Below, piece after piece: positions 1 to 64,000 of a stretch of 64,000 bases of DNA (position 1 is its first letter; each line of letters starts with the position of its first letter). Location of the stretch: assembly GCA_042408215.1 (NCBI GenBank), contig JAYFMW010000028.1, positions 160,001 to 224,000 on the forward strand, read 5' to 3'. A program made the translations under genes and the position numbers. The notes beneath the pieces were generated by a model, which saw only the letters and a program-made list of their open reading frames with translations, was not told the DNA's origin and did no database searches. Origin of the DNA: Microcoleus sp. (GTDB lineage: Bacteria > Cyanobacteriota > Cyanobacteriia > Cyanobacteriales > Microcoleaceae).

Positions 1-440
1 AATGTCAAGTTATTTCCTCTACCGCCCAGCGGATTTTTGATGACTCTAATTTGTCCGGGATAGAGAGAAAATATCTGCTCTTCAGTATTTCCAATTTTAG
101 CTCCTTTAATTGTAGTAACCCGTTCGTTGCTAATATCAATTCTGACAATGCGACCCTTTGTTACCATAAAGTTAATTCCTTTCGGCTCCCCTTGCGGCTT
201 AAAATAGGAACAAAAATTTTCATCGAGGCCTGCATAGCCTTTCACTAACCTCACTCCAGCAGCTTGTGAGGCCTCATCAACTGTCATCCCAACTCGGATC
301 GGACCAATACCATTAAGCGCTAGTTTCGAGTTCTCTGTCAGTTGCGCTTGAGCGTTGACTGATGTTACCCAAACCGCAAAAATGACAATTGTGCCGATTA
401 GTAAGGTTACAAACTTAGTTGAACTGTTTAACTTTCGCAT
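1..440 (-). CDS. Secreted hypothetical protein, partial (runs off the window start)
   Basis: Not in the ORF track. Manual translation from ATG at 440 gives MRKLNSSTKFVTLLIGTIVIFAVWVTSVNAQAQLTENSKLALNGIGPIRVGMTVDEASQAAG..., open to position 1, with a signal-peptide-like N-terminus. Lies 17 bp downstream of the LprI-like gene. Confidence 0.75.
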   Translation of the reverse strand, partial: MRKLNSSTKFVTLLIGTIVIFAVWVTSVNAQAQLTENSKLALNGIGPIRVGMTVDEASQAAGVRLVKGYAGLDENFCSYFKPQGEPKGINFMVTKGRIVRIDISNERVTTIKGAKIGNTEEQIFSLYPGQIRVIKNPLGGRGNNLT

Positions 441-457
441 CGATCGCTCTTGCTCCC

Positions 458-868
458 TTACTTCTGTAAAAATTTCTCTAATTCTGCGGTACGTTGTTCG
501 GTAACTCTAGTAAGACAAGAATTAAGCACATATCCATAATTGCTACCTCCTCCTCCTCTATCCGATCGAACTTCGTTTTGGCAAGTAGTATCGCGACGCG
601 GAATCCAAGTGAGTTGTTCATCAATTAGTTTGTTTCTATCGCGCTGATTTAGTTTTGATATAACTTGTTTGTAGACCTCATTAAGCTTGGTATCTGCTTG
701 TTTATAAAGAGCCCAAAAACAATTGTTTACTTCAGCTTGGGTTTGAGGTTGGTTGCAAGCAGCAGGTTTGCTTGCAGAGGCATCTCTGCCTTGAGCCAAA
801 ACTACTGAACTGCTCGCACTCAAAAATATTAAACTTATGATTAACCTAAACAGTGATCGCTTTCTCAT
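458..868 (-). CDS. Lysozyme inhibitor LprI family (DUF1311) secreted protein
   Basis: Signal peptide, then C..PQTQAEVNNC...ADTKLNEVYKQ...QLTWIPRRDTTC...CLTRVTEQRTAEL, the typical 4-Cys LprI pattern. Confidence 0.85.
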   Translation of the reverse strand: MRKRSLFRLIISLIFLSASSSVVLAQGRDASASKPAACNQPQTQAEVNNCFWALYKQADTKLNEVYKQVISKLNQRDRNKLIDEQLTWIPRRDTTCQNEVRSDRGGGGSNYGYVLNSCLTRVTEQRTAELEKFLQK

Positions 869-905
869 TATTTTTTCTCCTTAAATTAACAGAGAATATT
901 CAGCC

Positions 906-1406
906 TTAGTAGTAACAAGGATGGACTAAACTAACTCCCTGTCTAATTTTTGACCACTCCGATGCTAGTCTCGTTTCCGATCGCTGTATTGCGCGGTAGC
1001 CTAAATCTGGATTACGAGTGTAAAAGATTGCATCTGCTACTTTGTTCAGCACTGAACTGAATACCACGATCTCCCTCGGATTTCTTCCCGGAGTGTCAAA
1101 CTCGGAAAGATGCCACCAATAACTCGGCCCACAACCTCGCTCGTAAACTAAATTACCATCGCGCAATACTTTTCTAATAGCAGCCCATTCGTTAATATAC
1201 TGCGTTTCGTTAGGGCGGATTTTGCGGCGGTTCAGTTGTGGGTGTAGCTTGTAGAAAATATTGTCAGTCCATTCATCGATCGCTTTTTCAGGCGCGTTGT
1301 TGGCTGCAATCATTACTGAAGCAGCGACAGGATAGCCGATATGTTGCGCGAGAACCTTCACAGACAACAAAGGAATGCCGATTAATCCCAATATCAAATA
1401 GTTCAT
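906..1406 (-). CDS. Secreted hypothetical protein with two internal ~40-aa repeats
   Basis: ORF with signal peptide; the motif DxIFY..(H/N)P.L..R.I...ET....EW..IR occurs twice. Confidence 0.7.
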   Translation of the reverse strand: MNYLILGLIGIPLLSVKVLAQHIGYPVAASVMIAANNAPEKAIDEWTDNIFYKLHPQLNRRKIRPNETQYINEWAAIRKVLRDGNLVYERGCGPSYWWHLSEFDTPGRNPREIVVFSSVLNKVADAIFYTRNPDLGYRAIQRSETRLASEWSKIRQGVSLVHPCYY

Positions 1407-1519
1407 TGCATACCTCGATATTTCATCATTTTTACACTCTATTTTTTCAGATGTTTTGTTTGTGCGATCGCTCTCTAGCTACTTGTTTTGACATAGGCGA
1501 TTGTCTTTTGATCTTTGCT

Positions 1520-2113
1520 TCACTTTTTTTGAGGAATCCGTCTTTCGGAGCGCAAAATTCGGTTAATTTGCTGCTTCGTCATAAAAGGAGCTTCTAAACA
1601 ACTAAGTCTCAAGCAGAATTGACCTGTTTCTTTCACAAATCTAAGTTTTGTATCTTTTCCATAAGTTTGATAAGAACCGACACTACCTCCCCAGTTAAAC
1701 TTAATTGCTTTGCCAGATTTTACATAGCTATCTGCCATAGCATAATCAATTTCTCCTATTCCACTTTTGATTGGTGGGTAGCTAGATAAACCTTGTTTGA
1801 GGATATAAGCTGTAGTATTATCGGCTCCTGGATTGATGTAAACATAGCCATTTCTAAACTCGGCAGGTAGGTCGTAATCGCGGTTGACAAAACACCTTCC
1901 ACCCCGTTCTACAAATTCTCTCCAAGTGACAAGTTGAGATTTTGGTTGTTGAGCAAGATTTTGCGGCTCATCAATCACTTGAGAATTATCTGTGACAATA
2001 TTATCAATTAGAGATTGATTAGCCATTGCAGAAAGTTGAGGCTTGGTGAATTCTCCAAACCCTACAATTGTCAAGCTAAGCATCAAGCTAAATATCGATC
2101 GCCCTTTAATCAT
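1520..2113 (-). CDS. Secreted hypothetical protein
   Basis: ORF track 1520..2173. The likely start is ATG 2113 (MIKGRSIFSLMLSL...), preceded by GGAGG and followed by a signal peptide. Confidence 0.65.
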   Translation of the reverse strand: MIKGRSIFSLMLSLTIVGFGEFTKPQLSAMANQSLIDNIVTDNSQVIDEPQNLAQQPKSQLVTWREFVERGGRCFVNRDYDLPAEFRNGYVYINPGADNTTAYILKQGLSSYPPIKSGIGEIDYAMADSYVKSGKAIKFNWGGSVGSYQTYGKDTKLRFVKETGQFCLRLSCLEAPFMTKQQINRILRSERRIPQKK

Positions 2114-2203
2114 TTTTCCTCCCTGTTTGCTAAGATGTCCTATTTGCTGGATTGTCCCCATACACCATTCCATCCCTCCACCGCAAAAATCGCCACAGTC
2201 TTG

Positions 2204-2300
2204 AGCTTCTATTTATTTATCAGACTCAATCCCCAAGTTTTATGCAAAATACTCGTTTTTTGTAATAAAACTTTACATAAAGTTGCCCAACGTTGGCAGA
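2204..2300 (-). promoter_or_regulatory. Copy of a ~95 bp upstream module also found twice upstream of the CAP-domain gene
   Basis: Minus strand CTGCCAACGTTGGGC...GTAAAGTTTTATTACAAAAAACGAGTATTTTGCATAAAACTTGGGGATTGA...ATAAATAGAAGC aligns with 19207-19302 and 19462-19560. Confidence 0.55.
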
Positions 2301-2420
2301 GCCGAGTTTTGAGCTAAGCCCGATCGCCCAGATTTATGGGCGTAGACATTCTTGGCTGGGCACTCTTGGTACCGCCCCTACAAATTTGTATAAATGACAG
2401 GAATTACGCACTCCGACAGA

Positions 2421-2487
2421 GAAACCGGGTTTTTTCCCGAATCTTCGAGTACGAACGCAGTATTTTCGTAAAAAAACCCGGTTTCTG
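2421..2487. repeat. Dispersed palindromic repeat (GAAACCGGGTTTTT...AAAAACCCGGTTTC family)
   Basis: Inverted arms; the same arms are amplified at 49805-50072. Confidence 0.75.
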
Positions 2488-2510
2488 AACCCCCGTGCGA
2501 TCGCCCTTTT

Positions 2511-2927
2511 TCATCTTTCCTTAAAATATTTCTCTAATTCGGCCGTGCGCTGTTTAGTCGATCGCTCCAAACACTCATTCAAAAAACCTTGATAACCCGT
2601 ACCGCCACGATTTCTATACACTTCAAACTCGCAGGTATTGTCTCGCACTTTAATCCATCCTAATTGTGATTCTGAAAGTAGGGCTTTCTCTTCCTTGCTC
2701 AACTTAGCAATCAGTTGTTTGTAAACATCATTCAGCCGCTTGTCTGCGAGTTCATACCTCAACCGAATACAGGCTCTAACTTCTACATCGCCTTGAGGCC
2801 GATCGCAATTAAGTTGTTGAGTGATCGCAGAGCGCCCAGATTGTGCAAAAACAGATGTTGTACCGAAAATTGCCAAAAGTGCGATCGACCAAAAGAGCGA
2901 TCGACCTTTCCTCAACTCTATTTTCAT
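2511..2927 (-). CDS. Lysozyme inhibitor LprI family (DUF1311) secreted protein, paralog of 458..868
   Basis: C..PQ....RAC...ADKRLNDVYKQ...QLGWIKVRDNTC...GG.GY....CLERSTKQRTAELEK; clearly similar to 458..868. Confidence 0.85.
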   Translation of the reverse strand: MKIELRKGRSLFWSIALLAIFGTTSVFAQSGRSAITQQLNCDRPQGDVEVRACIRLRYELADKRLNDVYKQLIAKLSKEEKALLSESQLGWIKVRDNTCEFEVYRNRGGTGYQGFLNECLERSTKQRTAELEKYFKER

Positions 2928-3034
2928 GACTCGTCAACCCACTTATCTGATAAGTCCTCTTAACACGAGACAGAGTTGATTTGATTAATTTAAGTATTTT
3001 TTTATATTTACTGAATTATAACCCCTTTTTTTTA

Positions 3035-3382
3035 TCAGATTCCCAAAGTGTGCTTGAGTGCTGCATCTACTGCCACCATATCCGACCAAATACCAATTTT
3101 GCGATCGATTTCAACTTCTAGAAGCGTCACAAGATTGTCCGTCATAATTACCGAATCAGCTAACAATCCCGTTTGCTTCCCTTCCGGTGTTGCTAGGGCA
3201 ACAAAAACCCGGCTTGGGTGTCCCGATCGGGCTAAATTGCTCGTAATCATTGCCACAATTGTTTGCCCTAAACCAGTCCCCAGATTATTAGTTTGAACTA
3301 TCAAAGCAGGACGGCGTTTCGCAGTACGCAAGTCCGAGTTCGGAAACAAAGCCAGAACTACATCACCGCGATTATAAGGCAT
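3035..3382 (-). CDS. Type II toxin, PemK/MazF family endoribonuclease
   Basis: MPYNRGDVVLALFPNSDLRTAKRRPALIVQ...VAMITS...SVIMTDNLVT carries the RGD.V and KRRPA.. MazF motifs. Start adjusted to ATG 3382, which overlaps the end of the antitoxin. Confidence 0.9.
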   Translation of the reverse strand: MPYNRGDVVLALFPNSDLRTAKRRPALIVQTNNLGTGLGQTIVAMITSNLARSGHPSRVFVALATPEGKQTGLLADSVIMTDNLVTLLEVEIDRKIGIWSDMVAVDAALKHTLGI

Positions 3383-3602
3383 CGTAAGCATCCATTTCCG
3401 GTAGTTCCCAATCAGGAGCAAATCTCCTCAGCCGAACCCGTAAATCTGCTGCTTGCTCCTGGTCAATACCGCGAGATTGCAAGTTTACTAACCCTGATTT
3501 TGGCATAAAAGTAACAATTACTTGCACTTCTTCCATGTCGGCAGGTGTTTCCAATAACTCAATTTTGCCATTTCGATATATACCCTCTACTGACTGTAAC
3601 AT
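3372..3602 (-). CDS. Putative antitoxin of the MazF-like toxin
   Basis: 76 aa, acidic, EGIYRNGKIELLE.P N-terminus; overlaps the toxin start by 11 bp. Confidence 0.75.
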   Translation of the reverse strand: MLQSVEGIYRNGKIELLETPADMEEVQVIVTFMPKSGLVNLQSRGIDQEQAADLRVRLRRFAPDWELPEMDAYDAL

Positions 3603-3681
3603 TTTACTCCTCTGATAATTACCTATTTATATTTTAGCTACGATCGCCAAACCCAGCAAGTCTCCGTCTTTTTTGTGGGTA

Positions 3682-4662
3682 TCAGCACTTCTCAAAAGCC
3701 GCGCCCACCAACGATAAAGCCACAATCGGCGCAGTCACCGCTCTGAGAATTCTACTCCCCAAAGAAACAGGCTCAAACCCAAATTCGATCGCCCTTTTCA
3801 CCTCACCATCCGTCCATCCACCCTCCGGCCCAATAGCTATGACAATCGATAATTCTCCCCCAGGGGGCGGGCACGGGGGCACCGCCCCTACAAAGGCGGG
3901 AGCGAATTCTTGCTCCCCCCTTACCAAGGGGGGCTGGGGGGGAGCGAATTCTTTCTCCCCCCTTACCAAGGGGGGCTGGGGGGGAGCGAATTCTTGCTCC
4001 CCCCTTACCAAGGGGGGCTGGGGGGGAGCGAATTCTTGCTCCCCCCTTACCAAGGGGGGCTGGGGGGGAGCGAATTCTTTCTCCCCCCTTACCAAGGGGG
4101 GCTGGGGGGGATCTAAACCAATCAAACAATCCCACAAATGCCGATTATCCCCGCGAGCAACACAAATATATCGATATTTTTGACCGCAATCTTTCACCGC
4201 CAAATCAAACGAAATCGGCTCCAAAATCCTCGGCACAAATTGACGTTCCGACTGTTCCGCCGCCTCAGCAGCAATCCGCCTCCATCGATCGACCTTTTGA
4301 GCACTCGGTTTCAGCAAAGTGCGATCGCTCGTCACCGGCACAATACTTGCGACACCCAACTCCGTCGCCTGTCTCACAACCTCGTCAAACCCGTTGCCCT
4401 TGGGCAATGCAGCCATTAAAGTCACATCAACCGGGAGCTCCCTGTTGACCGCAATTTCCTCTGTTATTGACGCAATTAACCCTGTTTCCTGGGCTTCTAG
4501 GACTGCTAGCCACCAATGTCCTCTGCCGTCCATCGCAATAAATCGATCGCCCTGATTCAGTCGCAACACTCGATGTATATAATGCTGTTGTTCGGGGGTT
4601 AGGTTGATTGTGCGATCGCACATTTGAGCGGCATTAATTGCTAATCTTTGTAATTGAGCCAT
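3682..4662 (-). CDS. rsmE: 16S rRNA m3U1498 methyltransferase with an in-frame repeat insertion
   Basis: HYIHRVLRL, QATELGV, RWRRIAAEAAEQSER and IGPEGGW...VSLGSRILRAVTA motifs. Real start probably ATG 4662 (MAQLQR); the track's N-terminal extension comes from the tandem array. Confidence 0.92.
   Translation of the reverse strand: MAQLQRLAINAAQMCDRTINLTPEQQHYIHRVLRLNQGDRFIAMDGRGHWWLAVLEAQETGLIASITEEIAVNRELPVDVTLMAALPKGNGFDEVVRQATELGVASIVPVTSDRTLLKPSAQKVDRWRRIAAEAAEQSERQFVPRILEPISFDLAVKDCGQKYRYICVARGDNRHLWDCLIGLDPPQPPLVRGEKEFAPPQPPLVRGEQEFAPPQPPLVRGEQEFAPPQPPLVRGEKEFAPPQPPLVRGEQEFAPAFVGAVPPCPPPGGELSIVIAIGPEGGWTDGEVKRAIEFGFEPVSLGSRILRAVTAPIVALSLVGAAFEKC
3864..4113. repeat. 5 x 42 bp tandem repeat plus one GC palindrome inside rsmE
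   Basis: Unit GAGCGAATTCTTGCTCCCCCCTTACCAAGGGGGGCTGGGGGG at 3900, 3942, 3984, 4026 and 4068; palindrome GGGGCGGGCACGGGGGCACCGCCCCTACA at 3864-3892. Confidence 0.95.
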
Positions 4663-4680
4663 TGAATTTTGGATTGTTCG

Positions 4681-5497
4681 TTTTCTATTGGATTTGTTTT
4701 TTTTACCGCAGAGGGCGCAGAGAGCGCTGAGGAAGAGGGGAAGAGAGGGGATGGGTCTCTCCTGGACGCTTTTCAATTTGATTCTGTTTCTATTGGATTT
4801 GTTTTTTTTTACCGCAGAGGGCGCAGAGAGCGCTGAGGAAGAGGGGAAGAGAGGGGATGGGTCTCTCCTGGACGCTTTTCAATTTGATTCTTTTTCTATT
4901 GGATTTGTTTTTTTTACCGCAGAGGGCGCAGAGAGCGCTGAGGAAGAGGGGAAGAGAGGGGATGGGTCTCTCCTGGACGCTTTTCAATTTGATTCTTTTT
5001 CTATTGGATTTGTTTTTTTTACCGCAGAGGGCGCAGAGAGCGCAGAGGAAGAGGGGAAGAGAGGGGATGGGTCTCTCCTGGACGCTTTTCAATTTGATTC
5101 TTTTTCTATTGGATTTGTTTTTTTTACCGCAGAGGGCGCAGAGAGCGCTGAGGAAGAGGGGAAGAGAGGGGATGGGTCTCTCCTGGACGCTTTTCAATTT
5201 GATTCTTTTTCTATTGGATTTGTTTTTTTTTACCGCAGAGGGCGCAGAGAGCGCTGAGGAAGAGGGGAAGAGAGGGGATGGGTCTCTCCTGGACGCTTTT
5301 CAATTTGATTCTGTTTCTATTGGATTTGTTTTTTTTTACCGCAGAGGGCGCAGAGAGCGCTGAGGAAGAGGGGAAGAGAGGGGATGGGTCTCTCCTGGAC
5401 GCTTTTCAATTTGATTCTTTTTCTATTGGATTTGTTTTTTTTTACCGCAGAGGCCGCAGAGAGCGCAGAGGAAGAGGGGAAGAGAGGGGATGGGTTT
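4681..5497. repeat. Tandem array, 8 x 105-106 bp
   Basis: ACCGCAGAG(G)GCGCAGAG core at 4705, 4811, 4916, 5021, 5126, 5232, 5338 and 5444; no spacers. Confidence 0.95.
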
Positions 5498-5626
5498 TTT
5501 GTTTGTAAGTTTAAAGGAAAAGCATTTACAACTGGAATTCTTTGATAAATCCCAGTTTTTTTCTGCAAATGCTCTGCCCTTATATTACTTTTGTCTGAGG
5601 TCTATTGCAGACAATCGAAAATCGGC

Positions 5627-7615
5627 TTATCCTTCCTCCTTAATCTTGTTCAAGTAATTTGAAATCACCTCTGTAGCTAGCTGGGTGATTGGCTTCCCCT
5701 GACGGGCTGCTTCTTCTTTGAGCTCGTTGTAGATTTCATCGCGGACGCTAATTCGGCGGCGGACTTTGCCCGCAGTGGGGGATTTCTCGCTCTCATCATC
5801 GTTACTAGACGTAACTTCTAATTCATTATTCTCTGTTGTCATCGAGTCGGTAGATTGGTAGTTGGTTACAAATTGACGGATAGATTCTAACCCGACGCGA
5901 TCGCAAAAATCGCCAAAACTCTCACTTGGTTGCCGTTTTTGCTTAAAATAAACAAAAATTGGCTCCAGAAAAGCTTCAAAATCATTGACGTGCAGCTTTT
6001 CCTCTATCGGTTTTGCCAGCCTCGTTTGAGCGGGAGAACCCCCTAGCCAAATCTGGTAAGATTCTGGCGAACTCCCGACAAACCCCAATTCTGCCATATA
6101 AGGGCGGGCGCATCCATTGGGACAACCCGTCATCCGTACTACAAAATGCTCGTCTTTTAAGCCAACTTTGGTCAACAGCGCCCGAATTCTTTCTAAAATG
6201 CTCGGAATCACTCGCTCTGACTCGGTAATCGCCAAGCCGCAAGTCGGCATTGCTGGACAAGCCATAGCATACCGGACTAAGGGGTCGATCGCTGTTTCGC
6301 CCTGAATCCCACACCGCGCCAGAATGCTCTGAATTTCTTGTTGGATTTTTGGTGAAATGTCGTAAATCAGTATGTTTTGGTGCGGTGTCACCAACATCGG
6401 CACGTTGTGTTTCTGCACGATTTCCCGCAAAGCCGTTTTTAGCTGGAACGAACCTTCATCCTTAACGCGGCCATTTTCTACAGAAATTCCCAAAAACAGC
6501 TTACCATCGCCTTGTTCGTGCCAACCCAAGAAATCGAAATACTTCCATTCTGGCAAGGGTTTAAACTGTTCTAGTGGCTTGCCAAAATATTCGGCTACTT
6601 TTTCCTGGAACCATTTTACACCTTTGTCGTTAATCAGGTATTTCAGTCGGGCGTGTCTTCTGTCTGTGCGATCGCCAAAATCTCTCTGAGTTGCTACAAT
6701 TGCCTTCACCAAATCATACACATCATCCTTGGCAACATAGCAAATCTCATCCGCAACCCGCGCAAAAGTCTCTTCTTTATTGTGAGTGCGCCCCAAACCA
6801 CCGCCAGCAAACACGTTAAAACCTTCCAACTCCCCAGCTTCATTGGTAAATACCACCAAGCTCAAATCCTGAGAGTACAAGTCAACGGAATTGTCTCCGG
6901 GCACTGTCACCGAACATTTGAACTTCCGCGGCATATAATGACTGCCGTAAATCGGTTCTTCCTTATCGTCATCAAAGATTGTGCCATTCCCGTTGGACTG
7001 TCTCGCAGCTTTCACAGCGGGGTCTTCTTCAGCACTCACAGCTTTTTCGCCATCTAACCAAATTTCGTAATAAGCCCCCGTTTGCGGTGTCAGCAAATCC
7101 GCGACATTGTTGGCGTATTGCAGCGCATACTGGTATTCTGGCCGATTTTTGTACGGTGCTGGCGGTGCCATGACGTTGCGATTTAAGTCGCCGCAAGCTC
7201 CCAAGGTTGACCCCATATTTTTAATAATTGAGGAAAACACTGCTTTAAGATTTTTCTTCAGCACGCCGTGAATTTGGAAGCCTTGGCGCGTCGTGACGCG
7301 GAGCGTGTGGTTGCCGTATTCTTCGGATAGCTTGTCTAACGTCAGGTATAGCTGCGGGGGTACGAAACCGCCGGGATTGCGGGTTCGCAGCATGAACTGA
7401 TAGTCTTTTTCTTGGCCTTTAACTCGATTGTCGCGGTTGTCTTGCTGGTAGGAGCCGTGAAATTTGAGAATCTGAATCCCTTCTTCGGTGAAGTGGGTTG
7501 TTTCTTGCAACAGTTCAGTCGCAACGGGTTCTCGCAAATAGTTGCTCCGTTCTTTGAGACCTTCTGATTTAGAGGGTTTGCGCGCCGCAGGCGCTGAAGT
7601 GGAAGATGTACTCAT
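5627..7615 (-). CDS. sir: Ferredoxin-dependent sulfite reductase
   Basis: [40 protein letters not shown] and [13 protein letters not shown] (siroheme/4Fe-4S ligands). Likely start ATG 7615. Confidence 0.95.
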
Positions 7616-7897
7616 GGAAAGTATAGTATCCGTTATAATTAGATCAGGAGCGATCGAATATTTCTTGACCTGACAGTTGACAAATTTGCACTTGACAAAT
7701 TTCCTCAGAAATGCTGTGTCGGATTTGTTGACAACTCGGTTAACAACTAAGTTAATAACGGTAATCCGATAGGAATTCTGACGGTGTTTAATTGTAACAC
7801 GATCGCCCTTGGGCATTGCAGCTCTAAATAAGACTTTATAGTTCGATCGCTTAACTGCACAAAACTTGAGAAATAATTAACCTCAACATCTGAAACT

Positions 7898-8146
7898 ATG
7901 TCCCTGTATGACGAAGACACATTTGTAGTGTTAGAAACAAACCAGCCAGAGCAGTTTTTGACCGCCGCGGAACTGTTAGAAAAGCTGAAAGTAGTTTTAG
8001 CTTCTGGACAGGAAGATTTATCGCCGGATGTCCAAAAATTCTCTTCTGTGGAAGCTCAAGCCAAGTATTTAATTGATACTTATTGTGAATTAGATGTCGG
8101 CCCTGGCAAGTTTTTGCAGTGGTACGCAGTGCGTCTGGAAAAGTAA
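7898..8146 (+). CDS. Chlororespiratory reduction 7 (CRR7)-like NDH assembly factor
   Basis: FVVLETNQPEQFLTAAELLEKLK...LIDTYCELDVGPGKFLQWYAVRLEK matches my recollection of this family. Confidence 0.8.
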   Translation: MSLYDEDTFVVLETNQPEQFLTAAELLEKLKVVLASGQEDLSPDVQKFSSVEAQAKYLIDTYCELDVGPGKFLQWYAVRLEK

Positions 8147-8233
8147 TTTTAGAAATGGACAACAGTCAACAGTCAACAGTTAACTGTGAACAATTATTCA
8201 ATCTAAAATCCAAAATCTAAAATCTAAAATCGG

Positions 8234-8614
8234 TTAATCTTCCAACTGTTGCACCGATGACACTTCAACTGCGGTAACATCGATCGTACCGGGCGGCGTC
8301 AAGCGAATAAAATGACCTTGTTCTATTCTCAGAGGTTCACCGCAGTTGGAACACTGAAACTGAGTTTGATTTAAAGCGGTAAATTCATATTGACAGACTG
8401 GACAATTATCTTCGATTAAGTTGCGTTTCAGCCACCACTGGAGTCCGAAAAATGCCACCACAGGCGTCAGCAGCAAAAAACCTACTAAAATAAAAATCGA
8501 TTTAACTACCCAACCCAAACCAAGTGACGCAAACAGCCACGCAATGCCCAATAGTATCAGCCAATTGCTAATAGCGGGTAGCTTTAAAGAGATTTTGGGG
8601 GTGCCTTGGTTCAC
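8234..8614 (-). CDS. Conserved membrane protein with a CxxC/CxxC zinc ribbon
   Basis: Two TM helices, then CPVC...CSNCGEPL and PPGTIDV. Confidence 0.8.
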   Translation of the reverse strand: MNQGTPKISLKLPAISNWLILLGIAWLFASLGLGWVVKSIFILVGFLLLTPVVAFFGLQWWLKRNLIEDNCPVCQYEFTALNQTQFQCSNCGEPLRIEQGHFIRLTPPGTIDVTAVEVSSVQQLED

Positions 8615-8733
8615 GATCGTCTCCTTGGGTGTCTTTGCAGGTAGGCATAGTTATATCCTAACCAATAAATTCAGGGTGGTGTTCGAGTTAATTTTCCCAT
8701 TGTACATGGAGAAACCGCTGTCTACGCCATAAC

Positions 8734-9862
8734 TTAATCTGGGGGATAGATCTGAAACATCCCGATTAGAGATTGACAACTAAATGCTGCGATGGTTTGT
8801 TCCCTCAACCAGTGGCGATCGCACCTTCTATCCTCTCCCTTCAGCATTTCGATACAAGCAACCGCTACTGCGCCTTGGTCTCGGTGAGGAACTCGCCACC
8901 CCAGTTTACCATCTTGCAGCGGATCGGCTGAACCGTCCGCGTCTCCCGCGAGTACGGGTACTCCACAAGCAAGTGCTTCCAAGTAAACTATACCAAATCC
9001 TTCTTGGGAAGGCATCACGTAAGCATCAGCAAGTCGGTAATGTTCGGCTAAATTTTCTGTCGGTACAAAACCCGCAAATATTACTCTTTCAGCAACTCCC
9101 AAATCTGCTGCAAGTTTGGCTAATCTCGATCGATCGTCTCCGCGTCCAATAACTAAGTATTTCACATTTGGGAAAGTTTTTGCTATTTGCGGCAAAGCTT
9201 TAATTGTGACATCGACACCTTTGTAAATATCAGTCGATCGCAATCTTGCCACAGTCATCAATATTTTAGCACCAATCAGATTGTATTGTGCCAATAAATC
9301 CTCCGATTTCGGACCGATAGTAAATATATTCTCATCGACTATACAAGGCACTATGTGGAACTTTATCGGGATTTAGTTGGTTACTTTCGCAACTGCTATC
9401 GCGCGTGTATCTGCTAATAGTCCAAATACTATCAGCTTGGCTCATGGCTATTTGATATTTGGGCGGAAGTGTTTCCCAAACTTCTTTTCCGTAAGTTAAA
9501 ATTGTGTAGGGAATTCCTAAAGGTTGGCACAAAGTTTGAATCAGCGGTGCGAGGTTGATGTGACCGCAGAAAACTCGTTCTGGTCGTTTTTGGACTAAGT
9601 GAATTAGTATTTTAGCTGCAAAATTAAGACGGCCCAACCAAACGGGATCAGTTTTGAGGTAAGAAAATTTGAGTTTTTTTGACTCGAAGGGATTTTGGCA
9701 GTCTGGAGAATCTCGCAATAGGAAAACTTCTGCTGTTGGCGGAGAGTTTGTCCCTGCGGTTAGTGACAGATAAGCTTTCAGGATGTCTTTAACGTAAGAT
9801 TGAATCCCGCCTTCGCTGGAAAAGATTTCTAGGAAGCAGAATAGGTAATTTGGCGATCGCAT
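8734..9862 (-). pseudogene. Glycosyltransferase family 4, split by a +1 frameshift near 9362
   Basis: The N-half (GGIQSY, ILTYGKEVW) and C-half (KGVD, YVMPSQEGFGIVYLEALACGVPV) are in different frames. Removing one A from GATAAAGTTCCAC gives ...PDKFHIVPCIVDE. Could be a sequencing error. Confidence 0.75.
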
Positions 9863-9925
9863 CTTCTATTATTGCTATTTGTGCACAATTTCTCCATGCA
9901 GAGACTCGCCCCGCCTACCCGATCC

Positions 9926-10252
9926 TACAGCGTATTCCAGGTTTATGAAGTGTAGTAGGGACACGGCACCAGGCCCTTCTTCCTGTCAACTTAAGACTGA
10001 AACCCTTGATAAATATCGCTTTTAGCTAAGTCTAGATCCCCCTCGCATCCCCCTTAAGAAGGGAGTAGGGTGTGAGTAGGGGTTGACTTTGACTGCTCTT
10101 GTCCCCCCCTTCTTAAGGGGGGCTAGGGGGGATCTAAGCTTAATAGTTAAACAGCAGTCTGTGACAAGGTTTGACGTTAAGTTGACACCAATAGGCACAG
10201 CCCTGTCCCTACGGGCTCTGGGGTGTACTTCATAAACGTGGAATCTGCTGTA
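9926..10252. mobile_element. Outer MITE-like element (~27 bp imperfect TIRs, TA ends) enclosing a palindromic repeat and an inner MITE
   Basis: TACAGCGTATTCCAGGTTTATGAAGT at 9926 versus the reverse complement TACAGCAGATTCCACGTTTATGAAGT ending at 10252. Confidence 0.7.
9984..10193. mobile_element. MITE family A, copy 1 (TIR TGTCAACTTAA; left end degenerate)
   Basis: TGTCAACTTAAG...TTAAGTTGACACCAAT with internal CCCCCTT..TAAGGGGG palindromes; homologous to the copies at 16866, 29903 and 60923. Confidence 0.8.
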
Positions 10253-10523
10253 TATACAATCGCTGTCAGAGCCCCGACTTCTGAAGCTGCTGCCAGACAA
10301 AAAAAACCCGGCCATCGCTGGCTGGGGTAGAAAATTATCAGGGTGCATCTACTAATATCTGCAAGTATAGCACAACTTTGTGGGGTGTCACCCCTCATGG
10401 GTGACACCACCCATAAATTTTAATGAGAATAAGTTATAATTAAGCTGGTCAATGATTAATAAAACTTGTATGTTCGATAGTTTTGTTCCTGCTAATTTAA
10501 GATCTAAGATTTAGAATAAATCA

Positions 10524-11804
10524 GTGCTAGACCTCAAATTAATCCGAGAAAATCCCCAAGCCGTACAAGAAAGCCTCAACACTCGCGGAGGCAACTATGA
10601 AATCGAGCCGATTTTGCAACTAGACAGACAGCAACGAGAGTTGGAAGGGAAGCGATCGCAACTGCAAGCCCGCAGCAACGAAATTGCCAAACTCATCGGC
10701 CAAAAAAGAAAATCGGGTTTACCCCTCGAATCTCCCGAAGTTCAGGCATTGCAAGCAGAAGGCAATCAAGTCGGAACCGAGTCGAACGAATTACAAGCAC
10801 AAGAAAAAGACCTAAAAGCTCAAATAGAAGCCTTATTATTGCCCCTGCCTAACTTGCCCAGCTCGTCAAGCCCGATCGGCAAAAATGAAGACGAAAACAT
10901 CGAAATACGGCGCTGGGGAGACGAATACATTCCCCAAAATTCCGGTATTTTGCCCCACTGGGAAATCGGCGAAAAATTAGGAATTCTCAACTTTGAACGC
11001 GCTGTAAAAATTGCCCAACCCCGCTTTGTCAGCTTAATTGGAGCCGGTGCAGCCCTGGAAAGAGCGATTATTCAATTCATGCTCGATCGCCACACAAAAG
11101 CAGGTTATGTAGAAGTAATTCCCCCACTTTTAGTCAACACCGAATCTCTCACAGCCACAGGTCAATTGCCAAAATTTGCCGAAGAAAGTTTTAAATGCGA
11201 CCAAGACGATTTGTGGCTAATTCCTACGGCTGAAGTTCCGGTAGTCAATCTTTATCGAGGTGAAATATTGACAGCAGAACAGTTGCCAATTTATCACTGT
11301 TCTTACACTCCTTGTTTTCGGCGGGAAGCCGGCAGTTACGGCAAAGATACAAGGGGATTAATTCGATTGCACCAATTTAATAAAGTCGAATTGGTAAAAC
11401 TCGTGCATCCGAGTACCTCCGCAGCAGAGCACGAAAAGTTGGTGCAGGATGCCGAAGGAGTCTTGCAGGCGCTGAAATTGCCTTATCGGGCGATCGAACT
11501 GTGCACCGGCGACTTAGGTTTCGCGGCGGCAAAAACCTACGATTTAGAGGTGTGGCTACCTTCAGCAGGCAAATACCGCGAGATTTCGAGTTGTTCCAAC
11601 GTCTCAGATTTTCAGGCGCGGCGAGCTAATATTCGCTTTAAAGAAGCGGGTAAAAAAGGCACTCAATTCGTTCACGCGCTGAACGGTTCCGGTTTAGCTG
11701 TGGGCCGCACAATGGCCGCAATTTTGGAGAATTATCAGCAGCCAGACGGGACTTTAAAAGTGCCGGAAGCCTTACAACCATATTTGGGACGGGAAGTTTT
11801 ATAG
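10524..11804 (+). CDS. serS: Serine-tRNA ligase
   Basis: [50 protein letters not shown] and [10 protein letters not shown] motifs. Confidence 0.98.
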
Positions 11805-11820
11805 GCTCGTTTGTAGATGA

Positions 11821-11944
11821 TATCAAGTCCCCTTGAATAGTTGTCCCAAGTGAGTGTAGCGAAGCATCTCGCCCGATACTTCGCTACAGGTTGCACTCAG
11901 CATGACAGAGCGGTTTTTATGTAAGTGATTAACCGGACATGATA
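11821..11944. mobile_element. Small MITE-like element
   Basis: Terminal inverted TATCAAGTCC...GGACATGATA enclosing a TGAGTG...TGTAGCGAAG...CTTCGCTACA...CACTCA palindrome. Confidence 0.55.
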
Positions 11945-12056
11945 TGATTCAGCGATTGAAATCGCTACTACAAAAACGAAGTCCACTCAAGGGCGGACTA
12001 AGAAGTAATGCCATTACATCCGTTACATCCGTTACATCCGTTGCCGAACTTCCTTC

Positions 12057-13073
12057 TTACAATTTCAGCAATGCTTCTTTGATATTTAATGCTAAAAATC
12101 TATCCAATGGTAGATACATCCAGTAAATAGATAATTGACGATCGCTGTGAGTCTTATGAAACCCCAAAGCCAGGGCCTGTTTTTCGTAACCGGGGTGAAT
12201 CATCAGCGTGTACAAGTCGCAAAGATTGGGAAAATCTGTTTGCATTTCGACTAAAACTTTTTGTGCGTCTTCGAGGAAATCAATTCGGTATTCTGACAAA
12301 TACTGCGGCTCTATCATCCAACTGCGGATAAATACTGACTGGCAATTTAGATCTCCTGGTAGCGCCATATTGAAAGGATCGATATCGGAAATAGAACTTA
12401 AATGAAGGCTTTTGCTAGGCTCACTAAAAAAATTAACTTCCGATGAGGTAGCGGTGGGATAAAGTAAGTAAAACCCGACGGGATTGAGATTATCGCAGCG
12501 GCGCAAAACTCGCATTCCCTTTGAGTATTGACTAGCCAAAATCCGGAGGATTTTAGCAATTTTGTAGGTAACGGCGTTAGTGTTGCGGTTCATCCAGTTG
12601 TAATTGGTGGCTAATAAATTTGCCACGGTAATTGCGTCGCACCGAGGATTAAAATTATCTAATTGGAGTTGTACAGGCTTTTGAGGTTTGGCGGGATCTA
12701 AAATTTCCGGGATCGGTTGAATTTCAATTGCAGTAGTGTTACCGTCAAAGTGTTTTTTAATTAATCCCAGGGCTTCTAATTTATCTAACATCATTCCCGC
12801 CGCCCGATCGCTCCCTCGCTCGGAATCGCAGTAAAATAGTTCTCCGGCTTCCCGGTGGGTACACTGAACTTCTGTTTCTAGCAATTCCAGTTTCGCCAGT
12901 GGCGGTTTGATTCGGGGCTGGCTTTCCTGAAGCTGTTTCACCAATAAGTAAATCCACAGCCGTACAAAGCATTCAGCCCTAGTGCGAGTTACACCTACTC
13001 GTTTCATCAACAGCGAGACAGCCGTGCGTCGTTGAGATTGAGAATACCAAGCATTTAGTTGTGCAAAATCCAT
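12057..13073 (-). CDS. Conserved hypothetical protein, possible N-terminal winged HTH plus C-terminal GNAT-like fold
   Basis: 338-aa ORF. CTHREAGELFY...RAAGMMLDKLEALGLIKK resembles a wHTH; PVGFYLLYP and ALALGFHKT resemble GNAT strands (inference). Confidence 0.7.
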   Translation of the reverse strand: MDFAQLNAWYSQSQRRTAVSLLMKRVGVTRTRAECFVRLWIYLLVKQLQESQPRIKPPLAKLELLETEVQCTHREAGELFYCDSERGSDRAAGMMLDKLEALGLIKKHFDGNTTAIEIQPIPEILDPAKPQKPVQLQLDNFNPRCDAITVANLLATNYNWMNRNTNAVTYKIAKILRILASQYSKGMRVLRRCDNLNPVGFYLLYPTATSSEVNFFSEPSKSLHLSSISDIDPFNMALPGDLNCQSVFIRSWMIEPQYLSEYRIDFLEDAQKVLVEMQTDFPNLCDLYTLMIHPGYEKQALALGFHKTHSDRQLSIYWMYLPLDRFLALNIKEALLKL

Positions 13074-13785
13074 TTTAGTCGGGAAGCAGTGAAGGAACTC
13101 TACTTACATATTGGCTCAATTTCCGAAAAAACTTCACCCTGATTCAGGTTACTTGCGCTCGCTTTTGCTCGCTTTTGCTCAACTTACGTGATTTCGACAA
13201 GCTTTGAAATATAGCTGTTACTCCTGGCAATTTCACTGCTTCCCAAAGCAAAATCAGTTCGATCGTTACCTGGATTTTCCAGCACATTACACGGAGAACT
13301 TTCCGAATTATCTTCCCTAGAAATAGTTTCAACTCAAGGAGTTTGCAGTGCCGGAGTTTCTGCTTTAAATTACGCCGCCTCTCAACTCGAACTCGGCAAA
13401 AAAAAACAGCCCGTAGCTTCCGATTTTACCTCGCGCCTATTAAAAAGTACCATTTTTGAAACAGAGACTTCAGTGCGATCGGGAAAAACCATGCCTTTCG
13501 ATACAGAATTCTTGCGTTGGATGCTATCAAATTGCAGCGGAGCATTTTTGCGACAAAATCATCCCAATTCCACAGGAATTAGTTGAAAAATATAGCTTTT
13601 CTCAGTAACATGAGGTGCTATAGGGCATAGGGCATAGGGCATAGGGCATACCTCACTTTCTTGAGAACCGCTATAGAATGATTGAACTCGTTGATCGCGC
13701 CAACATCCAGTTTGTATGTATTCAGGATTTCCAAATTAAAATAGCACCAAAAGCTGGCTGGATTCCGACTACTACGAATTACGAA

Positions 13786-13862
13786 TTCCCAATGACCAAT
13801 GACCAATTACCAATGACCAATGACCAATTCCCAATGACCAATTCCCAATGACCAATTCCCAA
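13786..13862. repeat. STRR heptamer tract (CCAATGA/CCAATTC)
   Basis: About 11 tandem 7-mers. Confidence 0.85.
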
Positions 13863-14000
13863 TTAAGCTGCTGCTATCTGTGGGTATTCCGCTGAGGTCG
13901 GCAAATTCTGATGCACAACAATCCACTGGCCTGTAATCGGGTCGCGGTAAGTAATAAACGGATTAGATTTTAAGGGTTTACTGCAAGGTTTGACTACCAT
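13863..14000 (-). CDS. Small protein (45 aa) missed by the ORF track
   Basis: [45 protein letters not shown]. The NPF.TYRDP.TG.W.V core resembles a cyanobacterial microprotein motif I recall. Confidence 0.6.
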
Positions 14001-14319
14001 GTCCACACACTCTCAATAACTTATCTTCAATAACTACTACAACACCATATCTTTAATAATCGCCTAATTCTTCTGAAATCAGCGTGATTTTTTACTCAAC
14101 TAAATGTGATATTTTCTGTTTTTTTATGTGACGCATAGCACTGGTAAATGGTGATTTTAAACTGCCTTTATAGTGAGCGGGATCACTATAAAGCAGCCAC
14201 TCAAAAATTCTACCTTCTGCCTTCTGCCTTCTACATTCTTGATTCCCACTATTTTAACTGTACATCTGATATTATTAAGTAAGGTAAAGACGTTTATCAG
14301 AGATCGCCCTCACAAACCT

Positions 14320-14973
14320 ATGGTGCTATTTGGATTTGGCAAAAAGTCGAGCCTGCCCTCTGCCCAAGACGCATTGCCGGGACGAGCAGAGTCTATGTCG
14401 GTACCGGCAAATCACTTTGTTAACCGCCACCCGCTCAAACCTCCTTTTCCAACCGGTATGGAGACTGCTATGTTTGGCTTGGGCTGTTTTTGGGGAGCAG
14501 AACGCAAATTTTGGCAGCAAAATGGAGTTTTTTCGACGGCAGTTGGTTACGCGGCTGGGATTACTCCAAATCCTACTTACAACGAGGTTTGCAGTGGGAT
14601 GACGGGACATAATGAAGTAGTTCTGGTTGTCTTCGATCCGAAGGTAATTAGTTACGAAACGCTCCTAAAAGTTTTTTGGGAAAGTCACAATCCGACTCAA
14701 GGAATGCGTCAGGGAAATGATTCTGGTACTCAGTATCGATCGGGAATTTACACCTATTCAGCTAGCCAAATGCAGCTAGCTGAAGCATCGCGGGACGCCT
14801 ACCAGCCAGCTCTGACAGCAGCAGGTTACGGCAAAATTACTACTGAGATTATTGAGGCTCCTGAGTTTTATTACGCAGAAAGCTATCATCAGCAGTATCT
14901 TGCTAAAAACCCTAACGGCTATTGCGGTTTGGGCGGTACAAAGGTTTGCTTGCCTGCAATGTCTCAAGCTTAA
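14320..14973 (+). CDS. msrA: Peptide-methionine (S)-S-oxide reductase
   Basis: GCFWGAE, Y.EVCSG.TGH.E, RQGND.GTQYRS and AE.YHQQY motifs. Likely start ATG 14320. Confidence 0.95.
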
Positions 14974-15108
14974 ATTTTTTAAGCTGAGATTTGGGAGGAT
15001 TTTTATCAACAGGCAAGATGCCTGTTCCACAATCTATAAAAATTATTGTGGGGCGGGTATTTTGCCAGCCACAGAAAGGCAAATAGGCTAGTTAAAGACA
15101 GGTAAAAA

Positions 15109-15414
15109 ATGCTGGCTGCTGTTGTAATTATCAATGTATTAATATCTCTGGTTTGCTTTTACATAGCTGGGAAATTGTGGCTTCTGCGGCGGACGATCGC
15201 ACTTTTTGAAGCGAGAATCACCGCAATGAATCGCTGTACCAGCTATGTCCTCGGCAAATCGCCCAATTTTTTTGCGAACAAGCAGCAACTTGCTCACCAG
15301 TTGCGGCGGGATTATCAACAACTAGAATTGCAACTGCAACAAGTTCAGCAACTGTTGGGATTGCTGGGTTTGGGACGGATGCTGTGGCTGCGGCGCGATC
15401 GCCCTTTGAGGTAA
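15109..15414 (+). CDS. Hypothetical membrane-anchored coiled-coil protein
   Basis: N-terminal TM helix, Gln/Leu-rich C-terminus, AGG upstream of the start. Confidence 0.65.
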   Translation: MLAAVVIINVLISLVCFYIAGKLWLLRRTIALFEARITAMNRCTSYVLGKSPNFFANKQQLAHQLRRDYQQLELQLQQVQQLLGLLGLGRMLWLRRDRPLR

Positions 15415-15568
15415 TAAGTTGTTGAGCATCAAAATTTCAGGTTTCGGGCGGGCTCTCCAGCCCACTCCATCAGAATTTGAAGCAATCAGAAAGCATATTT
15501 CTAGTTGTGGAAGTCGCTGCGATCGGGCAAACGCACCTAAAATTGGTTGAGGGAGAGAAACGATCACA

Positions 15569-15910
15569 ATGTCAACTAAACGTTCAGGATTATTTATTGG
15601 CGGCTTGTTGGTGGGTTCTGCCATCGGGGCCGTGACGGGCTTGCTGATGGCACCCAGAACCGGCAAGGAGACGCGGCGGATTTTGAAAAAATCGGCCGAT
15701 GCTTTGCCGGAGTTAGCCGAAGATTTATCGACTAGCGTCCAATTGCAAGCCGATCGACTTTCTGAATCTGCACTGCGAAATTGGGACGAAACTTTGATGA
15801 GATTGAAGGAGGCGATCGCAGCCGGCTTGGAAGCCACTCAGCGGGAACGCCAAACCCTGTCGGAAACTGAAGCCGAAGAGACTTCCCCGTCGCGCCCGGA
15901 TCTCCGCTAA
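15569..15910 (+). CDS. YtxH domain protein
   Basis: FIGGLLVGSAIGAVTGLLMAPRTGKETR is the YtxH signature. Confidence 0.88.
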   Translation: MSTKRSGLFIGGLLVGSAIGAVTGLLMAPRTGKETRRILKKSADALPELAEDLSTSVQLQADRLSESALRNWDETLMRLKEAIAAGLEATQRERQTLSETEAEETSPSRPDLR

Positions 15911-15994
15911 CTCAACAACTGTCACCCATCACTCATTGCTGTTCGGGATGGGCACTCCGATCCCATCCCACAATCATTTCATCGCACATTGACT

Positions 15995-16163
15995 TTGACA
16001 TACTCCTCTGGCTAAAGCCTAGAGGATTCTAGGGTCAAACAGCGATCGCAGGCGCAGCCCGTCTTACATCACCTAACCTAACGGTCGATGCCCCGACAAC
16101 GTATGATTTATACCATAGCTTCTTATGCCCTAAAGGGCAAGGCTTTAAACCCATTATTTTTTG
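15995..16163 (-). mobile_element. 169 bp non-autonomous IS200/IS605 (IS608-like) mini-element retaining the tnpB 3' end / right-end RNA region
   Basis: Minus strand TTAC|CAAAAAATAATGGGTTT-AAAG-hairpin (left end) ... VGASTVRLGDVRRAAPAIAV* coding remnant ... GAAT-CCTCTAGGCTTTAGCCAGAGG-AGTATG-TCAA| (right end). Confidence 0.8.
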
Positions 16164-16217
16164 GTAAAATTAGATGCACAGCATTTAGAAATCCCAAACC
16201 CCAAATCCGAGATTCAA

Positions 16218-16748
16218 GTGAGCGATCCCCTATTTTGGCTAGGACTTTCGATTTTGCTAGTCGCAGTTAGCTTAACTGCTGTTTTAGTGACTCTGATACC
16301 TGCGGTGCAAGCATTGACGCGGGCGGCGCGCAGCGTGGAAAAGCTAGCTGACACCCTTTGTCGCGATTTTCCGCCCACTTTGGAGGCGATTCGGTTGACG
16401 GGGCTGGAAATTAGCGAATTAACGGATGATGTCAACTCCGGCGTGCAAAGTGCGGGGGATGTTGTTAAACAAGTCGATCGCAGCATTGGTAGTGCGAAAA
16501 AGCAAGCGCAAAACGTGCAAGTTACAACTCGTAGTGTGGTGACTGGGATTAAGGCTGCTTGGAAAACTTTAACTCGAAAACCGCCGATTTCTGGGAGGAG
16601 TCGATCGGGCGATCGATTGTCGCCTAGTCAAAGAAGTGGGATTTCGATCGGGGATTCCGATTACGCTTCGAGGAGTAATGGGGAATCGGGGCGGCAAAGG
16701 AATAGCGAGGGTTCTAGTTTGTCGGGGGATGCTGAGGATTTTGGGTGA
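16218..16748 (+). CDS. DUF948-like membrane-anchored protein
   Basis: GTG start MSDPLFWLGLSILLVAVSLTAVL...RAARSVEKL.DTL.R.FPPTLEAIRLTGLEISELTDD. The track's TTG start at 16161 lies at the IS junction. Confidence 0.8.
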   Translation: MSDPLFWLGLSILLVAVSLTAVLVTLIPAVQALTRAARSVEKLADTLCRDFPPTLEAIRLTGLEISELTDDVNSGVQSAGDVVKQVDRSIGSAKKQAQNVQVTTRSVVTGIKAAWKTLTRKPPISGRSRSGDRLSPSQRSGISIGDSDYASRSNGESGRQRNSEGSSLSGDAEDFG

Positions 16749-16865
16749 GGATTTTGATTGAGTGCGATCGAAAGATTCTTGATTCCACCAAATTCCTCGA
16801 ATAAGTAATTATACCAAATCCGGCTTCAATAACGATTGGGTCGAAGGGACACGGGGCCCCGTGCC

Positions 16866-17082
16866 CATTAGTGTCAACTTAACGTCAAACCCAGTTACTG
16901 CTGTTTGACCATTAAACTTAGATCCCCCCGTCTTCTTGCCCCCTACTCAACCCCTACTCCCCTTCTTAAGGGGGGGACAAGAGTCTTCTCAAAGTCCCCC
17001 TTCTTAAGGGGGATTTAGGGGGATCTGGACTCGAATAAAAGCGATATTCCTCATGGGTTTTAGGCTTAAGTTGACACCAATG
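16866..17082. mobile_element. MITE family A, copy 2
   Basis: CATTAGTGTCAACTTAA...TTAAGTTGACACCAATG TIRs with internal CCCCTTCTTAAGGGG palindromes. Confidence 0.85.
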
Positions 17083-17127
17083 GGAACTGCCTTGTCCATA
17101 CTGTATAAGCCTTCTTCCTTCTTCCTT

Positions 17128-18906
17128 CTACTTAGCACAGCCCTCCCACCAGCAAGGATTCTTATCCATAAAATCCATCAAAGCATTATACTTAGGCGAA
17201 CCCTTTTGATCCACATACTCCAAAGCCCCCCAACTTCCCCACTTAGTAGATACACCCACATCCACAAAGTGCATGAAGAGACTACCTCCAGCCTGTTTCC
17301 AACTATTCAGTAATTGCGTGTAGAGATCGTACATTTCTGGACGCCTATTTAATTCCATAAAAAACTTGGTCAGTTTTTCGTTATTCTCAACTCCCTCAAT
17401 ACCTACAATATGTTGACCACCCTCATAAACAAATAACTTGAGACCTTTTTTTTGAACAACATCTAAGTAATATCTAAAGTCATTCTCCACATCGGGCAAA
17501 CTATCTTTGAAACCACCCAGTAAGCCGCCCTCTTTCAATTGCTTAAAAGCCTTACCAAACCCGCCATCGGCATCATTCAACCAAGACTCTACTGTGCTGA
17601 CACTTTCTTTCCCGCCCAAGTTACCACTAAAATATCCCGCTACAGCTAGGGCATCAATGCCGTGTTGATAACAAGGTTTATTGCCCTCAGCTACCCAATA
17701 GGAACACTCTAAAGCATAAGTTTCTAAGTCTCTCCAGGCTCTTTGAGTTCCTAACACGCAGACAACTCGATGCTTTTGATCCCCAAAAACCCCTTTCCAG
17801 ATATCGCACATTTGAGCACTACGCATTCCGTGCCATTGCATAAAAGCGTCCCCTTTATCTCCCCATTTCGCTTTACCTTGTTTCAAAGCATAATGGGATT
17901 GGGGAAAAGACCAATTCCAAACTTCATTAGAATATTCTACATAAACTTTCAGCTTGGGCTCTAAACTATCTTTTACCATTTTAGCAAAGTTAGTCATATA
18001 TTCATCCGTAGCCTGATGCGGCATATTAAACCAGGGTTCTGCTTGGACTTTATTAGCTAAAGTCACCATAATTTCTAGGGGAACATTTCCTCTGTAAGCA
18101 TAGGATACACTCTCTGGTTTAGGTCGGTTTGACCAGGCTTTTTGTTCAGAACCATTTGTGCCCATCCAGTCCATAAAACGCAAAGATCTAAATTTCTTAA
18201 TCTTTTCGATAAACAGTGGATTAAAAATTTCACCGCTTTGATAAAGCTGTTGATCTTGGGAGCGAATTACTCTAATATTGCGGATATAGTTCCCTGTTTT
18301 CTGAGGATCGGTAGCAGTAATTGTGAGCATTATGCCTCCGCCTTGTGTGGCATCCACATTGATGATATCCCTTCCGGGTTTGGACGCAGCTTCATCTTTT
18401 TTGGCATCATATTTATATTCGATCGCACCTTCACCGTCATAAGTAACAATATATTGCCCGGAAGGATAGCGATTGGGGATTTCCCGAAGTAATAGGGTAC
18501 TTACCCTAGTATATTTAGGAGGTTCTTCGGGAGATGGGAGAGACTTTACCCACCCATTTTCATCAAGATTTAAAAGATTATATTCTTCTGTATCCCATTC
18601 ACCTTTACAGTTGGGTTGTCCGCTGACGCATTGAGCGATCCATTTTCTAGAAGATTTGAAAGCATCTAAAAAGGGTAATTGTGTTGAGTAGTCGGCAATA
18701 CCGCTCAGTCCAATTCCTAGAGAAGAGTGAGAATTTGATGTATTTTTTACTTCTGCACGCACAGCTACTTTGCGATCTGCTTGCGGAGTTGTTGGAGAAA
18801 TCTTAGTTGTTAAAGCCCAACATCCGGGAATGAAAATGACAAAGATTAATAAACCTAGGAGAAAGCCAATAAGTTGATTTTTCTGTAGCATTTTTAAGGG
18901 AGACAT
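17128..18906 (-). CDS. Secreted/anchored 'cellulose-binding'-type glycoside-hydrolase-like protein
   Basis: N-terminal TM helix; LRFMDW, PLE.MV.LAN, PWFNMPH.A.DEY, VYVEYSNEVWN, YEGGQH and WGSWGALE motifs. Confidence 0.75.
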   Translation of the reverse strand: MSPLKMLQKNQLIGFLLGLLIFVIFIPGCWALTTKISPTTPQADRKVAVRAEVKNTSNSHSSLGIGLSGIADYSTQLPFLDAFKSSRKWIAQCVSGQPNCKGEWDTEEYNLLNLDENGWVKSLPSPEEPPKYTRVSTLLLREIPNRYPSGQYIVTYDGEGAIEYKYDAKKDEAASKPGRDIINVDATQGGGIMLTITATDPQKTGNYIRNIRVIRSQDQQLYQSGEIFNPLFIEKIKKFRSLRFMDWMGTNGSEQKAWSNRPKPESVSYAYRGNVPLEIMVTLANKVQAEPWFNMPHQATDEYMTNFAKMVKDSLEPKLKVYVEYSNEVWNWSFPQSHYALKQGKAKWGDKGDAFMQWHGMRSAQMCDIWKGVFGDQKHRVVCVLGTQRAWRDLETYALECSYWVAEGNKPCYQHGIDALAVAGYFSGNLGGKESVSTVESWLNDADGGFGKAFKQLKEGGLLGGFKDSLPDVENDFRYYLDVVQKKGLKLFVYEGGQHIVGIEGVENNEKLTKFFMELNRRPEMYDLYTQLLNSWKQAGGSLFMHFVDVGVSTKWGSWGALEYVDQKGSPKYNALMDFMDKNPCWWEGCAK

Positions 18907-19206
18907 AGATTTGACTAATTTGATGGTTACAGGTAAAATCGGAAAAGGCGATCGCCCATTTAATCTTTTTTATCCAAGTCTTCTGTTTTTGCGGTTTCTG
19001 AATTTGATGGGAATTCTATGGGAATGTTAATATCAATTGATACTGTACTTTATTGAAAACCTATATTAACTATTTTTACTAATGCTTCTGTTTGTATTGT
19101 GATGGAAAGCAGATCGAGTTGAGTTTGTTGATGCGGTGTGACGCCGAGTAGGAATACTCAGAGTCATTAATGGGCGCGAGCGCTTCAACTAACCTCAAAA
19201 CTATTA

Positions 19207-19560
19207 TCTGCCAAGGTTGGGCTGGCACAAGTAAAGTTTTGTAACAAAAAACTGGTTTTTTGCATAAAACTTGCAGACTGAACCCGATCGATAAATAGAG
19301 CTTTATTTGAGATGGGATAGCAAGCTCCTTTTGTTTCCCAAGTGCGATCGCCCCTCTCCCATCCCAAATCTCAAAGAGCGATCGCCCTTATTTTTCCTGC
19401 ATTGCGATCGCCCTTATTTTCCTGCATTGCGATCGCCCCCTAGTTGCCCCCAAGATTGGTATCTACCAAAGTCTGACCGCCCAAAAGTAAACTTTTGTAA
19501 CAAAAAACCAGTATTTTGCATAAAAATCGCAGATTCATACAGATAAAAACTATAGAGAGT
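19207..19560 (+). promoter_or_regulatory. Two copies (19207-19302, 19462-19560) of the ~95 bp upstream module
   Basis: GTAAA(G/C)TTTTGTAACAAAAAAC..GT.TTTTGCATAAAA.T.GCAGA core occurs twice and is homologous to 2204-2300. Confidence 0.55.
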
Positions 19561-19651
19561 TCTGAAGTTTAGACATCTTTGCGAATCAAAGCTAAAGACG
19601 CCCAAATAAAGCAACTATCAAGAACATCACACATAAGTAGGTTTATTCAAC

Positions 19652-21247
19652 ATGACAGTCAATATCTACGCCCCTTCATCGCAGGACGCTTTAGAGTCAG
19701 AAGAAGTTAAGCTAATAAACTTAATCAATCAATACCGCGCTGAAAACGGACTGCCGCCGATACCAAAATCCAAGGCACTTACTACCGTTGCTAATCGCCA
19801 TGTCCAAGATTTAGCAGAAAACGTTGGTACTCTCACTCATGGCTGGAGTGATGCTCCCTATGATAGTAGCAATTCCACGACTTGGCCGAATATGTGGAAA
19901 GCTCCCCAACGACTTAATACAGGCTATCTCGGCAATGGTTACGAGAACGCTTTCGGAGGTTCTAGTGGGTTTGTCGCCACAGCGGAAAATGCTTTTAATG
20001 GTTGGAAAGAGAGTTCGTTACACAATGCTGTCATCCTGAATCAAGGCAGTTCTTGGCAAAACCGACAGTGGAAGGCTTTAGGAGTCGGCATCTACAAAGG
20101 ATACGCGGTGATGTGGGTTGGCGAGGAAACTGATCCTACAGGCGAACCCTCAATCAGCAGTGCTGCTATACCAACACCGACACCAACACCGACACCAACA
20201 CCAACACTAACACCTCCAGCGCCACCAACACCTCCAGCGCCACCGCCGGTGACTCCCTTGCCTCAAGACCCTATCCCAACACCAACACCCACGCCAACAC
20301 CAACACCAACACCCACGCCAACACCAACACCAACACCAACACCTCCAGCGCCGGTAGCACCTGGAGCACCACCGCCGGCGACTCCCTTGCCTCAAGACCC
20401 TATCCCTACACCAATACCGGTGGTGCCAGTACCCCCAGTACCCCCAGTACCCCCGTCGGCTCCACCTATACCAGTACCAGGGGACACATCTATTCCTACT
20501 GGTGTCATTATCAATGACTCTAGCTTGCTGAACGTTTTTGATAGCCTCTCTAACTCAGCAGCAGCAGGCGTGGCTAATGGAAACTTTGTGAAATTAACCG
20601 CAGGCAATGATTTTGTTGATTTATTACTTCCGGGTTTGACCGCAACCCCAAGCGACGGTGTACTTGCCTTGGAAGGAAATGATACTATCCTCGGCTCATC
20701 TGGTAATGATGCCGTCAACGGAAACGTCGGTGCAGATAGTTTGAAAGGTGCTGGTGGTAACGACTTGCTGCGTGGTGGCAAAGATGAAGATCGGATTTTT
20801 GGAGACGATGGGAATGACATTCTCAACGGTGGCAGAGACAACGATACCCTTGAAGGTGGCTCAGGCAATGATTTTGTGCGAGGAGGCCGAGACAATGACC
20901 TTTTAATTGGCGGTGATGGCAACGATATTCTGGTAGGCGATATTGGTTCAGATACTCTCACAGGCGGTAGCGGATCGGATACGTTTATTCTGATCGCTAA
21001 TTCTGAAGCAGGAAAACGCGATCCTAATTTGGCCGATCGAATTACTGATTTTGCTCAAGGCGATAGAATTGCGATCGCAGGCAACATTTCCCAAAGCGAA
21101 CTCCGTTTTAATGCTGTCGGTATGAACACGTTGATCCTACTGGCAAACGGCGACATTTTAGGCAATGTTATAAATGTGTTACCAGCGACTGTTCAGAGTG
21201 CTACATTCATCGTTCCCACTACAGATTCAGCCCTGCGTTTGGGATAA
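19652..21247 (+). CDS. CAP (SCP) domain protein with a Pro/Thr linker and RTX Ca2+-binding repeats
   Basis: LINQYRAENGL...A..H..DL...GYEN...W..S..HNAVIL...W.ALGVG; PTPTP linker; multiple GGxGND.L nonapeptides. Confidence 0.9.
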   Translation: MTVNIYAPSSQDALESEEVKLINLINQYRAENGLPPIPKSKALTTVANRHVQDLAENVGTLTHGWSDAPYDSSNSTTWPNMWKAPQRLNTGYLGNGYENAFGGSSGFVATAENAFNGWKESSLHNAVILNQGSSWQNRQWKALGVGIYKGYAVMWVGEETDPTGEPSISSAAIPTPTPTPTPTPTLTPPAPPTPPAPPPVTPLPQDPIPTPTPTPTPTPTPTPTPTPTPTPPAPVAPGAPPPATPLPQDPIPTPIPVVPVPPVPPVPPSAPPIPVPGDTSIPTGVIINDSSLLNVFDSLSNSAAAGVANGNFVKLTAGNDFVDLLLPGLTATPSDGVLALEGNDTILGSSGNDAVNGNVGADSLKGAGGNDLLRGGKDEDRIFGDDGNDILNGGRDNDTLEGGSGNDFVRGGRDNDLLIGGDGNDILVGDIGSDTLTGGSGSDTFILIANSEAGKRDPNLADRITDFAQGDRIAIAGNISQSELRFNAVGMNTLILLANGDILGNVINVLPATVQSATFIVPTTDSALRLG

Positions 21248-21369
21248 AATATGCTTTGTGGGGCAGGCATCTTGCCTGCCATTTACTTGTGTAAAAGTGC
21301 GATCGCCCTTATTTTCCCTGCATTGCGATCGCCCTTATTTTCCCTGCATTGCGGCTGTAATGCTAAGTT

Positions 21370-22278
21370 TTATGCAGGTTTTCCCGTCCCACTATACTCG
21401 GAAGCAACAATCATCGACCCAATACCCGAATCGCTGAAGATCTCTTGCAGCAAAGCGTGCTCAAGACGACCATCAATAATATGAGCAGCCTTCACACCCT
21501 GAGCTAAACTCCGCACACAACAAGTAACCTTCGGAATCATCCCACCAGAAACAACCCCAGACTCAATTAACTGTCGAGCCTCTTGAATATCTAACTTCAC
21601 AATCAGACTATCTGGCTGGTGATAATCCTCCAAAATTCCAGCAGTATCAGTCATCAAAATCAACTTTTCCGCACCCAAACCAGCAGCAATCTCTCCAGCC
21701 ACCGTGTCAGCATTAATATTGTAAGATTGACCATTTTCATCCGCCGCCACACTCGACACCACGGGAATATATCCGCTGTTCACCAAAGACTCCAAAATCT
21801 TGATGTTGACGCTGCTGACTTCGCCAACAAACCCAATCCCCTCCCGGCCATCAGGACGAGCTTGAATCAGATTACCATCCTTGCCGCACAATCCCACCGC
21901 CTTGCCGCCAGCTTGGTTAATTAACGAAACAATTTCCTTATTTACCTTCCCCACCAAAACCATCTCCACAACTTCCATCGTCGCCGCATTAGTCACCCTC
22001 AAACCGTTCTTAAATTGCGGCTCAATTCCCAACTTTTCCAGCCAAATATTAATTTCCGGGCCGCCGCCGTGAACCACAACCGGACGCATCCCCACGCAGG
22101 ATAGCAGCACAATGTCTCGGATCACCTTTTCTTTGAGATTGCTCTCCTTCATCGCGGCACCGCCGTATTTGACGACAACAGTGCGACCGGCAAACTGTTG
22201 AATGTAAGGGAGGGCCTCCGAAAGCACCTGCACCCGATTGGTCTCTACGTTCCTGGGAAAATCGCTATGTTTGAGCAT
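21370..22278 (-). CDS. argB: Acetylglutamate kinase
   Basis: [43 protein letters not shown] and GGMIPKV motifs. Confidence 0.97.
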
Positions 22279-22557
22279 ACAAGGACAAATGGCTAAAAAC
22301 TTAAGTGTAAAGTTTAATGTCTCAAGCAACTATCAACAAACGCAAAAAGAAGGAAGAAGTCATTAGTCAGCAGTCATTAGTCAGCAGTCAGTAGCCGGAT
22401 TAATGCCCCAGGCGATGGCGGCCCAATTCCCGATCGCCCCGAGCCTGAGTTTCAATAGGTTTTCTTAATAATCTAAGTTAAAACTTTGTATTATAACTTA
22501 TGACTTTCTTGCTAAAGTAAAGAAATGTATTGCTACTCTTGATTTACTTAAGGTTTT

Positions 22558-23382
22558 ATGTTAAAGGCTGTCACCGCGGAATCCGAAAACTCTCAGTACA
22601 AGCTACCTTCACAGGCTGACACGTCTCCCCAAATGACGGTATTTTGCGATTTAGACGGGCCGATCGTCGATGTGTCCGATCGCTACTACACCACCTATCA
22701 ACAGGGATTAGCCGACACTCAAGCAGCCTATGGAGCCCAGGGAATCAACCTCAACCTGCAAATACTCAGCAAACAGCAGTTTTGGCAAATGAAGCAAAAC
22801 CGCGTACCGGATACTGAAATAGCCAAAAGTTCCGGCTTATCGGGAGCAGAAATTCACGTTTTTCTCGGATGCGTGAGTCGGATTGTCAATCAGCCGGACT
22901 TGTTGCACTTAGATCGCATTCAGCCGGGAGTACAATGGGCGATCGCCCTGCTTCATTCCCGTGGCGTGCGACTGATCTTAGTCACCTTGCGACCCAGAAA
23001 TCAAGCCACTCAATTGTTGCAAAATTACGGTTTAGCCAGACTATTTACCTGCATTTGCGGAACTCAGATTCCCGATGCAGCTTATCACAATTATACAGCC
23101 TTAAAAACCGAATTGTTGGCTGAAGTTGTAGAAGAATTTGAGTCATCTCTGGGTTCTGCTTGGATGATCGGAGATACCGAAGCAGATATCCTCGCAGGAC
23201 AAGCATTAGGAATACCGACAATTGCTGTTACCTGTGGCATTCGCAGCCGCTATCAACTGCAAAAATACCAGCCCAATTTTATTTTCAGCGACCTAATTAT
23301 TGCCGTTCATCACTTATTAGGTTCTGCTACCTCCGGGGCGGGTTTTACCAACCATCCACGCCTTAAATCAACAATCTGCTAA
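22558..23382 (+). CDS. HAD-family hydrolase
   Basis: FCDLDGPIVDVS (motif I) and WMIGDTEADI (motif IV). The C-terminal ~15 aa run through a GGGGCGGGTTT...AAACCCGCCCC palindrome. Confidence 0.9.
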   Translation: MLKAVTAESENSQYKLPSQADTSPQMTVFCDLDGPIVDVSDRYYTTYQQGLADTQAAYGAQGINLNLQILSKQQFWQMKQNRVPDTEIAKSSGLSGAEIHVFLGCVSRIVNQPDLLHLDRIQPGVQWAIALLHSRGVRLILVTLRPRNQATQLLQNYGLARLFTCICGTQIPDAAYHNYTALKTELLAEVVEEFESSLGSAWMIGDTEADILAGQALGIPTIAVTCGIRSRYQLQKYQPNFIFSDLIIAVHHLLGSATSGAGFTNHPRLKSTIC

Positions 23383-23446
23383 ACCCGCCCCCGCCCAACC
23401 AAAAATCACAATGTACATTTTTTGTATTCGATCAAAGTCAAGTTTG

Positions 23447-24277
23447 ATGTAGGCGATCGGTTGTGGTGGCGGGTTTATATATATTGTTGGCGGGTGTTAG
23501 ATTTTGTTGGTAAAACCCGCCCCTACAGACCTTCGCAGATGTAGGCGATCGGTTGTGTGGGGCGGGTTTATATAGATTGTTGGCTGGTGTTAGATTTTGT
23601 TGGTAAAACCCGCCCCTACAGACCTTCGCAGATGTAGGCGATCGGTTGTGTGGGGGCGGGTTTATATAGATTGTTGGCGAGCGTTAGATTTTGTTGGTAA
23701 AACCCGCCCCTACAGACCTTCGCAGATGTAGGCGATCGGTTGTGTGGGGCGGGTTTATATAGATTGTTGGCTGGTGTTAGATTTTGTTGGTAAAACCCGC
23801 CCCTACAGACCTTCGCAGATGTAGGCGATCGGTTGTGTGGGGGCGGGTTTATATAGATTGTTGGCGGGTGTTAGATTTTGTTGGTAAAACCCGCCCCTAC
23901 AGACCTTCGCAGATGTAGGCGATCGGTTGTGGGGGGCGGGTTTATATAGATTGTTGGCGGGTGTTAGATTTTGTTGGTAAAACCCGCCCCTACAGACCTT
24001 CGCAGATGTAGGCGATCGGTTGTGTGGGGCGGGTTTATATAGATTGTTGGCTGGTGTTAGATTTTGTTGGTAAAACCCGCCCCTACAGACCTTCGCAGAT
24101 GTAGGCGATCGGTTGTGTGGGGGCGGGTTTATATAGATTGTTGGCGAGCGTTAGATTTTGTTGGTAAAACCCGCCCCTACAGACCTTCGCAGATGTAGGC
24201 GATCGGTTGTGTGGGGCGGGTTTATATAGATTGTTGGCTGGTGTTAGATTTTGTTGGTAAAACCCGCCCCTACAGAC
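23447..24277. repeat. Tandem array, 9 x 91-94 bp palindrome-containing units
   Basis: Units start at 23447, 23538, 23631, 23725, 23818, 23912, 24005, 24098 and 24192; each has GGGGCGGGTTT...AAACCCGCCCC arms (left arm degenerate in unit 1). Confidence 0.95.
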
Positions 24278-24283
24278 TAATGA

Positions 24284-24850
24284 CTAAGATTTTTCTAAAT
24301 TCCTCGTCATTTCCCACAAGTGATTTAGGGGAAAATAAATCACCGGAGCCCAAAGACTACTGAGAATAGCAGAACACAAAGCCACTCGTTGACGATCGCT
24401 CCAAATTTCAACTAAAGCTCGATCGCCCATCGCCAAAAATTGAAGTCCCATCACCGTTTCCGCCAACACCGCCATCCCAAACACAATTAACGCGATCGGA
24501 ATCGGATCTCTCTCCACAAGATCAGCAGGAATCGACCAAGTTTTCAGCAAAACAACCGTGAGCACTGCTACAACAACTAGACTCACAGCGTGGGTGGGAT
24601 CAGGAGCCGTCATCGCATCTTGAAGAAACCCCAAAACCAGCCCCATGCTCGCAGCTCCCAAAACTGTACGTTTCCGCTTAATACTCCAAGCTACCACCCA
24701 AATTAACAGCCAGTTCGGGCTAATTCCCAGCAGTTCCATTCCCGGCATCCGAGTGGGTAATATCAGTATGCACAGAATCACAGAAGTAAATGTCACGGTG
24801 AAGTTGAGAAATTGACGCGATCGCCAAGACATCCGAGGTAAAGCCTTCAT
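24284..24850 (-). CDS. mreD: Rod shape-determining protein MreD
   Basis: Hydrophobic; PNWLLIWVVAWS and GFLQD motifs; overlaps the mreC stop. Confidence 0.92.
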   Translation of the reverse strand: MKALPRMSWRSRQFLNFTVTFTSVILCILILPTRMPGMELLGISPNWLLIWVVAWSIKRKRTVLGAASMGLVLGFLQDAMTAPDPTHAVSLVVVAVLTVVLLKTWSIPADLVERDPIPIALIVFGMAVLAETVMGLQFLAMGDRALVEIWSDRQRVALCSAILSSLWAPVIYFPLNHLWEMTRNLEKS

Positions 24851-25653
24851 TTTTTCCCTACTCCCCCTTGTGGTGCAGAAGTTTGAGCTTCAGAAGCCTT
24901 TTGGTCAGCTTGCTTATTGTGAGGGTAAACCACCGCCCACTCCAGAGAATTCATCGGTACAGAAAACTCAATCACAGCTTCAGGAGCCGGAGTTTTATTC
25001 ATATCCACCGAAACCACTTTTCCCACCGGCAAACCAGCAGGGAACAACTGACTGAAAGAAGAAGTGGAAACCACATCCCCAGGCTTGACATTGGGAACAT
25101 TATCAAAAAATTCCATCACAGCTTGGTTTTTCCCTTTCCCCCGCATAAAACCCATGTGCCTAGTGCGGGTAATTCCCACACCTAATTGACTCGTAGGGTC
25201 ACTGATTAAAAGCACCAAGCTAGTATTAGGAGTAACGCTAACAACCCGACCTACCAAACCGCCTGGGCCCATCACAGTAAAATCAGTTTTAATACCATCA
25301 TTACTGCCCCGACCCAAAGTTACTTGCTGCCACCAATGGTCGGCGCTGCGGCCAATAATAGGAGCTACAACCCCTTGAGTTTTCTTAGCAGAAACATAAC
25401 CTAAAAGCTCTTTTAGCTTCTGATTTTGAATCTCTAATTCTAATACCTGCGCTTGCAATTCCTGAGTCCGCGCCAAGATGAGCTGTTCTTGTCCAGAGCC
25501 GTTGGCGTGAAACGGGCGAGTCACCCAATTGTAGGCTTCAAACATTGCTGTACCTTGTGTTTGCCGAACTCCCCAAGCAGCAGTTACAGCTAAACCTAAA
25601 AGTGCAATTTGTAATCGCAGATCCCACCACCTGCGGAATGTGTTCTTTAGCAT
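24847..25653 (-). CDS. mreC: Rod shape-determining protein MreC
   Basis: TM plus coiled coil, then GLVGRV, VLLISD, GD.V.TS and FPAGLPVG motifs. Confidence 0.95.
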   Translation of the reverse strand: MLKNTFRRWWDLRLQIALLGLAVTAAWGVRQTQGTAMFEAYNWVTRPFHANGSGQEQLILARTQELQAQVLELEIQNQKLKELLGYVSAKKTQGVVAPIIGRSADHWWQQVTLGRGSNDGIKTDFTVMGPGGLVGRVVSVTPNTSLVLLISDPTSQLGVGITRTRHMGFMRGKGKNQAVMEFFDNVPNVKPGDVVSTSSFSQLFPAGLPVGKVVSVDMNKTPAPEAVIEFSVPMNSLEWAVVYPHNKQADQKASEAQTSAPQGGVGKK

Positions 25654-25746
25654 AATTTCAGAAATCTAAAATTGTTTTATCAGGATTTCAGATTTGAGAT
25701 AGCAGCTCTAATCTAAAATCCCAAATCCCAAATTTGTTAACTACAT

Positions 25747-26781
25747 TTAGCGTGATTGTCCGCTGAAAACCCGTTCTAAATGTTTGTTTTCCAATACCCT
25801 ACCAGTTCCCAAAACCACGCAGCACAGAGGGTCTGCTGCAACGTGAGTGACAATTCCTGTTTCGTGACTGATCAGAGTATCTAAACCTTTCATCAGTGCT
25901 CCACCACCTGCCAGCATGATTCCCCTGTCAATAATATCTGCTGCTAATTCCGGGGGCGTGCGCTCCAAAGTACGCTTCACAGCTTCCACAATTACTGAAA
26001 GCGGTTCCGACATACTTTCACGAATTTCTGGGCCTTTAATAGTAACAGTTCGTGGCAGACCGGACAACAAGTGTAAGCCCCGCACTTCCATCATCACGTC
26101 GTCATCCTGTGGAGTTGGATATGCTGAACCGATCTGAATTTTAATTTCTTCAGCAGTGCGTTCGCCGATTACCAAATTATGAACTTTTTTCATATATTGG
26201 ACGATCGCCTCATTGAGTTCGTCGCCCGCCACCCGAACTGACTCGCTAATCACCGTACCTTGCAAACTCAAAACCGCAACTTCCGTCGTGCCCCCGCCGA
26301 TATCTATAATCATATTACCCGTCGCCTCGGCCACAGGCAGTCCAGCTCCGATCGCCGCCGCTATCGGTTCATCAATTAACCGAACTTCTCTAGCACCGGC
26401 CTGAGTTGCCGCCTCAATCACCGCCCGCCTTTCTACTCCAGTGACACCGCTGGGGATGCCAATAATGATCCGAGGCGACACTAGGGTTTTGCCATCGTGA
26501 ACCCTGCGGATAAAAGCCTTGAGCATGAGTTCCGCCATATCGAAGTCAGCGATGACCCCGTCGCGAAGTGGCCGCACCGCTATAATGTTCCCCGGCGTGC
26601 GGCCGAGCATTTTTTTAGCCTCTTCTCCAACAGCCAGCGGTATTTTTAGGTCTTGGTCGATCGCCACTACAGAAGGTTCTTGCAGAACAATACCTTTGCC
26701 GGATACATAAACGAGCGTGTTAGCAGTACCGAGGTCGATACCCATATCTCTAGATAAGGAAAATCGATTGAGAAGACCCAC
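25747..26781 (-). CDS. mreB: Actin-like MreB
   Basis: [27 protein letters not shown] and LAGGGAL motifs. Confidence 0.98.
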
Positions 26782-27134
26782 TGATTTGTACCCCCCCCCA
26801 AAACTAAAATACTATTGTGTGCAATAATGTTGTTACAAAAGTGTAACCGAGGTGGATTCTATTACGTTTTTCATCCTGAGTCTAGTCAAAAAGTACATTC
26901 TTGCACTTCGACTCCGTGGTTCGACTACGCGGTTCCTGAGCGTAGTCGAAGGGCACCAACCACGAGCGTGACCGCTGCCGTGACAATCAATGTGTTCTGG
27001 TAAGTGGGTGTAAAATCAGGATGAAGCTGCTATCGGTGCCATTCCCACTGCCATTAAGGGCGCTGTTTGGATGCAAGAGCGCGGCTAGAAGACGTTAACT
27101 ACAGTATCGATCGACCACATTCCTAAAAAATTTT

Positions 27135-27494
27135 ATGAGTCTTAATGTTGTAACTTTAGTCGGCCGCGTCGGTGGCGACCCGGACGTGAAGTATTTTGAA
27201 TCGGGTAAAGTTAAGTGCAGGTTGACGCTGGCCGTGAGAAGGCGATCTCGCAATAGTGACGAACCAGACTGGTTTACCCTGGAACTCTGGGATAAAGTAG
27301 CCCAGATTGCTGCTGACTACGTTCGCAAAGGCGCTCAAATAGGGGTTACAGGCTCTTTGAAGTTCGATCGCTGGCAAGACCGCAATACCGGAGCAAATCG
27401 CTCGATGCCAGTAATTAAGGTAGACCAGTTAGACTTGCTAGGCTCGAAACGGGACAATGAGTCCAGTATGTCGGAAAATCACAGAGAATTCTAG
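27135..27494 (+). CDS. ssb: Single-stranded DNA-binding protein
   Basis: NVVTLVGRVG.DP, PDWF...W...A...ADYVRKG..IGV.GSL. Confidence 0.93.
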   Translation: MSLNVVTLVGRVGGDPDVKYFESGKVKCRLTLAVRRRSRNSDEPDWFTLELWDKVAQIAADYVRKGAQIGVTGSLKFDRWQDRNTGANRSMPVIKVDQLDLLGSKRDNESSMSENHREF

Positions 27495-27541
27495 TATTTG
27501 GCGGATTGGGGAATTAAGATTGTAGAATTGGGCGGGAGCTG

Positions 27542-28063
27542 GTGACTTCAGAAAAGCTAGAAATTGTTCAAAATGAATACCTTGCTGGCAAAGTTGCTTT
27601 TGAGGGCGGCCAGTATGCAAAAGCTGTGCAGAGTTTAGAAACTGCTAGCGGTTTAGTCGAGCGCAATTCCCGTTTGGGCGGCGAAGTGCAGATCTGGCTG
27701 GTAACAGCTTATCAGGCGAGCGGCAATACAGAAGGGGCGATCGGGCTTTGCCGGCAACTCACCCGCCATCCCAGCCTAGAAACCCGCAAGCAAGCAAAAC
27801 GGCTGCTCTTCATTCTCGAAGCACCCAAGCTCAGCATCCCTCCCGAATGGATGGTGAAAATTCCCGATTTGGCAGCTTTAGATGAAAATGAATCTACCAA
27901 TTTTCAAGCCAGTCCCAACGCTGATATCAAGTATGCTAAACCCAAGCCAGTTGTACCGGAACCTGTGGACTTGAGCCTGGTTAATACAAAAGATAATAGA
28001 TTTATTTGGGTAGCGTTAATTGCGATCGTTTTGATTTTAGGAGGCTTATTTATTAGTTATTAA
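27542..28063 (+). CDS. TPR-like protein with a C-terminal membrane anchor
   Basis: Helical-repeat-like N-terminus (GKVAFEGGQY..A) and a C-terminal TM helix. Confidence 0.75.
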   Translation: MTSEKLEIVQNEYLAGKVAFEGGQYAKAVQSLETASGLVERNSRLGGEVQIWLVTAYQASGNTEGAIGLCRQLTRHPSLETRKQAKRLLFILEAPKLSIPPEWMVKIPDLAALDENESTNFQASPNADIKYAKPKPVVPEPVDLSLVNTKDNRFIWVALIAIVLILGGLFISY

Positions 28064-28306
28064 GAAGTTAACCAATGGCTTTTAGCGATCGAAGTATCAG
28101 CGCCAATCCAGCTACAGTAAGAGTTTCAGCTATCAAGAATGTCTGAAACGTCGATCGGGTTGCTATAATATCAAATACGTTAGCATCGGAATTATTCATC
28201 TCTCTCTTCTCGAACTCTGCGTTCTCTGCGTTCTAGAAAGGTTAAATCATTCCGGGGCAACCAGATTTGATATAACTCCTCGGCCCTAAAAAGAAGGATT
28301 TAGGTA

Positions 28307-28421
28307 TTGACAAAGGCTGAAATTCTGTGATATTATTTTTATAATGGGAGTGGTGGCAAAAATATTATTTTCGTCACCACTCCCATTATAAGATTATACA
28401 TAATTAAATGCTGAAAGTCAA
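28307..28421. promoter_or_regulatory. Two convergent sigma70-like promoters flanking a 17 bp perfect inverted repeat
   Basis: Plus strand: TTGACA-18-TATTAT (28307-28336). Minus strand: TTGACT-17-TATAAT (28421-28393). IR TTATAATGGGAGTGGTG / CACCACTCCCATTATAA spans 28339-28391. Confidence 0.55.
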
Positions 28422-28562
28422 GCCTTTAACCTTAAAAAAAATGGCGATTTTTTTTTATTTCAGTCAGATAAAAATTTATAACTAGAGCAACCGCTTTGGC
28501 TGTGAGGCGGCTTGCTGGTTCAGTTAAAATAAAACAAAGACCAAACCTGAAAGGCGATTATC

Positions 28563-29867
28563 GTGAGCGATTCCACCATAGAACAGATATTGAAATTGGC
28601 AAGTCAGCGGGCTTCGGCCGCTGAAGTATACTACCTGTCAAGTCAAGACACGCCGATCGAATTTGAAAACAATCGCCTCAAATCCCTCCAAACCAAAGCC
28701 CTCCAAGGCGTAGCACTACGACTGATTTACAAGGGCAAAATCGGTTTTGCCAGTTCCACGGATTTAACGCGGGTAGAGGATTTAGTCGATGCAGCCATTC
28801 AAACTGCCGAAATAGGCGATCGGGCCGAATTTGAACTCGCCTCCAACTTCCACCTAAAAACCCCGGAAACCACCTACATTCCGCCCACAACAGCCGAATT
28901 AGTCGAAAACGGCAAAAACCTGATCGAGGAAGTTCACGCCTACAATCCCGATATAATCGTCGATGTGGGCTTCCACGTCCGCAGCGGCCGCGTGAAAATT
29001 GCCACCACACAAGATGTGTATGCCGAAAGAAGCAGCCAAATAGTCAGCGCGACTATTGCCGGCAATCTGGTACTAGGAGAAGATTTTATGCAAGCATACA
29101 GCTACGACGTCGCGCGCGATCGCCCCCTCGACACCAACAACATCCTCCAAACACTCCTGGAAAAATACCGCCTCGCCGAAAATTCAGCCACCATCACCAG
29201 CGGTACCTACCCAGTATTATTTACCCCCAATGCCGCCGCTAGCACCCTCGGCAGCCTATTTGATACCATCCTTTCAGGTCAAGCCGTCGTTCAAAAAGCT
29301 TCTCCCCTAGCCGACAAAATCGGCGAAACCTTATTTGACGAACGCTTTACCTTTTTTGAAGATCCGACTTTGGGCCCTTCTGCTTGTCCCTTTGACGACG
29401 AAGGTACTCCCACAACTCGCAAAGTCTTAATTGACAAAGGTACTGTCACCGGATTTTACTGGGATCGCAGATGGGCGGCTCGCTCCGGTGTAGAATCTAC
29501 AGGCAACGGTTTTCGCGGCGGACTGTCTCGCCCGAGCCCGGATTTGACTAACTTTTGCATTTCCCCAGGAAATACCCCTACTCAAGAATTGATTGCTAGC
29601 ATGGACGAAGGCTTAATAGTAGAACAGGTTTTAGGTGCCGGTCAGTCCAATCAATTAGCTGGCGAATTTTCGGTCAATTTGGCTTTAGGCTATAAAGTAG
29701 AAAAAGGTAAAATTGTCGGTCGCGTCAAGAATACAATGGTGGCCGGCAGTATTTTTGAAGCCTTTAAAAATTTGGTAGATTTGAGTAGCGAATCCGAATG
29801 GGTAGGTGGTGCGGCATATTTACCCAGTATGATGTTTCAACAGTTGGGTGTGGCATCAAGGCAATAA
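28563..29867 (+). CDS. TldD/PmbA family protein (PmbA/TldE-like)
   Basis: G.GFAS, PFDDEG.P, STGNG.R and GEFS...GY.VE.G.I motifs; no HExxGH seen. Confidence 0.88.
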   Translation: MSDSTIEQILKLASQRASAAEVYYLSSQDTPIEFENNRLKSLQTKALQGVALRLIYKGKIGFASSTDLTRVEDLVDAAIQTAEIGDRAEFELASNFHLKTPETTYIPPTTAELVENGKNLIEEVHAYNPDIIVDVGFHVRSGRVKIATTQDVYAERSSQIVSATIAGNLVLGEDFMQAYSYDVARDRPLDTNNILQTLLEKYRLAENSATITSGTYPVLFTPNAAASTLGSLFDTILSGQAVVQKASPLADKIGETLFDERFTFFEDPTLGPSACPFDDEGTPTTRKVLIDKGTVTGFYWDRRWAARSGVESTGNGFRGGLSRPSPDLTNFCISPGNTPTQELIASMDEGLIVEQVLGAGQSNQLAGEFSVNLALGYKVEKGKIVGRVKNTMVAGSIFEAFKNLVDLSSESEWVGGAAYLPSMMFQQLGVASRQ

Positions 29868-29902
29868 GTTAAGTAGGGTTTTACTCGTTACCAGGCTCTG
29901 CC

Positions 29903-30121
29903 GATTGGTGACAACTTAACATTAAACGTAATACCGGTCTGCTGTTTGATGATTAGGCTCAGATCCCCCCTAACCCCCCTTAAGAAGGGGGGAACCGGAA
30001 ATGGCTCTTTCGTCACCCCCTACTCACACCCTACTCCCTTCTTAAGGGGGATGCGAGGGGGATCTAGACTCGGCTGTGAACGAGAGATACAAAGGTTTTC
30101 AGGCTTAAGTTGTCACGAATC
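29903..30121. mobile_element. MITE family A, copy 3
   Basis: GATTGGTGACAACTTAA...TTAAGTTGTCACGAATC TIRs; same internal palindromes as the other copies. Confidence 0.85.
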
Positions 30122-30171
30122 GGCAGAGCATTGAAACCAGTTAACCAGTTAAAAAATACAATAAAAGTAAA

Positions 30172-31017
30172 ATGAAAGAGCAAAATATCAAGGATGGAAT
30201 TGGGAAAAAGAAAAAGCATTTTTTCTTTCTTTTACCTTTTGTTTTTTGCCTTTTAAATCTAGTGACTGGCTGCGTTCAGTACGATGTCGGGGTAAACTTT
30301 GACAGTCAAACTCGCGGCGAAATCTTACAGCATATTAAACTGGGGGACAAGTTAACTAGCTTCAGTAGCGAAACTGTTGGAGAATGGTTGAAAAGTGTAG
30401 AACGTCGGGTGCGGTTGCTAGATGGGAAGACTAAACGGCTGTCGGATCAGGAAGTTTTAGTGAGGATTCCTTTCAACAATGGCGCTGAGTTAGAAGCAAA
30501 GTTTAACCAATTTTACAACCCGATCGCACCAACAGACAAATCTAGGGTGGTAACTCCCCTAGAAACGGATTTGCCGAAGTTTGAATCTCACCTTAGCGTC
30601 AAGCAGAATAATTTGTTGCTGGTGCTGCGAAATCGGTTAACTTTGGAGTTGGATTTGCGATCGCTCTCTCTGCTTTCCTCTAACGGTAGTCTTCTGGTTA
30701 GTCCAGGGGGGCTTTTGGAGCTAGACTTTAGCTTAAACACGCCTTGGGGTGCTCAAAGTATTGAAACAGTCGCCGGTGCGATCGTTCCCGAAAGTTATCT
30801 AGAGGGAAAACAGTTAGTTTGGAAGCTGAAACCAGGGGAAATTAATTATTTGGAGGCTGTATTCTGGATTCCGAGTCCAGTAGGAATTGGTGCAGTTATT
30901 ATTGCCTTATTTGTGGCGGCTGGTATTTATTTGAAATATCAACTATTGCCAGCAATTGGGAGCGGCAAAAAAACGCAGAAAATCGCGCAAAGCTCAAGCA
31001 TTTTTCCTGGCATATAG
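30172..31017 (+). CDS. DUF3153-like lipoprotein/membrane protein
   Basis: LVTGCV lipobox-like motif, IPFNNG.EL..KFN.F, W.L.PGEIN.LEAVFW.PSP.GIG and a C-terminal TM helix. Confidence 0.75.
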   Translation: MKEQNIKDGIGKKKKHFFFLLPFVFCLLNLVTGCVQYDVGVNFDSQTRGEILQHIKLGDKLTSFSSETVGEWLKSVERRVRLLDGKTKRLSDQEVLVRIPFNNGAELEAKFNQFYNPIAPTDKSRVVTPLETDLPKFESHLSVKQNNLLLVLRNRLTLELDLRSLSLLSSNGSLLVSPGGLLELDFSLNTPWGAQSIETVAGAIVPESYLEGKQLVWKLKPGEINYLEAVFWIPSPVGIGAVIIALFVAAGIYLKYQLLPAIGSGKKTQKIAQSSSIFPGI

Positions 31018-31129
31018 CAATCCTTTGATCTAGGACCAGATTAGATCAAAGGGGGAGCATCTGTCAATAAAAAATTACCAAATGGCCAATAGTTTGCCTA
31101 GCATAAATTGAGAATTAGGAACCGAGAAA

Positions 31130-31507
31130 ATGCGAATACTAAACTTCTTCTTCATCTTTCTGATTTGCTTAGCTCTAGTTTTGTTCAGCATTGAGAATAC
31201 AGAGCCGACTACTATTCAAATTATCAAAGGCTTTCAAGTTAAAGCTCCCTTGTCAGTAGAACTAATTATAGCAACTGGATTCGGGGCAATTCTAGCGTGG
31301 CTTTTTAGTTTGTGGTCGAGAATGCAGCGAATGCTCGCCTCCCGCGCTGAGACTCGTCAAGTTCGCCAAAAAGAGCAGCGCATTCAAGCATTAGAACAAG
31401 ATCTCGAACGCTATAAAGCTGAAGTAGAAGCAAAACAACCTTTGTTAGAAAGTGCAGAATCGTCAAGTGTGGAAGATGTAAAGACTGCGGAGGCGATCGC
31501 CAATTAA
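31130..31507 (+). CDS. LapA (DUF1049)-like membrane protein
   Basis: TM-FS.EN...APL-TM followed by a coiled coil. Confidence 0.75.
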   Translation: MRILNFFFIFLICLALVLFSIENTEPTTIQIIKGFQVKAPLSVELIIATGFGAILAWLFSLWSRMQRMLASRAETRQVRQKEQRIQALEQDLERYKAEVEAKQPLLESAESSSVEDVKTAEAIAN

Positions 31508-31623
31508 ATAGGAGATCTAGATGAGAGAGATATTCTGTTTTTGGAAAAGGTAAATCTAGAATCTAGAATCTAGATTCTAGATTCTAAAAAATCTAAAATC
31601 TAAAATCTAAAATCTAAAATCGA

Positions 31624-32445
31624 ATGACTGTTTCCAAAGACCAAGATGGTTTAGAAACGATTTCTGAGGGGATCGCAATTTTAATTGACCTAGCAGAACG
31701 GGGAGAAATCAATCCTTGGGACGTTAAGGTGATTGAAGTGTTCGATCGCTGCTTAAGCAAGCTTACTTCGGCTCGTGATGCCGATTCGAGTACGGATTTT
31801 GCCGATTTGTCCCACTCCGGTCAAGCATTTTTGTATGCTTCGATGCTGGTGTTGCTCAAAGCAGAAAGTATTGTCCTCTCAGAATCCCCGGCGCATCCCG
31901 ACTTACCAGATGAGGCCGCACTCGAAGATGGATCACACTCAGGAGGGCGACATTTACCGCAGCATTTGGAGCGGCAACTGCGCCGCCGTGGTGTAGCTCA
32001 ACTACCGCAAAAACGCCCGGTGACTCTCCCAGAATTGATCGAGCAGTTGCAGCTCATGAAAGCAGCAATGGAGCAGACTGTCACCCCCCGGCGTCGCCAA
32101 CCCTCAAAAATGCGCTCCCAAGCGGCGCAGGCTATATTTGAGCTGGCTCACCAAGAAAATCTGGTGGAAACTGCTAGTGAACTAGAACGGTTTCTGGCCG
32201 AACGCGGCCCGGAAATTGACGAGGGTTGGCTCGACTTGGAGAAACTGCTGGAACTTTGGCCTCATCACGATTTGCACTCGCCTGTTGACTCAGAACTTCC
32301 GGTATTGACGGAGGAAGCACACTTGCCAAATCATGACCGCGTGGGCATTTTTTGGGCGCTGTTGCTGCTGTCGGCTCAGTCTAAAGTAGAGTTGGTTCAA
32401 GAGGAGTTTTACCGAGACCTCAAAATCCGGGCGCTCTCCAGTTAA
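31624..32445 (+). CDS. scpA: Segregation/condensation protein A (kleisin)
   Basis: GEINPWDV, SGQAFLYASMLVLLKA, VTL.ELI and FWALL.LS..SKVEL.QEEFY motifs. Confidence 0.88.
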   Translation: MTVSKDQDGLETISEGIAILIDLAERGEINPWDVKVIEVFDRCLSKLTSARDADSSTDFADLSHSGQAFLYASMLVLLKAESIVLSESPAHPDLPDEAALEDGSHSGGRHLPQHLERQLRRRGVAQLPQKRPVTLPELIEQLQLMKAAMEQTVTPRRRQPSKMRSQAAQAIFELAHQENLVETASELERFLAERGPEIDEGWLDLEKLLELWPHHDLHSPVDSELPVLTEEAHLPNHDRVGIFWALLLLSAQSKVELVQEEFYRDLKIRALSS

Positions 32446-32703
32446 ATGGGAATCAAGGTTCTTGGGCCGAAACTAATAACTATGTGGCTGCGTCGGTTAA
32501 TATTCCAGACAGTCGGTCCAGCGCTAACTTATTCCTGATTCCTGATTGCTTAAATCCAGCTTCATCTGGAATAAATGATTGATAGCCTGGTACGCTGTCG
32601 CCTAGAAACAGGTCAGGATTTTGCTGCGATCGATTGATGCGATCGCAACCGCTAGGATCAAATTGTTGAGTTGATATCAATAACAGAGGGTTGAGGAAGT
32701 TAA

Positions 32704-33867
32704 ATGAAAGCGATGATTCTGGCGGCCGGTAAAGGCACTCGCGTCCGTCCCATTACTCACACAACGCCCAAACCGATGATTCCCATTCTGCAAAAGCCAG
32801 TGATGGAGTTTTTGGTTGAATTGCTCCGCCAGCACGGCTTTGACCAGATTATGGTAAATGTTTCTCACCTGGCTGACGTGATTGAAAATTACTTCCGTGA
32901 CGGTCAAAAGTTTGGGGTACAAATTGCCTATTCTTTTGAAGGGCGGATTGAGGAGGGCAAAATGATTGGAGAGGCCCTCGGTTCGGCTGGCGGCATGAAG
33001 CGGATTCAGGACTTCTCGCCGTTTTTTGACGATACTTTTGTGGTGCTGTGCGGGGACGCTTTAATTGACTTGGACTTGACTGCTGCTTTGAAGTGGCACC
33101 GGGAAAAAGGGGCGATCGCTACTATTGTTATGAAATCGGTTCACCGTCAAGAGGTTCCCAGTTACGGAGTTGTCGTCACTGACGATTCTGGCAAAGTTAA
33201 AGCATTCCAAGAAAAACCCTCCGTAGAGGAAGCTCTGAGTACCGATATCAACACTGGTATTTACATTTTTGAACCAGAAATATTCGATTATATTCCCTCT
33301 GATACACAGTACGATATCGGTTCGGAATTATTTCCCCACCTCGTAAAAATAGGCGCGCCTTTTTACGGGATTAGCATGGACTTTGAGTGGGTGGATATCG
33401 GCAAAGTTCCTGACTATTGGCGAGCTATTCAGAGCGTGCTGCTCGGACAAGTTAAAAATGTTTCTGTTCCGGGAATTGAAGTGCGCCCCGGCATTTACGC
33501 TGGTTTGAATGTAGCTGTGAACTGGGACAAAGTTGATATTACTGGCCCTGTTTACATTGGCGGGATGACTAGAATTGAGGATGGAGCAAAAATTATCGGC
33601 CCAACCATGATCGGTTCAAATTGTTGGGTGTGCCGCGGTGCAACTGTGGAAAATAGCGTGATTTTTGAATATTCCCGTTTGGGGCCAGAAGTGCGGTTGG
33701 TTGACAAACTGGTGTTCGGGCGCTATTGCGTTGATAAAACCGGGGCTGCGATCGATTTGCAAGCAGCGGCTCTCGATTGGTTGATTACTGACGCCCGCCA
33801 AGTTTTGCCGACTCAAGTTGGAGAAGAACGGCGGGCGATATCTGAAATTCTCGGTATTGCTGAATGA
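32704..33867 (+). CDS. cugP: Sugar-phosphate nucleotidyltransferase, cyanobacterial CugP-type UDP-glucose pyrophosphorylase
   Basis: MKAMILAAGKGTRVRPIT...PKPMIPILQKPVMEFL, FQEKP, WVDIG and a C-terminal hexapeptide region. The subfamily call is from memory. Confidence 0.75.
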   Translation: MKAMILAAGKGTRVRPITHTTPKPMIPILQKPVMEFLVELLRQHGFDQIMVNVSHLADVIENYFRDGQKFGVQIAYSFEGRIEEGKMIGEALGSAGGMKRIQDFSPFFDDTFVVLCGDALIDLDLTAALKWHREKGAIATIVMKSVHRQEVPSYGVVVTDDSGKVKAFQEKPSVEEALSTDINTGIYIFEPEIFDYIPSDTQYDIGSELFPHLVKIGAPFYGISMDFEWVDIGKVPDYWRAIQSVLLGQVKNVSVPGIEVRPGIYAGLNVAVNWDKVDITGPVYIGGMTRIEDGAKIIGPTMIGSNCWVCRGATVENSVIFEYSRLGPEVRLVDKLVFGRYCVDKTGAAIDLQAAALDWLITDARQVLPTQVGEERRAISEILGIAE

Positions 33868-33919
33868 TTGGTAATCAGTAATTAGTTATTGGTTATTGGT
33901 TATTGTGAGTTACTACCAA

Positions 33920-34122
33920 TTACCCATTACCCATTACCCATTACCCATTACCCATGCCCCATGCCCCATTACCCATTACCCATTACCCATTACCCATGAC
34001 TAATGACTAATGACTAATGACTAATGACTAATGACTAATGACTAATGACTAATGACTAATGACTAATGACTAATGACTAATGACTAATGACTAATGACTA
34101 ATGACTAATGACTAATGACTAA
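33920..34122. repeat. STRR tracts, (TTACCCA)n then (TGACTAA)x18, between convergent genes
   Basis: Read directly from the sequence. Confidence 0.95.
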
Positions 34123-36132
34123 CTAGGACTGAAGATAAGTGTACTGACTGAGACTCCGCTCGTAATTTTGCAGCAAAAGTTGAGCCTCAGAAAGAGTAAT
34201 TTTATTTTGCTGCAACGCTTCCTCTGTCTGACGGCGGATGCTTTCAATCAAACTTTCTGCATCGTACTGTACATAGCTGAGGACTTCTTTCATCGTGTCA
34301 CCTTTCACAACGTGTTCGATCTGATAGCCAGAAGGCGTTAGCTGAATGTGAACTGCATTTGCATCGCCGAATAAGTTGTGAAGGTTGCCCATAATTTCTT
34401 GATAAGCACCTCCCAAAAATAGCGCCAAATAGTAAGGTTCTCCGGGTTTGAGACTGTGCAGTTCCAAAACAGACTTCACATCTCGCAAATCGATAAATTG
34501 GTCGATTTTGCCATCGCTATCGCAGGTGAGATCGGCTAAAGTTCCTCGCTGAGTCGGTTCTTCATCCAGTCGGTTAATTGGCATAATTGGGAACAATTGG
34601 TTAATAGCCCAACTGTCGGGTACTGACTGGAAAACGGATAAGTTGATGTAATAAATGGAAGCCATCACTTTTTCTAAGTCTTCCAAATCCTCCGATACAT
34701 ATTCTTTTTGCCGCGCGATAGTCTGTATTTTATCGCAGCAAGCCCAGTACAACTGTTCGGTTTTAGCCCGTTCCGCAATTCCCAAATAGCCTAAGTTAAA
34801 TAAACTGATTGCTTCTTCCTTAAATTGGATAGCATCGTGATAGACTTCTTGGTAATTTTCTGGAGTAATAGATTGGTAGATTTCGTAGAGATTACGAGGA
34901 ATTTGGTGGGCGTTTTCGTCTACCGGTTCTGGTACTTCTCGGAGCACCTCGCTCGTACCGAGTACATCAAAAACTAACACTGATTGATGAGAAGCGATCG
35001 CCCGCCCGCTTTCGCTAATTAAAATTGGTACTGGCAATTTTCGCTCGTCGCAAGCATCTTTCACTCCCGCTACTACGTCGTTAGCGTAGTTCTGCATATT
35101 ATAATTTTTGGAAGCGTGGAAGTTAGTTTTAGAACCGTCGTAGTCAACGCCGAGTCCGCCACCGACGTCCAAGTAGTTCATATTAGCTCCCAATTTAGCT
35201 AATTCTACATAAATGTGACTGGCTTCTCGAATGGCTTCTTTGATCACGCTAATTGAGGAAATTTGAGAGCCGATGTGGAAGTGCAATAGTTGCAAACAAT
35301 CTAGCATTCCAGCTTTTTGAAGTTCGTCAACAGCCCGGATAATTTCAGGAATAGTCAAGCCAAATTTTGCCCGATCGCCCGTTGAGCCTCCCCAGCGGCC
35401 AACACCTGTGGTGCTGAGTTTTGCCCGCACTCCCAAAATCGGTTTAATTCCTAATGCAATGCTCGCTGCGATCGCCAGTTGCACTTCCTCAATTTGCTCT
35501 AGCACAATTACTGAAGTTTGCCCTAGTCGCTGTGCTAAAATTGCCGTTTCTATATATTGGCGGTCTTTGTAACCGTTGCAAATTAACAAAGCACCGGGGG
35601 TTGTTAAAGTCGCCAAAGCGATCATTAATTCCGGCTTAGAGCCGGCTTCGAGCCCGAAGTGGTGAGGTTGACCAAAACGCACCAAGTCTTGAATTAATTG
35701 TCGGTGCTGGTTGCATTTGACTGGAAAGACACCGCGATAGACATTTTTGTAATTATAGCGGGCGATCGCTCTGGCAAAACAAGAATTTAACCGCTCGATC
35801 CTGTCTTCCAAAATATCAGAAAATCGAATCAGCAGCGGCAGTGCCAAATTTCGCTGTTTCAGGGATTCCACCAGTTCGCACAAGTCGAGGGAACCGCCGC
35901 GATCGCCCTTGGGAGAGACAGTAACATTACCGGCGGCATTGATCGAGAAATACGGTTCGCCCCAACCTTGAATTCGGTACAGTTTCTCGCTATCTTCGAT
36001 CGTCCAAGATTTTTGTGGCAGTTGGGCAACAGTGGCTTCATCAGTTTCTGGTGTGGCTAAACTTGTGACTGTTGGTGGTTGAGTCGATAGCAGATCGAGA
36101 TCGGAGCTCGCAGCAGTGGTTGGGGAATTCAT
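34123..36132 (-). CDS. speA: Biosynthetic arginine decarboxylase
   Basis: VFPVKCNQ (PLP Lys), GLEAGSKPEL, LHFHIGSQ, DVGGGLGVDYDGS, DLTCDSDG and GAYQEIMGNLHNLFG motifs. Confidence 0.97.
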   Translation of the reverse strand: MNSPTTAASSDLDLLSTQPPTVTSLATPETDEATVAQLPQKSWTIEDSEKLYRIQGWGEPYFSINAAGNVTVSPKGDRGGSLDLCELVESLKQRNLALPLLIRFSDILEDRIERLNSCFARAIARYNYKNVYRGVFPVKCNQHRQLIQDLVRFGQPHHFGLEAGSKPELMIALATLTTPGALLICNGYKDRQYIETAILAQRLGQTSVIVLEQIEEVQLAIAASIALGIKPILGVRAKLSTTGVGRWGGSTGDRAKFGLTIPEIIRAVDELQKAGMLDCLQLLHFHIGSQISSISVIKEAIREASHIYVELAKLGANMNYLDVGGGLGVDYDGSKTNFHASKNYNMQNYANDVVAGVKDACDERKLPVPILISESGRAIASHQSVLVFDVLGTSEVLREVPEPVDENAHQIPRNLYEIYQSITPENYQEVYHDAIQFKEEAISLFNLGYLGIAERAKTEQLYWACCDKIQTIARQKEYVSEDLEDLEKVMASIYYINLSVFQSVPDSWAINQLFPIMPINRLDEEPTQRGTLADLTCDSDGKIDQFIDLRDVKSVLELHSLKPGEPYYLALFLGGAYQEIMGNLHNLFGDANAVHIQLTPSGYQIEHVVKGDTMKEVLSYVQYDAESLIESIRRQTEEALQQNKITLSEAQLLLQNYERSLSQYTYLQS

Positions 36133-36605
36133 AAAAACCTCACGGAAGTTTGGAAACCCAGCGGCTTGAGCCTAGGGAGGAAAAGCGACACGGGATGCTT
36201 TAGCATCCCTTGAATATTCTTAAAATCCATCAGAAAATTGGGCGGAGCGAAGCGCAGGGTTGAAACCCCGTCCTAAAAGGACGGCTTTGTTTGATTCGAT
36301 AAATTAGTTGCCTACCTCTTGCGAGGTGGAGGGGTATGGTTGCCCCTCCCTTGGAGATATGGTTGTCTCCATTTTTTCCCTTTCGGGTAATGTTCGCTTC
36401 GCCAATGTTATAAGAGCTTTTTACGCTGAAAGCACTGTTCCAGTGACCTTAGAACTGTTTAACTAGCAGCGACAGAGCAAGGGACTAGCGTCGCATCCCA
36501 GGGTGTCTTGACTCAAATAACGTAGTCAGCTAAGACTTAGGCTGGTCAGAATGGCTTGTTTGATTACTCTTGCAAGCCCCGTCCCTTAAGGGCGGGGTTC
36601 CTGAC
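36133..36605 (-). mobile_element. Non-autonomous IscB-type IS200/IS605 element (omega-RNA plus end hairpins, no ORF) inserted immediately before the speA ATG
   Basis: Starts GTCAGGAACCCCGCCCTTAAGGGACGGGG; contains end-type hairpins GCCGTCCTTTTAGGACGGGG and TTCCTCCCTAGGCTCAAGCCGCTGGGTTTCC; followed directly by ATGA. The right boundary is inferred. Confidence 0.75.
36378..36605 (-). ncRNA. HEARO / IscB omega-RNA scaffold
   Basis: Ordered HEARO-like blocks: GTCAG..hairpin..CTGACCAGCCTAAG, GACTACGTT, GACACC..GGATGC..GCTAGTCC..GCTCTG, TTAAACAG, ACAGTGC, AACATTGGCGAAGCGAACATTACC. Confidence 0.8.
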
Positions 36606-36787
36606 CTTGTCGGAAACCTCAAAATGACTGGTCGAATAGATAGTTTATCAAAAATTTGGGTTTCCTGATGTACTTGAAAATGCACTTGTTCTTTATAGGG
36701 CGATCAAGTAGGGGCGATCGAGCTGTGAGAAGTTCGATCGCCCGCGATAATTCATCCCCTTGGAAAAGTGAAAGTATCAAAAAAAGG

Positions 36788-38230
36788 CTAACCGAAAATC
36801 TCTTCCGGCGGCGCCATGTCAGCCCCCATAACCATTCCCCCATGACTGATAGACTTCTTCAAACCCGGTTTAGGCGCTGTTTCTTGGCGTTTCTGAGCCG
36901 GCGCAACAGACGGCGGTTTCACCTGGGTTTGGGGTACCGCCTGAGCCCCCGGCACAACGGGTTGCTGCGACAGCCAAGCCAAACCCCCCACCGCCCCAGC
37001 CATCAAAGCTGTGTAGCCCAGGTACAAATGCACCGGATGCATTTGAAACCCGTCCGTTGACGAGGAGTCGGAAACAGACAAATACGGGTTCACAATTTGA
37101 CTCGGCTCTGGCTTGGGTAAAGCATCCGCCATAGCATGGCCGTCTAGTCCTAAAGCGTCCCCGATCCGGCGGATAAAACCTCTCAGGTAAATATCTTGGG
37201 GCAATTTCTCGATTTCCCCATTTTCGATCGATTCGAGGTGGTGTAGCGGCACCAGAGTTTGATCGTGGAGTTGCTGGAGAGATAAGCAGCGAATTTGCCG
37301 TCCCTGGCGCAATTCTCTCCCCAACTCGCACAAGCAATCTTTCCGCTGTTGAACGGAAGGAGCTGCTGTCTCTTCAGGAGTGTTTTTCTGCCTCTTGGCG
37401 CTTCGACTTGGCTCAGCGACCCTATGACTTGGCTCAGCGACCCTATGACTTGGCTCAGCGACCCTATGACTTGGCTCAGCGACCCTATGACTTGGCTCTG
37501 TTACCCTATGACTTGGCTCAGCGACCCTATGACTTGGCTCAGCGACCCTATGACTTGGCTCAGCGACCCTATGACTTGGCTCAGCGACCCTATGACTTGG
37601 CTCTGTTACCCTATGACTTGGCTCTGTTACCCTATGACTTGGCTCTGTTACCGTATGACTTGGCTCTGTTACCGTATAGCCGAAGGAGCTTCCGGGAGCG
37701 ACTACAGCCAGGGGTGTAGCCAACGGACGCAGTGCCGGTGTCCCTACGGTTTCGTCTGTGGGCGGTTGTTTGCTTTTTTCTGAGGTGTCAGTATCTCGAT
37801 CGCGGTATGTTGTCAAAGAGTCAGTGTCAGATTTTATTTCCGGGGGCGATTCCAAAGTAGCGCTCTTGCGATCGAAGACAGCAGCAGGTAGAGGCGGTTG
37901 CAATTCTGTAACAGCCACGGCGGCGGGAATTCCCGCAGCGAAACTCTCTTTCGAGCATTGGAGTTCAGTTTTATTTTGTTTAGGAAGCCGCTGAAATGCC
38001 AGCTTGACTGCTTCTCTGCTAACAGCCCTAATTAAAATTTCCGCAGCCGAAGCAGCTTCGCCCAACATGGTTTGCAAGCTAGCTAGAGCGTGGCTGTAAG
38101 TGTCGCTACAGAGGAGTTCAGCTTCTATTTGACTGAGGACAGAGCGAAAACTTTCTTCAGAAAATTCAATAGTTCTATGATCTGTCACCCCAGTTGTTAC
38201 CAGAAGAGAGGCATCGGGTTTCAGTGCCAT
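36788..38230 (-). CDS. XRE/RodZ-like helix-turn-helix membrane protein with a 13 x 7-aa repeat insertion
   Basis: LGRELRQGRQ...SLQQL...T.V...HL.SIE.G....LP..IYLRGFIRRI..ALGLD, then a TM helix. Probable start ATG 38230. Confidence 0.8.
   Translation of the reverse strand: MALKPDASLLVTTGVTDHRTIEFSEESFRSVLSQIEAELLCSDTYSHALASLQTMLGEAASAAEILIRAVSREAVKLAFQRLPKQNKTELQCSKESFAAGIPAAVAVTELQPPLPAAVFDRKSATLESPPEIKSDTDSLTTYRDRDTDTSEKSKQPPTDETVGTPALRPLATPLAVVAPGSSFGYTVTEPSHTVTEPSHRVTEPSHRVTEPSHRVAEPSHRVAEPSHRVAEPSHRVAEPSHRVTEPSHRVAEPSHRVAEPSHRVAEPSHRVAEPSRSAKRQKNTPEETAAPSVQQRKDCLCELGRELRQGRQIRCLSLQQLHDQTLVPLHHLESIENGEIEKLPQDIYLRGFIRRIGDALGLDGHAMADALPKPEPSQIVNPYLSVSDSSSTDGFQMHPVHLYLGYTALMAGAVGGLAWLSQQPVVPGAQAVPQTQVKPPSVAPAQKRQETAPKPGLKKSISHGGMVMGADMAPPEEIFG
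37403..37675. repeat. 13 x 21 bp coding tandem repeat (RV(A/T)EPSH)
   Basis: Unit GACTTGGCTCAGCGACCCTAT with a CTGTTACC variant. Confidence 0.95.
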
Positions 38231-38557
38231 GATATTTATGTAGTCATTGCTAGAAGTTATCTGAGTACGTTCTTCGACAGGTTGACACTGAATCAGGATG
38301 TCGGAATTGGGCCGAAAAGCATGGGGCCGAAAAGCATGGGGCATTGGGCCTTGGGCCTTGGGCCGAAAAGCATGGGGCCTGGGGCCTGGGGCCAAAAGGG
38401 CACTTGTACGCGAGCGTTGCCGAAGTATAGGGTCGAAAGGGCATGGGGCATTAATCTGCTTACTGACTAATAACTACTGACTAATGACTTCTTCCCTATG
38501 CCCAATGCCCTATGCCCAATGCCCTATGCCCTATGCCCCATGCCCTATTCCTTCTGA

Positions 38558-39148
38558 TTACTGTTTGTGTATGCGATCGAGCAACCAAAGAGAACCGACA
38601 ATCCCAACAAAGTGGGCAAAAGTAGCGTGAATGTTGGCCAGCACTACAAATATATCGAGGGGCTGAATGAATCGGCTGAAATCGACTGCTGCGCCGAACA
38701 AAACTTGCGGCTGAGATATAGATTTTACGAACAGCGTACCGCCGATCGCTTCTGCTCCGATCAGCGTCAGCAGCATTCCCGACAAATTGCTGATCAGTGC
38801 AAACCGCACTTCTTGAATGGTGTCTGCCTTTTTCGGGCGGACACCGGTGGCGGGCGATCGTAATTCTCTAGACAAGCGAGTAAAGCGAAAAGCCCGATAG
38901 GCGCTGTAGCCCAGGGCTAACAGCCCGCACACAGCAAAAAATACACCACCCCCCGTTCCAGCACTTGTCTGCCTCGTACCAGGGGCCCCACTCGACAGAG
39001 CAGACGGGATCGCCAGCAGCAAAATTAGCCCCGCCACCACGGCTAAGACTAACTGCACCCAGAAGCAAACCCAGCCTGCGGTCCGCAGGGCAAAGGCAAC
39101 TCGCTGTGCGGCTAGGGGAAGCCGATCGTTATCTAACTGATTTGTCAT
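38558..39148 (-). CDS. DUF3611 (Tic21-like) membrane protein
   Basis: GWVCFWVQLVL, NL.GMLLTLIG and IQPLDIFVV.AN...FAHFVGI motifs. Confidence 0.85.
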   Translation of the reverse strand: MTNQLDNDRLPLAAQRVAFALRTAGWVCFWVQLVLAVVAGLILLLAIPSALSSGAPGTRQTSAGTGGGVFFAVCGLLALGYSAYRAFRFTRLSRELRSPATGVRPKKADTIQEVRFALISNLSGMLLTLIGAEAIGGTLFVKSISQPQVLFGAAVDFSRFIQPLDIFVVLANIHATFAHFVGIVGSLWLLDRIHKQ

Positions 39149-39224
39149 ATTGTGAGAGAGTTTAACTGGTTGGGTTGAGTTGGGAGCAGTTTTTTTGGGT
39201 TTTTATTTTTTTAAGTAGGGACGG

Positions 39225-39280
39225 TTGACGGCGGGTTAACCCTCTTTACAATAAAAGAAGAAATGTTTAAGAATTGTAAC
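39225..39280 (+). promoter_or_regulatory. hli promoter with an imperfect HLR1 (RpaB)-like site
   Basis: TTGACG-16-TACAAT (39225-39252); GTTACAAT-TC-TTAAACAT on the minus strand at 39263-39280. Confidence 0.5.
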
Positions 39281-39331
39281 TAAGATTCGATTTCACATTT
39301 GAATAGCAGCGATCGCTAGATACCCAAAGCA

Positions 39332-39502
39332 ATGACACAACTACAACCCACCACCAATCCCAAGCTGTCACAGCCCAAGTTTGGCTTCAACAACTACGCG
39401 GAACGCCTCAACGGTAGAGCCGCGATGATCGGTTTTGTCCTAACTTTGATCGTCGAGTATGCCACAGGGCAGGGGTTACTCTCCTGGTTAGGGCTCAACT
39501 AA
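39332..39502 (+). CDS. hli: High-light-inducible protein (56 aa), missed by the ORF track
   Basis: MTQLQPTTNPKLSQPKFGFNNYAERLNGRAAMIGFVLTLIVEYATGQGLLSWLGLN*, with the AExxNGRxAMxGF chlorophyll-binding motif. Confidence 0.95.
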   Translation: MTQLQPTTNPKLSQPKFGFNNYAERLNGRAAMIGFVLTLIVEYATGQGLLSWLGLN

Positions 39503-39632
39503 TTTTAGCGTGCGGTCAGCCTCACACTCTGTTTGAAAAAGGCAAAAATGGGTGTGAGTTCTCCTGACCGTGACAAGTTCTGGAATTTATGAGAATATAT
39601 ATAAAGGCCAGAGTGAGAGCGATCGGGTATGT

Positions 39633-39892
39633 ATAGTAAAACTTCATTAAGATTGTAAGCATCAATAGACAATGGTAGTATCATATAGTCAGAAGTGTCG
39701 ATTGATTAACGCCGATGTTAACGGGTCTTACCATATTTTGAGAAAAGCAATCCCAAATGCGTTTAGCGATGGGATAGAGAGCTGCGTAGTTCAGCCGAGG
39801 CGGGTTAATCCGCTCGAAGTGAAAGCGAAAGGGGAGGGACTTCATGCCTCCCACGGCACTGTAATAAATGACTATACTTTTACCAGCTATAG
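39633..39892 (+). mobile_element. Internally deleted tnpB-family (IS200/IS605 or IS607) remnant
   Basis: Encodes INADVNGSYHILRKAIPNAFSDGIESCVVQPRRVNP, the TnpB RuvC-III/C-terminal motif, only ~70 bp after a putative left end (ATAGTAAAAC...). Boundaries approximate. Confidence 0.7.
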
Positions 39893-40062
39893 GGTAAAAA
39901 ATTGATTTGACGAGGTTGGCAATTTTGCCGGTCGAGCGTACAATTCCCCACAGGCGAGAATATTAATTTAGGTTAAGCTAGTGTTTGAGCTAGAAATCCC
40001 GAATGTTCAGCCAACTCTAAGTTTTAGAGATTGTGGATAAATATAGAAAAGAGTAAACAGCA

Positions 40063-40356
40063 ATGAATGCTTCATGGACGCGACTTTTGAGGTCTGCTTA
40101 CCGTAGAGATCCTATTACCAGCTTTGTTGTAACAGTGGGCGTTGTCGATGCAGCGATCGGCAGTATCGGTGCCAGTGGCTCTTTATTGGCTTTTGGGCTG
40201 GGTACTGCTGGGGTGGCGATCGCTCTGAGGTGGTGGCAGATTTACCGCTCTCAATCCGAACAACCGGCGCCAGCTCCAGAATACTATCTCCCTCCTCACT
40301 CTTCTCGACCTCAGTTGCCCGTACTCAACCTGTCTAAGAAAAATCCTCCCTATTAA
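40063..40356 (+). CDS. Small conserved membrane protein
   Basis: AYRRDPITSFVVTVG.VDAAIG, two TM helices, Pro-rich tail. Confidence 0.75.
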   Translation: MNASWTRLLRSAYRRDPITSFVVTVGVVDAAIGSIGASGSLLAFGLGTAGVAIALRWWQIYRSQSEQPAPAPEYYLPPHSSRPQLPVLNLSKKNPPY

Positions 40357-40744
40357 GGGTACTGGGCAATGGCAACTGGGTGAGGCAAATATAGATGTTA
40401 TAGGTGTTATCAAAGAGGAAGGGAAGGAAATTAACATTTCCTTCCCTTGATTGTTTTGTCGATCGCGAAGTCGATCGCGAAGTCGATCGTTTTGGGCTTT
40501 TAGCTGTTTTCGCAGAGTTTGCTGTTGCTTTTTGAGCTGTCGAGATCTGGCTGAGCCACCTTTACCAAAGTAGTAGAGATTTAATTTTTTTTTACAGCAA
40601 TGCAGTTGTCGCCAGAAATTTGTTGCTGAAATATGATGCCATCTGGCTGTTGCTGAAGCCAATTAATTTGTTTGTGAATAGCTTCTCAATTGCTAGCTTG
40701 CTAATTGTTGCGATAATTAGTCATTTCTCAAATGTCAAATCGAA

Positions 40745-41620
40745 TTACCTTAAACCCAATAATAGGGCGATTCCGGCGATCGCAACAACTACGCCCACAA
40801 CAGCCCTGAGACTCACCTTTTCGCCCGTCAGCGCAGAAGCAGGGAGTATAAATAGGGGGCTGGTAGAATTAAGTGCCTGAGCAATTCCTGCGGGTGCATA
40901 TTTAAATGAAGTCTGTTGTAGAAAAATGCCTAAATAAGTTCCTAAAAAAGCTGCTACTACAATTGCACCTAGGATTTTTGGCGCTTTTAATTGTTTCAAA
41001 CTTTCAGCGTTTGTTCGGTTAAAAAACAATAGCATTACCGTCATTCCGCCGCTCAAACGTAAAGCTGCTGTCCACAACGGATCGATATCTATTTGAGTAA
41101 AAGCTGCGCGGGATAAAATAGCGGCGCTGGCGTTAGCTGTTTGTCCTAATAAACTCATGCCTAATCCCAGCCAAATATGTTTTGATGGCCAGGCTGTTTC
41201 GGCGGTTCTTTCAGCAATTACCCAAGCTACGCCGCCGATGGTTAAAAGAATGCCAGTACAAGCAATGAGGGATAACTTTTCTTGCAAAAATATGAAAGCA
41301 AATAAAGCTGTTAAAGGGGGAGAAAGTGTTTCCAAAAGCAGTGTTCGCCTCGCTCCCAAATACTTTAATACTATAAACCAAGCAGTGTCTCCGATGCCAA
41401 TTCCCAAGGCTCCGCTGATGAGCAGCATTGCTAAAACATTGGGATTAATTGCGGGTAAAGATTTGCCGAAAATTAGTAGAGTTGAAAGGAGCATGAAAAG
41501 GGCGATCGCGCCTTTGAGTAAATTTAGCACAACTGCGGGAATTTCCTGTCCCACCCGCTGCCAAATGGTCGAAGATAGAGCCCAGACAAATGCAGCAGCT
41601 AAAGCGGCTAATTCACCCAT
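40745..41620 (-). CDS. DMT/EamA family transporter
   Basis: About 10 TM helices; GIGIGDT, LSPP.TA..A..FL.E and STSPLF...GEKVS motifs. Confidence 0.92.
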   Translation of the reverse strand: MGELAALAAAFVWALSSTIWQRVGQEIPAVVLNLLKGAIALFMLLSTLLIFGKSLPAINPNVLAMLLISGALGIGIGDTAWFIVLKYLGARRTLLLETLSPPLTALFAFIFLQEKLSLIACTGILLTIGGVAWVIAERTAETAWPSKHIWLGLGMSLLGQTANASAAILSRAAFTQIDIDPLWTAALRLSGGMTVMLLFFNRTNAESLKQLKAPKILGAIVVAAFLGTYLGIFLQQTSFKYAPAGIAQALNSTSPLFILPASALTGEKVSLRAVVGVVVAIAGIALLLGLR

Positions 41621-41629
41621 AAAATCAGT

Positions 41630-41815
41630 TTGCGGTTGACGGTTGACTGTTGTCTGTTGGCGGTTGACGGTTGACTATTGTCTGTTGACTGTTGTCATTC
41701 CCAATGCCCAATTCCCAATGCCCAATTCCCAATGCCCAATTCCCAATGCCCCATGCCCAATTCCCAATGCCCCATGCCCCATGCCCAATGCCCCATGCCC
41801 CATGCCCCATGCCCA
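41630..41815. repeat. STRR tracts (GTTGACG / CCAATGC / CCCCATG)
   Basis: Tandem heptamers. Confidence 0.9.
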
Positions 41816-41877
41816 ATATAAACTAGGGTTCCAAATGTATCATCTGGAACCCTAGATTTATTAAGATATTTTAGTAG

Positions 41878-41959
41878 TGGGCGGGGAGAGAATCGAACTC
41901 TCATACCTTTCGGTGTCAGATTTTGAGTCTGATGCGTCTACCAATTTCGCCACCCGCCC
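41878..41959 (-). tRNA. trnL: tRNA-Leu(CAA)
   Basis: GGGCGGG acceptor stem, D-loop GGCGAAATTGGTAGACGC, anticodon arm TCAGA-CTCAAAA-TCTGA, long variable arm, GAGAGTTCGATTCTCTC T-arm; CCA not encoded. Confidence 0.95.
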
Positions 41960-42810
41960 TTGTGGTTGGCTTTACCATCATAACACACCGATCGCGATTG
42001 TGCAAGCAAAGATTCATAATTTTTTGAACTTGCCCATCGGTCGATCTCTCTGGCCCGCAATACTGGCACTGGATGGGACAACTGAGCCGTTTGAGCCTGT
42101 TTGAGCATTTCCCCCAGTTGAGTGCTGCTGAGGTCATCGTAGGCCCGCGCCTGGGCCAAAAACGCATCGACATTAAGTTTGGGAGCCAAAGTCGGGGAAC
42201 CTCCGGCCAGTTTCATCAGCACCGATGCTACCACTTTTGGGTCTTGGGTGGCGAGCAAAGCGGCGCGATCGCAAGTAAACTCGGCACACCGGAGCCATTC
42301 CAAGATTTGCGCCTGCAAACCCTGCACTAGGACAGTTCCCAAAGGCGAAACTTGACCAGCGGCTAACACAATTAAATTAGCCAGAGTCAAGTAAACTCCA
42401 TGTTCGCACTTCAAATGCCCCAACTCGTGACCAATTACCGCCTTAACTTCCTCATCTGTGAGTAAATCAATCAGAGAAGTGTGCATCACCACAAAAGGCT
42501 GCTTTCCCCGCATCGCAAAAGTGTAGGCATTCGGCATCGGATGCTGGCGCACATAAAGCTGCGGCACTTCCAAATCGAGAGTTTGGCAGGCATCCAAGAG
42601 CAAATGATGCAGATGAGGCAATTGATTTTCGCCGACTTGGACGCTGGAAGCCAGATGTTCGAGCATGAAAAACTGTTCGCCAAGTTGTCCAAGCAACTGC
42701 CGCACCATCAAATCCAGGCCGGGCAGTTGTTTGAGAGTATTGGTTGCTTCCAAGTCTAGGGGGTGACGAAACTGGTCTGCTTTCAAACCGATTAGCGGTA
42801 TATTCGACAT
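41938..42810 (-). CDS. M48 family zinc metallopeptidase
   Basis: [15 protein letters not shown] (HExxH), AEFTCDRA and SHP...R motifs. Probable start ATG 42810; the 3' end overlaps the tRNA. Confidence 0.93.
41977..42005 (-). promoter_or_regulatory. Probable tRNA-Leu promoter inside the M48 peptidase coding sequence
   Basis: TTGCAC-17-TATGAT with TGn extension; the -10 box ends 17 nt upstream of the tRNA 5' end. Confidence 0.65.
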
Positions 42811-42822
42811 TATTTTAGTCAG

Positions 42823-43101
42823 TTGGGAATTGGGAATTGGGAATTGGGAATTGGTCATTGGTCATTGGTCATTGGTCATTGGGAATCGGGAATTGGTCAT
42901 TGGTCATTGGTCATTGGTTATTGGTTATTGGTTATTAAAGTTTGTAGTAAGGACTTTCTACTAACTAATGACCCTTCGACTACGCTCAGGGCACCGCTAC
43001 TAACTAATGACTAATGACTACTGACTAATGACTACTGACTAATGACTAATGACTAATGACTACTGACTAATGACTAATGACTAATGACTGCTGACTAATG
43101 A
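42823..43101. repeat. STRR tracts (GGGAATT, GGTCATT, TGACTAA) with an embedded TTCGACTACGCTCAG repeat
   Basis: Read directly from the sequence. Confidence 0.9.
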
Positions 43102-44493
43102 CTACTTTAATCCCGATCGCACGGGTTCGACAGGAGCCTCAGCATTAACTGGTTCTCCTGCCTCTTTCACGCGCTGCAATTTAGCTCCCAATTTTTGCAG
43201 TTTCGCCTCAAACTGCTCGTAACCACGGTCTAAATGCTGCAAACTGCTGATTGTGGTGACACCATCGGCTGCAAGTCCCGCCAGCACCAAAGCCGCCGAA
43301 GCCCGCAAATCTGTTGCTGTGACCGGCGCTCCCGATAGCCGCGACACCCCGCGCACCACAGCCACATTGCCTTTAACGCGAATGTCCGCGCCCATGCGAT
43401 TGAGTTCGGCTACGTGCCGCAAGCGGTTCTCAAAAACTGTTTCATTAATTATGCTGTCGCCCTCGCTCATAGTTAGCAAAGCCATAAACGGAGCTTGCAT
43501 ATCTGTGGGGAAACCTGGGTAAGGCAGAGTTTCGATGTCTGTAGCTGTATGAATCCGGCCTGGAACTATCCGCAAAATGTCGGGAGATTCGACAATAATT
43601 TGCGCCCCCATTGTCTGCAACTTGGCAATTAAGGCCGTCAGGTGGTCGGGAATTACTGGTGATAAACTGATTTCGGAGTGAGTAATAGCTCCTGCTAGTA
43701 AAAATGTTCCTGCTTCGATGCGATCGGGAATAATTGAATAGTCCACGGAGTGAAGTTTGGGAACTCCCGAAATGACGATCGTATTAGTACCAGCGCCCTG
43801 AATTTTCGCTCCCATTGCGCGACAGAAATTCGCCAAATCAGCGACTTCCGGTTCTTGAGCCGCATTTTCAATGATGGTTTCTCCCTCGGCTAAGGTAGCA
43901 GCCATCATCAAAGTTTCCGTGGCTCCGACGCTGGGGTAATCTAAATAAATTTTAGCTCCCTGTAAACGACGGTTGGGCCCTTTGACGTAGGCGTGAACGG
44001 TGCCGTGGTCGATGTGGACTTCGGCGCCGAGGGCTTGCAGACCCCGAACGTGGAGCTCAACGGGCCGGGCACCGATGGCGCACCCACCGGGTAAGGGGAC
44101 TTTGGCAAATCCCAAACGTGCTAACAGTGGGCCAATGATAAAGAAGCTCGCCCGCAGTTGGCTGACTAATTCGTAGGGAGCTTGAGCATCTATGAGTTGG
44201 CTGGCATTGATCTCTAAAACGTCCCCATTTGCCTCTATTTTGACTCCTACAGCCGACAAAATTTGCCCCATGCGGGCGACATCGACTAGGGAGGGAACGT
44301 TGCGTAGACGGCAATCTTCCGGGCAGAGGATGGCACCGGCCATGACTACTAAGGCGGAGTTTTTGGCGCCACTGATTTTGACCTGTCCTTTGAGGGGCTG
44401 GCGACCCCAAATTTTTAATACTGGTTGGTCGCTTTCGGGTGAAGATGGAAGATTGGACGAGTTCTGAGCTGGTGTAATGGGTTTGCCCTCCAT
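43102..44493 (-). CDS. murA: UDP-N-acetylglucosamine 1-carboxyvinyltransferase
   Basis: [43 protein letters not shown] and HLDRGY motifs. Confidence 0.98.
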
Positions 44494-44801
44494 AAGTGTT
44501 TCGTTACTTTATACTTTATTAATTTTGGTTTCGATTTTACCGGAAAGATTTGATATGTCTAGGGGGGATGGGAATAATTCTAGGGATTGAATTTGCTAAG
44601 TGCGGTGGGGTGAGGCTTTCCGGTTCCTTCGCCCAAATGCTTTGGCGATCGCCTCAAACATAAACCGTATCAAAGTTTACATTTTTTTGAGGGCTTTCGG
44701 TTTGGCCGATCGAAATCGCGAAAGTTGAAACTTGGTTCATCATCGATCGTGCTTGTGTTACCTTGGAACAACTACTTAGAGCCCAAAGCTAGTCCTAGCA
44801 T

Positions 44802-47800
44802 ATGGTTCACATTAAACGGATCGAACTAACTAACTTTAAATCTTTTGGGGGCACGACGGCCATTCCCGTGCTACCCGGTTTTACTGTGGTTTCGGGCCCC
44901 AACGGTTCTGGGAAGTCCAATATCCTCGATGCTTTGCTGTTTTGTCTGGGACTTTCGACTTCTAAGGGTATGCGGGCTGAACGTTTGCCGGATTTGGTGA
45001 ACAATGCCCAACATAAGCGCGGTACGATCGAATCTAGTGTAACTGCAACATTCGCTCTCGAAGGTGTGGGAGATGAATGGTTTGCTGATGACGAAGACGA
45101 GAATGAATATGAAGATGCAGCAGATGATTTATCTGAAGCAGCAGAAGCAGAAGCAGAAGTAGTAGAAGCGATCGATATTCCAGAGACTACCGAAAATAAC
45201 GGACAATTACCTACCAATCCAAAATCGTCTAATCGAAAATCCAAAATCGAAAATCGAAAATCGGATGAGTGGAGTGTGACGCGCAAACTGCGGGTAACTC
45301 GCCAAGGAACTTACACTTCGACTTATTATATTAATGGCGAACCTTGCACCCTGACTCAACTGCACGAACAACTCAATCGTTTGCGAATTTATCCCGAAGG
45401 TTATAACGTCGTATTGCAAGGCGATGTTACTAGCATTATTTCGATGAATTCTAAGGAACGCCGAGAAATAATTGATGAGTTGGCTGGGGTGGCTCAGTTC
45501 GATCGCAAAATCTCCTTAGCTAGGCAGAAATTGGATGAAGTTAAGGATGTGGAAGAACGCAGCCGGATTGTGGAGAAAGAGTTGATTTCTCAGCGCGATC
45601 GACTGGCGAGCGATCGCACAAAAGCGGAAAAATATCAAAAGTTGCGGGCGGAATTCCAAGAAAAGTCGCAGTGGGAAATTGTCCTAAAGTTCCGACAGTT
45701 GCAAAAGCAAGAATGGAAACTGCGGGAACAAATCGAAGCGGGCGATCGCAATTCTACCGAACTCACCGAACAACTGCAAACAACTAACACTCAAATTCAA
45801 GCAGCAACGGCAGAACTTGACGCACTAAATGCCCGCGTTAAAGCTTTGGGAGAGTCGGAATTGTTGGCGCTACAATCGACTATGGCGACGCAAGAAGCGG
45901 AACGGCGGCAATTGCAAAACCGCAAGCAGGAGTTGGAAACAACTGCTGGGCAACTGGCTGCTAATATAGCACAAACTGAGCAAGAAATTCGGCAATTCCG
46001 GCAAAGTTTGGAGCAAATTGAGATTGAAATATCTTATGTTAAGTCTCAAACAGGAACTTTGGCAGAACAGCGGGATGAAGCTGGGCAAATTTTAGAGAAG
46101 AATCGGGAAGTTGCAAATGCGATCGCCTCGACTGCGGAAGTTTGGGTGCAGCAGCAAACGGAACTGCACCGCCAAATAGAAACTCTTCAGCAAAGTTTGG
46201 AGCCGCAGCGCGCGGAACAAGCTGCGATTGGAGAAAGAGTCGATCGCCTGGAAAGTCAAATTCAAGAACAAAACCAATCCCTACAAGTATTAGCACAGGA
46301 AATTGCAGGGAAAAAAGTTGAGCAATCCCAACTTTTGGCAACTCAAGAAGTTGTATCTTTGCAAGTAGAATCCCTGACTCAAATTGGAGCCGGAAATGAA
46401 CAAGAATTGCAACTACAGCAAGAAACTCAAACTCGTTTGTTGTCAGAACAACGGGAAAGACAACGAAAATTAGACAAGCTGGAAATGCAGTTTCAAGCAC
46501 TGCAAGAAGCGACGGGAACTTTTACGGCAAAAATTGTCGTGCAAAGCGGAATTGGTGGGATTTGCGGGCTGGTGGCTCAACTGGGAAGGGTGGAACCTCG
46601 CTATCAGTTAGCCTTGGAAATTGCGGCGGGCGGCCGGATGGGAAATATGGTGGTGGAAGATGACAGTGTGGCGGCGGCGGCGATTGAATTGTTGAAAGAA
46701 AAACGGGCTGGTAGGATGACGTTTTTGCCGATGAATAAAATTAGAGGTGGCAGATTTTCGGTGAATGAAAATGTGCGGCGCGCCCAGGGTTTTGTGGATT
46801 GTGCTGTGAATTTGATTGAGTGCGATTCGCGGTATAATGAGATTTTTGCTTACGTTTTTGGCGGTACGGTTGTGTTTGGCAATCTCAGTGATGCTCGCCG
46901 CTATTTGGGACAGTACCGGATTGTTACTTTGGATGGGGAAATTTTGGAGACGAGCGGGGCGATGACTGGTGGTAGTTATAGCAACAGATCGACCTTGCAT
47001 TTTGGTACGGTTGATGTTAGTGAGGCGCAGGTTGAAGCGAGGACGATCGCCTATGAGCAAGAACGGCTTGAGGAAATTGAGCGGATTTTAGAACGGTGCA
47101 AAATTGCGATCGATCGCGCTTCTGTTGCTGTCAAAACCAACAGTCAGGAATTGATGGAAGCTAAACAAAATTTGCGGGAAAATCAGTTGCGGCGGTCACA
47201 GTTGGCGGCAGAAATTCAGAAGTTGGAAGCGCAACAGGAACAAGGGCGATCGCAAATTACGAAAAATACTCAGGAATTAACTAATTCCCAGTCCAGATTG
47301 CAGTTGCTGGAACGCGAATTGCCCGGAAAGGAAACCGAATTGCAGCAGTATCGCCAAACTTTGGCGCAGTTGGAAGAGTCCAACAGTCACAGCGAATGGC
47401 AGCAAATGCAATCAGGTCTTCGGACTCTGGAAGCGCAACTGCAAGAGCGAGAATTGGCTCTCAGAAACGTCCAGCAGCGCCTTGTAGACCTGGAAAATCA
47501 ATTCGGGCGTTGGGAGGAGAAAATTAAAGCAGGCAGCCAGAAGCTACAGGAATGGCAAATGCAGCAACATACTTGCGCGGATGCTCTTAACCTGATTGTT
47601 TCTCAGCAGTCGGCGATTGAGCAGCAAATTGCGGAAGCTAGGGCTGCTGTGGCTACAATTGAGGAAAAATTGGGTGTGCAAAAGGGCGATCGCGATCGGG
47701 CAGAATCGAACTTGCGAGAAAAACATTTAGCCAAACAACAGTTACAATGGCAGTTGCAAAAACTGCATGAAAGCCAGCAAGAGCGCCGGGAACAATTGAC

Positions 47801-48524
47801 CGCAGTTCGCGATCTATTGGCAGCTCAGCGGGCGGAAATGCCCGATCCCGTCCCGTCGATTCCCGAAAATGTTGAGAAAGGCAATTTGATGGAATTGCAG
47901 CAGGAAGTAAAGGCGATCGCCAAACGCATTCAAGCTCTAGAACCGGTCAATATGCTAGCCTTAGAAGAATACAATCGCACTCAAGAACGCTTGCAAGAAT
48001 TGAGTCAAAAATTGACAACCTTGGAAGGTGAACGGACGGAACTGCTGTTGAGAATCGAAAACTTTACCACCCTACGGCGACGCGCTTTTAAAGAAGCTTT
48101 TGATGCTGTTAATGAGAACTTCCAGACTATCTTTGCGGAACTTTCCGAAGGTGACGGCTATCTCCAGCTAGATGACCAGGAAGACCCTTTCAGCAGCGGT
48201 TTGAATCTAGTCGCTCACCCGAAAGGTAAACCTGTACAGCGGCTGGCTTCTATGTCTGGAGGCGAAAAATCCTTGACGGCGCTGAGTTTTATTTTTGCGC
48301 TTCAACGCTACCGCCCGTCTACGTTCTACGCTTTTGATGAGGTGGATATGTTTCTGGATGGGGCAAATGTGGAGCGATTAGCTAGAATGATAAAGCGACA
48401 GTCTGAACAAGCCCAGTTTATTGTTGTGAGTTTGCGGCGCCCTATGATTCAATCGGCTGAGCGTACAATTGGCGTTACCCAAGCGCGGGGAGCTTATACT
48501 CAAGTCATAGGACTGAAGTTGTAG
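44802..48524 (+). CDS. smc: Chromosome segregation protein SMC
   Basis: GPNGSGKSN, long coiled coils, hinge (AGRMTFLP, VTLDGE...GAMTGG), MSGGEKS and DEVD motifs. Confidence 0.98.
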   Translation: MVHIKRIELTNFKSFGGTTAIPVLPGFTVVSGPNGSGKSNILDALLFCLGLSTSKGMRAERLPDLVNNAQHKRGTIESSVTATFALEGVGDEWFADDEDENEYEDAADDLSEAAEAEAEVVEAIDIPETTENNGQLPTNPKSSNRKSKIENRKSDEWSVTRKLRVTRQGTYTSTYYINGEPCTLTQLHEQLNRLRIYPEGYNVVLQGDVTSIISMNSKERREIIDELAGVAQFDRKISLARQKLDEVKDVEERSRIVEKELISQRDRLASDRTKAEKYQKLRAEFQEKSQWEIVLKFRQLQKQEWKLREQIEAGDRNSTELTEQLQTTNTQIQAATAELDALNARVKALGESELLALQSTMATQEAERRQLQNRKQELETTAGQLAANIAQTEQEIRQFRQSLEQIEIEISYVKSQTGTLAEQRDEAGQILEKNREVANAIASTAEVWVQQQTELHRQIETLQQSLEPQRAEQAAIGERVDRLESQIQEQNQSLQVLAQEIAGKKVEQSQLLATQEVVSLQVESLTQIGAGNEQELQLQQETQTRLLSEQRERQRKLDKLEMQFQALQEATGTFTAKIVVQSGIGGICGLVAQLGRVEPRYQLALEIAAGGRMGNMVVEDDSVAAAAIELLKEKRAGRMTFLPMNKIRGGRFSVNENVRRAQGFVDCAVNLIECDSRYNEIFAYVFGGTVVFGNLSDARRYLGQYRIVTLDGEILETSGAMTGGSYSNRSTLHFGTVDVSEAQVEARTIAYEQERLEEIERILERCKIAIDRASVAVKTNSQELMEAKQNLRENQLRRSQLAAEIQKLEAQQEQGRSQITKNTQELTNSQSRLQLLERELPGKETELQQYRQTLAQLEESNSHSEWQQMQSGLRTLEAQLQERELALRNVQQRLVDLENQFGRWEEKIKAGSQKLQEWQMQQHTCADALNLIVSQQSAIEQQIAEARAAVATIEEKLGVQKGDRDRAESNLREKHLAKQQLQWQLQKLHESQQERREQLTAVRDLLAAQRAEMPDPVPSIPENVEKGNLMELQQEVKAIAKRIQALEPVNMLALEEYNRTQERLQELSQKLTTLEGERTELLLRIENFTTLRRRAFKEAFDAVNENFQTIFAELSEGDGYLQLDDQEDPFSSGLNLVAHPKGKPVQRLASMSGGEKSLTALSFIFALQRYRPSTFYAFDEVDMFLDGANVERLARMIKRQSEQAQFIVVSLRRPMIQSAERTIGVTQARGAYTQVIGLKL

Positions 48525-48724
48525 TCCCGGAGCGTCTGTCGATGATCTACCCAAAAACGGACACAAGCCCCCGACTTAATTCGTGGATAGATCAAAATTT
48601 TAGACCAAAGTTCAAGCTCTCACATTCATCTGTGGAGTAAATCTAAAATCTAAAATCTAAAATCTAAAATCGATTGAACGTGTTGAGTGATATATGTACT
48701 TAATAAATCAGGATTAGAGTTAGA

Positions 48725-49738
48725 ATGACATCAGAACAAATCTGCCAACGCTCCGATATTCTAGGCACTCAAGTCATCACCCGCGACAGAGGTAAACGCC
48801 TGGGTGTGGTTAGTCAATTGTGGGTGGACATTGACCGACGGGAAGTTGTGGCGATCGGTCTACGAGATAATATATTTGCAGTGGCTGGAATGCCGAGGTT
48901 TATGTTCCTCACCAGTGTCAGCGAAATCGGCGACGTGCTGTTGGTGGAAGATGAAAGTGCGATCGAAGATGACGTTGATGTTGAAGTCTACAGCATTTTG
49001 ATTAACAGTGAAGTAATTACCGAAACCGGCGAACCTTTGGGTAGAGTGCGGGGCTTTAAGTTCGATCCCGAAGACGGTAAGTTAGTTTCTATCGTCATCG
49101 CTTCCCTGGGAATCCCCCAAATCCCCGACCAAGTTCTCAGCACTTACGAGTTGGGAATTGAGGAAATTGTCAGCAGTGGCCCGAATCGCTTGATTGTATT
49201 TGAAGGTTCCGAGGAACGGATGCGACAGTTGACGGTGGGTTTACTGGAGCGCGTTGGTTTGGGACAAGCCCCTTGGGAACGCGAAGAGGAAGCCGAAGGG
49301 TATTATCCGAAGCCTGTGGGCACGCCGAATCAATTGGGCCCAGGGGTGCGGATACCTGCACCGGAAATGCGTAGCAAAGTAGCGCAGCCTGTGGTTGAGG
49401 AAGCTTGGGACGAAGACTCGCAATGGAATCGGCCTCCGGTGCGACAGCCGATGCGGGCGGTACAGCCTGTTCCGGTGGAGGATGATAAGGATGATTATGA
49501 AGAGGATAATTGGGGCGGCGAGGAGGACGATTACGAGGAGGATGAGTACGAGGAGAAGGAGTATGCTCGCTCTGAGAGTTCTAGGGAAAAGAAACGGGCT
49601 CTGGAGTACGAGTACGATGATGATGTGGAGGCGGATGCTTGGGCTGATGATGAGGCCCCTAAGCCTTACAAAGCGCCTCGCGTGAATATCCCTGAGAAGA
49701 CTAAGGCTCCTGAGTATGAGGAGGAGGCGAATTATTAG
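48725..49738 (+). CDS. PRC-barrel domain protein with an acidic tail
   Basis: Two PRC-like units (GTQVITR..GKRLGVV; NSEVITETGEPLGRV) and a D/E-rich C-terminus. Confidence 0.85.
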   Translation: MTSEQICQRSDILGTQVITRDRGKRLGVVSQLWVDIDRREVVAIGLRDNIFAVAGMPRFMFLTSVSEIGDVLLVEDESAIEDDVDVEVYSILINSEVITETGEPLGRVRGFKFDPEDGKLVSIVIASLGIPQIPDQVLSTYELGIEEIVSSGPNRLIVFEGSEERMRQLTVGLLERVGLGQAPWEREEEAEGYYPKPVGTPNQLGPGVRIPAPEMRSKVAQPVVEEAWDEDSQWNRPPVRQPMRAVQPVPVEDDKDDYEEDNWGGEEDDYEEDEYEEKEYARSESSREKKRALEYEYDDDVEADAWADDEAPKPYKAPRVNIPEKTKAPEYEEEANY

Positions 49739-49804
49739 GAATTCATCGATTAGTCGGGCTCTGGCCAAAAATGCTTTGAGACATTATTGGTATGGGTAAG
49801 GTGC

Positions 49805-50099
49805 GAAAAACCCGGTTTCTGTGATTTTGGGCGTGGCTAGAAACCGGGTTTTTGCCGAGAATATCGTTACACCGCCTAAAAACTGCGAAAAACCCGGTTT
49901 CTTTGATTTGATGCGCGATCGGAAACCGGGTTTTTGAGATAATATCGTTACACCGCCTAAAAACTGCGTGGCTAGAAACCGGGTTTTTGCCGAGAATATC
50001 GTTACACCGCCTAAAAACTGCGAAAAACCCGGTTTCTTTGATTTGATGCGCGATCGTCGGAAACCGGGTTTTGGAGATGGTTGGTGAAACCCGCCCCGA
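49805..50099. repeat. Cluster of duplicated GAAACCGGGTTTTT/AAAAACCCGGTTTC palindromic units
   Basis: The block GCGTGGCTAGAAACCGGG...GATGCGCGATCG occurs twice (about 49830 and 49966) with a partial copy between. Confidence 0.85.
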
Positions 50100-50134
50100 C
50101 GATAAATTATGAAAAAAGATTTCATTAAAAACGG

Positions 50135-52285
50135 GTGATGGGATTATTTGATTTTGTTTCTTTTAAGTTGCGTCGCAAGTTTCTGGATGGGTTTTTCCTG
50201 TTTTTACTTGTTCTCGTGACAATCGCAGTATCGTCTATCTATGTCTCTAGCGAACATACTTTTTATTGGTGGGATTACGCTGGTTACAACAGCGCTACAG
50301 TCAGTATAGCAAATTTATTTCGGGAATCGCCAGACCAAGCGATACATGAAGTTATAGAATCGCTTGCTAAGGAAAAAAATCTGTTAATTTCGCTGCCTTT
50401 GGTGCCGTTTATTCTATTATTTGGCGATTCTCGCTTGAGTTACATTCTCAGTGTATCACTGATTTATGTAGTGCCATTTCGCTTGTTGTTGGGGGCAATT
50501 TCTGCTAAATTAATTCCTGTTTATCCCCGCCTGGTGTTTTGGTCAACTGTGTTGCTGAGTTTATTCATTCCGATGAGTTGGATTCCGACTCTGCGGGGAT
50601 ATCTCGATACTGGCGGCTGTTTGTTTGTAGGGTTGGCAATTTTAGTTTATTTGCAGGATGTTAAGCTTAAATATTGGTGGCAAATTCTGTTAATTGGCTT
50701 TTCGCTGGCTGTGGCGATTTTGTGGCGGCGACATTTTGCTTATAGTGCGATCGCATTTTTTGGTGCTGCTATTTTCCAGTATTTAATCGAGTTTGTTGCA
50801 GAATACAAAGCTATTAAAAATACAGCTTGGATAAATTTGTTGAAATCTGGTGTAAAATTGAGTGTGATAGCAGCAACTAGCTTGGCTGTTTTAATGCTGG
50901 TGGCGGGAGATTTTACTCGCAGCGCTGTGACGGTTGATTATCGCAATTTGTATGCGGCTTGGAGTTTGCCTGTTAATCATATTTTAACTCGTTATGCCGA
51001 TTTTTACGGTTTGGGAACTTGGCTGCTAGTAGCTATCGGTTTTTCGGCGGGAATTCTCACTCGGATGCTGGTGTCAGAGGCTACTATTTTTGTTTCGCTA
51101 TTTGGGATTTTGTCGCTGATTGAATGGCTGTTGGTCTTGCGTTATGGCTATTTGCACTATACAATACACATAACGCCGATCGCACTTTTAGGACTGTCGG
51201 CATTTTTCTGGACAACTTGGCTGACACGACCGGGGAAAATCCGCTATTTGATGCTGGGTGTGGCGGGTTTTTATCTGATTGCGAACGCGGTTTTGGGGTT
51301 GATTCCTGTAAAATTGGGTTTGTCAAGGCTGTTTGTGGCTAATTTTCCGCCGTTAGTGCGATCGGACTACGGTGAAGTGGTAAAATTAGTAGAGTTTCTG
51401 AGAAAAATAGCACCGAATCAAGAACCGATTTATATTGCCGGCGCTTCTAATAATTTTAATGCTAATATCCTCCGACAAGCTAACCGCAAATTAAATCCTC
51501 CCGAAGGTTGGTGGAAATTAAACACCATTGGTAGGCCACAAATTGACTCTCGCGATACTTACCCGCTACCGGAATTATTAATGTCGCAATATGTGGTAGT
51601 TGCTACGCCTTTTCAGCAGGTGTTGCTGAGTGATGAACAGGTTTTGCGTCCGGGGGAACAAGATGTTGTTAAAGTTGTGTATGATGCTTTTACTCAAAAT
51701 TGGGAAATTTCCCGTGATTTTCAGCTTTTACCCGAACAGTTTCAGCTAGAAAATGGTGTCACAGTCAGAGTTTATCGGAGAATGCGCCCAAGTGCGATCG
51801 CCACAGCCATCAAAACTCTGGATGCGATGCAGAAACAAATAGCCGAGAAGCCGGGGACTCAATTAGATTGGATTAGCTTAAATCAGTCAGTTTACACAAG
51901 TCCTAATTATTCCCTTAGCAAAGCATCGAATCACTTATATAATATTGTAACTCATCCCATTAAAAACACCAAGCAACTCGATACATCTTTTCTATATTTA
52001 GGTTCCCTATCCGAAAAAGTCAAAATTACCGGCAACCTCAATTTACCTAACAAACAATGTGAGGGAATTTCCCTGCGGTTGACTTTGTGGAACAATCAAG
52101 GTAAATTAATCAACTCAGCCGAAACAGCTTATAATCCGGCGACTTCCCCCAAATTAAATCTATTACTTGAGGGAAAAACTCCAACTTATTTACTCCTTGA
52201 GGTATTGAGTACCAATAAACAAGATTTAACCAACCAATGTCAACTGGAAATTAAAAATTTAGCCATATCAACTCAAAAAAGTTGA
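50135..52285 (+). CDS. Polytopic membrane protein, probable GT-C glycosyltransferase
   Basis: Early loop FYWWDYAGY, more than 10 TM helices, large soluble C-terminal domain; function inferred. Confidence 0.6.
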   Translation: MMGLFDFVSFKLRRKFLDGFFLFLLVLVTIAVSSIYVSSEHTFYWWDYAGYNSATVSIANLFRESPDQAIHEVIESLAKEKNLLISLPLVPFILLFGDSRLSYILSVSLIYVVPFRLLLGAISAKLIPVYPRLVFWSTVLLSLFIPMSWIPTLRGYLDTGGCLFVGLAILVYLQDVKLKYWWQILLIGFSLAVAILWRRHFAYSAIAFFGAAIFQYLIEFVAEYKAIKNTAWINLLKSGVKLSVIAATSLAVLMLVAGDFTRSAVTVDYRNLYAAWSLPVNHILTRYADFYGLGTWLLVAIGFSAGILTRMLVSEATIFVSLFGILSLIEWLLVLRYGYLHYTIHITPIALLGLSAFFWTTWLTRPGKIRYLMLGVAGFYLIANAVLGLIPVKLGLSRLFVANFPPLVRSDYGEVVKLVEFLRKIAPNQEPIYIAGASNNFNANILRQANRKLNPPEGWWKLNTIGRPQIDSRDTYPLPELLMSQYVVVATPFQQVLLSDEQVLRPGEQDVVKVVYDAFTQNWEISRDFQLLPEQFQLENGVTVRVYRRMRPSAIATAIKTLDAMQKQIAEKPGTQLDWISLNQSVYTSPNYSLSKASNHLYNIVTHPIKNTKQLDTSFLYLGSLSEKVKITGNLNLPNKQCEGISLRLTLWNNQGKLINSAETAYNPATSPKLNLLLEGKTPTYLLLEVLSTNKQDLTNQCQLEIKNLAISTQKS

Positions 52286-52292
52286 ACCGTCA

Positions 52293-54140
52293 ATGCAAAA
52301 AAATCAAAAATCTGACTGGTATTTTAACTTATCCATCTATACCTTTGTCATCATCGGTTCGTTGATAGCAGTAGGGTATAAATTCCCCATAGGAGGCAAC
52401 TTTCCCGAATTGCCACAAATCCAACATCTCCTAAATCCTGAACTATATAAAAATGACTATCATGTTCAGGAAATGGTTAAATTTAATCCGAGATACTACT
52501 ATTATTATATCATTTATTTCTTGGCAAACTTAGGGTTAAGTATTCCCTTAGTGCATTTTATTTATCAATTCCTAGCTTTTGGTTCAGTTATCCTAGCTTG
52601 TTATGCCATTATCAACATATATACTAATGCAAAACTGCCAGCAGCAGCCATGACTTTCTTATGTTTAGCATCCTCATTTACAGATGTTGGTAACACGCTG
52701 ATATTTTCCACCAAATCAGTACCCAGCACCTTCGCGATGGCCTTCGCAATCTGGGGGATTTACTTTAGTTTACGTCAGAAATGGCTGACAGGATATTTCT
52801 TTTTTGGATTAGCTTGTTTGTTGCAATTTTTAGTGGGTTTATTACCAGGGTTAATGATGATGCCGGTGTTAATTATTGAATCGGTAAAACAGCGAAGGTT
52901 CAAAAACGTAATTTTGGCGATCGCACTTTTAGCAGCAATGGCAAGTATCGTTTATTTACCGATGTTGCTAACAGGTACTACCGGCACTCACACTATGAAC
53001 AATGCCGAGTTTGTATACATTCACGCAAGAATACGCAATCCTCACCACATCCTCCCCTCAAATTGGAATGTCGGCAACAATTGGTTAAACTTTATATCTT
53101 TGATAATTGGTGGCTTGCTTTGCATCAAAAATGCCGATTTACTGCGAAAAGAAGACAAAATTAACTTTTCTATAATTATTGGTACATCAATTTTGGCGCT
53201 GCTGCTGAATTACCTATTTGTCGAAGTTTACCCAGTGGCTTTGATTGCCAAACTCCAGTTAGCTAGAACCGTACCTTTTGCTCAAATAATTATATTTATC
53301 GCTATCAGTTTGCTAGTCGATCGACTTTACCAACAAAAACAAATAGCTATTAGTATTTTACTGTTAATTATCCTCACTTTATCCAACCGAGGTATTTTAT
53401 TCTTAGCCTTATTTATATTTTTATCAATTTGCCAAACCCCAAAATATACACTTCCCAAACGCTACACTATTTTGCCCTGGATTTTCACCGCAGTCACATT
53501 AACTTTCAGCTCGATCTATCCGCTGACTAATTCAGGAGAAATAATAGGCGATCGCCTAATTAGCATACCAGTCCTTTTCTCAATTCTAGCCTTTCCATTC
53601 ATCTTAGAAAAAACATCAATTTCTACACCAATAAAACAGATTTTCACCAATCTATTAGCTTTGCTAACTACCAGCATCTTAGTTTTGGGAATAGCAGGAA
53701 TTCTCCCCAAACCAATGTTAGATATATTTCAAACAAGAGTTAATATAAATGCCATTCCCAGCGACGACTTAAACCAATTAGCTTTACGCTTTTCCCAAAT
53801 TAGCAATCAAGATGCACTGGTATTAATTCCCCCCTCAGTCACCAGTTTTCAATACTTTTCACAAAGAGCAATTGTAGTCAACTTCAAGAACTTTCCCTTA
53901 ACAGAAAAAGGCATCAAAGAATGGCAAAATCGCATGGAAGCTGTGTTAGGAGTCCCCTTAAATCCGCAAATGATTTGGGGAGGAAATGACTTATTCAGCC
54001 GCCGCAACAGTGCCGATTTAGTCGAAGTAGCCCGAAAATATCATGCAGATTATATCCTAACTCGTACTGACTGGCATCCAAATATTCAAGCAAAAATCGC
54101 CGACAAACAAGGCAAATGGATACTCTACAAAATTAGGTAA
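52293..54140 (+). CDS. Polytopic membrane protein (DUF6798-like), possible GT-C glycosyltransferase
   Basis: NPELY.ND, R.PHH.LP and F...SQRA.VVNFK..P.....I.EW..R motifs. Confidence 0.6.
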   Translation: MQKNQKSDWYFNLSIYTFVIIGSLIAVGYKFPIGGNFPELPQIQHLLNPELYKNDYHVQEMVKFNPRYYYYYIIYFLANLGLSIPLVHFIYQFLAFGSVILACYAIINIYTNAKLPAAAMTFLCLASSFTDVGNTLIFSTKSVPSTFAMAFAIWGIYFSLRQKWLTGYFFFGLACLLQFLVGLLPGLMMMPVLIIESVKQRRFKNVILAIALLAAMASIVYLPMLLTGTTGTHTMNNAEFVYIHARIRNPHHILPSNWNVGNNWLNFISLIIGGLLCIKNADLLRKEDKINFSIIIGTSILALLLNYLFVEVYPVALIAKLQLARTVPFAQIIIFIAISLLVDRLYQQKQIAISILLLIILTLSNRGILFLALFIFLSICQTPKYTLPKRYTILPWIFTAVTLTFSSIYPLTNSGEIIGDRLISIPVLFSILAFPFILEKTSISTPIKQIFTNLLALLTTSILVLGIAGILPKPMLDIFQTRVNINAIPSDDLNQLALRFSQISNQDALVLIPPSVTSFQYFSQRAIVVNFKNFPLTEKGIKEWQNRMEAVLGVPLNPQMIWGGNDLFSRRNSADLVEVARKYHADYILTRTDWHPNIQAKIADKQGKWILYKIR

Positions 54141-54192
54141 TTGGGAATGGGGAATGGGGAATGGGGAATGGGGAATTGGGCATTGGTTTTAT

Positions 54193-54542
54193 ATCCGTTA
54201 AATCCGTTACAAAATCCGTTGCCAAACATCCGTTAAATCCGTTACAAAATCCGTTGCCAAACATCCGTTAAATCCGTTACAAAATCCGTTGCCAAACATC
54301 CGTTAAATCCGTTACAAAATCCGTTGCCAAACATCCGTTAAATCCGTTACAAAATCCGTTGCCAAACATCCGTTAAATCCGTTACAAAATCCGTTGCCAA
54401 ACATCCGTTAAATCCGTTACAAAATCCGTTGCCAAACATCCGTTAAATCCGTTACAAAATCCGTTGCCAAACATCCGTTAAATCCGTTACAAAATCCGTT
54501 GCCAAACATCCGTTAAATCCGTTACAAAATCCGTTGCCGAAC
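54193..54542. repeat. Tandem array, 10 x 35 bp
   Basis: Unit ATCCGTTAAATCCGTTACAAAATCCGTTGCCAAAC; a related short copy is at 12018-12050. Confidence 0.95.
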
Positions 54543-54551
54543 CTTCTTCCT

Positions 54552-55526
54552 TCAAACATCAACATCAGAATCATCAATAATTTCACAAATCTGCTTATCC
54601 ACATAATCAGCATCCACATTCCGCGCCATCAACTCCGCCAAAATCCCCAAAGAAATCAACTGTACCGACAGAATTGTACACAAAATCCCAAAAAATAACA
54701 AAGGTCGATTCCCGATCGGACCCAAATTCATCCCTCCTAAATTCAAAAACCAGATAACTATCAAATAACTCAGCGAAACAGTCCCAACCAAGCCAAAAAA
54801 TAACCCCAAACCTCCAAACAAATGACCCGGTTTGTGCAAATAATGCGTCGTCGCCAACACCGTCAACAAGTCAATAAAACCCCGCGCATAACGTTCCCAA
54901 CCATAATTAGATTTACCATGCTTTCGCGAATGGTGCTCGACAACTACTTCCCCAATTCTAAAACCTAAATTGTTGGCTAAAGCTGGAATATAACGGTGCA
55001 ATTCCCCGTACAATTTAATAGATGCTAAAACTTCCCGGCGATAAGCTTTAAAACCACAATTCATATCGTGCATTTGTACGCCAGTCAGCCAACACGCAAC
55101 TGCATTAAACAGCTTGGAAGGTAAAGTTTTAGAAATTGGGTCATTCCGCTGTTTTCGCCAACCGGAAACTAAATCAAATCCCGATTCTAAATGGTCTAAA
55201 AATTTGGGAATTTCGGCCGGGTCGTCCTGAAGGTCGGCATCGAGAGTAAAGATAATTCTCCCTGCTGCATTGCGAAATCCTGCGGCAAGGGCGGCTGATT
55301 TGCCGAAGTTTCTACGCAGTTTAATGGCTTTAATTAGTTTGGGATTTTTATTGGATAAATCTAGGATTTCTCGCCAAGAATAATCGCGGCTACCGTCGTC
55401 TATGAAAATTACTTCGTAATTGTCAATTTCTGTTTGGGACATGACTATTTGAATTTTTTCAAATAGCATTTTTAGGGTGGCTTCTTCGTTGTGAACGGGG
55501 ATTACGAAGCTGATGTGTTTTTGCAT
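54552..55526 (-). CDS. Glycosyltransferase family 2, ArnC/GtrB-like polyprenol-phosphate glycosyltransferase
   Basis: VIPVHNEE, IDDGSRD, RNFGKSAAL, LDADLQDDP, HDMNCGFK and GELHRYIP motifs; two C-terminal TM helices. Confidence 0.92.
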   Translation of the reverse strand: MQKHISFVIPVHNEEATLKMLFEKIQIVMSQTEIDNYEVIFIDDGSRDYSWREILDLSNKNPKLIKAIKLRRNFGKSAALAAGFRNAAGRIIFTLDADLQDDPAEIPKFLDHLESGFDLVSGWRKQRNDPISKTLPSKLFNAVACWLTGVQMHDMNCGFKAYRREVLASIKLYGELHRYIPALANNLGFRIGEVVVEHHSRKHGKSNYGWERYARGFIDLLTVLATTHYLHKPGHLFGGLGLFFGLVGTVSLSYLIVIWFLNLGGMNLGPIGNRPLLFFGILCTILSVQLISLGILAELMARNVDADYVDKQICEIIDDSDVDV

Positions 55527-55610
55527 GGGGCTATTCTAGATTTTTTTTTGAACCGCAGAGGGCGCAGAGGGCGCAGAGGGGAGAAAGCAGAGGGGTTGTT
55601 ATCTAATTTT

Positions 55611-57371
55611 TTAGTTGTTTTTGATAACTTGGGAATTTCGCATGGCTACCCAGCCTTGGCGGTTTTTGAATGAGGCGTAGGCTGTTAATAGTTGATCTTT
55701 TGGTGATGTTTGAATGTATCCTCTCCAAGCTGCGAATTTGTAGGCTGGCCCAAATAAGTTTACTAAATCTGGACGGGGAAATCCTGATATGGCGAAACCT
55801 CGAACGACATTTTCTTGATTGAGAATGGCTATACATTTTACATTGTTTTCGGGGTCTCCTACCCAGCCAATTACTCTGGCGGCTGTGGGTGCGAGTTTTG
55901 TGACTATATCGAAATATCCTGGTACTCCGTCTTTGGGGGCTGATAGTAAGTTTGAGTCGATTTTTGTATCTAATTCTGCACAGAAATTATGCTTTTTGAT
56001 GTTTCGATTAAATGGTACTAAATTGTTAGTTTGTAAGGCATCTATTAACCCTACGAAAGCGGCCGGTCTGTTGCCTACTTTTTCTTTAATTAAGGTCACG
56101 TCGGTGATGCCTAATTGCAATGATAATGCTACTAATGGTTGATAGGTTGCTCTGCGGGCGATCGCACTTGCTGTTTCGCCTCCCACGCCGTACATTAAAA
56201 CGATCGCAATTGTGGCGATTCCTAACAGCGGTGTCAGCCAACTTCTTTGCATTCTTGGTATTGGCTGCAACTGCCGCACGCACAATACTGTCAGCACAAT
56301 TGTGCTCATCCAAAACAGTGCTGGGAGTGTGGCGTAGCGGGAAGCTGTGGCCTGTTCGACTCCAAATCCCGAGCGACTAACGGCGGCCATTAATGCCGTT
56401 TGCAGGGTGTAAATCTGGATTGATAGCCAAGGCAGCCAATCCGTGCGATCGCTCTTTTTTGCAAACAACCAATAACCCACAAAACCTGTTACTGCTATCA
56501 AACCAATTATACCAATAATTGATGCAATAATAATATTATTGCTAAATATTCCGCCTAAATAAGTGGGAATATATTCGAGAGTTTTGAGCGGGTGAATTTT
56601 GGTTAAAGAAGGATGATGGGCGGGAGTTTTATAAGTTAAAAAATAAGTGCTAATCACTGCAATAGAAACAGCAAAATACAAGTAAGTAACTCGGCGGGGA
56701 AACCGCAGCACAACCGCCGCAGCACACAATATCGGCCACAAAGCTAAAGGAGTGCTGTAACTCATACAACCTAAAATCCCAAAAATAATGCTACCAATTA
56801 CCCAACCATCCCCTAGGGGCGGTGCCCCTGTGCCCGCCCCCGCCGTACCCGCAACAGTCGCATAGGATTGCAGACAAAATATCGAACAAATTACAAATAA
56901 ATTAGCAATTATCCAGTGAACACCGCTAAATCCCCGCATCCAATTGTGCGCCGCAGCCGGAGTAAAATTAAAAATAGAAATAGCAACTACAACTAAGATA
57001 AATTGCAGCGTAAAACGATTCAGTTTTAACGGCAGCAAAGCAATTAATACGTGGCACTGAATCAAAGCCAAAAACCAGGCAACTACACACAAACCAATAT
57101 TTGAACCTTGAGTTATGACTATATTCAAGGCATAGATAATGGCCGGAATCAAGACAAAATGCTCGTTCGCCCGAAATATCCAATTAAAAGGATTGGTAGA
57201 GAAACCGTCTACTGAATAGAAATTCCAAGTCATCCACCAATAGTCAAAATTAGACAAGTCTCCAGCTTGCGATATCAGGTACAAAATATAGGAGGCTGGT
57301 ATCAAAATGCCGACAACTGATCCGGCGATTAAAACATATTCTGACTTGACTTTCATTGGATTCGTAAACAC
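55611..57371 (-). CDS. Polytopic membrane protein, probable GT-C glycosyltransferase
   Basis: DYWW...NEH, many TM helices, SR..FG..QA..SRY and C-terminal GYFD..GW; similar to 61931..63661. Confidence 0.6.
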   Translation of the reverse strand: MFTNPMKVKSEYVLIAGSVVGILIPASYILYLISQAGDLSNFDYWWMTWNFYSVDGFSTNPFNWIFRANEHFVLIPAIIYALNIVITQGSNIGLCVVAWFLALIQCHVLIALLPLKLNRFTLQFILVVVAISIFNFTPAAAHNWMRGFSGVHWIIANLFVICSIFCLQSYATVAGTAGAGTGAPPLGDGWVIGSIIFGILGCMSYSTPLALWPILCAAAVVLRFPRRVTYLYFAVSIAVISTYFLTYKTPAHHPSLTKIHPLKTLEYIPTYLGGIFSNNIIIASIIGIIGLIAVTGFVGYWLFAKKSDRTDWLPWLSIQIYTLQTALMAAVSRSGFGVEQATASRYATLPALFWMSTIVLTVLCVRQLQPIPRMQRSWLTPLLGIATIAIVLMYGVGGETASAIARRATYQPLVALSLQLGITDVTLIKEKVGNRPAAFVGLIDALQTNNLVPFNRNIKKHNFCAELDTKIDSNLLSAPKDGVPGYFDIVTKLAPTAARVIGWVGDPENNVKCIAILNQENVVRGFAISGFPRPDLVNLFGPAYKFAAWRGYIQTSPKDQLLTAYASFKNRQGWVAMRNSQVIKNN

Positions 57372-57572
57372 AAATATTTGGATTAGTAGGGGCGGGTTTT
57401 ACCAACAATCTCAGCCTAATACCAATAATCTAGTAAACCCGCCCCCACCCAACGGTAAATTGAAATGTACCTCTTTCAAGATACAAGGGGCGGGCTTCGC
57501 ATTAATTATTTGCATATCGCAAATAAATCTTGAACCAAACCAGCCCTAACTTTTTGAGTTTTACTCAATTTT

Positions 57573-58445
57573 TCATTGGACTTCTCTGGCTAGCATTTGC
57601 CTGAGTCCTTGCCGCCAGTGGGGAGGATGCGTACCCAAAAGTGCTGATATTTTTACCGATGAAAGTACAGAAAAAGCAGGGCGTTTTGCTGGTGTGGGAT
57701 ATTCGGAGGTGGTGATAGGAACCACGCGCTTAACTTTCAGGGGAAAACCGAGTTTTTCTGCTTCTTCAAAAATGGCGATCGCAAAATCGTACCAACTACA
57801 AACGCCGCTGTTCGTATATTGGTAAGTCCCGAAAATTTCTGGCTGAATGCGAGGAATTATCTGCGATATCGCCGCAGCTAAATCCCCCGTCCAAGTAGGG
57901 CTTCCCACTTGATCCGCCACTACCCGAATCTCTTCCCTTTCCTTTCCCAACCTCAGCATAGTTTTGACAAAATTGCCTTTGCCTCCGTTGCCATAAACCC
58001 AGGCTGTTCTGATAATAATGTGCCGATTTCCTGCTTGCCGAATTGCCTCTTCGCCCATCAATTTTGACTTGCCGTAAGTTCCCAGCGGGTTCGTAGAATC
58101 TGTTTCTAGATAAGGAGAACCCTGGCTACCGTCGAATACATAATCTGTGGAAATATGAATCAATGTCGATCGCAGTTTTTCGCATTCTTCTGCAAGGATT
58201 CCGGGGGCAATTCCGTTGACAGCCTGTGCTAATTCTGGTTCGATTTCTGCTTTGTCTACAGCAGTGTAAGCACCCGCATTGACAACTAAATCCGGTTGAA
58301 TTTCAGCCATTGCTTGACGGATACTTTCGGGTTTGGATAAATCGAGACTTGTGCGATCGACTGCAATTAACTCTCCCGAAGATAATAAAATTGGCTGCAA
58401 TTCTTGAGCGAGTTGTCCGCCGCTACCTGCGAGTAAAATTTTCAT
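57573..58445 (-). CDS. rfbD: dTDP-4-dehydrorhamnose reductase
   Basis: GSGGQL, AYTAVDKAE, HISTDYVFDG, YG.SK, DQ.GSPT and PAKRP motifs. Confidence 0.96.
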   Translation of the reverse strand: MKILLAGSGGQLAQELQPILLSSGELIAVDRTSLDLSKPESIRQAMAEIQPDLVVNAGAYTAVDKAEIEPELAQAVNGIAPGILAEECEKLRSTLIHISTDYVFDGSQGSPYLETDSTNPLGTYGKSKLMGEEAIRQAGNRHIIIRTAWVYGNGGKGNFVKTMLRLGKEREEIRVVADQVGSPTWTGDLAAAISQIIPRIQPEIFGTYQYTNSGVCSWYDFAIAIFEEAEKLGFPLKVKRVVPITTSEYPTPAKRPAFSVLSSVKISALLGTHPPHWRQGLRQMLAREVQ

Positions 58446-58448
58446 GAT

Positions 58449-59021
58449 CTAAAAAACTTGAGCTCTTTTCAATGTTTGTCCGGCTTTGTCTTTAGGTGAT
58501 AAAATTGGTTTCGCACCTTCTAGCGGCCAATCGATCGCCAAATCGGGGTCATTCCACAAGATACACCGCTCGTGACTCGGTGCATAGTAGTCTGTAGTTT
58601 TATACAAAACTTCAGCAGTCTCCGAAACCACTAAAAAACCGTGAGCAAATCCCGCCGGCACCCAAAGTTGCTGCTTATTTTGAGCACTCAGTAAACAGCC
58701 CACCCACTTTCCAAAAGTCGGCGAACTTTTTCTAATATCCACCGCCACATCAAAGATCTCGCCCGCAATTACCCGCAGCAATTTGCCTTGAGGCTGCTGC
58801 ATCTGGTAGTGCAAACCGCGCAGCACATTTTTAGACGATTTGGAATGATTGTCTTGAACAAACTCTGCCGTTACGCCTGTTTTTTCGACAAAAGCTTTGT
58901 GATTAAAACTCTCAAAAAAGAAACCGCGATCGTCTCCGAAAATTTTCGGCTCAATTATCAAAACTTCCGGTATTTCGGTAGATATAACGTTCATAGTTGG
59001 CTGCGAAAGTGATAAAGTCAT
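58449..59021 (-). CDS. rfbC: dTDP-4-dehydrorhamnose 3,5-epimerase
   Basis: FGDDRGFFFE, QDNHS.S...VLRGLHYQ, DVAVDIR and GFAHGF motifs. The start may be ATG 58994. Confidence 0.96.
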   Translation of the reverse strand: MTLSLSQPTMNVISTEIPEVLIIEPKIFGDDRGFFFESFNHKAFVEKTGVTAEFVQDNHSKSSKNVLRGLHYQMQQPQGKLLRVIAGEIFDVAVDIRKSSPTFGKWVGCLLSAQNKQQLWVPAGFAHGFLVVSETAEVLYKTTDYYAPSHERCILWNDPDLAIDWPLEGAKPILSPKDKAGQTLKRAQVF

Positions 59022-59043
59022 ACTTACTGAATACTATTTTACT

Positions 59044-59733
59044 ATGAAAGCCGACGCATATCTCAAAAAATTGTACGCCAATCGATTTGATTCCAGACAG
59101 ATGCAAGCTAAGGTAGTGCTTTGGAGGGTTTTAATTGACGATTTTTTACAAAAATATGTTCCTACTAAATCAGCGGTTTTAGATATTGGCGGCGGTTACT
59201 GCGAGTTTATCAATCAAATTCGAGCCGGAGAAAAATGCTTGATTGACCTCAATCCCGATTCAAAGTTATTTGCTAATCCTGATGTGAAAGTGCTGAATAT
59301 TGATGTTTTAAATTTTGGCGCTAGCCCAGCTTTTACCGAACATTTTGACAGGATATTTATCTCTAACTTTTTTGAACATCTCCGCAACAAAGAAGAACTA
59401 ATCCAAATTATATCATTTTGCTTTGAGGCACTCAAGCCAGGGGGTTCTCTCTTGGTGATCCAACCAAATTTTAAATACTCTTTCAAAGAGTATTACGATT
59501 TTATCGATCATCAATTACCGATTACACACTTATCGCTGCAAGAACTTTTACAAACCGTCGGCTTTGAAATCGACCTAATTATACCGAGATTTTTACCATT
59601 TTCGACAAAAGGCAGACCGGCATCGCCCTGGCTTTTAAAAGTTTACTTAAAATTGCCTTTTTTGTGGCGGTTTTTGGGAGGCCAAATGTTTGTTAAAGCA
59701 TCGAAACAAAAGAATGGAGGCAGAGCCTCCTGA
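59044..59733 (+). CDS. Class I SAM-dependent methyltransferase
   Basis: VLDIGGGYCEF, FD.IF.SNFFEH and LKPGG motifs. Confidence 0.9.
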   Translation: MKADAYLKKLYANRFDSRQMQAKVVLWRVLIDDFLQKYVPTKSAVLDIGGGYCEFINQIRAGEKCLIDLNPDSKLFANPDVKVLNIDVLNFGASPAFTEHFDRIFISNFFEHLRNKEELIQIISFCFEALKPGGSLLVIQPNFKYSFKEYYDFIDHQLPITHLSLQELLQTVGFEIDLIIPRFLPFSTKGRPASPWLLKVYLKLPFLWRFLGGQMFVKASKQKNGGRAS

Positions 59734-59817
59734 CAGGCATTCCCAGTCAGATCCAGGCGAGCGATACATCTGCGTTTATCCGCGTTTATCCGCCTGCATC
59801 TGCGGTTAAAAAAATCC

Positions 59818-60882
59818 CTATAATATCGAACTCAACACCACCTCATTAGCAACAATCCAATCATAAACATCTTGCAAAGCAGCTTCCGGGCCGATCGCAG
59901 GTTGCCATCCAGTGCGCTCCATCACCCTAGAAGCATCAGTAATAAAAATCGGAATATCCCCCGCACGTTCCTCCAAAACAGGATGAATCGGAATCGATTT
60001 ACCCGTAATTTTTTGGCACAAATCAGTTGTTTCAACTAACGAAAGACTGTTGCTAAAACCGCCGCCAACATTAAATACTTCACCGTCAAATTCAGCAAAG
60101 TTTTCTAACTGATAATTAACTAACCTCAACAAGTCTTCAACGTGTAGTAAATCCCTAACTTGCTTGCCGCTGCCGCCAAAACCGATATAATTCAGTGACT
60201 TTTGAAAATAGTGCGCCGCCACCCACAAACCGCAAACTCCCTGATCGACTTTACCCATTTGCCAAGCACCTGTAATTAACCCGCAGCGGTTGATAATTGC
60301 TGGCACATTGTACGCTTCCCTGTATTCCTCAATCAGCAATTCCGAAGCTAATTTAGTTGCTCCGTAAAGTGAACGATGTCCTTTGAGAGGGAAGTCTTCA
60401 GAAATGCCTAATTCTGATATTCCAGGTATAGTTTGATTTGGGGCGATCGCAAATCGTGTCGGCAATTCCAATAACTTGATAGACTTGACAGTGGCGATCG
60501 GATAAACTCGACTCGTAGACAAAAACAACAAACTCGCACCAGTTTGTCTCGCCAACTCCAAAACATTCACAGTACCCAGTAAATTCGTCTGCAAAACATA
60601 CTGAGGTGAACTAAAACCCGCCAGCACAGAAGGTTCCGCAGCACAATCGATAATGCAGTCAACATTCAGCGCAACGGGATCTAAATCTGCCGCTGTGCGA
60701 ATATCTCCATAAACAAACTGAATCCCGGAACTTTTAAGCCGAGGTAAATTCAATTCCGAACCCCGGCGGCGCAGGTTATCCAAACAAATTATCTGCAATT
60801 CCGGGTGAAGTTTCTTGAGGCCAATTGCCAAACAACTACCAATGAAACCCGCACCACCAACAATCAAAATTCTTTCAATCAT
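59818..60882 (-). CDS. NAD-dependent epimerase/dehydratase (CDP-paratose 2-epimerase-like)
   Basis: GGAGFIG, DNL.R.GS..N, YGATK, GKVDQG and GKQVRDLLH motifs. Confidence 0.85.
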   Translation of the reverse strand: MIERILIVGGAGFIGSCLAIGLKKLHPELQIICLDNLRRRGSELNLPRLKSSGIQFVYGDIRTAADLDPVALNVDCIIDCAAEPSVLAGFSSPQYVLQTNLLGTVNVLELARQTGASLLFLSTSRVYPIATVKSIKLLELPTRFAIAPNQTIPGISELGISEDFPLKGHRSLYGATKLASELLIEEYREAYNVPAIINRCGLITGAWQMGKVDQGVCGLWVAAHYFQKSLNYIGFGGSGKQVRDLLHVEDLLRLVNYQLENFAEFDGEVFNVGGGFSNSLSLVETTDLCQKITGKSIPIHPVLEERAGDIPIFITDASRVMERTGWQPAIGPEAALQDVYDWIVANEVVLSSIL

Positions 60883-60922
60883 GCGCTTTATAAAATTTCC
60901 TTCGTAGTCAGGACTTTAGTCC

Positions 60923-61132
60923 CATTGGTGTCAACTTAACGTCAAACGTAGTATAGCAGTCTGCTGTCTGACGATGAGGCCTCGATCCCCCCTAACCCCC
61001 CTTAGTAAGGGGGGGACAAGAGTCTACTCAAAGTCACCCCCTACTCCCCTTATTAAGGGGGATTTAGGGGGATCTAGACTTTGCCTAAAAGCGACATTTA
61101 TTATGGGTTTCAGTCTTAAGTTGACACTAATG
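60923..61132. mobile_element. MITE family A, copy 4, with a 9 bp target-site duplication
   Basis: CTTTAGTCC|CATTGGTGTCAACTTAA...TTAAGTTGACACTAATG|CTTTAGTCC. Confidence 0.9.
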
Positions 61133-61162
61133 CTTTAGTCCTTATTCTTTCAATCATGCGCT

Positions 61163-61934
61163 TTATAAAATTTCCTTCGTAGTCAGGACTTTAGTCCTTA
61201 ATTCACTGCGATGATAATCGCCGCGAGAGAGATGTTTTTCCAGCCAGACATACAATACAATAAACAAATACCGGCTTCCCATCTCTTTAATTTTCAGCTT
61301 GGAAATACCAGCAGTCCGATTGTACCACCTTAGAGGAATCACATCATAGGAAAAACCCCTAACAATTGCTTTGAGAGGCAAGTTCGACAGTTAAATTAAA
61401 GTGATGGCTCAAAATCGGCTGCACTCCATCAATCACTTCTTTGCGATAAATCTTAAAAGCATTGGTGACATCGTTGTAACGCAATCCGAAAATACTTTTG
61501 ACAAACCAATTTGCCAAGCGGTTAATTGCTAGTTTGTGAATTGGATAGTCAACGACAAAGCCGCCTTTGATAAATCGGGAACCAAAAACGCAGTCATATC
61601 CTGCTTGTAACTGGCGATATCCTGCTACCAAATCCATCGGATCGTCGGAAGCATCCGCCATCACAATGGCGACAGCATCGCCTTCAAATTCTGCCAATCC
61701 CCGGCGCACAGCAAATCCGAAACCGTTGGGTGGTTGATTGTTGATGTATCTAACTGTGGGAAAAGTCTCTGATAATTCTTGGCAAATATTCAGAGTGCGA
61801 TCGACACTATTGTCATTCACAATCAGAATTTCGTGCTCAATGGCTTCTAAATCGAGCATATTGGCGATCGCCCGCACAGTACCTTCCAAACAGCCCTCTT
61901 CGTTGTGAGCTGGTATCACTACAGAAATCTTCAC
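61163..61934 (-). pseudogene. Glycosyltransferase family 2 (DPM1-like), split by a +1 frameshift near 61382
   Basis: VVIPAHNEE, VNDNS.D, MADASD, GSRF and DVTNAFK motifs. Deleting one base in GAACTTGCCTCTC restores HHFNLTVELPLKAIVRG. Could be a sequencing error. Confidence 0.75.
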
Positions 61935-63661
61935 TCCTCATCCTCCACTGTTACCCTAGCGCCGCCGCGCAACTTAACAAATTGGTTGTCCACAGGATTA
62001 TACACCCAAGCTTTTATTTCAGTTTGGGCGATCGGCAAATTCTTCGCCGAAAAATCAACAGCCCACCTTGCATTATTGTAAACCTGAGACTTCAAAGTCT
62101 TAGCAATGTCACCACTGTCTAAATTCACATAAGCGTTAGCAAAAAAAGATTTTTTGTCCCCGACAGATAGCAGTATAATATTAGGCTGTGGCAAAGTTTC
62201 CGGTAACACAGCCCATCCCGTAGCTTTTCTAGCATTATTTGGGTTAATTGTCAAGGATTTATCGACAATTTGTAGTTCATCAAAATAGCCGTAAACTTTC
62301 CCAGGATTAGCAACAAATTCTACATTTTTCGCCAACTTTCGCCAACCTATTTTATCAATAATTAGCGCCCCTTCTCTCACCAGCCAAGTTTTTTTGCTCA
62401 GCACCCTCAAACAGCTTTGCGGCGAAGTCTTGAAAAAATCCGACGGTTCCAGATAGTTAATCAACTCCAAACAATCTTTGCCACCTTGTTTGTAAGGAAG
62501 TGCAGCTTGAGATTGGGCTATAGCCTGTCCAGAGTTAACAATAATTATCCCAATTAACAACCCACATAACACCCGATAAACTAATTTGTAGTTGCGATTT
62601 ATCGCCGCAATCTTTCCTCTAACAAACAATTGCCCAAGCTGAACCAAAGCAATTAGCAACAAAATCGAATTAGTCGTATATCGCGACGATTCGATAGCCT
62701 GAATTGCCCCAAATTGCGCCCTCCCAGCCGTAATAAACAGAGCCGATAACACTGCAAACAAACCTATGGACAGCCAAGGTATAGCCTCGTGATGCTCATT
62801 CATCTTTCTTCCAAAGTGGAATGCCAAAAATAAGAAAGTTGCAAATATTGCCAATCCAACTAATGCGGAAATTCCAGGCGATCGCACAATTGGCGAACCC
62901 AACAAACTCAAAAAGTAATCAATTACCACAAGGGGCTTATTCAGCAATAAAATAATACTTGTTTTCCGACTGGGATGATAATCTATTGAGTAAACAGCAC
63001 AAGTTGCCACAAACAGCAACATCCATACAATAAGTCTTTTTCTTTTCTGTGCCACATTTCCTTCTAAAGCCACCACAGCCGGAATCGCAGCCAACCAAGA
63101 CAGCAACCCTTGAGCCAGGGAAAAACTCGCAATAAAGCAGAAGACAGCAGCAATAGACATTCTAATATCAGGCAATAATTTGTGATTTGAAACCAGCGCA
63201 TAAACAGCAGCTACAAAACACAAATTGACTAAAAACCAAGCCAATTGAAATCCCCACAGCCAGTTTTCATGCTGAACCAGGGAACACAGCAAAATACAAG
63301 TTAAAATATTAGCTAAATGCCACAAATCATCGCCGACATTCTTAAATTGCATCGAGGCTAACTTGTAAGTAGCAATAAAAGTGATGACAGCCAAACCAAT
63401 GCTGAGACACAACTGATAATTAATATTCCATCGGGAAACAAAAGCCAGAACCGCAATAATGATTTTTGGGAACACTATCCGGTGGTTGCTATGCAAAGCC
63501 CAAAAATCGTTAAAAGTTACATTTCCCGCAGCTATTTTTTCAAAAAGACTAGCTAACCTCCACTCGTCATCGATGGGAACGTTAACGCTAAAATTCGCGA
63601 CAAATCCGATTAACAAGACGACAGGAATTAGATATAGAGTAAATAATAGGATTTTTTTCAT
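61931..63661 (-). CDS. Polytopic membrane protein, probable GT-C glycosyltransferase
   Basis: NVP.DDEW...HSNHRIVFPK, ENWLWGFQ, GR..FG..QA..SSRY and C-terminal GYFD..GW. Confidence 0.65.
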   Translation of the reverse strand: MKKILLFTLYLIPVVLLIGFVANFSVNVPIDDEWRLASLFEKIAAGNVTFNDFWALHSNHRIVFPKIIIAVLAFVSRWNINYQLCLSIGLAVITFIATYKLASMQFKNVGDDLWHLANILTCILLCSLVQHENWLWGFQLAWFLVNLCFVAAVYALVSNHKLLPDIRMSIAAVFCFIASFSLAQGLLSWLAAIPAVVALEGNVAQKRKRLIVWMLLFVATCAVYSIDYHPSRKTSIILLLNKPLVVIDYFLSLLGSPIVRSPGISALVGLAIFATFLFLAFHFGRKMNEHHEAIPWLSIGLFAVLSALFITAGRAQFGAIQAIESSRYTTNSILLLIALVQLGQLFVRGKIAAINRNYKLVYRVLCGLLIGIIIVNSGQAIAQSQAALPYKQGGKDCLELINYLEPSDFFKTSPQSCLRVLSKKTWLVREGALIIDKIGWRKLAKNVEFVANPGKVYGYFDELQIVDKSLTINPNNARKATGWAVLPETLPQPNIILLSVGDKKSFFANAYVNLDSGDIAKTLKSQVYNNARWAVDFSAKNLPIAQTEIKAWVYNPVDNQFVKLRGGARVTVEDEE

Positions 63662-63685
63662 GAATGTGCGATCGACAGAATAGCC

Positions 63686-63795
63686 AGATCCCCCCTAACC
63701 CCCATAGCCAGATCCCCCCTAACCCCCCGCGAGTTCGGGGGGGAAAAGAGGTATTCTCAAAGTCCCCCTTATTAAGGGGGATTTAGGGGGATCGA
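63686..63795. repeat. Free copy of the GATCCCCC...CCCCCTT.TTAAGGGGG...GGGGGATC module found inside MITE A, without TIRs
   Basis: CTCAAAGTCCCCCTTATTAAGGGGGATTTAGGGGGATC matches the interior of the copies at 16866 and 60923. Confidence 0.75.
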
Positions 63796-63813
63796 GATTC
63801 GCCTCGACTCAAC

Positions 63814-64000
63814 CTACTTAACAGTCTTGAACGTATCCAATTTGCCAGTAAACCGATTGATAAACATCTGCAAAACAGTCCGCTTACCGATATTGATATT
63901 AGAACTCACGGACATTCCAGACTGCAAATTAACCTCCAGTTGATTGGGCTTGTTCTTATTCAAAACAAACTTTTGATTCTTGAGCTTAATTGTGGTTTTA
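63814..64000 (-). CDS. 3' end of an HlyD-family type I secretion adaptor (partial)
   Basis: Manual translation ...IKLKNQKF...EVNLQSGMSVSSNINIGKRTVLQMFINRFTGKLDTFKTVK*; L.SGM.V...I..G.RTVL is typical of HlyD C-termini. Confidence 0.75.
   Translation of the reverse strand, partial: KTTIKLKNQKFVLNKNKPNQLEVNLQSGMSVSSNINIGKRTVLQMFINRFTGKLDTFKTVK

Follow-up and report, generated by a model that had tools for sequence, protein, structure and literature searches.

Cyanobacterial ISC elements, exemplified by ISC1-1_MA of Microcystis aeruginosa, have an ATGA target preceded by any nucleotide (N) and a 5′-GTCA end (Kapitonov, Makarova and Koonin, 2016; PMC4810608), and IscB elements point in the same direction as the genes upstream of them, with one TAM that serves both IscB and TnpA (Meers et al., bioRxiv 10.1101/2023.03.14.532601). 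Also described are the PATEs, which are MITE-like gene-less derivatives of IS200/IS605 elements (Kapitonov et al., 2016).

The window analysed here (the whole stretch of DNA studied, 64,000 nucleotides of a Microcoleus sp. genome; assembly GCA_042408215.1, contig JAYFMW010000028.1, positions 160,001 to 224,000) contains an element directly 5′ of the speA start codon that resembles ISC1-1_MA in its cyanobacterial host, its 5′-GTCA end, its insertion 5′ of ATGA without target duplication, a terminus in common with IS605-type elements and the presence of Y1 transposases in trans; unlike the published ISC elements, which encode IscB, the speA copy lacks iscB, is 473 nt long and has two tandem termini (PMC4810608). 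A first-pass annotation of this DNA had named the ATGA motif as a TAM described for some IscBs, and ISC elements of cyanobacteria are published as using it as their target (Kapitonov et al., 2016). Like the ISGst IscB system of Geobacillus stearothermophilus, the element belongs to the HEARO RNA family by covariance model, has the flank at the 5′ edge of its scaffold in the position of a guide, shares one TAM between transposase and nuclease, is co-oriented with the upstream gene, and has a guide plus TAM that equals the donor joint, or empty site. It differs in having no nuclease in cis and in its TAM, ATGA (TCAT on the other strand) versus the TTCAT of GstIscB, and the likeness here is one of sequence (10.1101/2023.03.14.532601). 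As in PATEs, the elements are short, gene-less and multi-copy, keep parental termini and depend on a transposase in trans, but unlike PATEs they systematically keep a complete, structurally conserved guide-RNA scaffold (PMC4810608), so the nuclease could be borrowed as well as the transposase.

The element type itself is therefore ordinary, namely a known guide RNA in a gene-less derivative of a known transposon, and what stands out is its context: in a genome that encodes ~19 intact IscB nucleases, about four-fifths of some 40 such orphan copies lie exactly where an intact gene begins its coding sequence, at the start codon, and many of these genes are essential or strongly expressed. Stand-alone ω-RNA loci without an adjacent iscB were reportedly described by Altae-Tran and colleagues in 2021 from IscB-rich genomes, and the speA-type orphans are like them in being ω-RNAs without a neighbouring iscB in such a genome. 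The passages of the ISC survey drawn on here make no mention of start codons (Kapitonov et al., 2016; PMC4810608), and no report of a start-codon association of such elements was found in the literature searched.

Architecture of the element at speA

The minus-strand segment 36133–36605, exactly 473 nt, is an orphan ω-RNA scaffold within a non-autonomous ISC (IS200/IS605-type) mini-transposon that lacks iscB. It abuts speA (34123–36132, minus strand), which encodes an intact biosynthetic arginine decarboxylase of 669 amino acids with three Pfam domains and a match to NF003763 (928.9 bits). A scan with Rfam models (cmscan) placed HEARO (RF02033) at 36387–36605 on the minus strand with 167.6 bits, well over the gathering score of 83; the match spans model positions 1–211 of 211 and occupies the first 219 nt of the element. 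It is the best of 70 HEARO matches genome-wide, of which 64 exceed the family cut-off. On the sense strand of the element, no open reading frame of at least 60 amino acids was found except chance frames, and where an iscB would directly follow a HEARO scaffold, the start of speA instead follows 473 nt after the first base of the scaffold. Alignment with sister copies reveals a sharp 5′ edge (GTCAGG at 36605), the sister copies end in GAGGYNTTT directly before ATGA with divergence beyond, and the extent of the element is corroborated by a contig joint in three studies and by empty sites in 17/17 alignable congeners, as expected for a multi-copy element with shared sharp ends that is polymorphic between strains. 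The covariance match, the boundaries and the empty sites all agree with the first-pass proposal of an orphan IscB ω-RNA wedged between the native leader and the ATG of speA. Its description as one ORF-less unit of ~473 bp holds for the length, but the element is composite, with a 3′ part that consists of two tandem transposon termini.

Read in the direction of speA, the presumed promoter region (36626–36787, minus strand) is the remainder of the intergenic region and includes a TAAACT box ~35 nt before the insertion point, which is kept in 16/17 relatives when their sequences are compared by eye. It is followed by the native speA leader ATTTTGAGGTTTCCGACAAG (36606–36625, minus strand), whose 20 nt are identical before ATGA in the two closest relatives and which abuts the 5′ end of the element. 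Past the scaffold and the end of the Rfam model lie extra GC-rich hairpins (36289–36386, minus strand; CCCGAAAGGG, GGAGAC..GTCTCC, GGAGGGG..CCCCTCC and CCTCGCAAGAGG), in the place where iscB starts in full-length copies; a copy in a relative (G008) is 99.7% identical through element nt 316 and divergent after it.

The first terminus (class A; 36231–36288, minus strand) has a hairpin GCCGTCC/GGACGG and then ends in CCCAATTTTCTG. The same terminus ends 13 other orphans directly at ATGA, and it also closes ~40 further sites of the IS605 type, where the flank is ATAA, GTAA or GTGA. Between the termini is an internal ATGG (36227–36230, minus strand), a degenerate ATGA target that reads ATGA in the sister copy C30:230k. 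The second terminus (class C; 36133–36226, minus strand) is 94 nt long, ends in GTGAGGTTTTT, occurs in five genome copies and has a predicted subterminal hairpin GGGATGC/GCATCCC at 36209–36192; the last 55–65 nt of the master ISC match sister copies at 75–79%. Both terminal hairpins are conserved between copies, and the 3′ module folded no better than shuffled sequences either as RNA or as DNA (z about −0.8). A small hairpin predicted to sequester the GAGG of the element end was discarded as unreliable, its fold not exceeding shuffles. The final ATGA (36129–36132, minus strand) serves as transposon target or TAM and contains the speA start codon plus one base; it follows 39/39 orphans in the genome.

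The proteins that such an element would need are encoded elsewhere in the genome, where a search for iscB and tnpA found both present and intact. There are 18–19 intact IscB open reading frames adjoining HEARO copies, two of which belong to the orphans' own 5′ subfamily and encode RRXRR and HNH domains, and 20 matches to the Y1 TnpA family (PF01797), at least 11 of them full-length without stops, so that a Y1 (HUH) transposase is available in trans. The speA scaffold core is 85.6% identical to nt 17–232 of an IscB-bearing master copy (C8), and the two same-subfamily masters are just ~86% identical to the speA scaffold, with which they are assumed to be compatible. Orphans of class B correspond to a 1593-nt master from which about nt 235–1510 are missing.

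Empty sites and the start of speA

Comparison with congeners covered 19 speA loci, two of which had no BLAST match and 17 of which could be aligned. All 17 have an empty site in which TTTTGAGGTTTCCGACAAG is joined directly to ATGA, and the insertion is missing even where the SpeA N-termini are 98–99% identical. The same joint, from 36132 to 36606 with the 473 nt skipped, occurs in contigs from three of four environmental RNA-library runs that represent three studies. The first-pass annotation had predicted such an empty allele, and it exists, although the uninterrupted junction in relatives reads ggtttccgacaag followed by ATGAGT and not by ATGAAT. As the empty site is the 5′ flank joined to ATGA, insertion was sequence-specific at a 4–5 nt target and left no target-site duplication; the guide plus ATGA has no other occurrence in the assembly. 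The speA insertion is therefore recent and strain-specific. The insertion at rpsP (ribosomal protein S16) is likewise carried by 0/16 congeners.

The junction ATG of speA is the sole in-frame ATG, GTG or TTG across the first 60 codons. The end of the element contributes a GAGG (36141–36138) followed by five T and then the ATG, whereas in the empty allele 11 nt separate the ATG from the native GAGG of the 36606–36625 leader, and predicted pairing with the anti-Shine–Dalgarno (anti-SD) sequence is equal for the two (−6.9 kcal/mol for the element end versus −6.8 for the native leader). The GAGG-5 nt-ATG arrangement was thus correctly recognized in the first-pass annotation. Its question whether GAGG is conserved at element ends is answered in the negative by comparison of the copies: GAGG is limited to the rare terminus class found at speA and a few variants, and in the full-length GTCAACCA subfamily a terminal AAGGGGG lies 7 nt before the ATG. 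A replacement ribosome-binding site is accordingly predicted for the speA terminus class only. Across the family, element ends pair less well with the anti-SD than the leaders they displaced (n = 31; means of −0.97 and −3.24 kcal/mol, respectively; p = 0.003 by Wilcoxon test). As this weaker pairing holds for most termini, insertion probably has a cost; pairing is also weak in background genes (mean −2.3 kcal/mol).

A consensus scan of 35900–37100 found no promoter site at its thresholds where 0.8 would be expected, a result that does not amount to proof against a promoter inside the element. No terminator-like site was found on the sense strand inside the element, the only one in 35900–37100 being at the end of the upstream gene, and on this prediction read-through of the element is possible. 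No contig bridging the element–speA junction was present among the Logan contigs of the four environmental RNA-library runs. High summed depth over the HEARO core was rejected as a measure of expression of the speA copy, because that depth is drawn from many copies and organisms.

These data bear on the proposal that the elements are portable 5′-UTR or expression modules (promoter, ribosome-binding site or regulatory RNA) kept for the benefit of the host, which would cover the earlier suggestion of a domesticated leader that controls polyamine synthesis. In its favour are the GAGG of the speA copy, which is better spaced than the native one, the terminal AAGGGGG of the GTCAACCA subfamily and the presence of highly expressed genes among the targets. 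However, no locus conserves its insert (17/17 congeners lack it at speA and 16/16 at rpsP), the consensus scan detected nothing promoter-like within the element, anti-SD pairing is on the whole weaker for element ends than for native leaders, and the target genes share no function, which together make host-serving modules highly improbable. For speA in particular, a conserved cis-regulatory leader is contradicted by its absence from the orthologous locus of every alignable congener, and a domesticated polyamine leader is unsupported because the insertion is strain-specific.

Start codons at the junctions of the orphan family

The genome contains 39 orphan elements, each ending directly at ATGA, as do the full-length copies with a definable end (13/13 followed by ATGA). 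Junctions of the orphans were set by BLAST coverage, and visual inspection decided three in which another ATGA followed within a few bases. The junction ATG opens a reading frame of at least 30 amino acids in 31/39 orphans, and by a stricter count (at least 100 amino acids or family-supported) 28/39 lie at a gene-opening ATG, bearing out the expectation that the 3′ junction would be a gene's ATG in most copies. NCBIfam matches were obtained for 19/30 junction reading frames in addition to speA, and in 11 of these frames the alignment begins within the first 10 residues of the protein and the first 6 positions of the profile, namely those for S16, EF-G, ChlB, PntA, DAHP synthase, PcxA, Psb27, PetL, PetM, an HpsJ-like protein and an epimerase-like protein. 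In other genomes, 13/15 loci with recognizable termini end at ATGA, and 12/13 of these open a reading frame of at least 51 amino acids.

How unusual this pattern is depends on the null model, and both models used rest on crude longest-ORF gene calls. If any non-disruptive ATGA site is allowed, the expected share of start codons is 10.8% (binomial p = 3e-23 with 31 copies, 4e-19 with 28). Against sense-strand ATGA sites no more than 30 nt upstream of a start, however, 70% are expected and the share is not significantly raised (p = 0.13 for 31/39 and 0.48 for 28/39). What calls for an explanation is therefore that the copies keep to the final stretch of leaders in sense orientation, and not the codon itself. 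Elements elsewhere in the genome that share the class-A terminus proved unusable as a control for start-codon bias, because their flanks are ATAA, GTAA or GTGA and not ATGA.

One explanation would place the bias in insertion itself: ATGA at translation starts would be favoured by the Y1 transposase or by its requirement for single-stranded DNA, with no role for IscB or transcription. The strict ATGA flank of all copies is consistent with it, as are the very recent speA and rpsP insertions, which are lacking in the closest relatives and already at start codons, and the pilT start codon that is occupied in two species by elements with different termini. It is nonetheless an unlikely explanation, since no extended motif was found in the 8 nt upstream and 5 nt downstream of ATGA apart from a slight enrichment of A/T at +6 (uncorrected p = 0.007), 8/39 orphans and 6/13 full-length copies lie away from gene starts, and an IS608-type mechanism is not known to read more than the 4–5 nt target (Kapitonov et al., 2016, PMC4810608).

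The scaffolds themselves bear on whether the orphans are merely tolerated. Mean pairwise identity among the 39 is 74%, and in a consensus structure of 52 pairs, derived with RNAalifold from the same orphan alignment on which it was scored, 96.5% of cells are canonical compared with 33–38% in shifted controls; changes on both sides occur in 25 of the 52 pairs, so the structure is conserved with compensatory changes. This covariation could have been inherited from IscB-bearing ancestors. A neutral reading would hold that orphan ω-RNAs are used by no IscB, that 350–580 nt of junk is tolerated and that cyanobacterial initiation needs little Shine–Dalgarno (SD) pairing, as the weak pairing of background genes and the absence of an SD from most termini would allow. 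We regard this as quite improbable, given that scaffold pairing is preserved at such low identity, that orphans have the highest HEARO scores in the genome, that the insertions are young and polymorphic, and that tolerance predicts ~11% at start codons with no strand preference, whereas 72–79% are observed.

Proposed read-through, guide RNAs and use of resident IscB

The explanation that we consider likely is that a recent ISC mini-transposon, which kept its scaffold and termini and lost iscB, occupies the ATGA of speA, and that the start-codon bias of its family arises through retention. It starts from what is observed, namely the identity, boundaries, target and recency of the element, the family-wide pattern and the presence of iscB and tnpA; what we infer is that the element is co-transcribed with speA, that it uses IscB in trans and that the bias results from retention. 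In the proposed sequence of events, a Y1 TnpA would mobilize the element in trans and insert it, without duplication, directly 5′ of an ATGA, here that of the speA start codon. As the 5′ edge of the element lacks a predicted promoter, the scaffold would be transcribed only via read-through from the speA promoter, and if transcription enters from there, the 20-nt speA leader would become the guide segment of the ω-RNA. One transcript would then continue into speA, with translation predicted to start behind the last terminus (GAGG, five U, AUG).

Because the empty allele consists of the guide sequence joined to ATGA, IscB from full-length copies could cut empty alleles, and such cutting, on other chromosome copies or after excision, would maintain the insertion or help it to spread. 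On this view three factors would jointly produce the start-codon pattern: a target confined to ATGA, the loss of gene-disrupting insertions, and retention only of copies that a host promoter reads in sense near the start of a gene.

If the scaffolds are co-transcribed, dozens of mRNAs in this organism would start with a functional guide RNA directed against the uninterrupted allele of their own gene, and the genome would be a natural test bed for the IscB transposon-retention (homing) model, for nuclease borrowing by non-autonomous elements and for any influence that an RNA-guided nuclease may have on translation in its host. A wider proposal, which we put forward tentatively and think rather doubtful, is that in this genus of filamentous, probably polyploid bacteria the IscB-less mini-transposons form a guild of drive cassettes in housekeeping 5′ leaders, transcribed from host promoters, with a guide taken from the ribosome-binding-site region and the start codon as TAM. 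With such guides and TAMs, resident IscB would convert empty alleles, both those already in the cell and those arriving by DNA uptake, and its binding to the leaders could modulate how dozens of core genes are translated, among them rpsP, fusA, chlB, petL, petM and speA.

The inserts also matter for annotation, as they part promoters and ribosome-binding sites from start codons, and prediction of start sites and UTRs can err at such loci. At chlB, no conversion tract was found around the insertion shared with genome G013, the flanks being as diverged as those of other species. This insertion is lacking in 17/18 same-genus relatives and in 6/6 of the other-genus loci listed, and is common to two non-sister species (95.5% identity) with closer relatives that are without it, a distribution that fits lateral homing or repeated precise loss.

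Insertion of a gene-less element at the speA start codon

On the minus strand, the speA leader runs ...CAGTCATTTTGAGGTTTCCGACAAG and is followed by GTCAGGAACCCC..., and 473 nt further on ...CTTCCGTGAGGTTTTT is followed by ATGAATTCC. An Rfam scan placed HEARO (RF02033) at 36387-36605 (minus strand), where an untruncated match to model positions 1-211 of 211 scored 167.6 bits against a gathering score of 83, so the IscB omega-RNA element that the first-pass annotation had proposed between the speA leader and ATG is real and was correctly positioned. When the speA start region was taken from 30 related genomes, 19 loci came from the same genus (17 alignable, 2 without a BLAST match), and the element was missing in 17/17 of the alignable relatives, an absence that argues against the earlier suggestion of a domesticated leader. 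The empty site in these relatives reads ...ggtttccgacaag joined directly to ATGAGT, and the two nearest (SpeA N-terminus 99% and 98% identical) share all 20 nt beside the element. In addition, contigs from 3 of 4 environmental RNA-library runs (three studies) join 36132 directly to 36606, leaving out exactly 473 nt. Together, the empty relatives and this joint delimit the element as 36133-36605, and the alignments indicate an insertion that is young and lies immediately 5' of ATGA, without target duplication. The predicted empty allele therefore exists, but with ATGAGT in the relatives where the studied genome has ATGAAT.

The ORF that begins at the junction ATG (34123-36132) contains three arginine-decarboxylase Pfam domains and scores 928.9 bits with the NCBIfam biosynthetic arginine decarboxylase model, in an alignment that begins at residue 39. 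As the junction ATG is the only in-frame ATG, GTG or TTG within the first 60 codons, it is the speA start, as had been proposed.

Composition of the element and its transposon family

The Rfam scaffold occupies nt 1-219 of the speA copy, and nt ~17-232 are 85.6% identical to the master copy, which bears iscB. Beyond the scaffold are four GC-rich hairpins (nt 220-317), a class-A terminus with the end ...CCCAATTTTCTG (nt 318-375), ATGG (nt 376-379; ATGA in the sister copy C30:230k) and a second terminus, of class C, with a GGGATGC/GCATCCC hairpin and the end GTGAGGTTTTT (nt 380-473). This A-plus-C double terminus was found in four or five copies, so it transposes as a single unit. Insertion 5' of ATGA does not destroy the target, and the composite end could plausibly have arisen through termini stacking up at a single site. 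A copy in a close relative (locus L091, G008:C362:5959-6275) is 99.7% identical to nt 1-316 of the speA element and then diverges, with unrelated sequence in place of the two termini, which marks it as a truncated copy or as a progenitor that predates terminus gain.

Of 70 HEARO matches in the 7.36-Mb assembly, 64 exceed the family cut-off, and the speA copy scores highest. The first-pass annotation suggested a genome search for iscB and tnpA, and both are present: 18 of 31 RRXRR (IscB) matches lie in stop-free open frames of at least 400 aa (a separate ORF criterion gives 19 IscB-bearing copies), and at least 11 of 20 Y1-transposase matches are full-length without stops. Copies whose first bases are GTCAACCA, GCTATCC or GACTTACT have iscB. 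Among the 45 copies with a GTCAGKAA-like start, 39 are gene-less (335-580 nt; hereafter orphans), 2 are intact (1593 nt, encoding a 423-aa IscB with RRXRR and HNH domains), 3 have a degraded iscB and 1 is a fragment. Most orphans are of terminus class B and correspond to the 1593-nt master minus ~nt 235-1510; as internal deletions, they are MITE/PATE-like derivatives that retain the guide-RNA scaffold along with the distal terminus.

In their account of cyanobacterial ISC elements, Kapitonov et al. (2016; PMC4810608) describe a 5'-GTCA end, insertion between N and ATGA and a terminus held in common with IS605-type elements. The orphan family matches those elements in 5' end and target, and its class-A terminus is likewise common to other elements of this genome. 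The class-A hairpin (AAAGCCGTCC..GGACGGGG..CCCAATTTTCTG) occurs at ~40 further genomic sites, in other repeat families and with ATAA, GTAA or GTGA as flanks, so one terminus type is associated with several target specificities. Examples are found at G000:C6:637199-637253 and C10:46071-46130 of the genome under study, and some copies contain an extra insert, CTGCGCTTCGCTCCGCC.

Position of orphan elements relative to start codons

The interest of the speA element lies in a family-level pattern. ATGA is directly 3' of 39/39 orphans, with 3 of the 39 junctions set by eye. An ORF of at least 50 aa starts at the junction ATG in 29/39 and one of 33-34 aa in 2 more, and the frame ends within 25 codons in 8/39. 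The 3' junction thus falls at a gene's ATG in most copies (31/39, or 28/39 by a strict count of ORFs that are at least 100 aa or family-supported). NCBIfam matches were obtained for 19/30 junction ORFs (speA excluded), and 11 of these ORFs align from residues ≤10 to profile positions ≤6 (S16, EF-G, ChlB, PntA, DAHP synthase, PcxA, Psb27, PetL, PetM, HpsJ-like and epimerase-like); the other matches are LepB, PilT, PBP1A, IsiD, SLATT, a radical-SAM protein, an anti-sigma antagonist and Usp.

Other copies also end directly before ATGA. These include three gene-less copies from other 5' subfamilies (2 at ORF starts, 1 at 36 nt upstream of an ORF) and 13/13 full-length copies with a definable end (7/13 at ORFs of at least 50 aa). 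In other genomes, termini were recognisable at 15/22 loci, 13/15 end before ATGA, and 12/13 of these open ORFs of at least 51 aa. At locus L096 (G016:C72), an orphan ends before a GTGA whose GTG opens a 265-aa frame, which may be a variant target that doubles as a start codon.

The genome contains 50,012 ATGA sites, 23.6% of which open any ORF of at least 50 aa; 12,814 lie outside genes, and a further ~1,552 are start codons. From these values, which rest on crude longest-ORF gene calls, the expected start-codon share among non-disruptive ATGA sites is 10.8% (p=3e-23 for 31/39, p=4e-19 for 28/39). With a narrower null, restricted to sense-strand ATGA close upstream of a start, the outcome for 31/39 varies with the window: the expected share is 39% within 100 nt (p=3e-7), 56% within 50 nt (p=0.002) and 70% within 30 nt (p=0.13). 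Because the start-codon excess depends on this window, the claim is limited to the last part of sense leaders: elements are robustly confined to the final few tens of bases, most often right at the start codon. No extended target motif that accounts for this position was found at the junctions.

Already known are both the RNA and the transposon family, ATGA as target, the existence of gene-less derivatives and their co-orientation with host genes; new are the scale of the orphan-scaffold family, its siting where intact core genes have their start codons, and the composite structure of the termini. Among the papers searched, none addressed a start-codon association of orphan elements.

Two same-strand orphans at G000:C6:209966-211487 lie 1.1 kb apart, on either side of a 225-aa ORF; the second starts right at the stop codon of this ORF and extends up to the start of a 399-aa ORF, thereby filling an operon-internal junction. 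The pilT start codon is occupied in two species, by a class-B element of 438 nt here (G000:C17:257534-257971) and by a class-A element of 396 nt in G018 (locus L100); the two belong to different 5' subtypes, which suggests independent insertions into one site.

Translation, guide RNA and spread

The first-pass annotation also held that the element end supplies a replacement ribosome-binding site. Using a presumed anti-SD string, the core of which is present in three 16S-like loci, predicted pairing at speA is -6.9 kcal/mol for the element end versus -6.8 for the native leader, and GAGG lies 5 nt from the ATG with the element versus 11 nt natively. Self-compensation therefore holds for the speA terminus class but fails as a family rule, since across the 31 start-codon copies element ends pair more weakly (mean -0.97 kcal/mol) than the native leaders they displace (-3.24; Wilcoxon p=0.003), with a mean of -2.3 kcal/mol for background genes. 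An SD is absent from class-A and most class-B ends, and the full-length GTCAACCA subfamily has AAGGGGG at its end, 7 nt before the ATG.

Given the sharp 5' edge and a guide that lies outside the element, a guide-bearing scaffold would arise only if transcription runs in from the host promoter. The same guide logic, and a bias of IscB elements to co-orientation with host genes, are reported by Meers et al. (bioRxiv 10.1101/2023.03.14.532601). The element's sense strand contains no terminator-like site, making read-through possible, and a transcript may continue from the speA leader through the scaffold into speA. The leader plus ATGA constitutes the empty allele and has no second occurrence anywhere in the assembly, which fits a donor-joint targeting model. 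The 39 orphan scaffolds (mean pairwise identity 74%) are structurally intact: 96.5% of cells in consensus pairs are canonical, versus 33-38% in shifted controls, and 25/52 pairs have double-sided changes. No contig of the environmental RNA libraries crosses the element-speA junction. Within 36360-36620, summed depth of HEARO-core contigs in runs X1, X4, X5 and X6, which pools many copies and organisms, is hundreds to thousands, against 3-11 for adjacent speA, a hint that such scaffolds are abundant RNAs.

Like the speA insert, the rpsP insert is missing in congeners (16/16), which also speaks against domestication. The orphan at the chlB start (G000:C30:473031-473404, locus L148) has a counterpart only at G013:C613 (locus L152), with elements 95.5% identical and chlB genes 92-96% identical. 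It is missing in 17/18 same-genus relatives, including nearer ones with 98-100% chlB identity, and at all 6 other-genus loci listed; no conversion tract is visible in the flanks of the insertion. This distribution points to precise (repeated) excision or to lateral spread of the inserted allele, rather than to fixation.

Elsewhere on the minus strand of the window, Rfam matches were obtained to a tRNA of 82 nt with a long variable arm (41878-41959) and to the nitrogen stress-induced sRNA NsiR1 (10298-10354, 43.3 bits), the latter of which fits a heterocyst-forming cyanobacterium.
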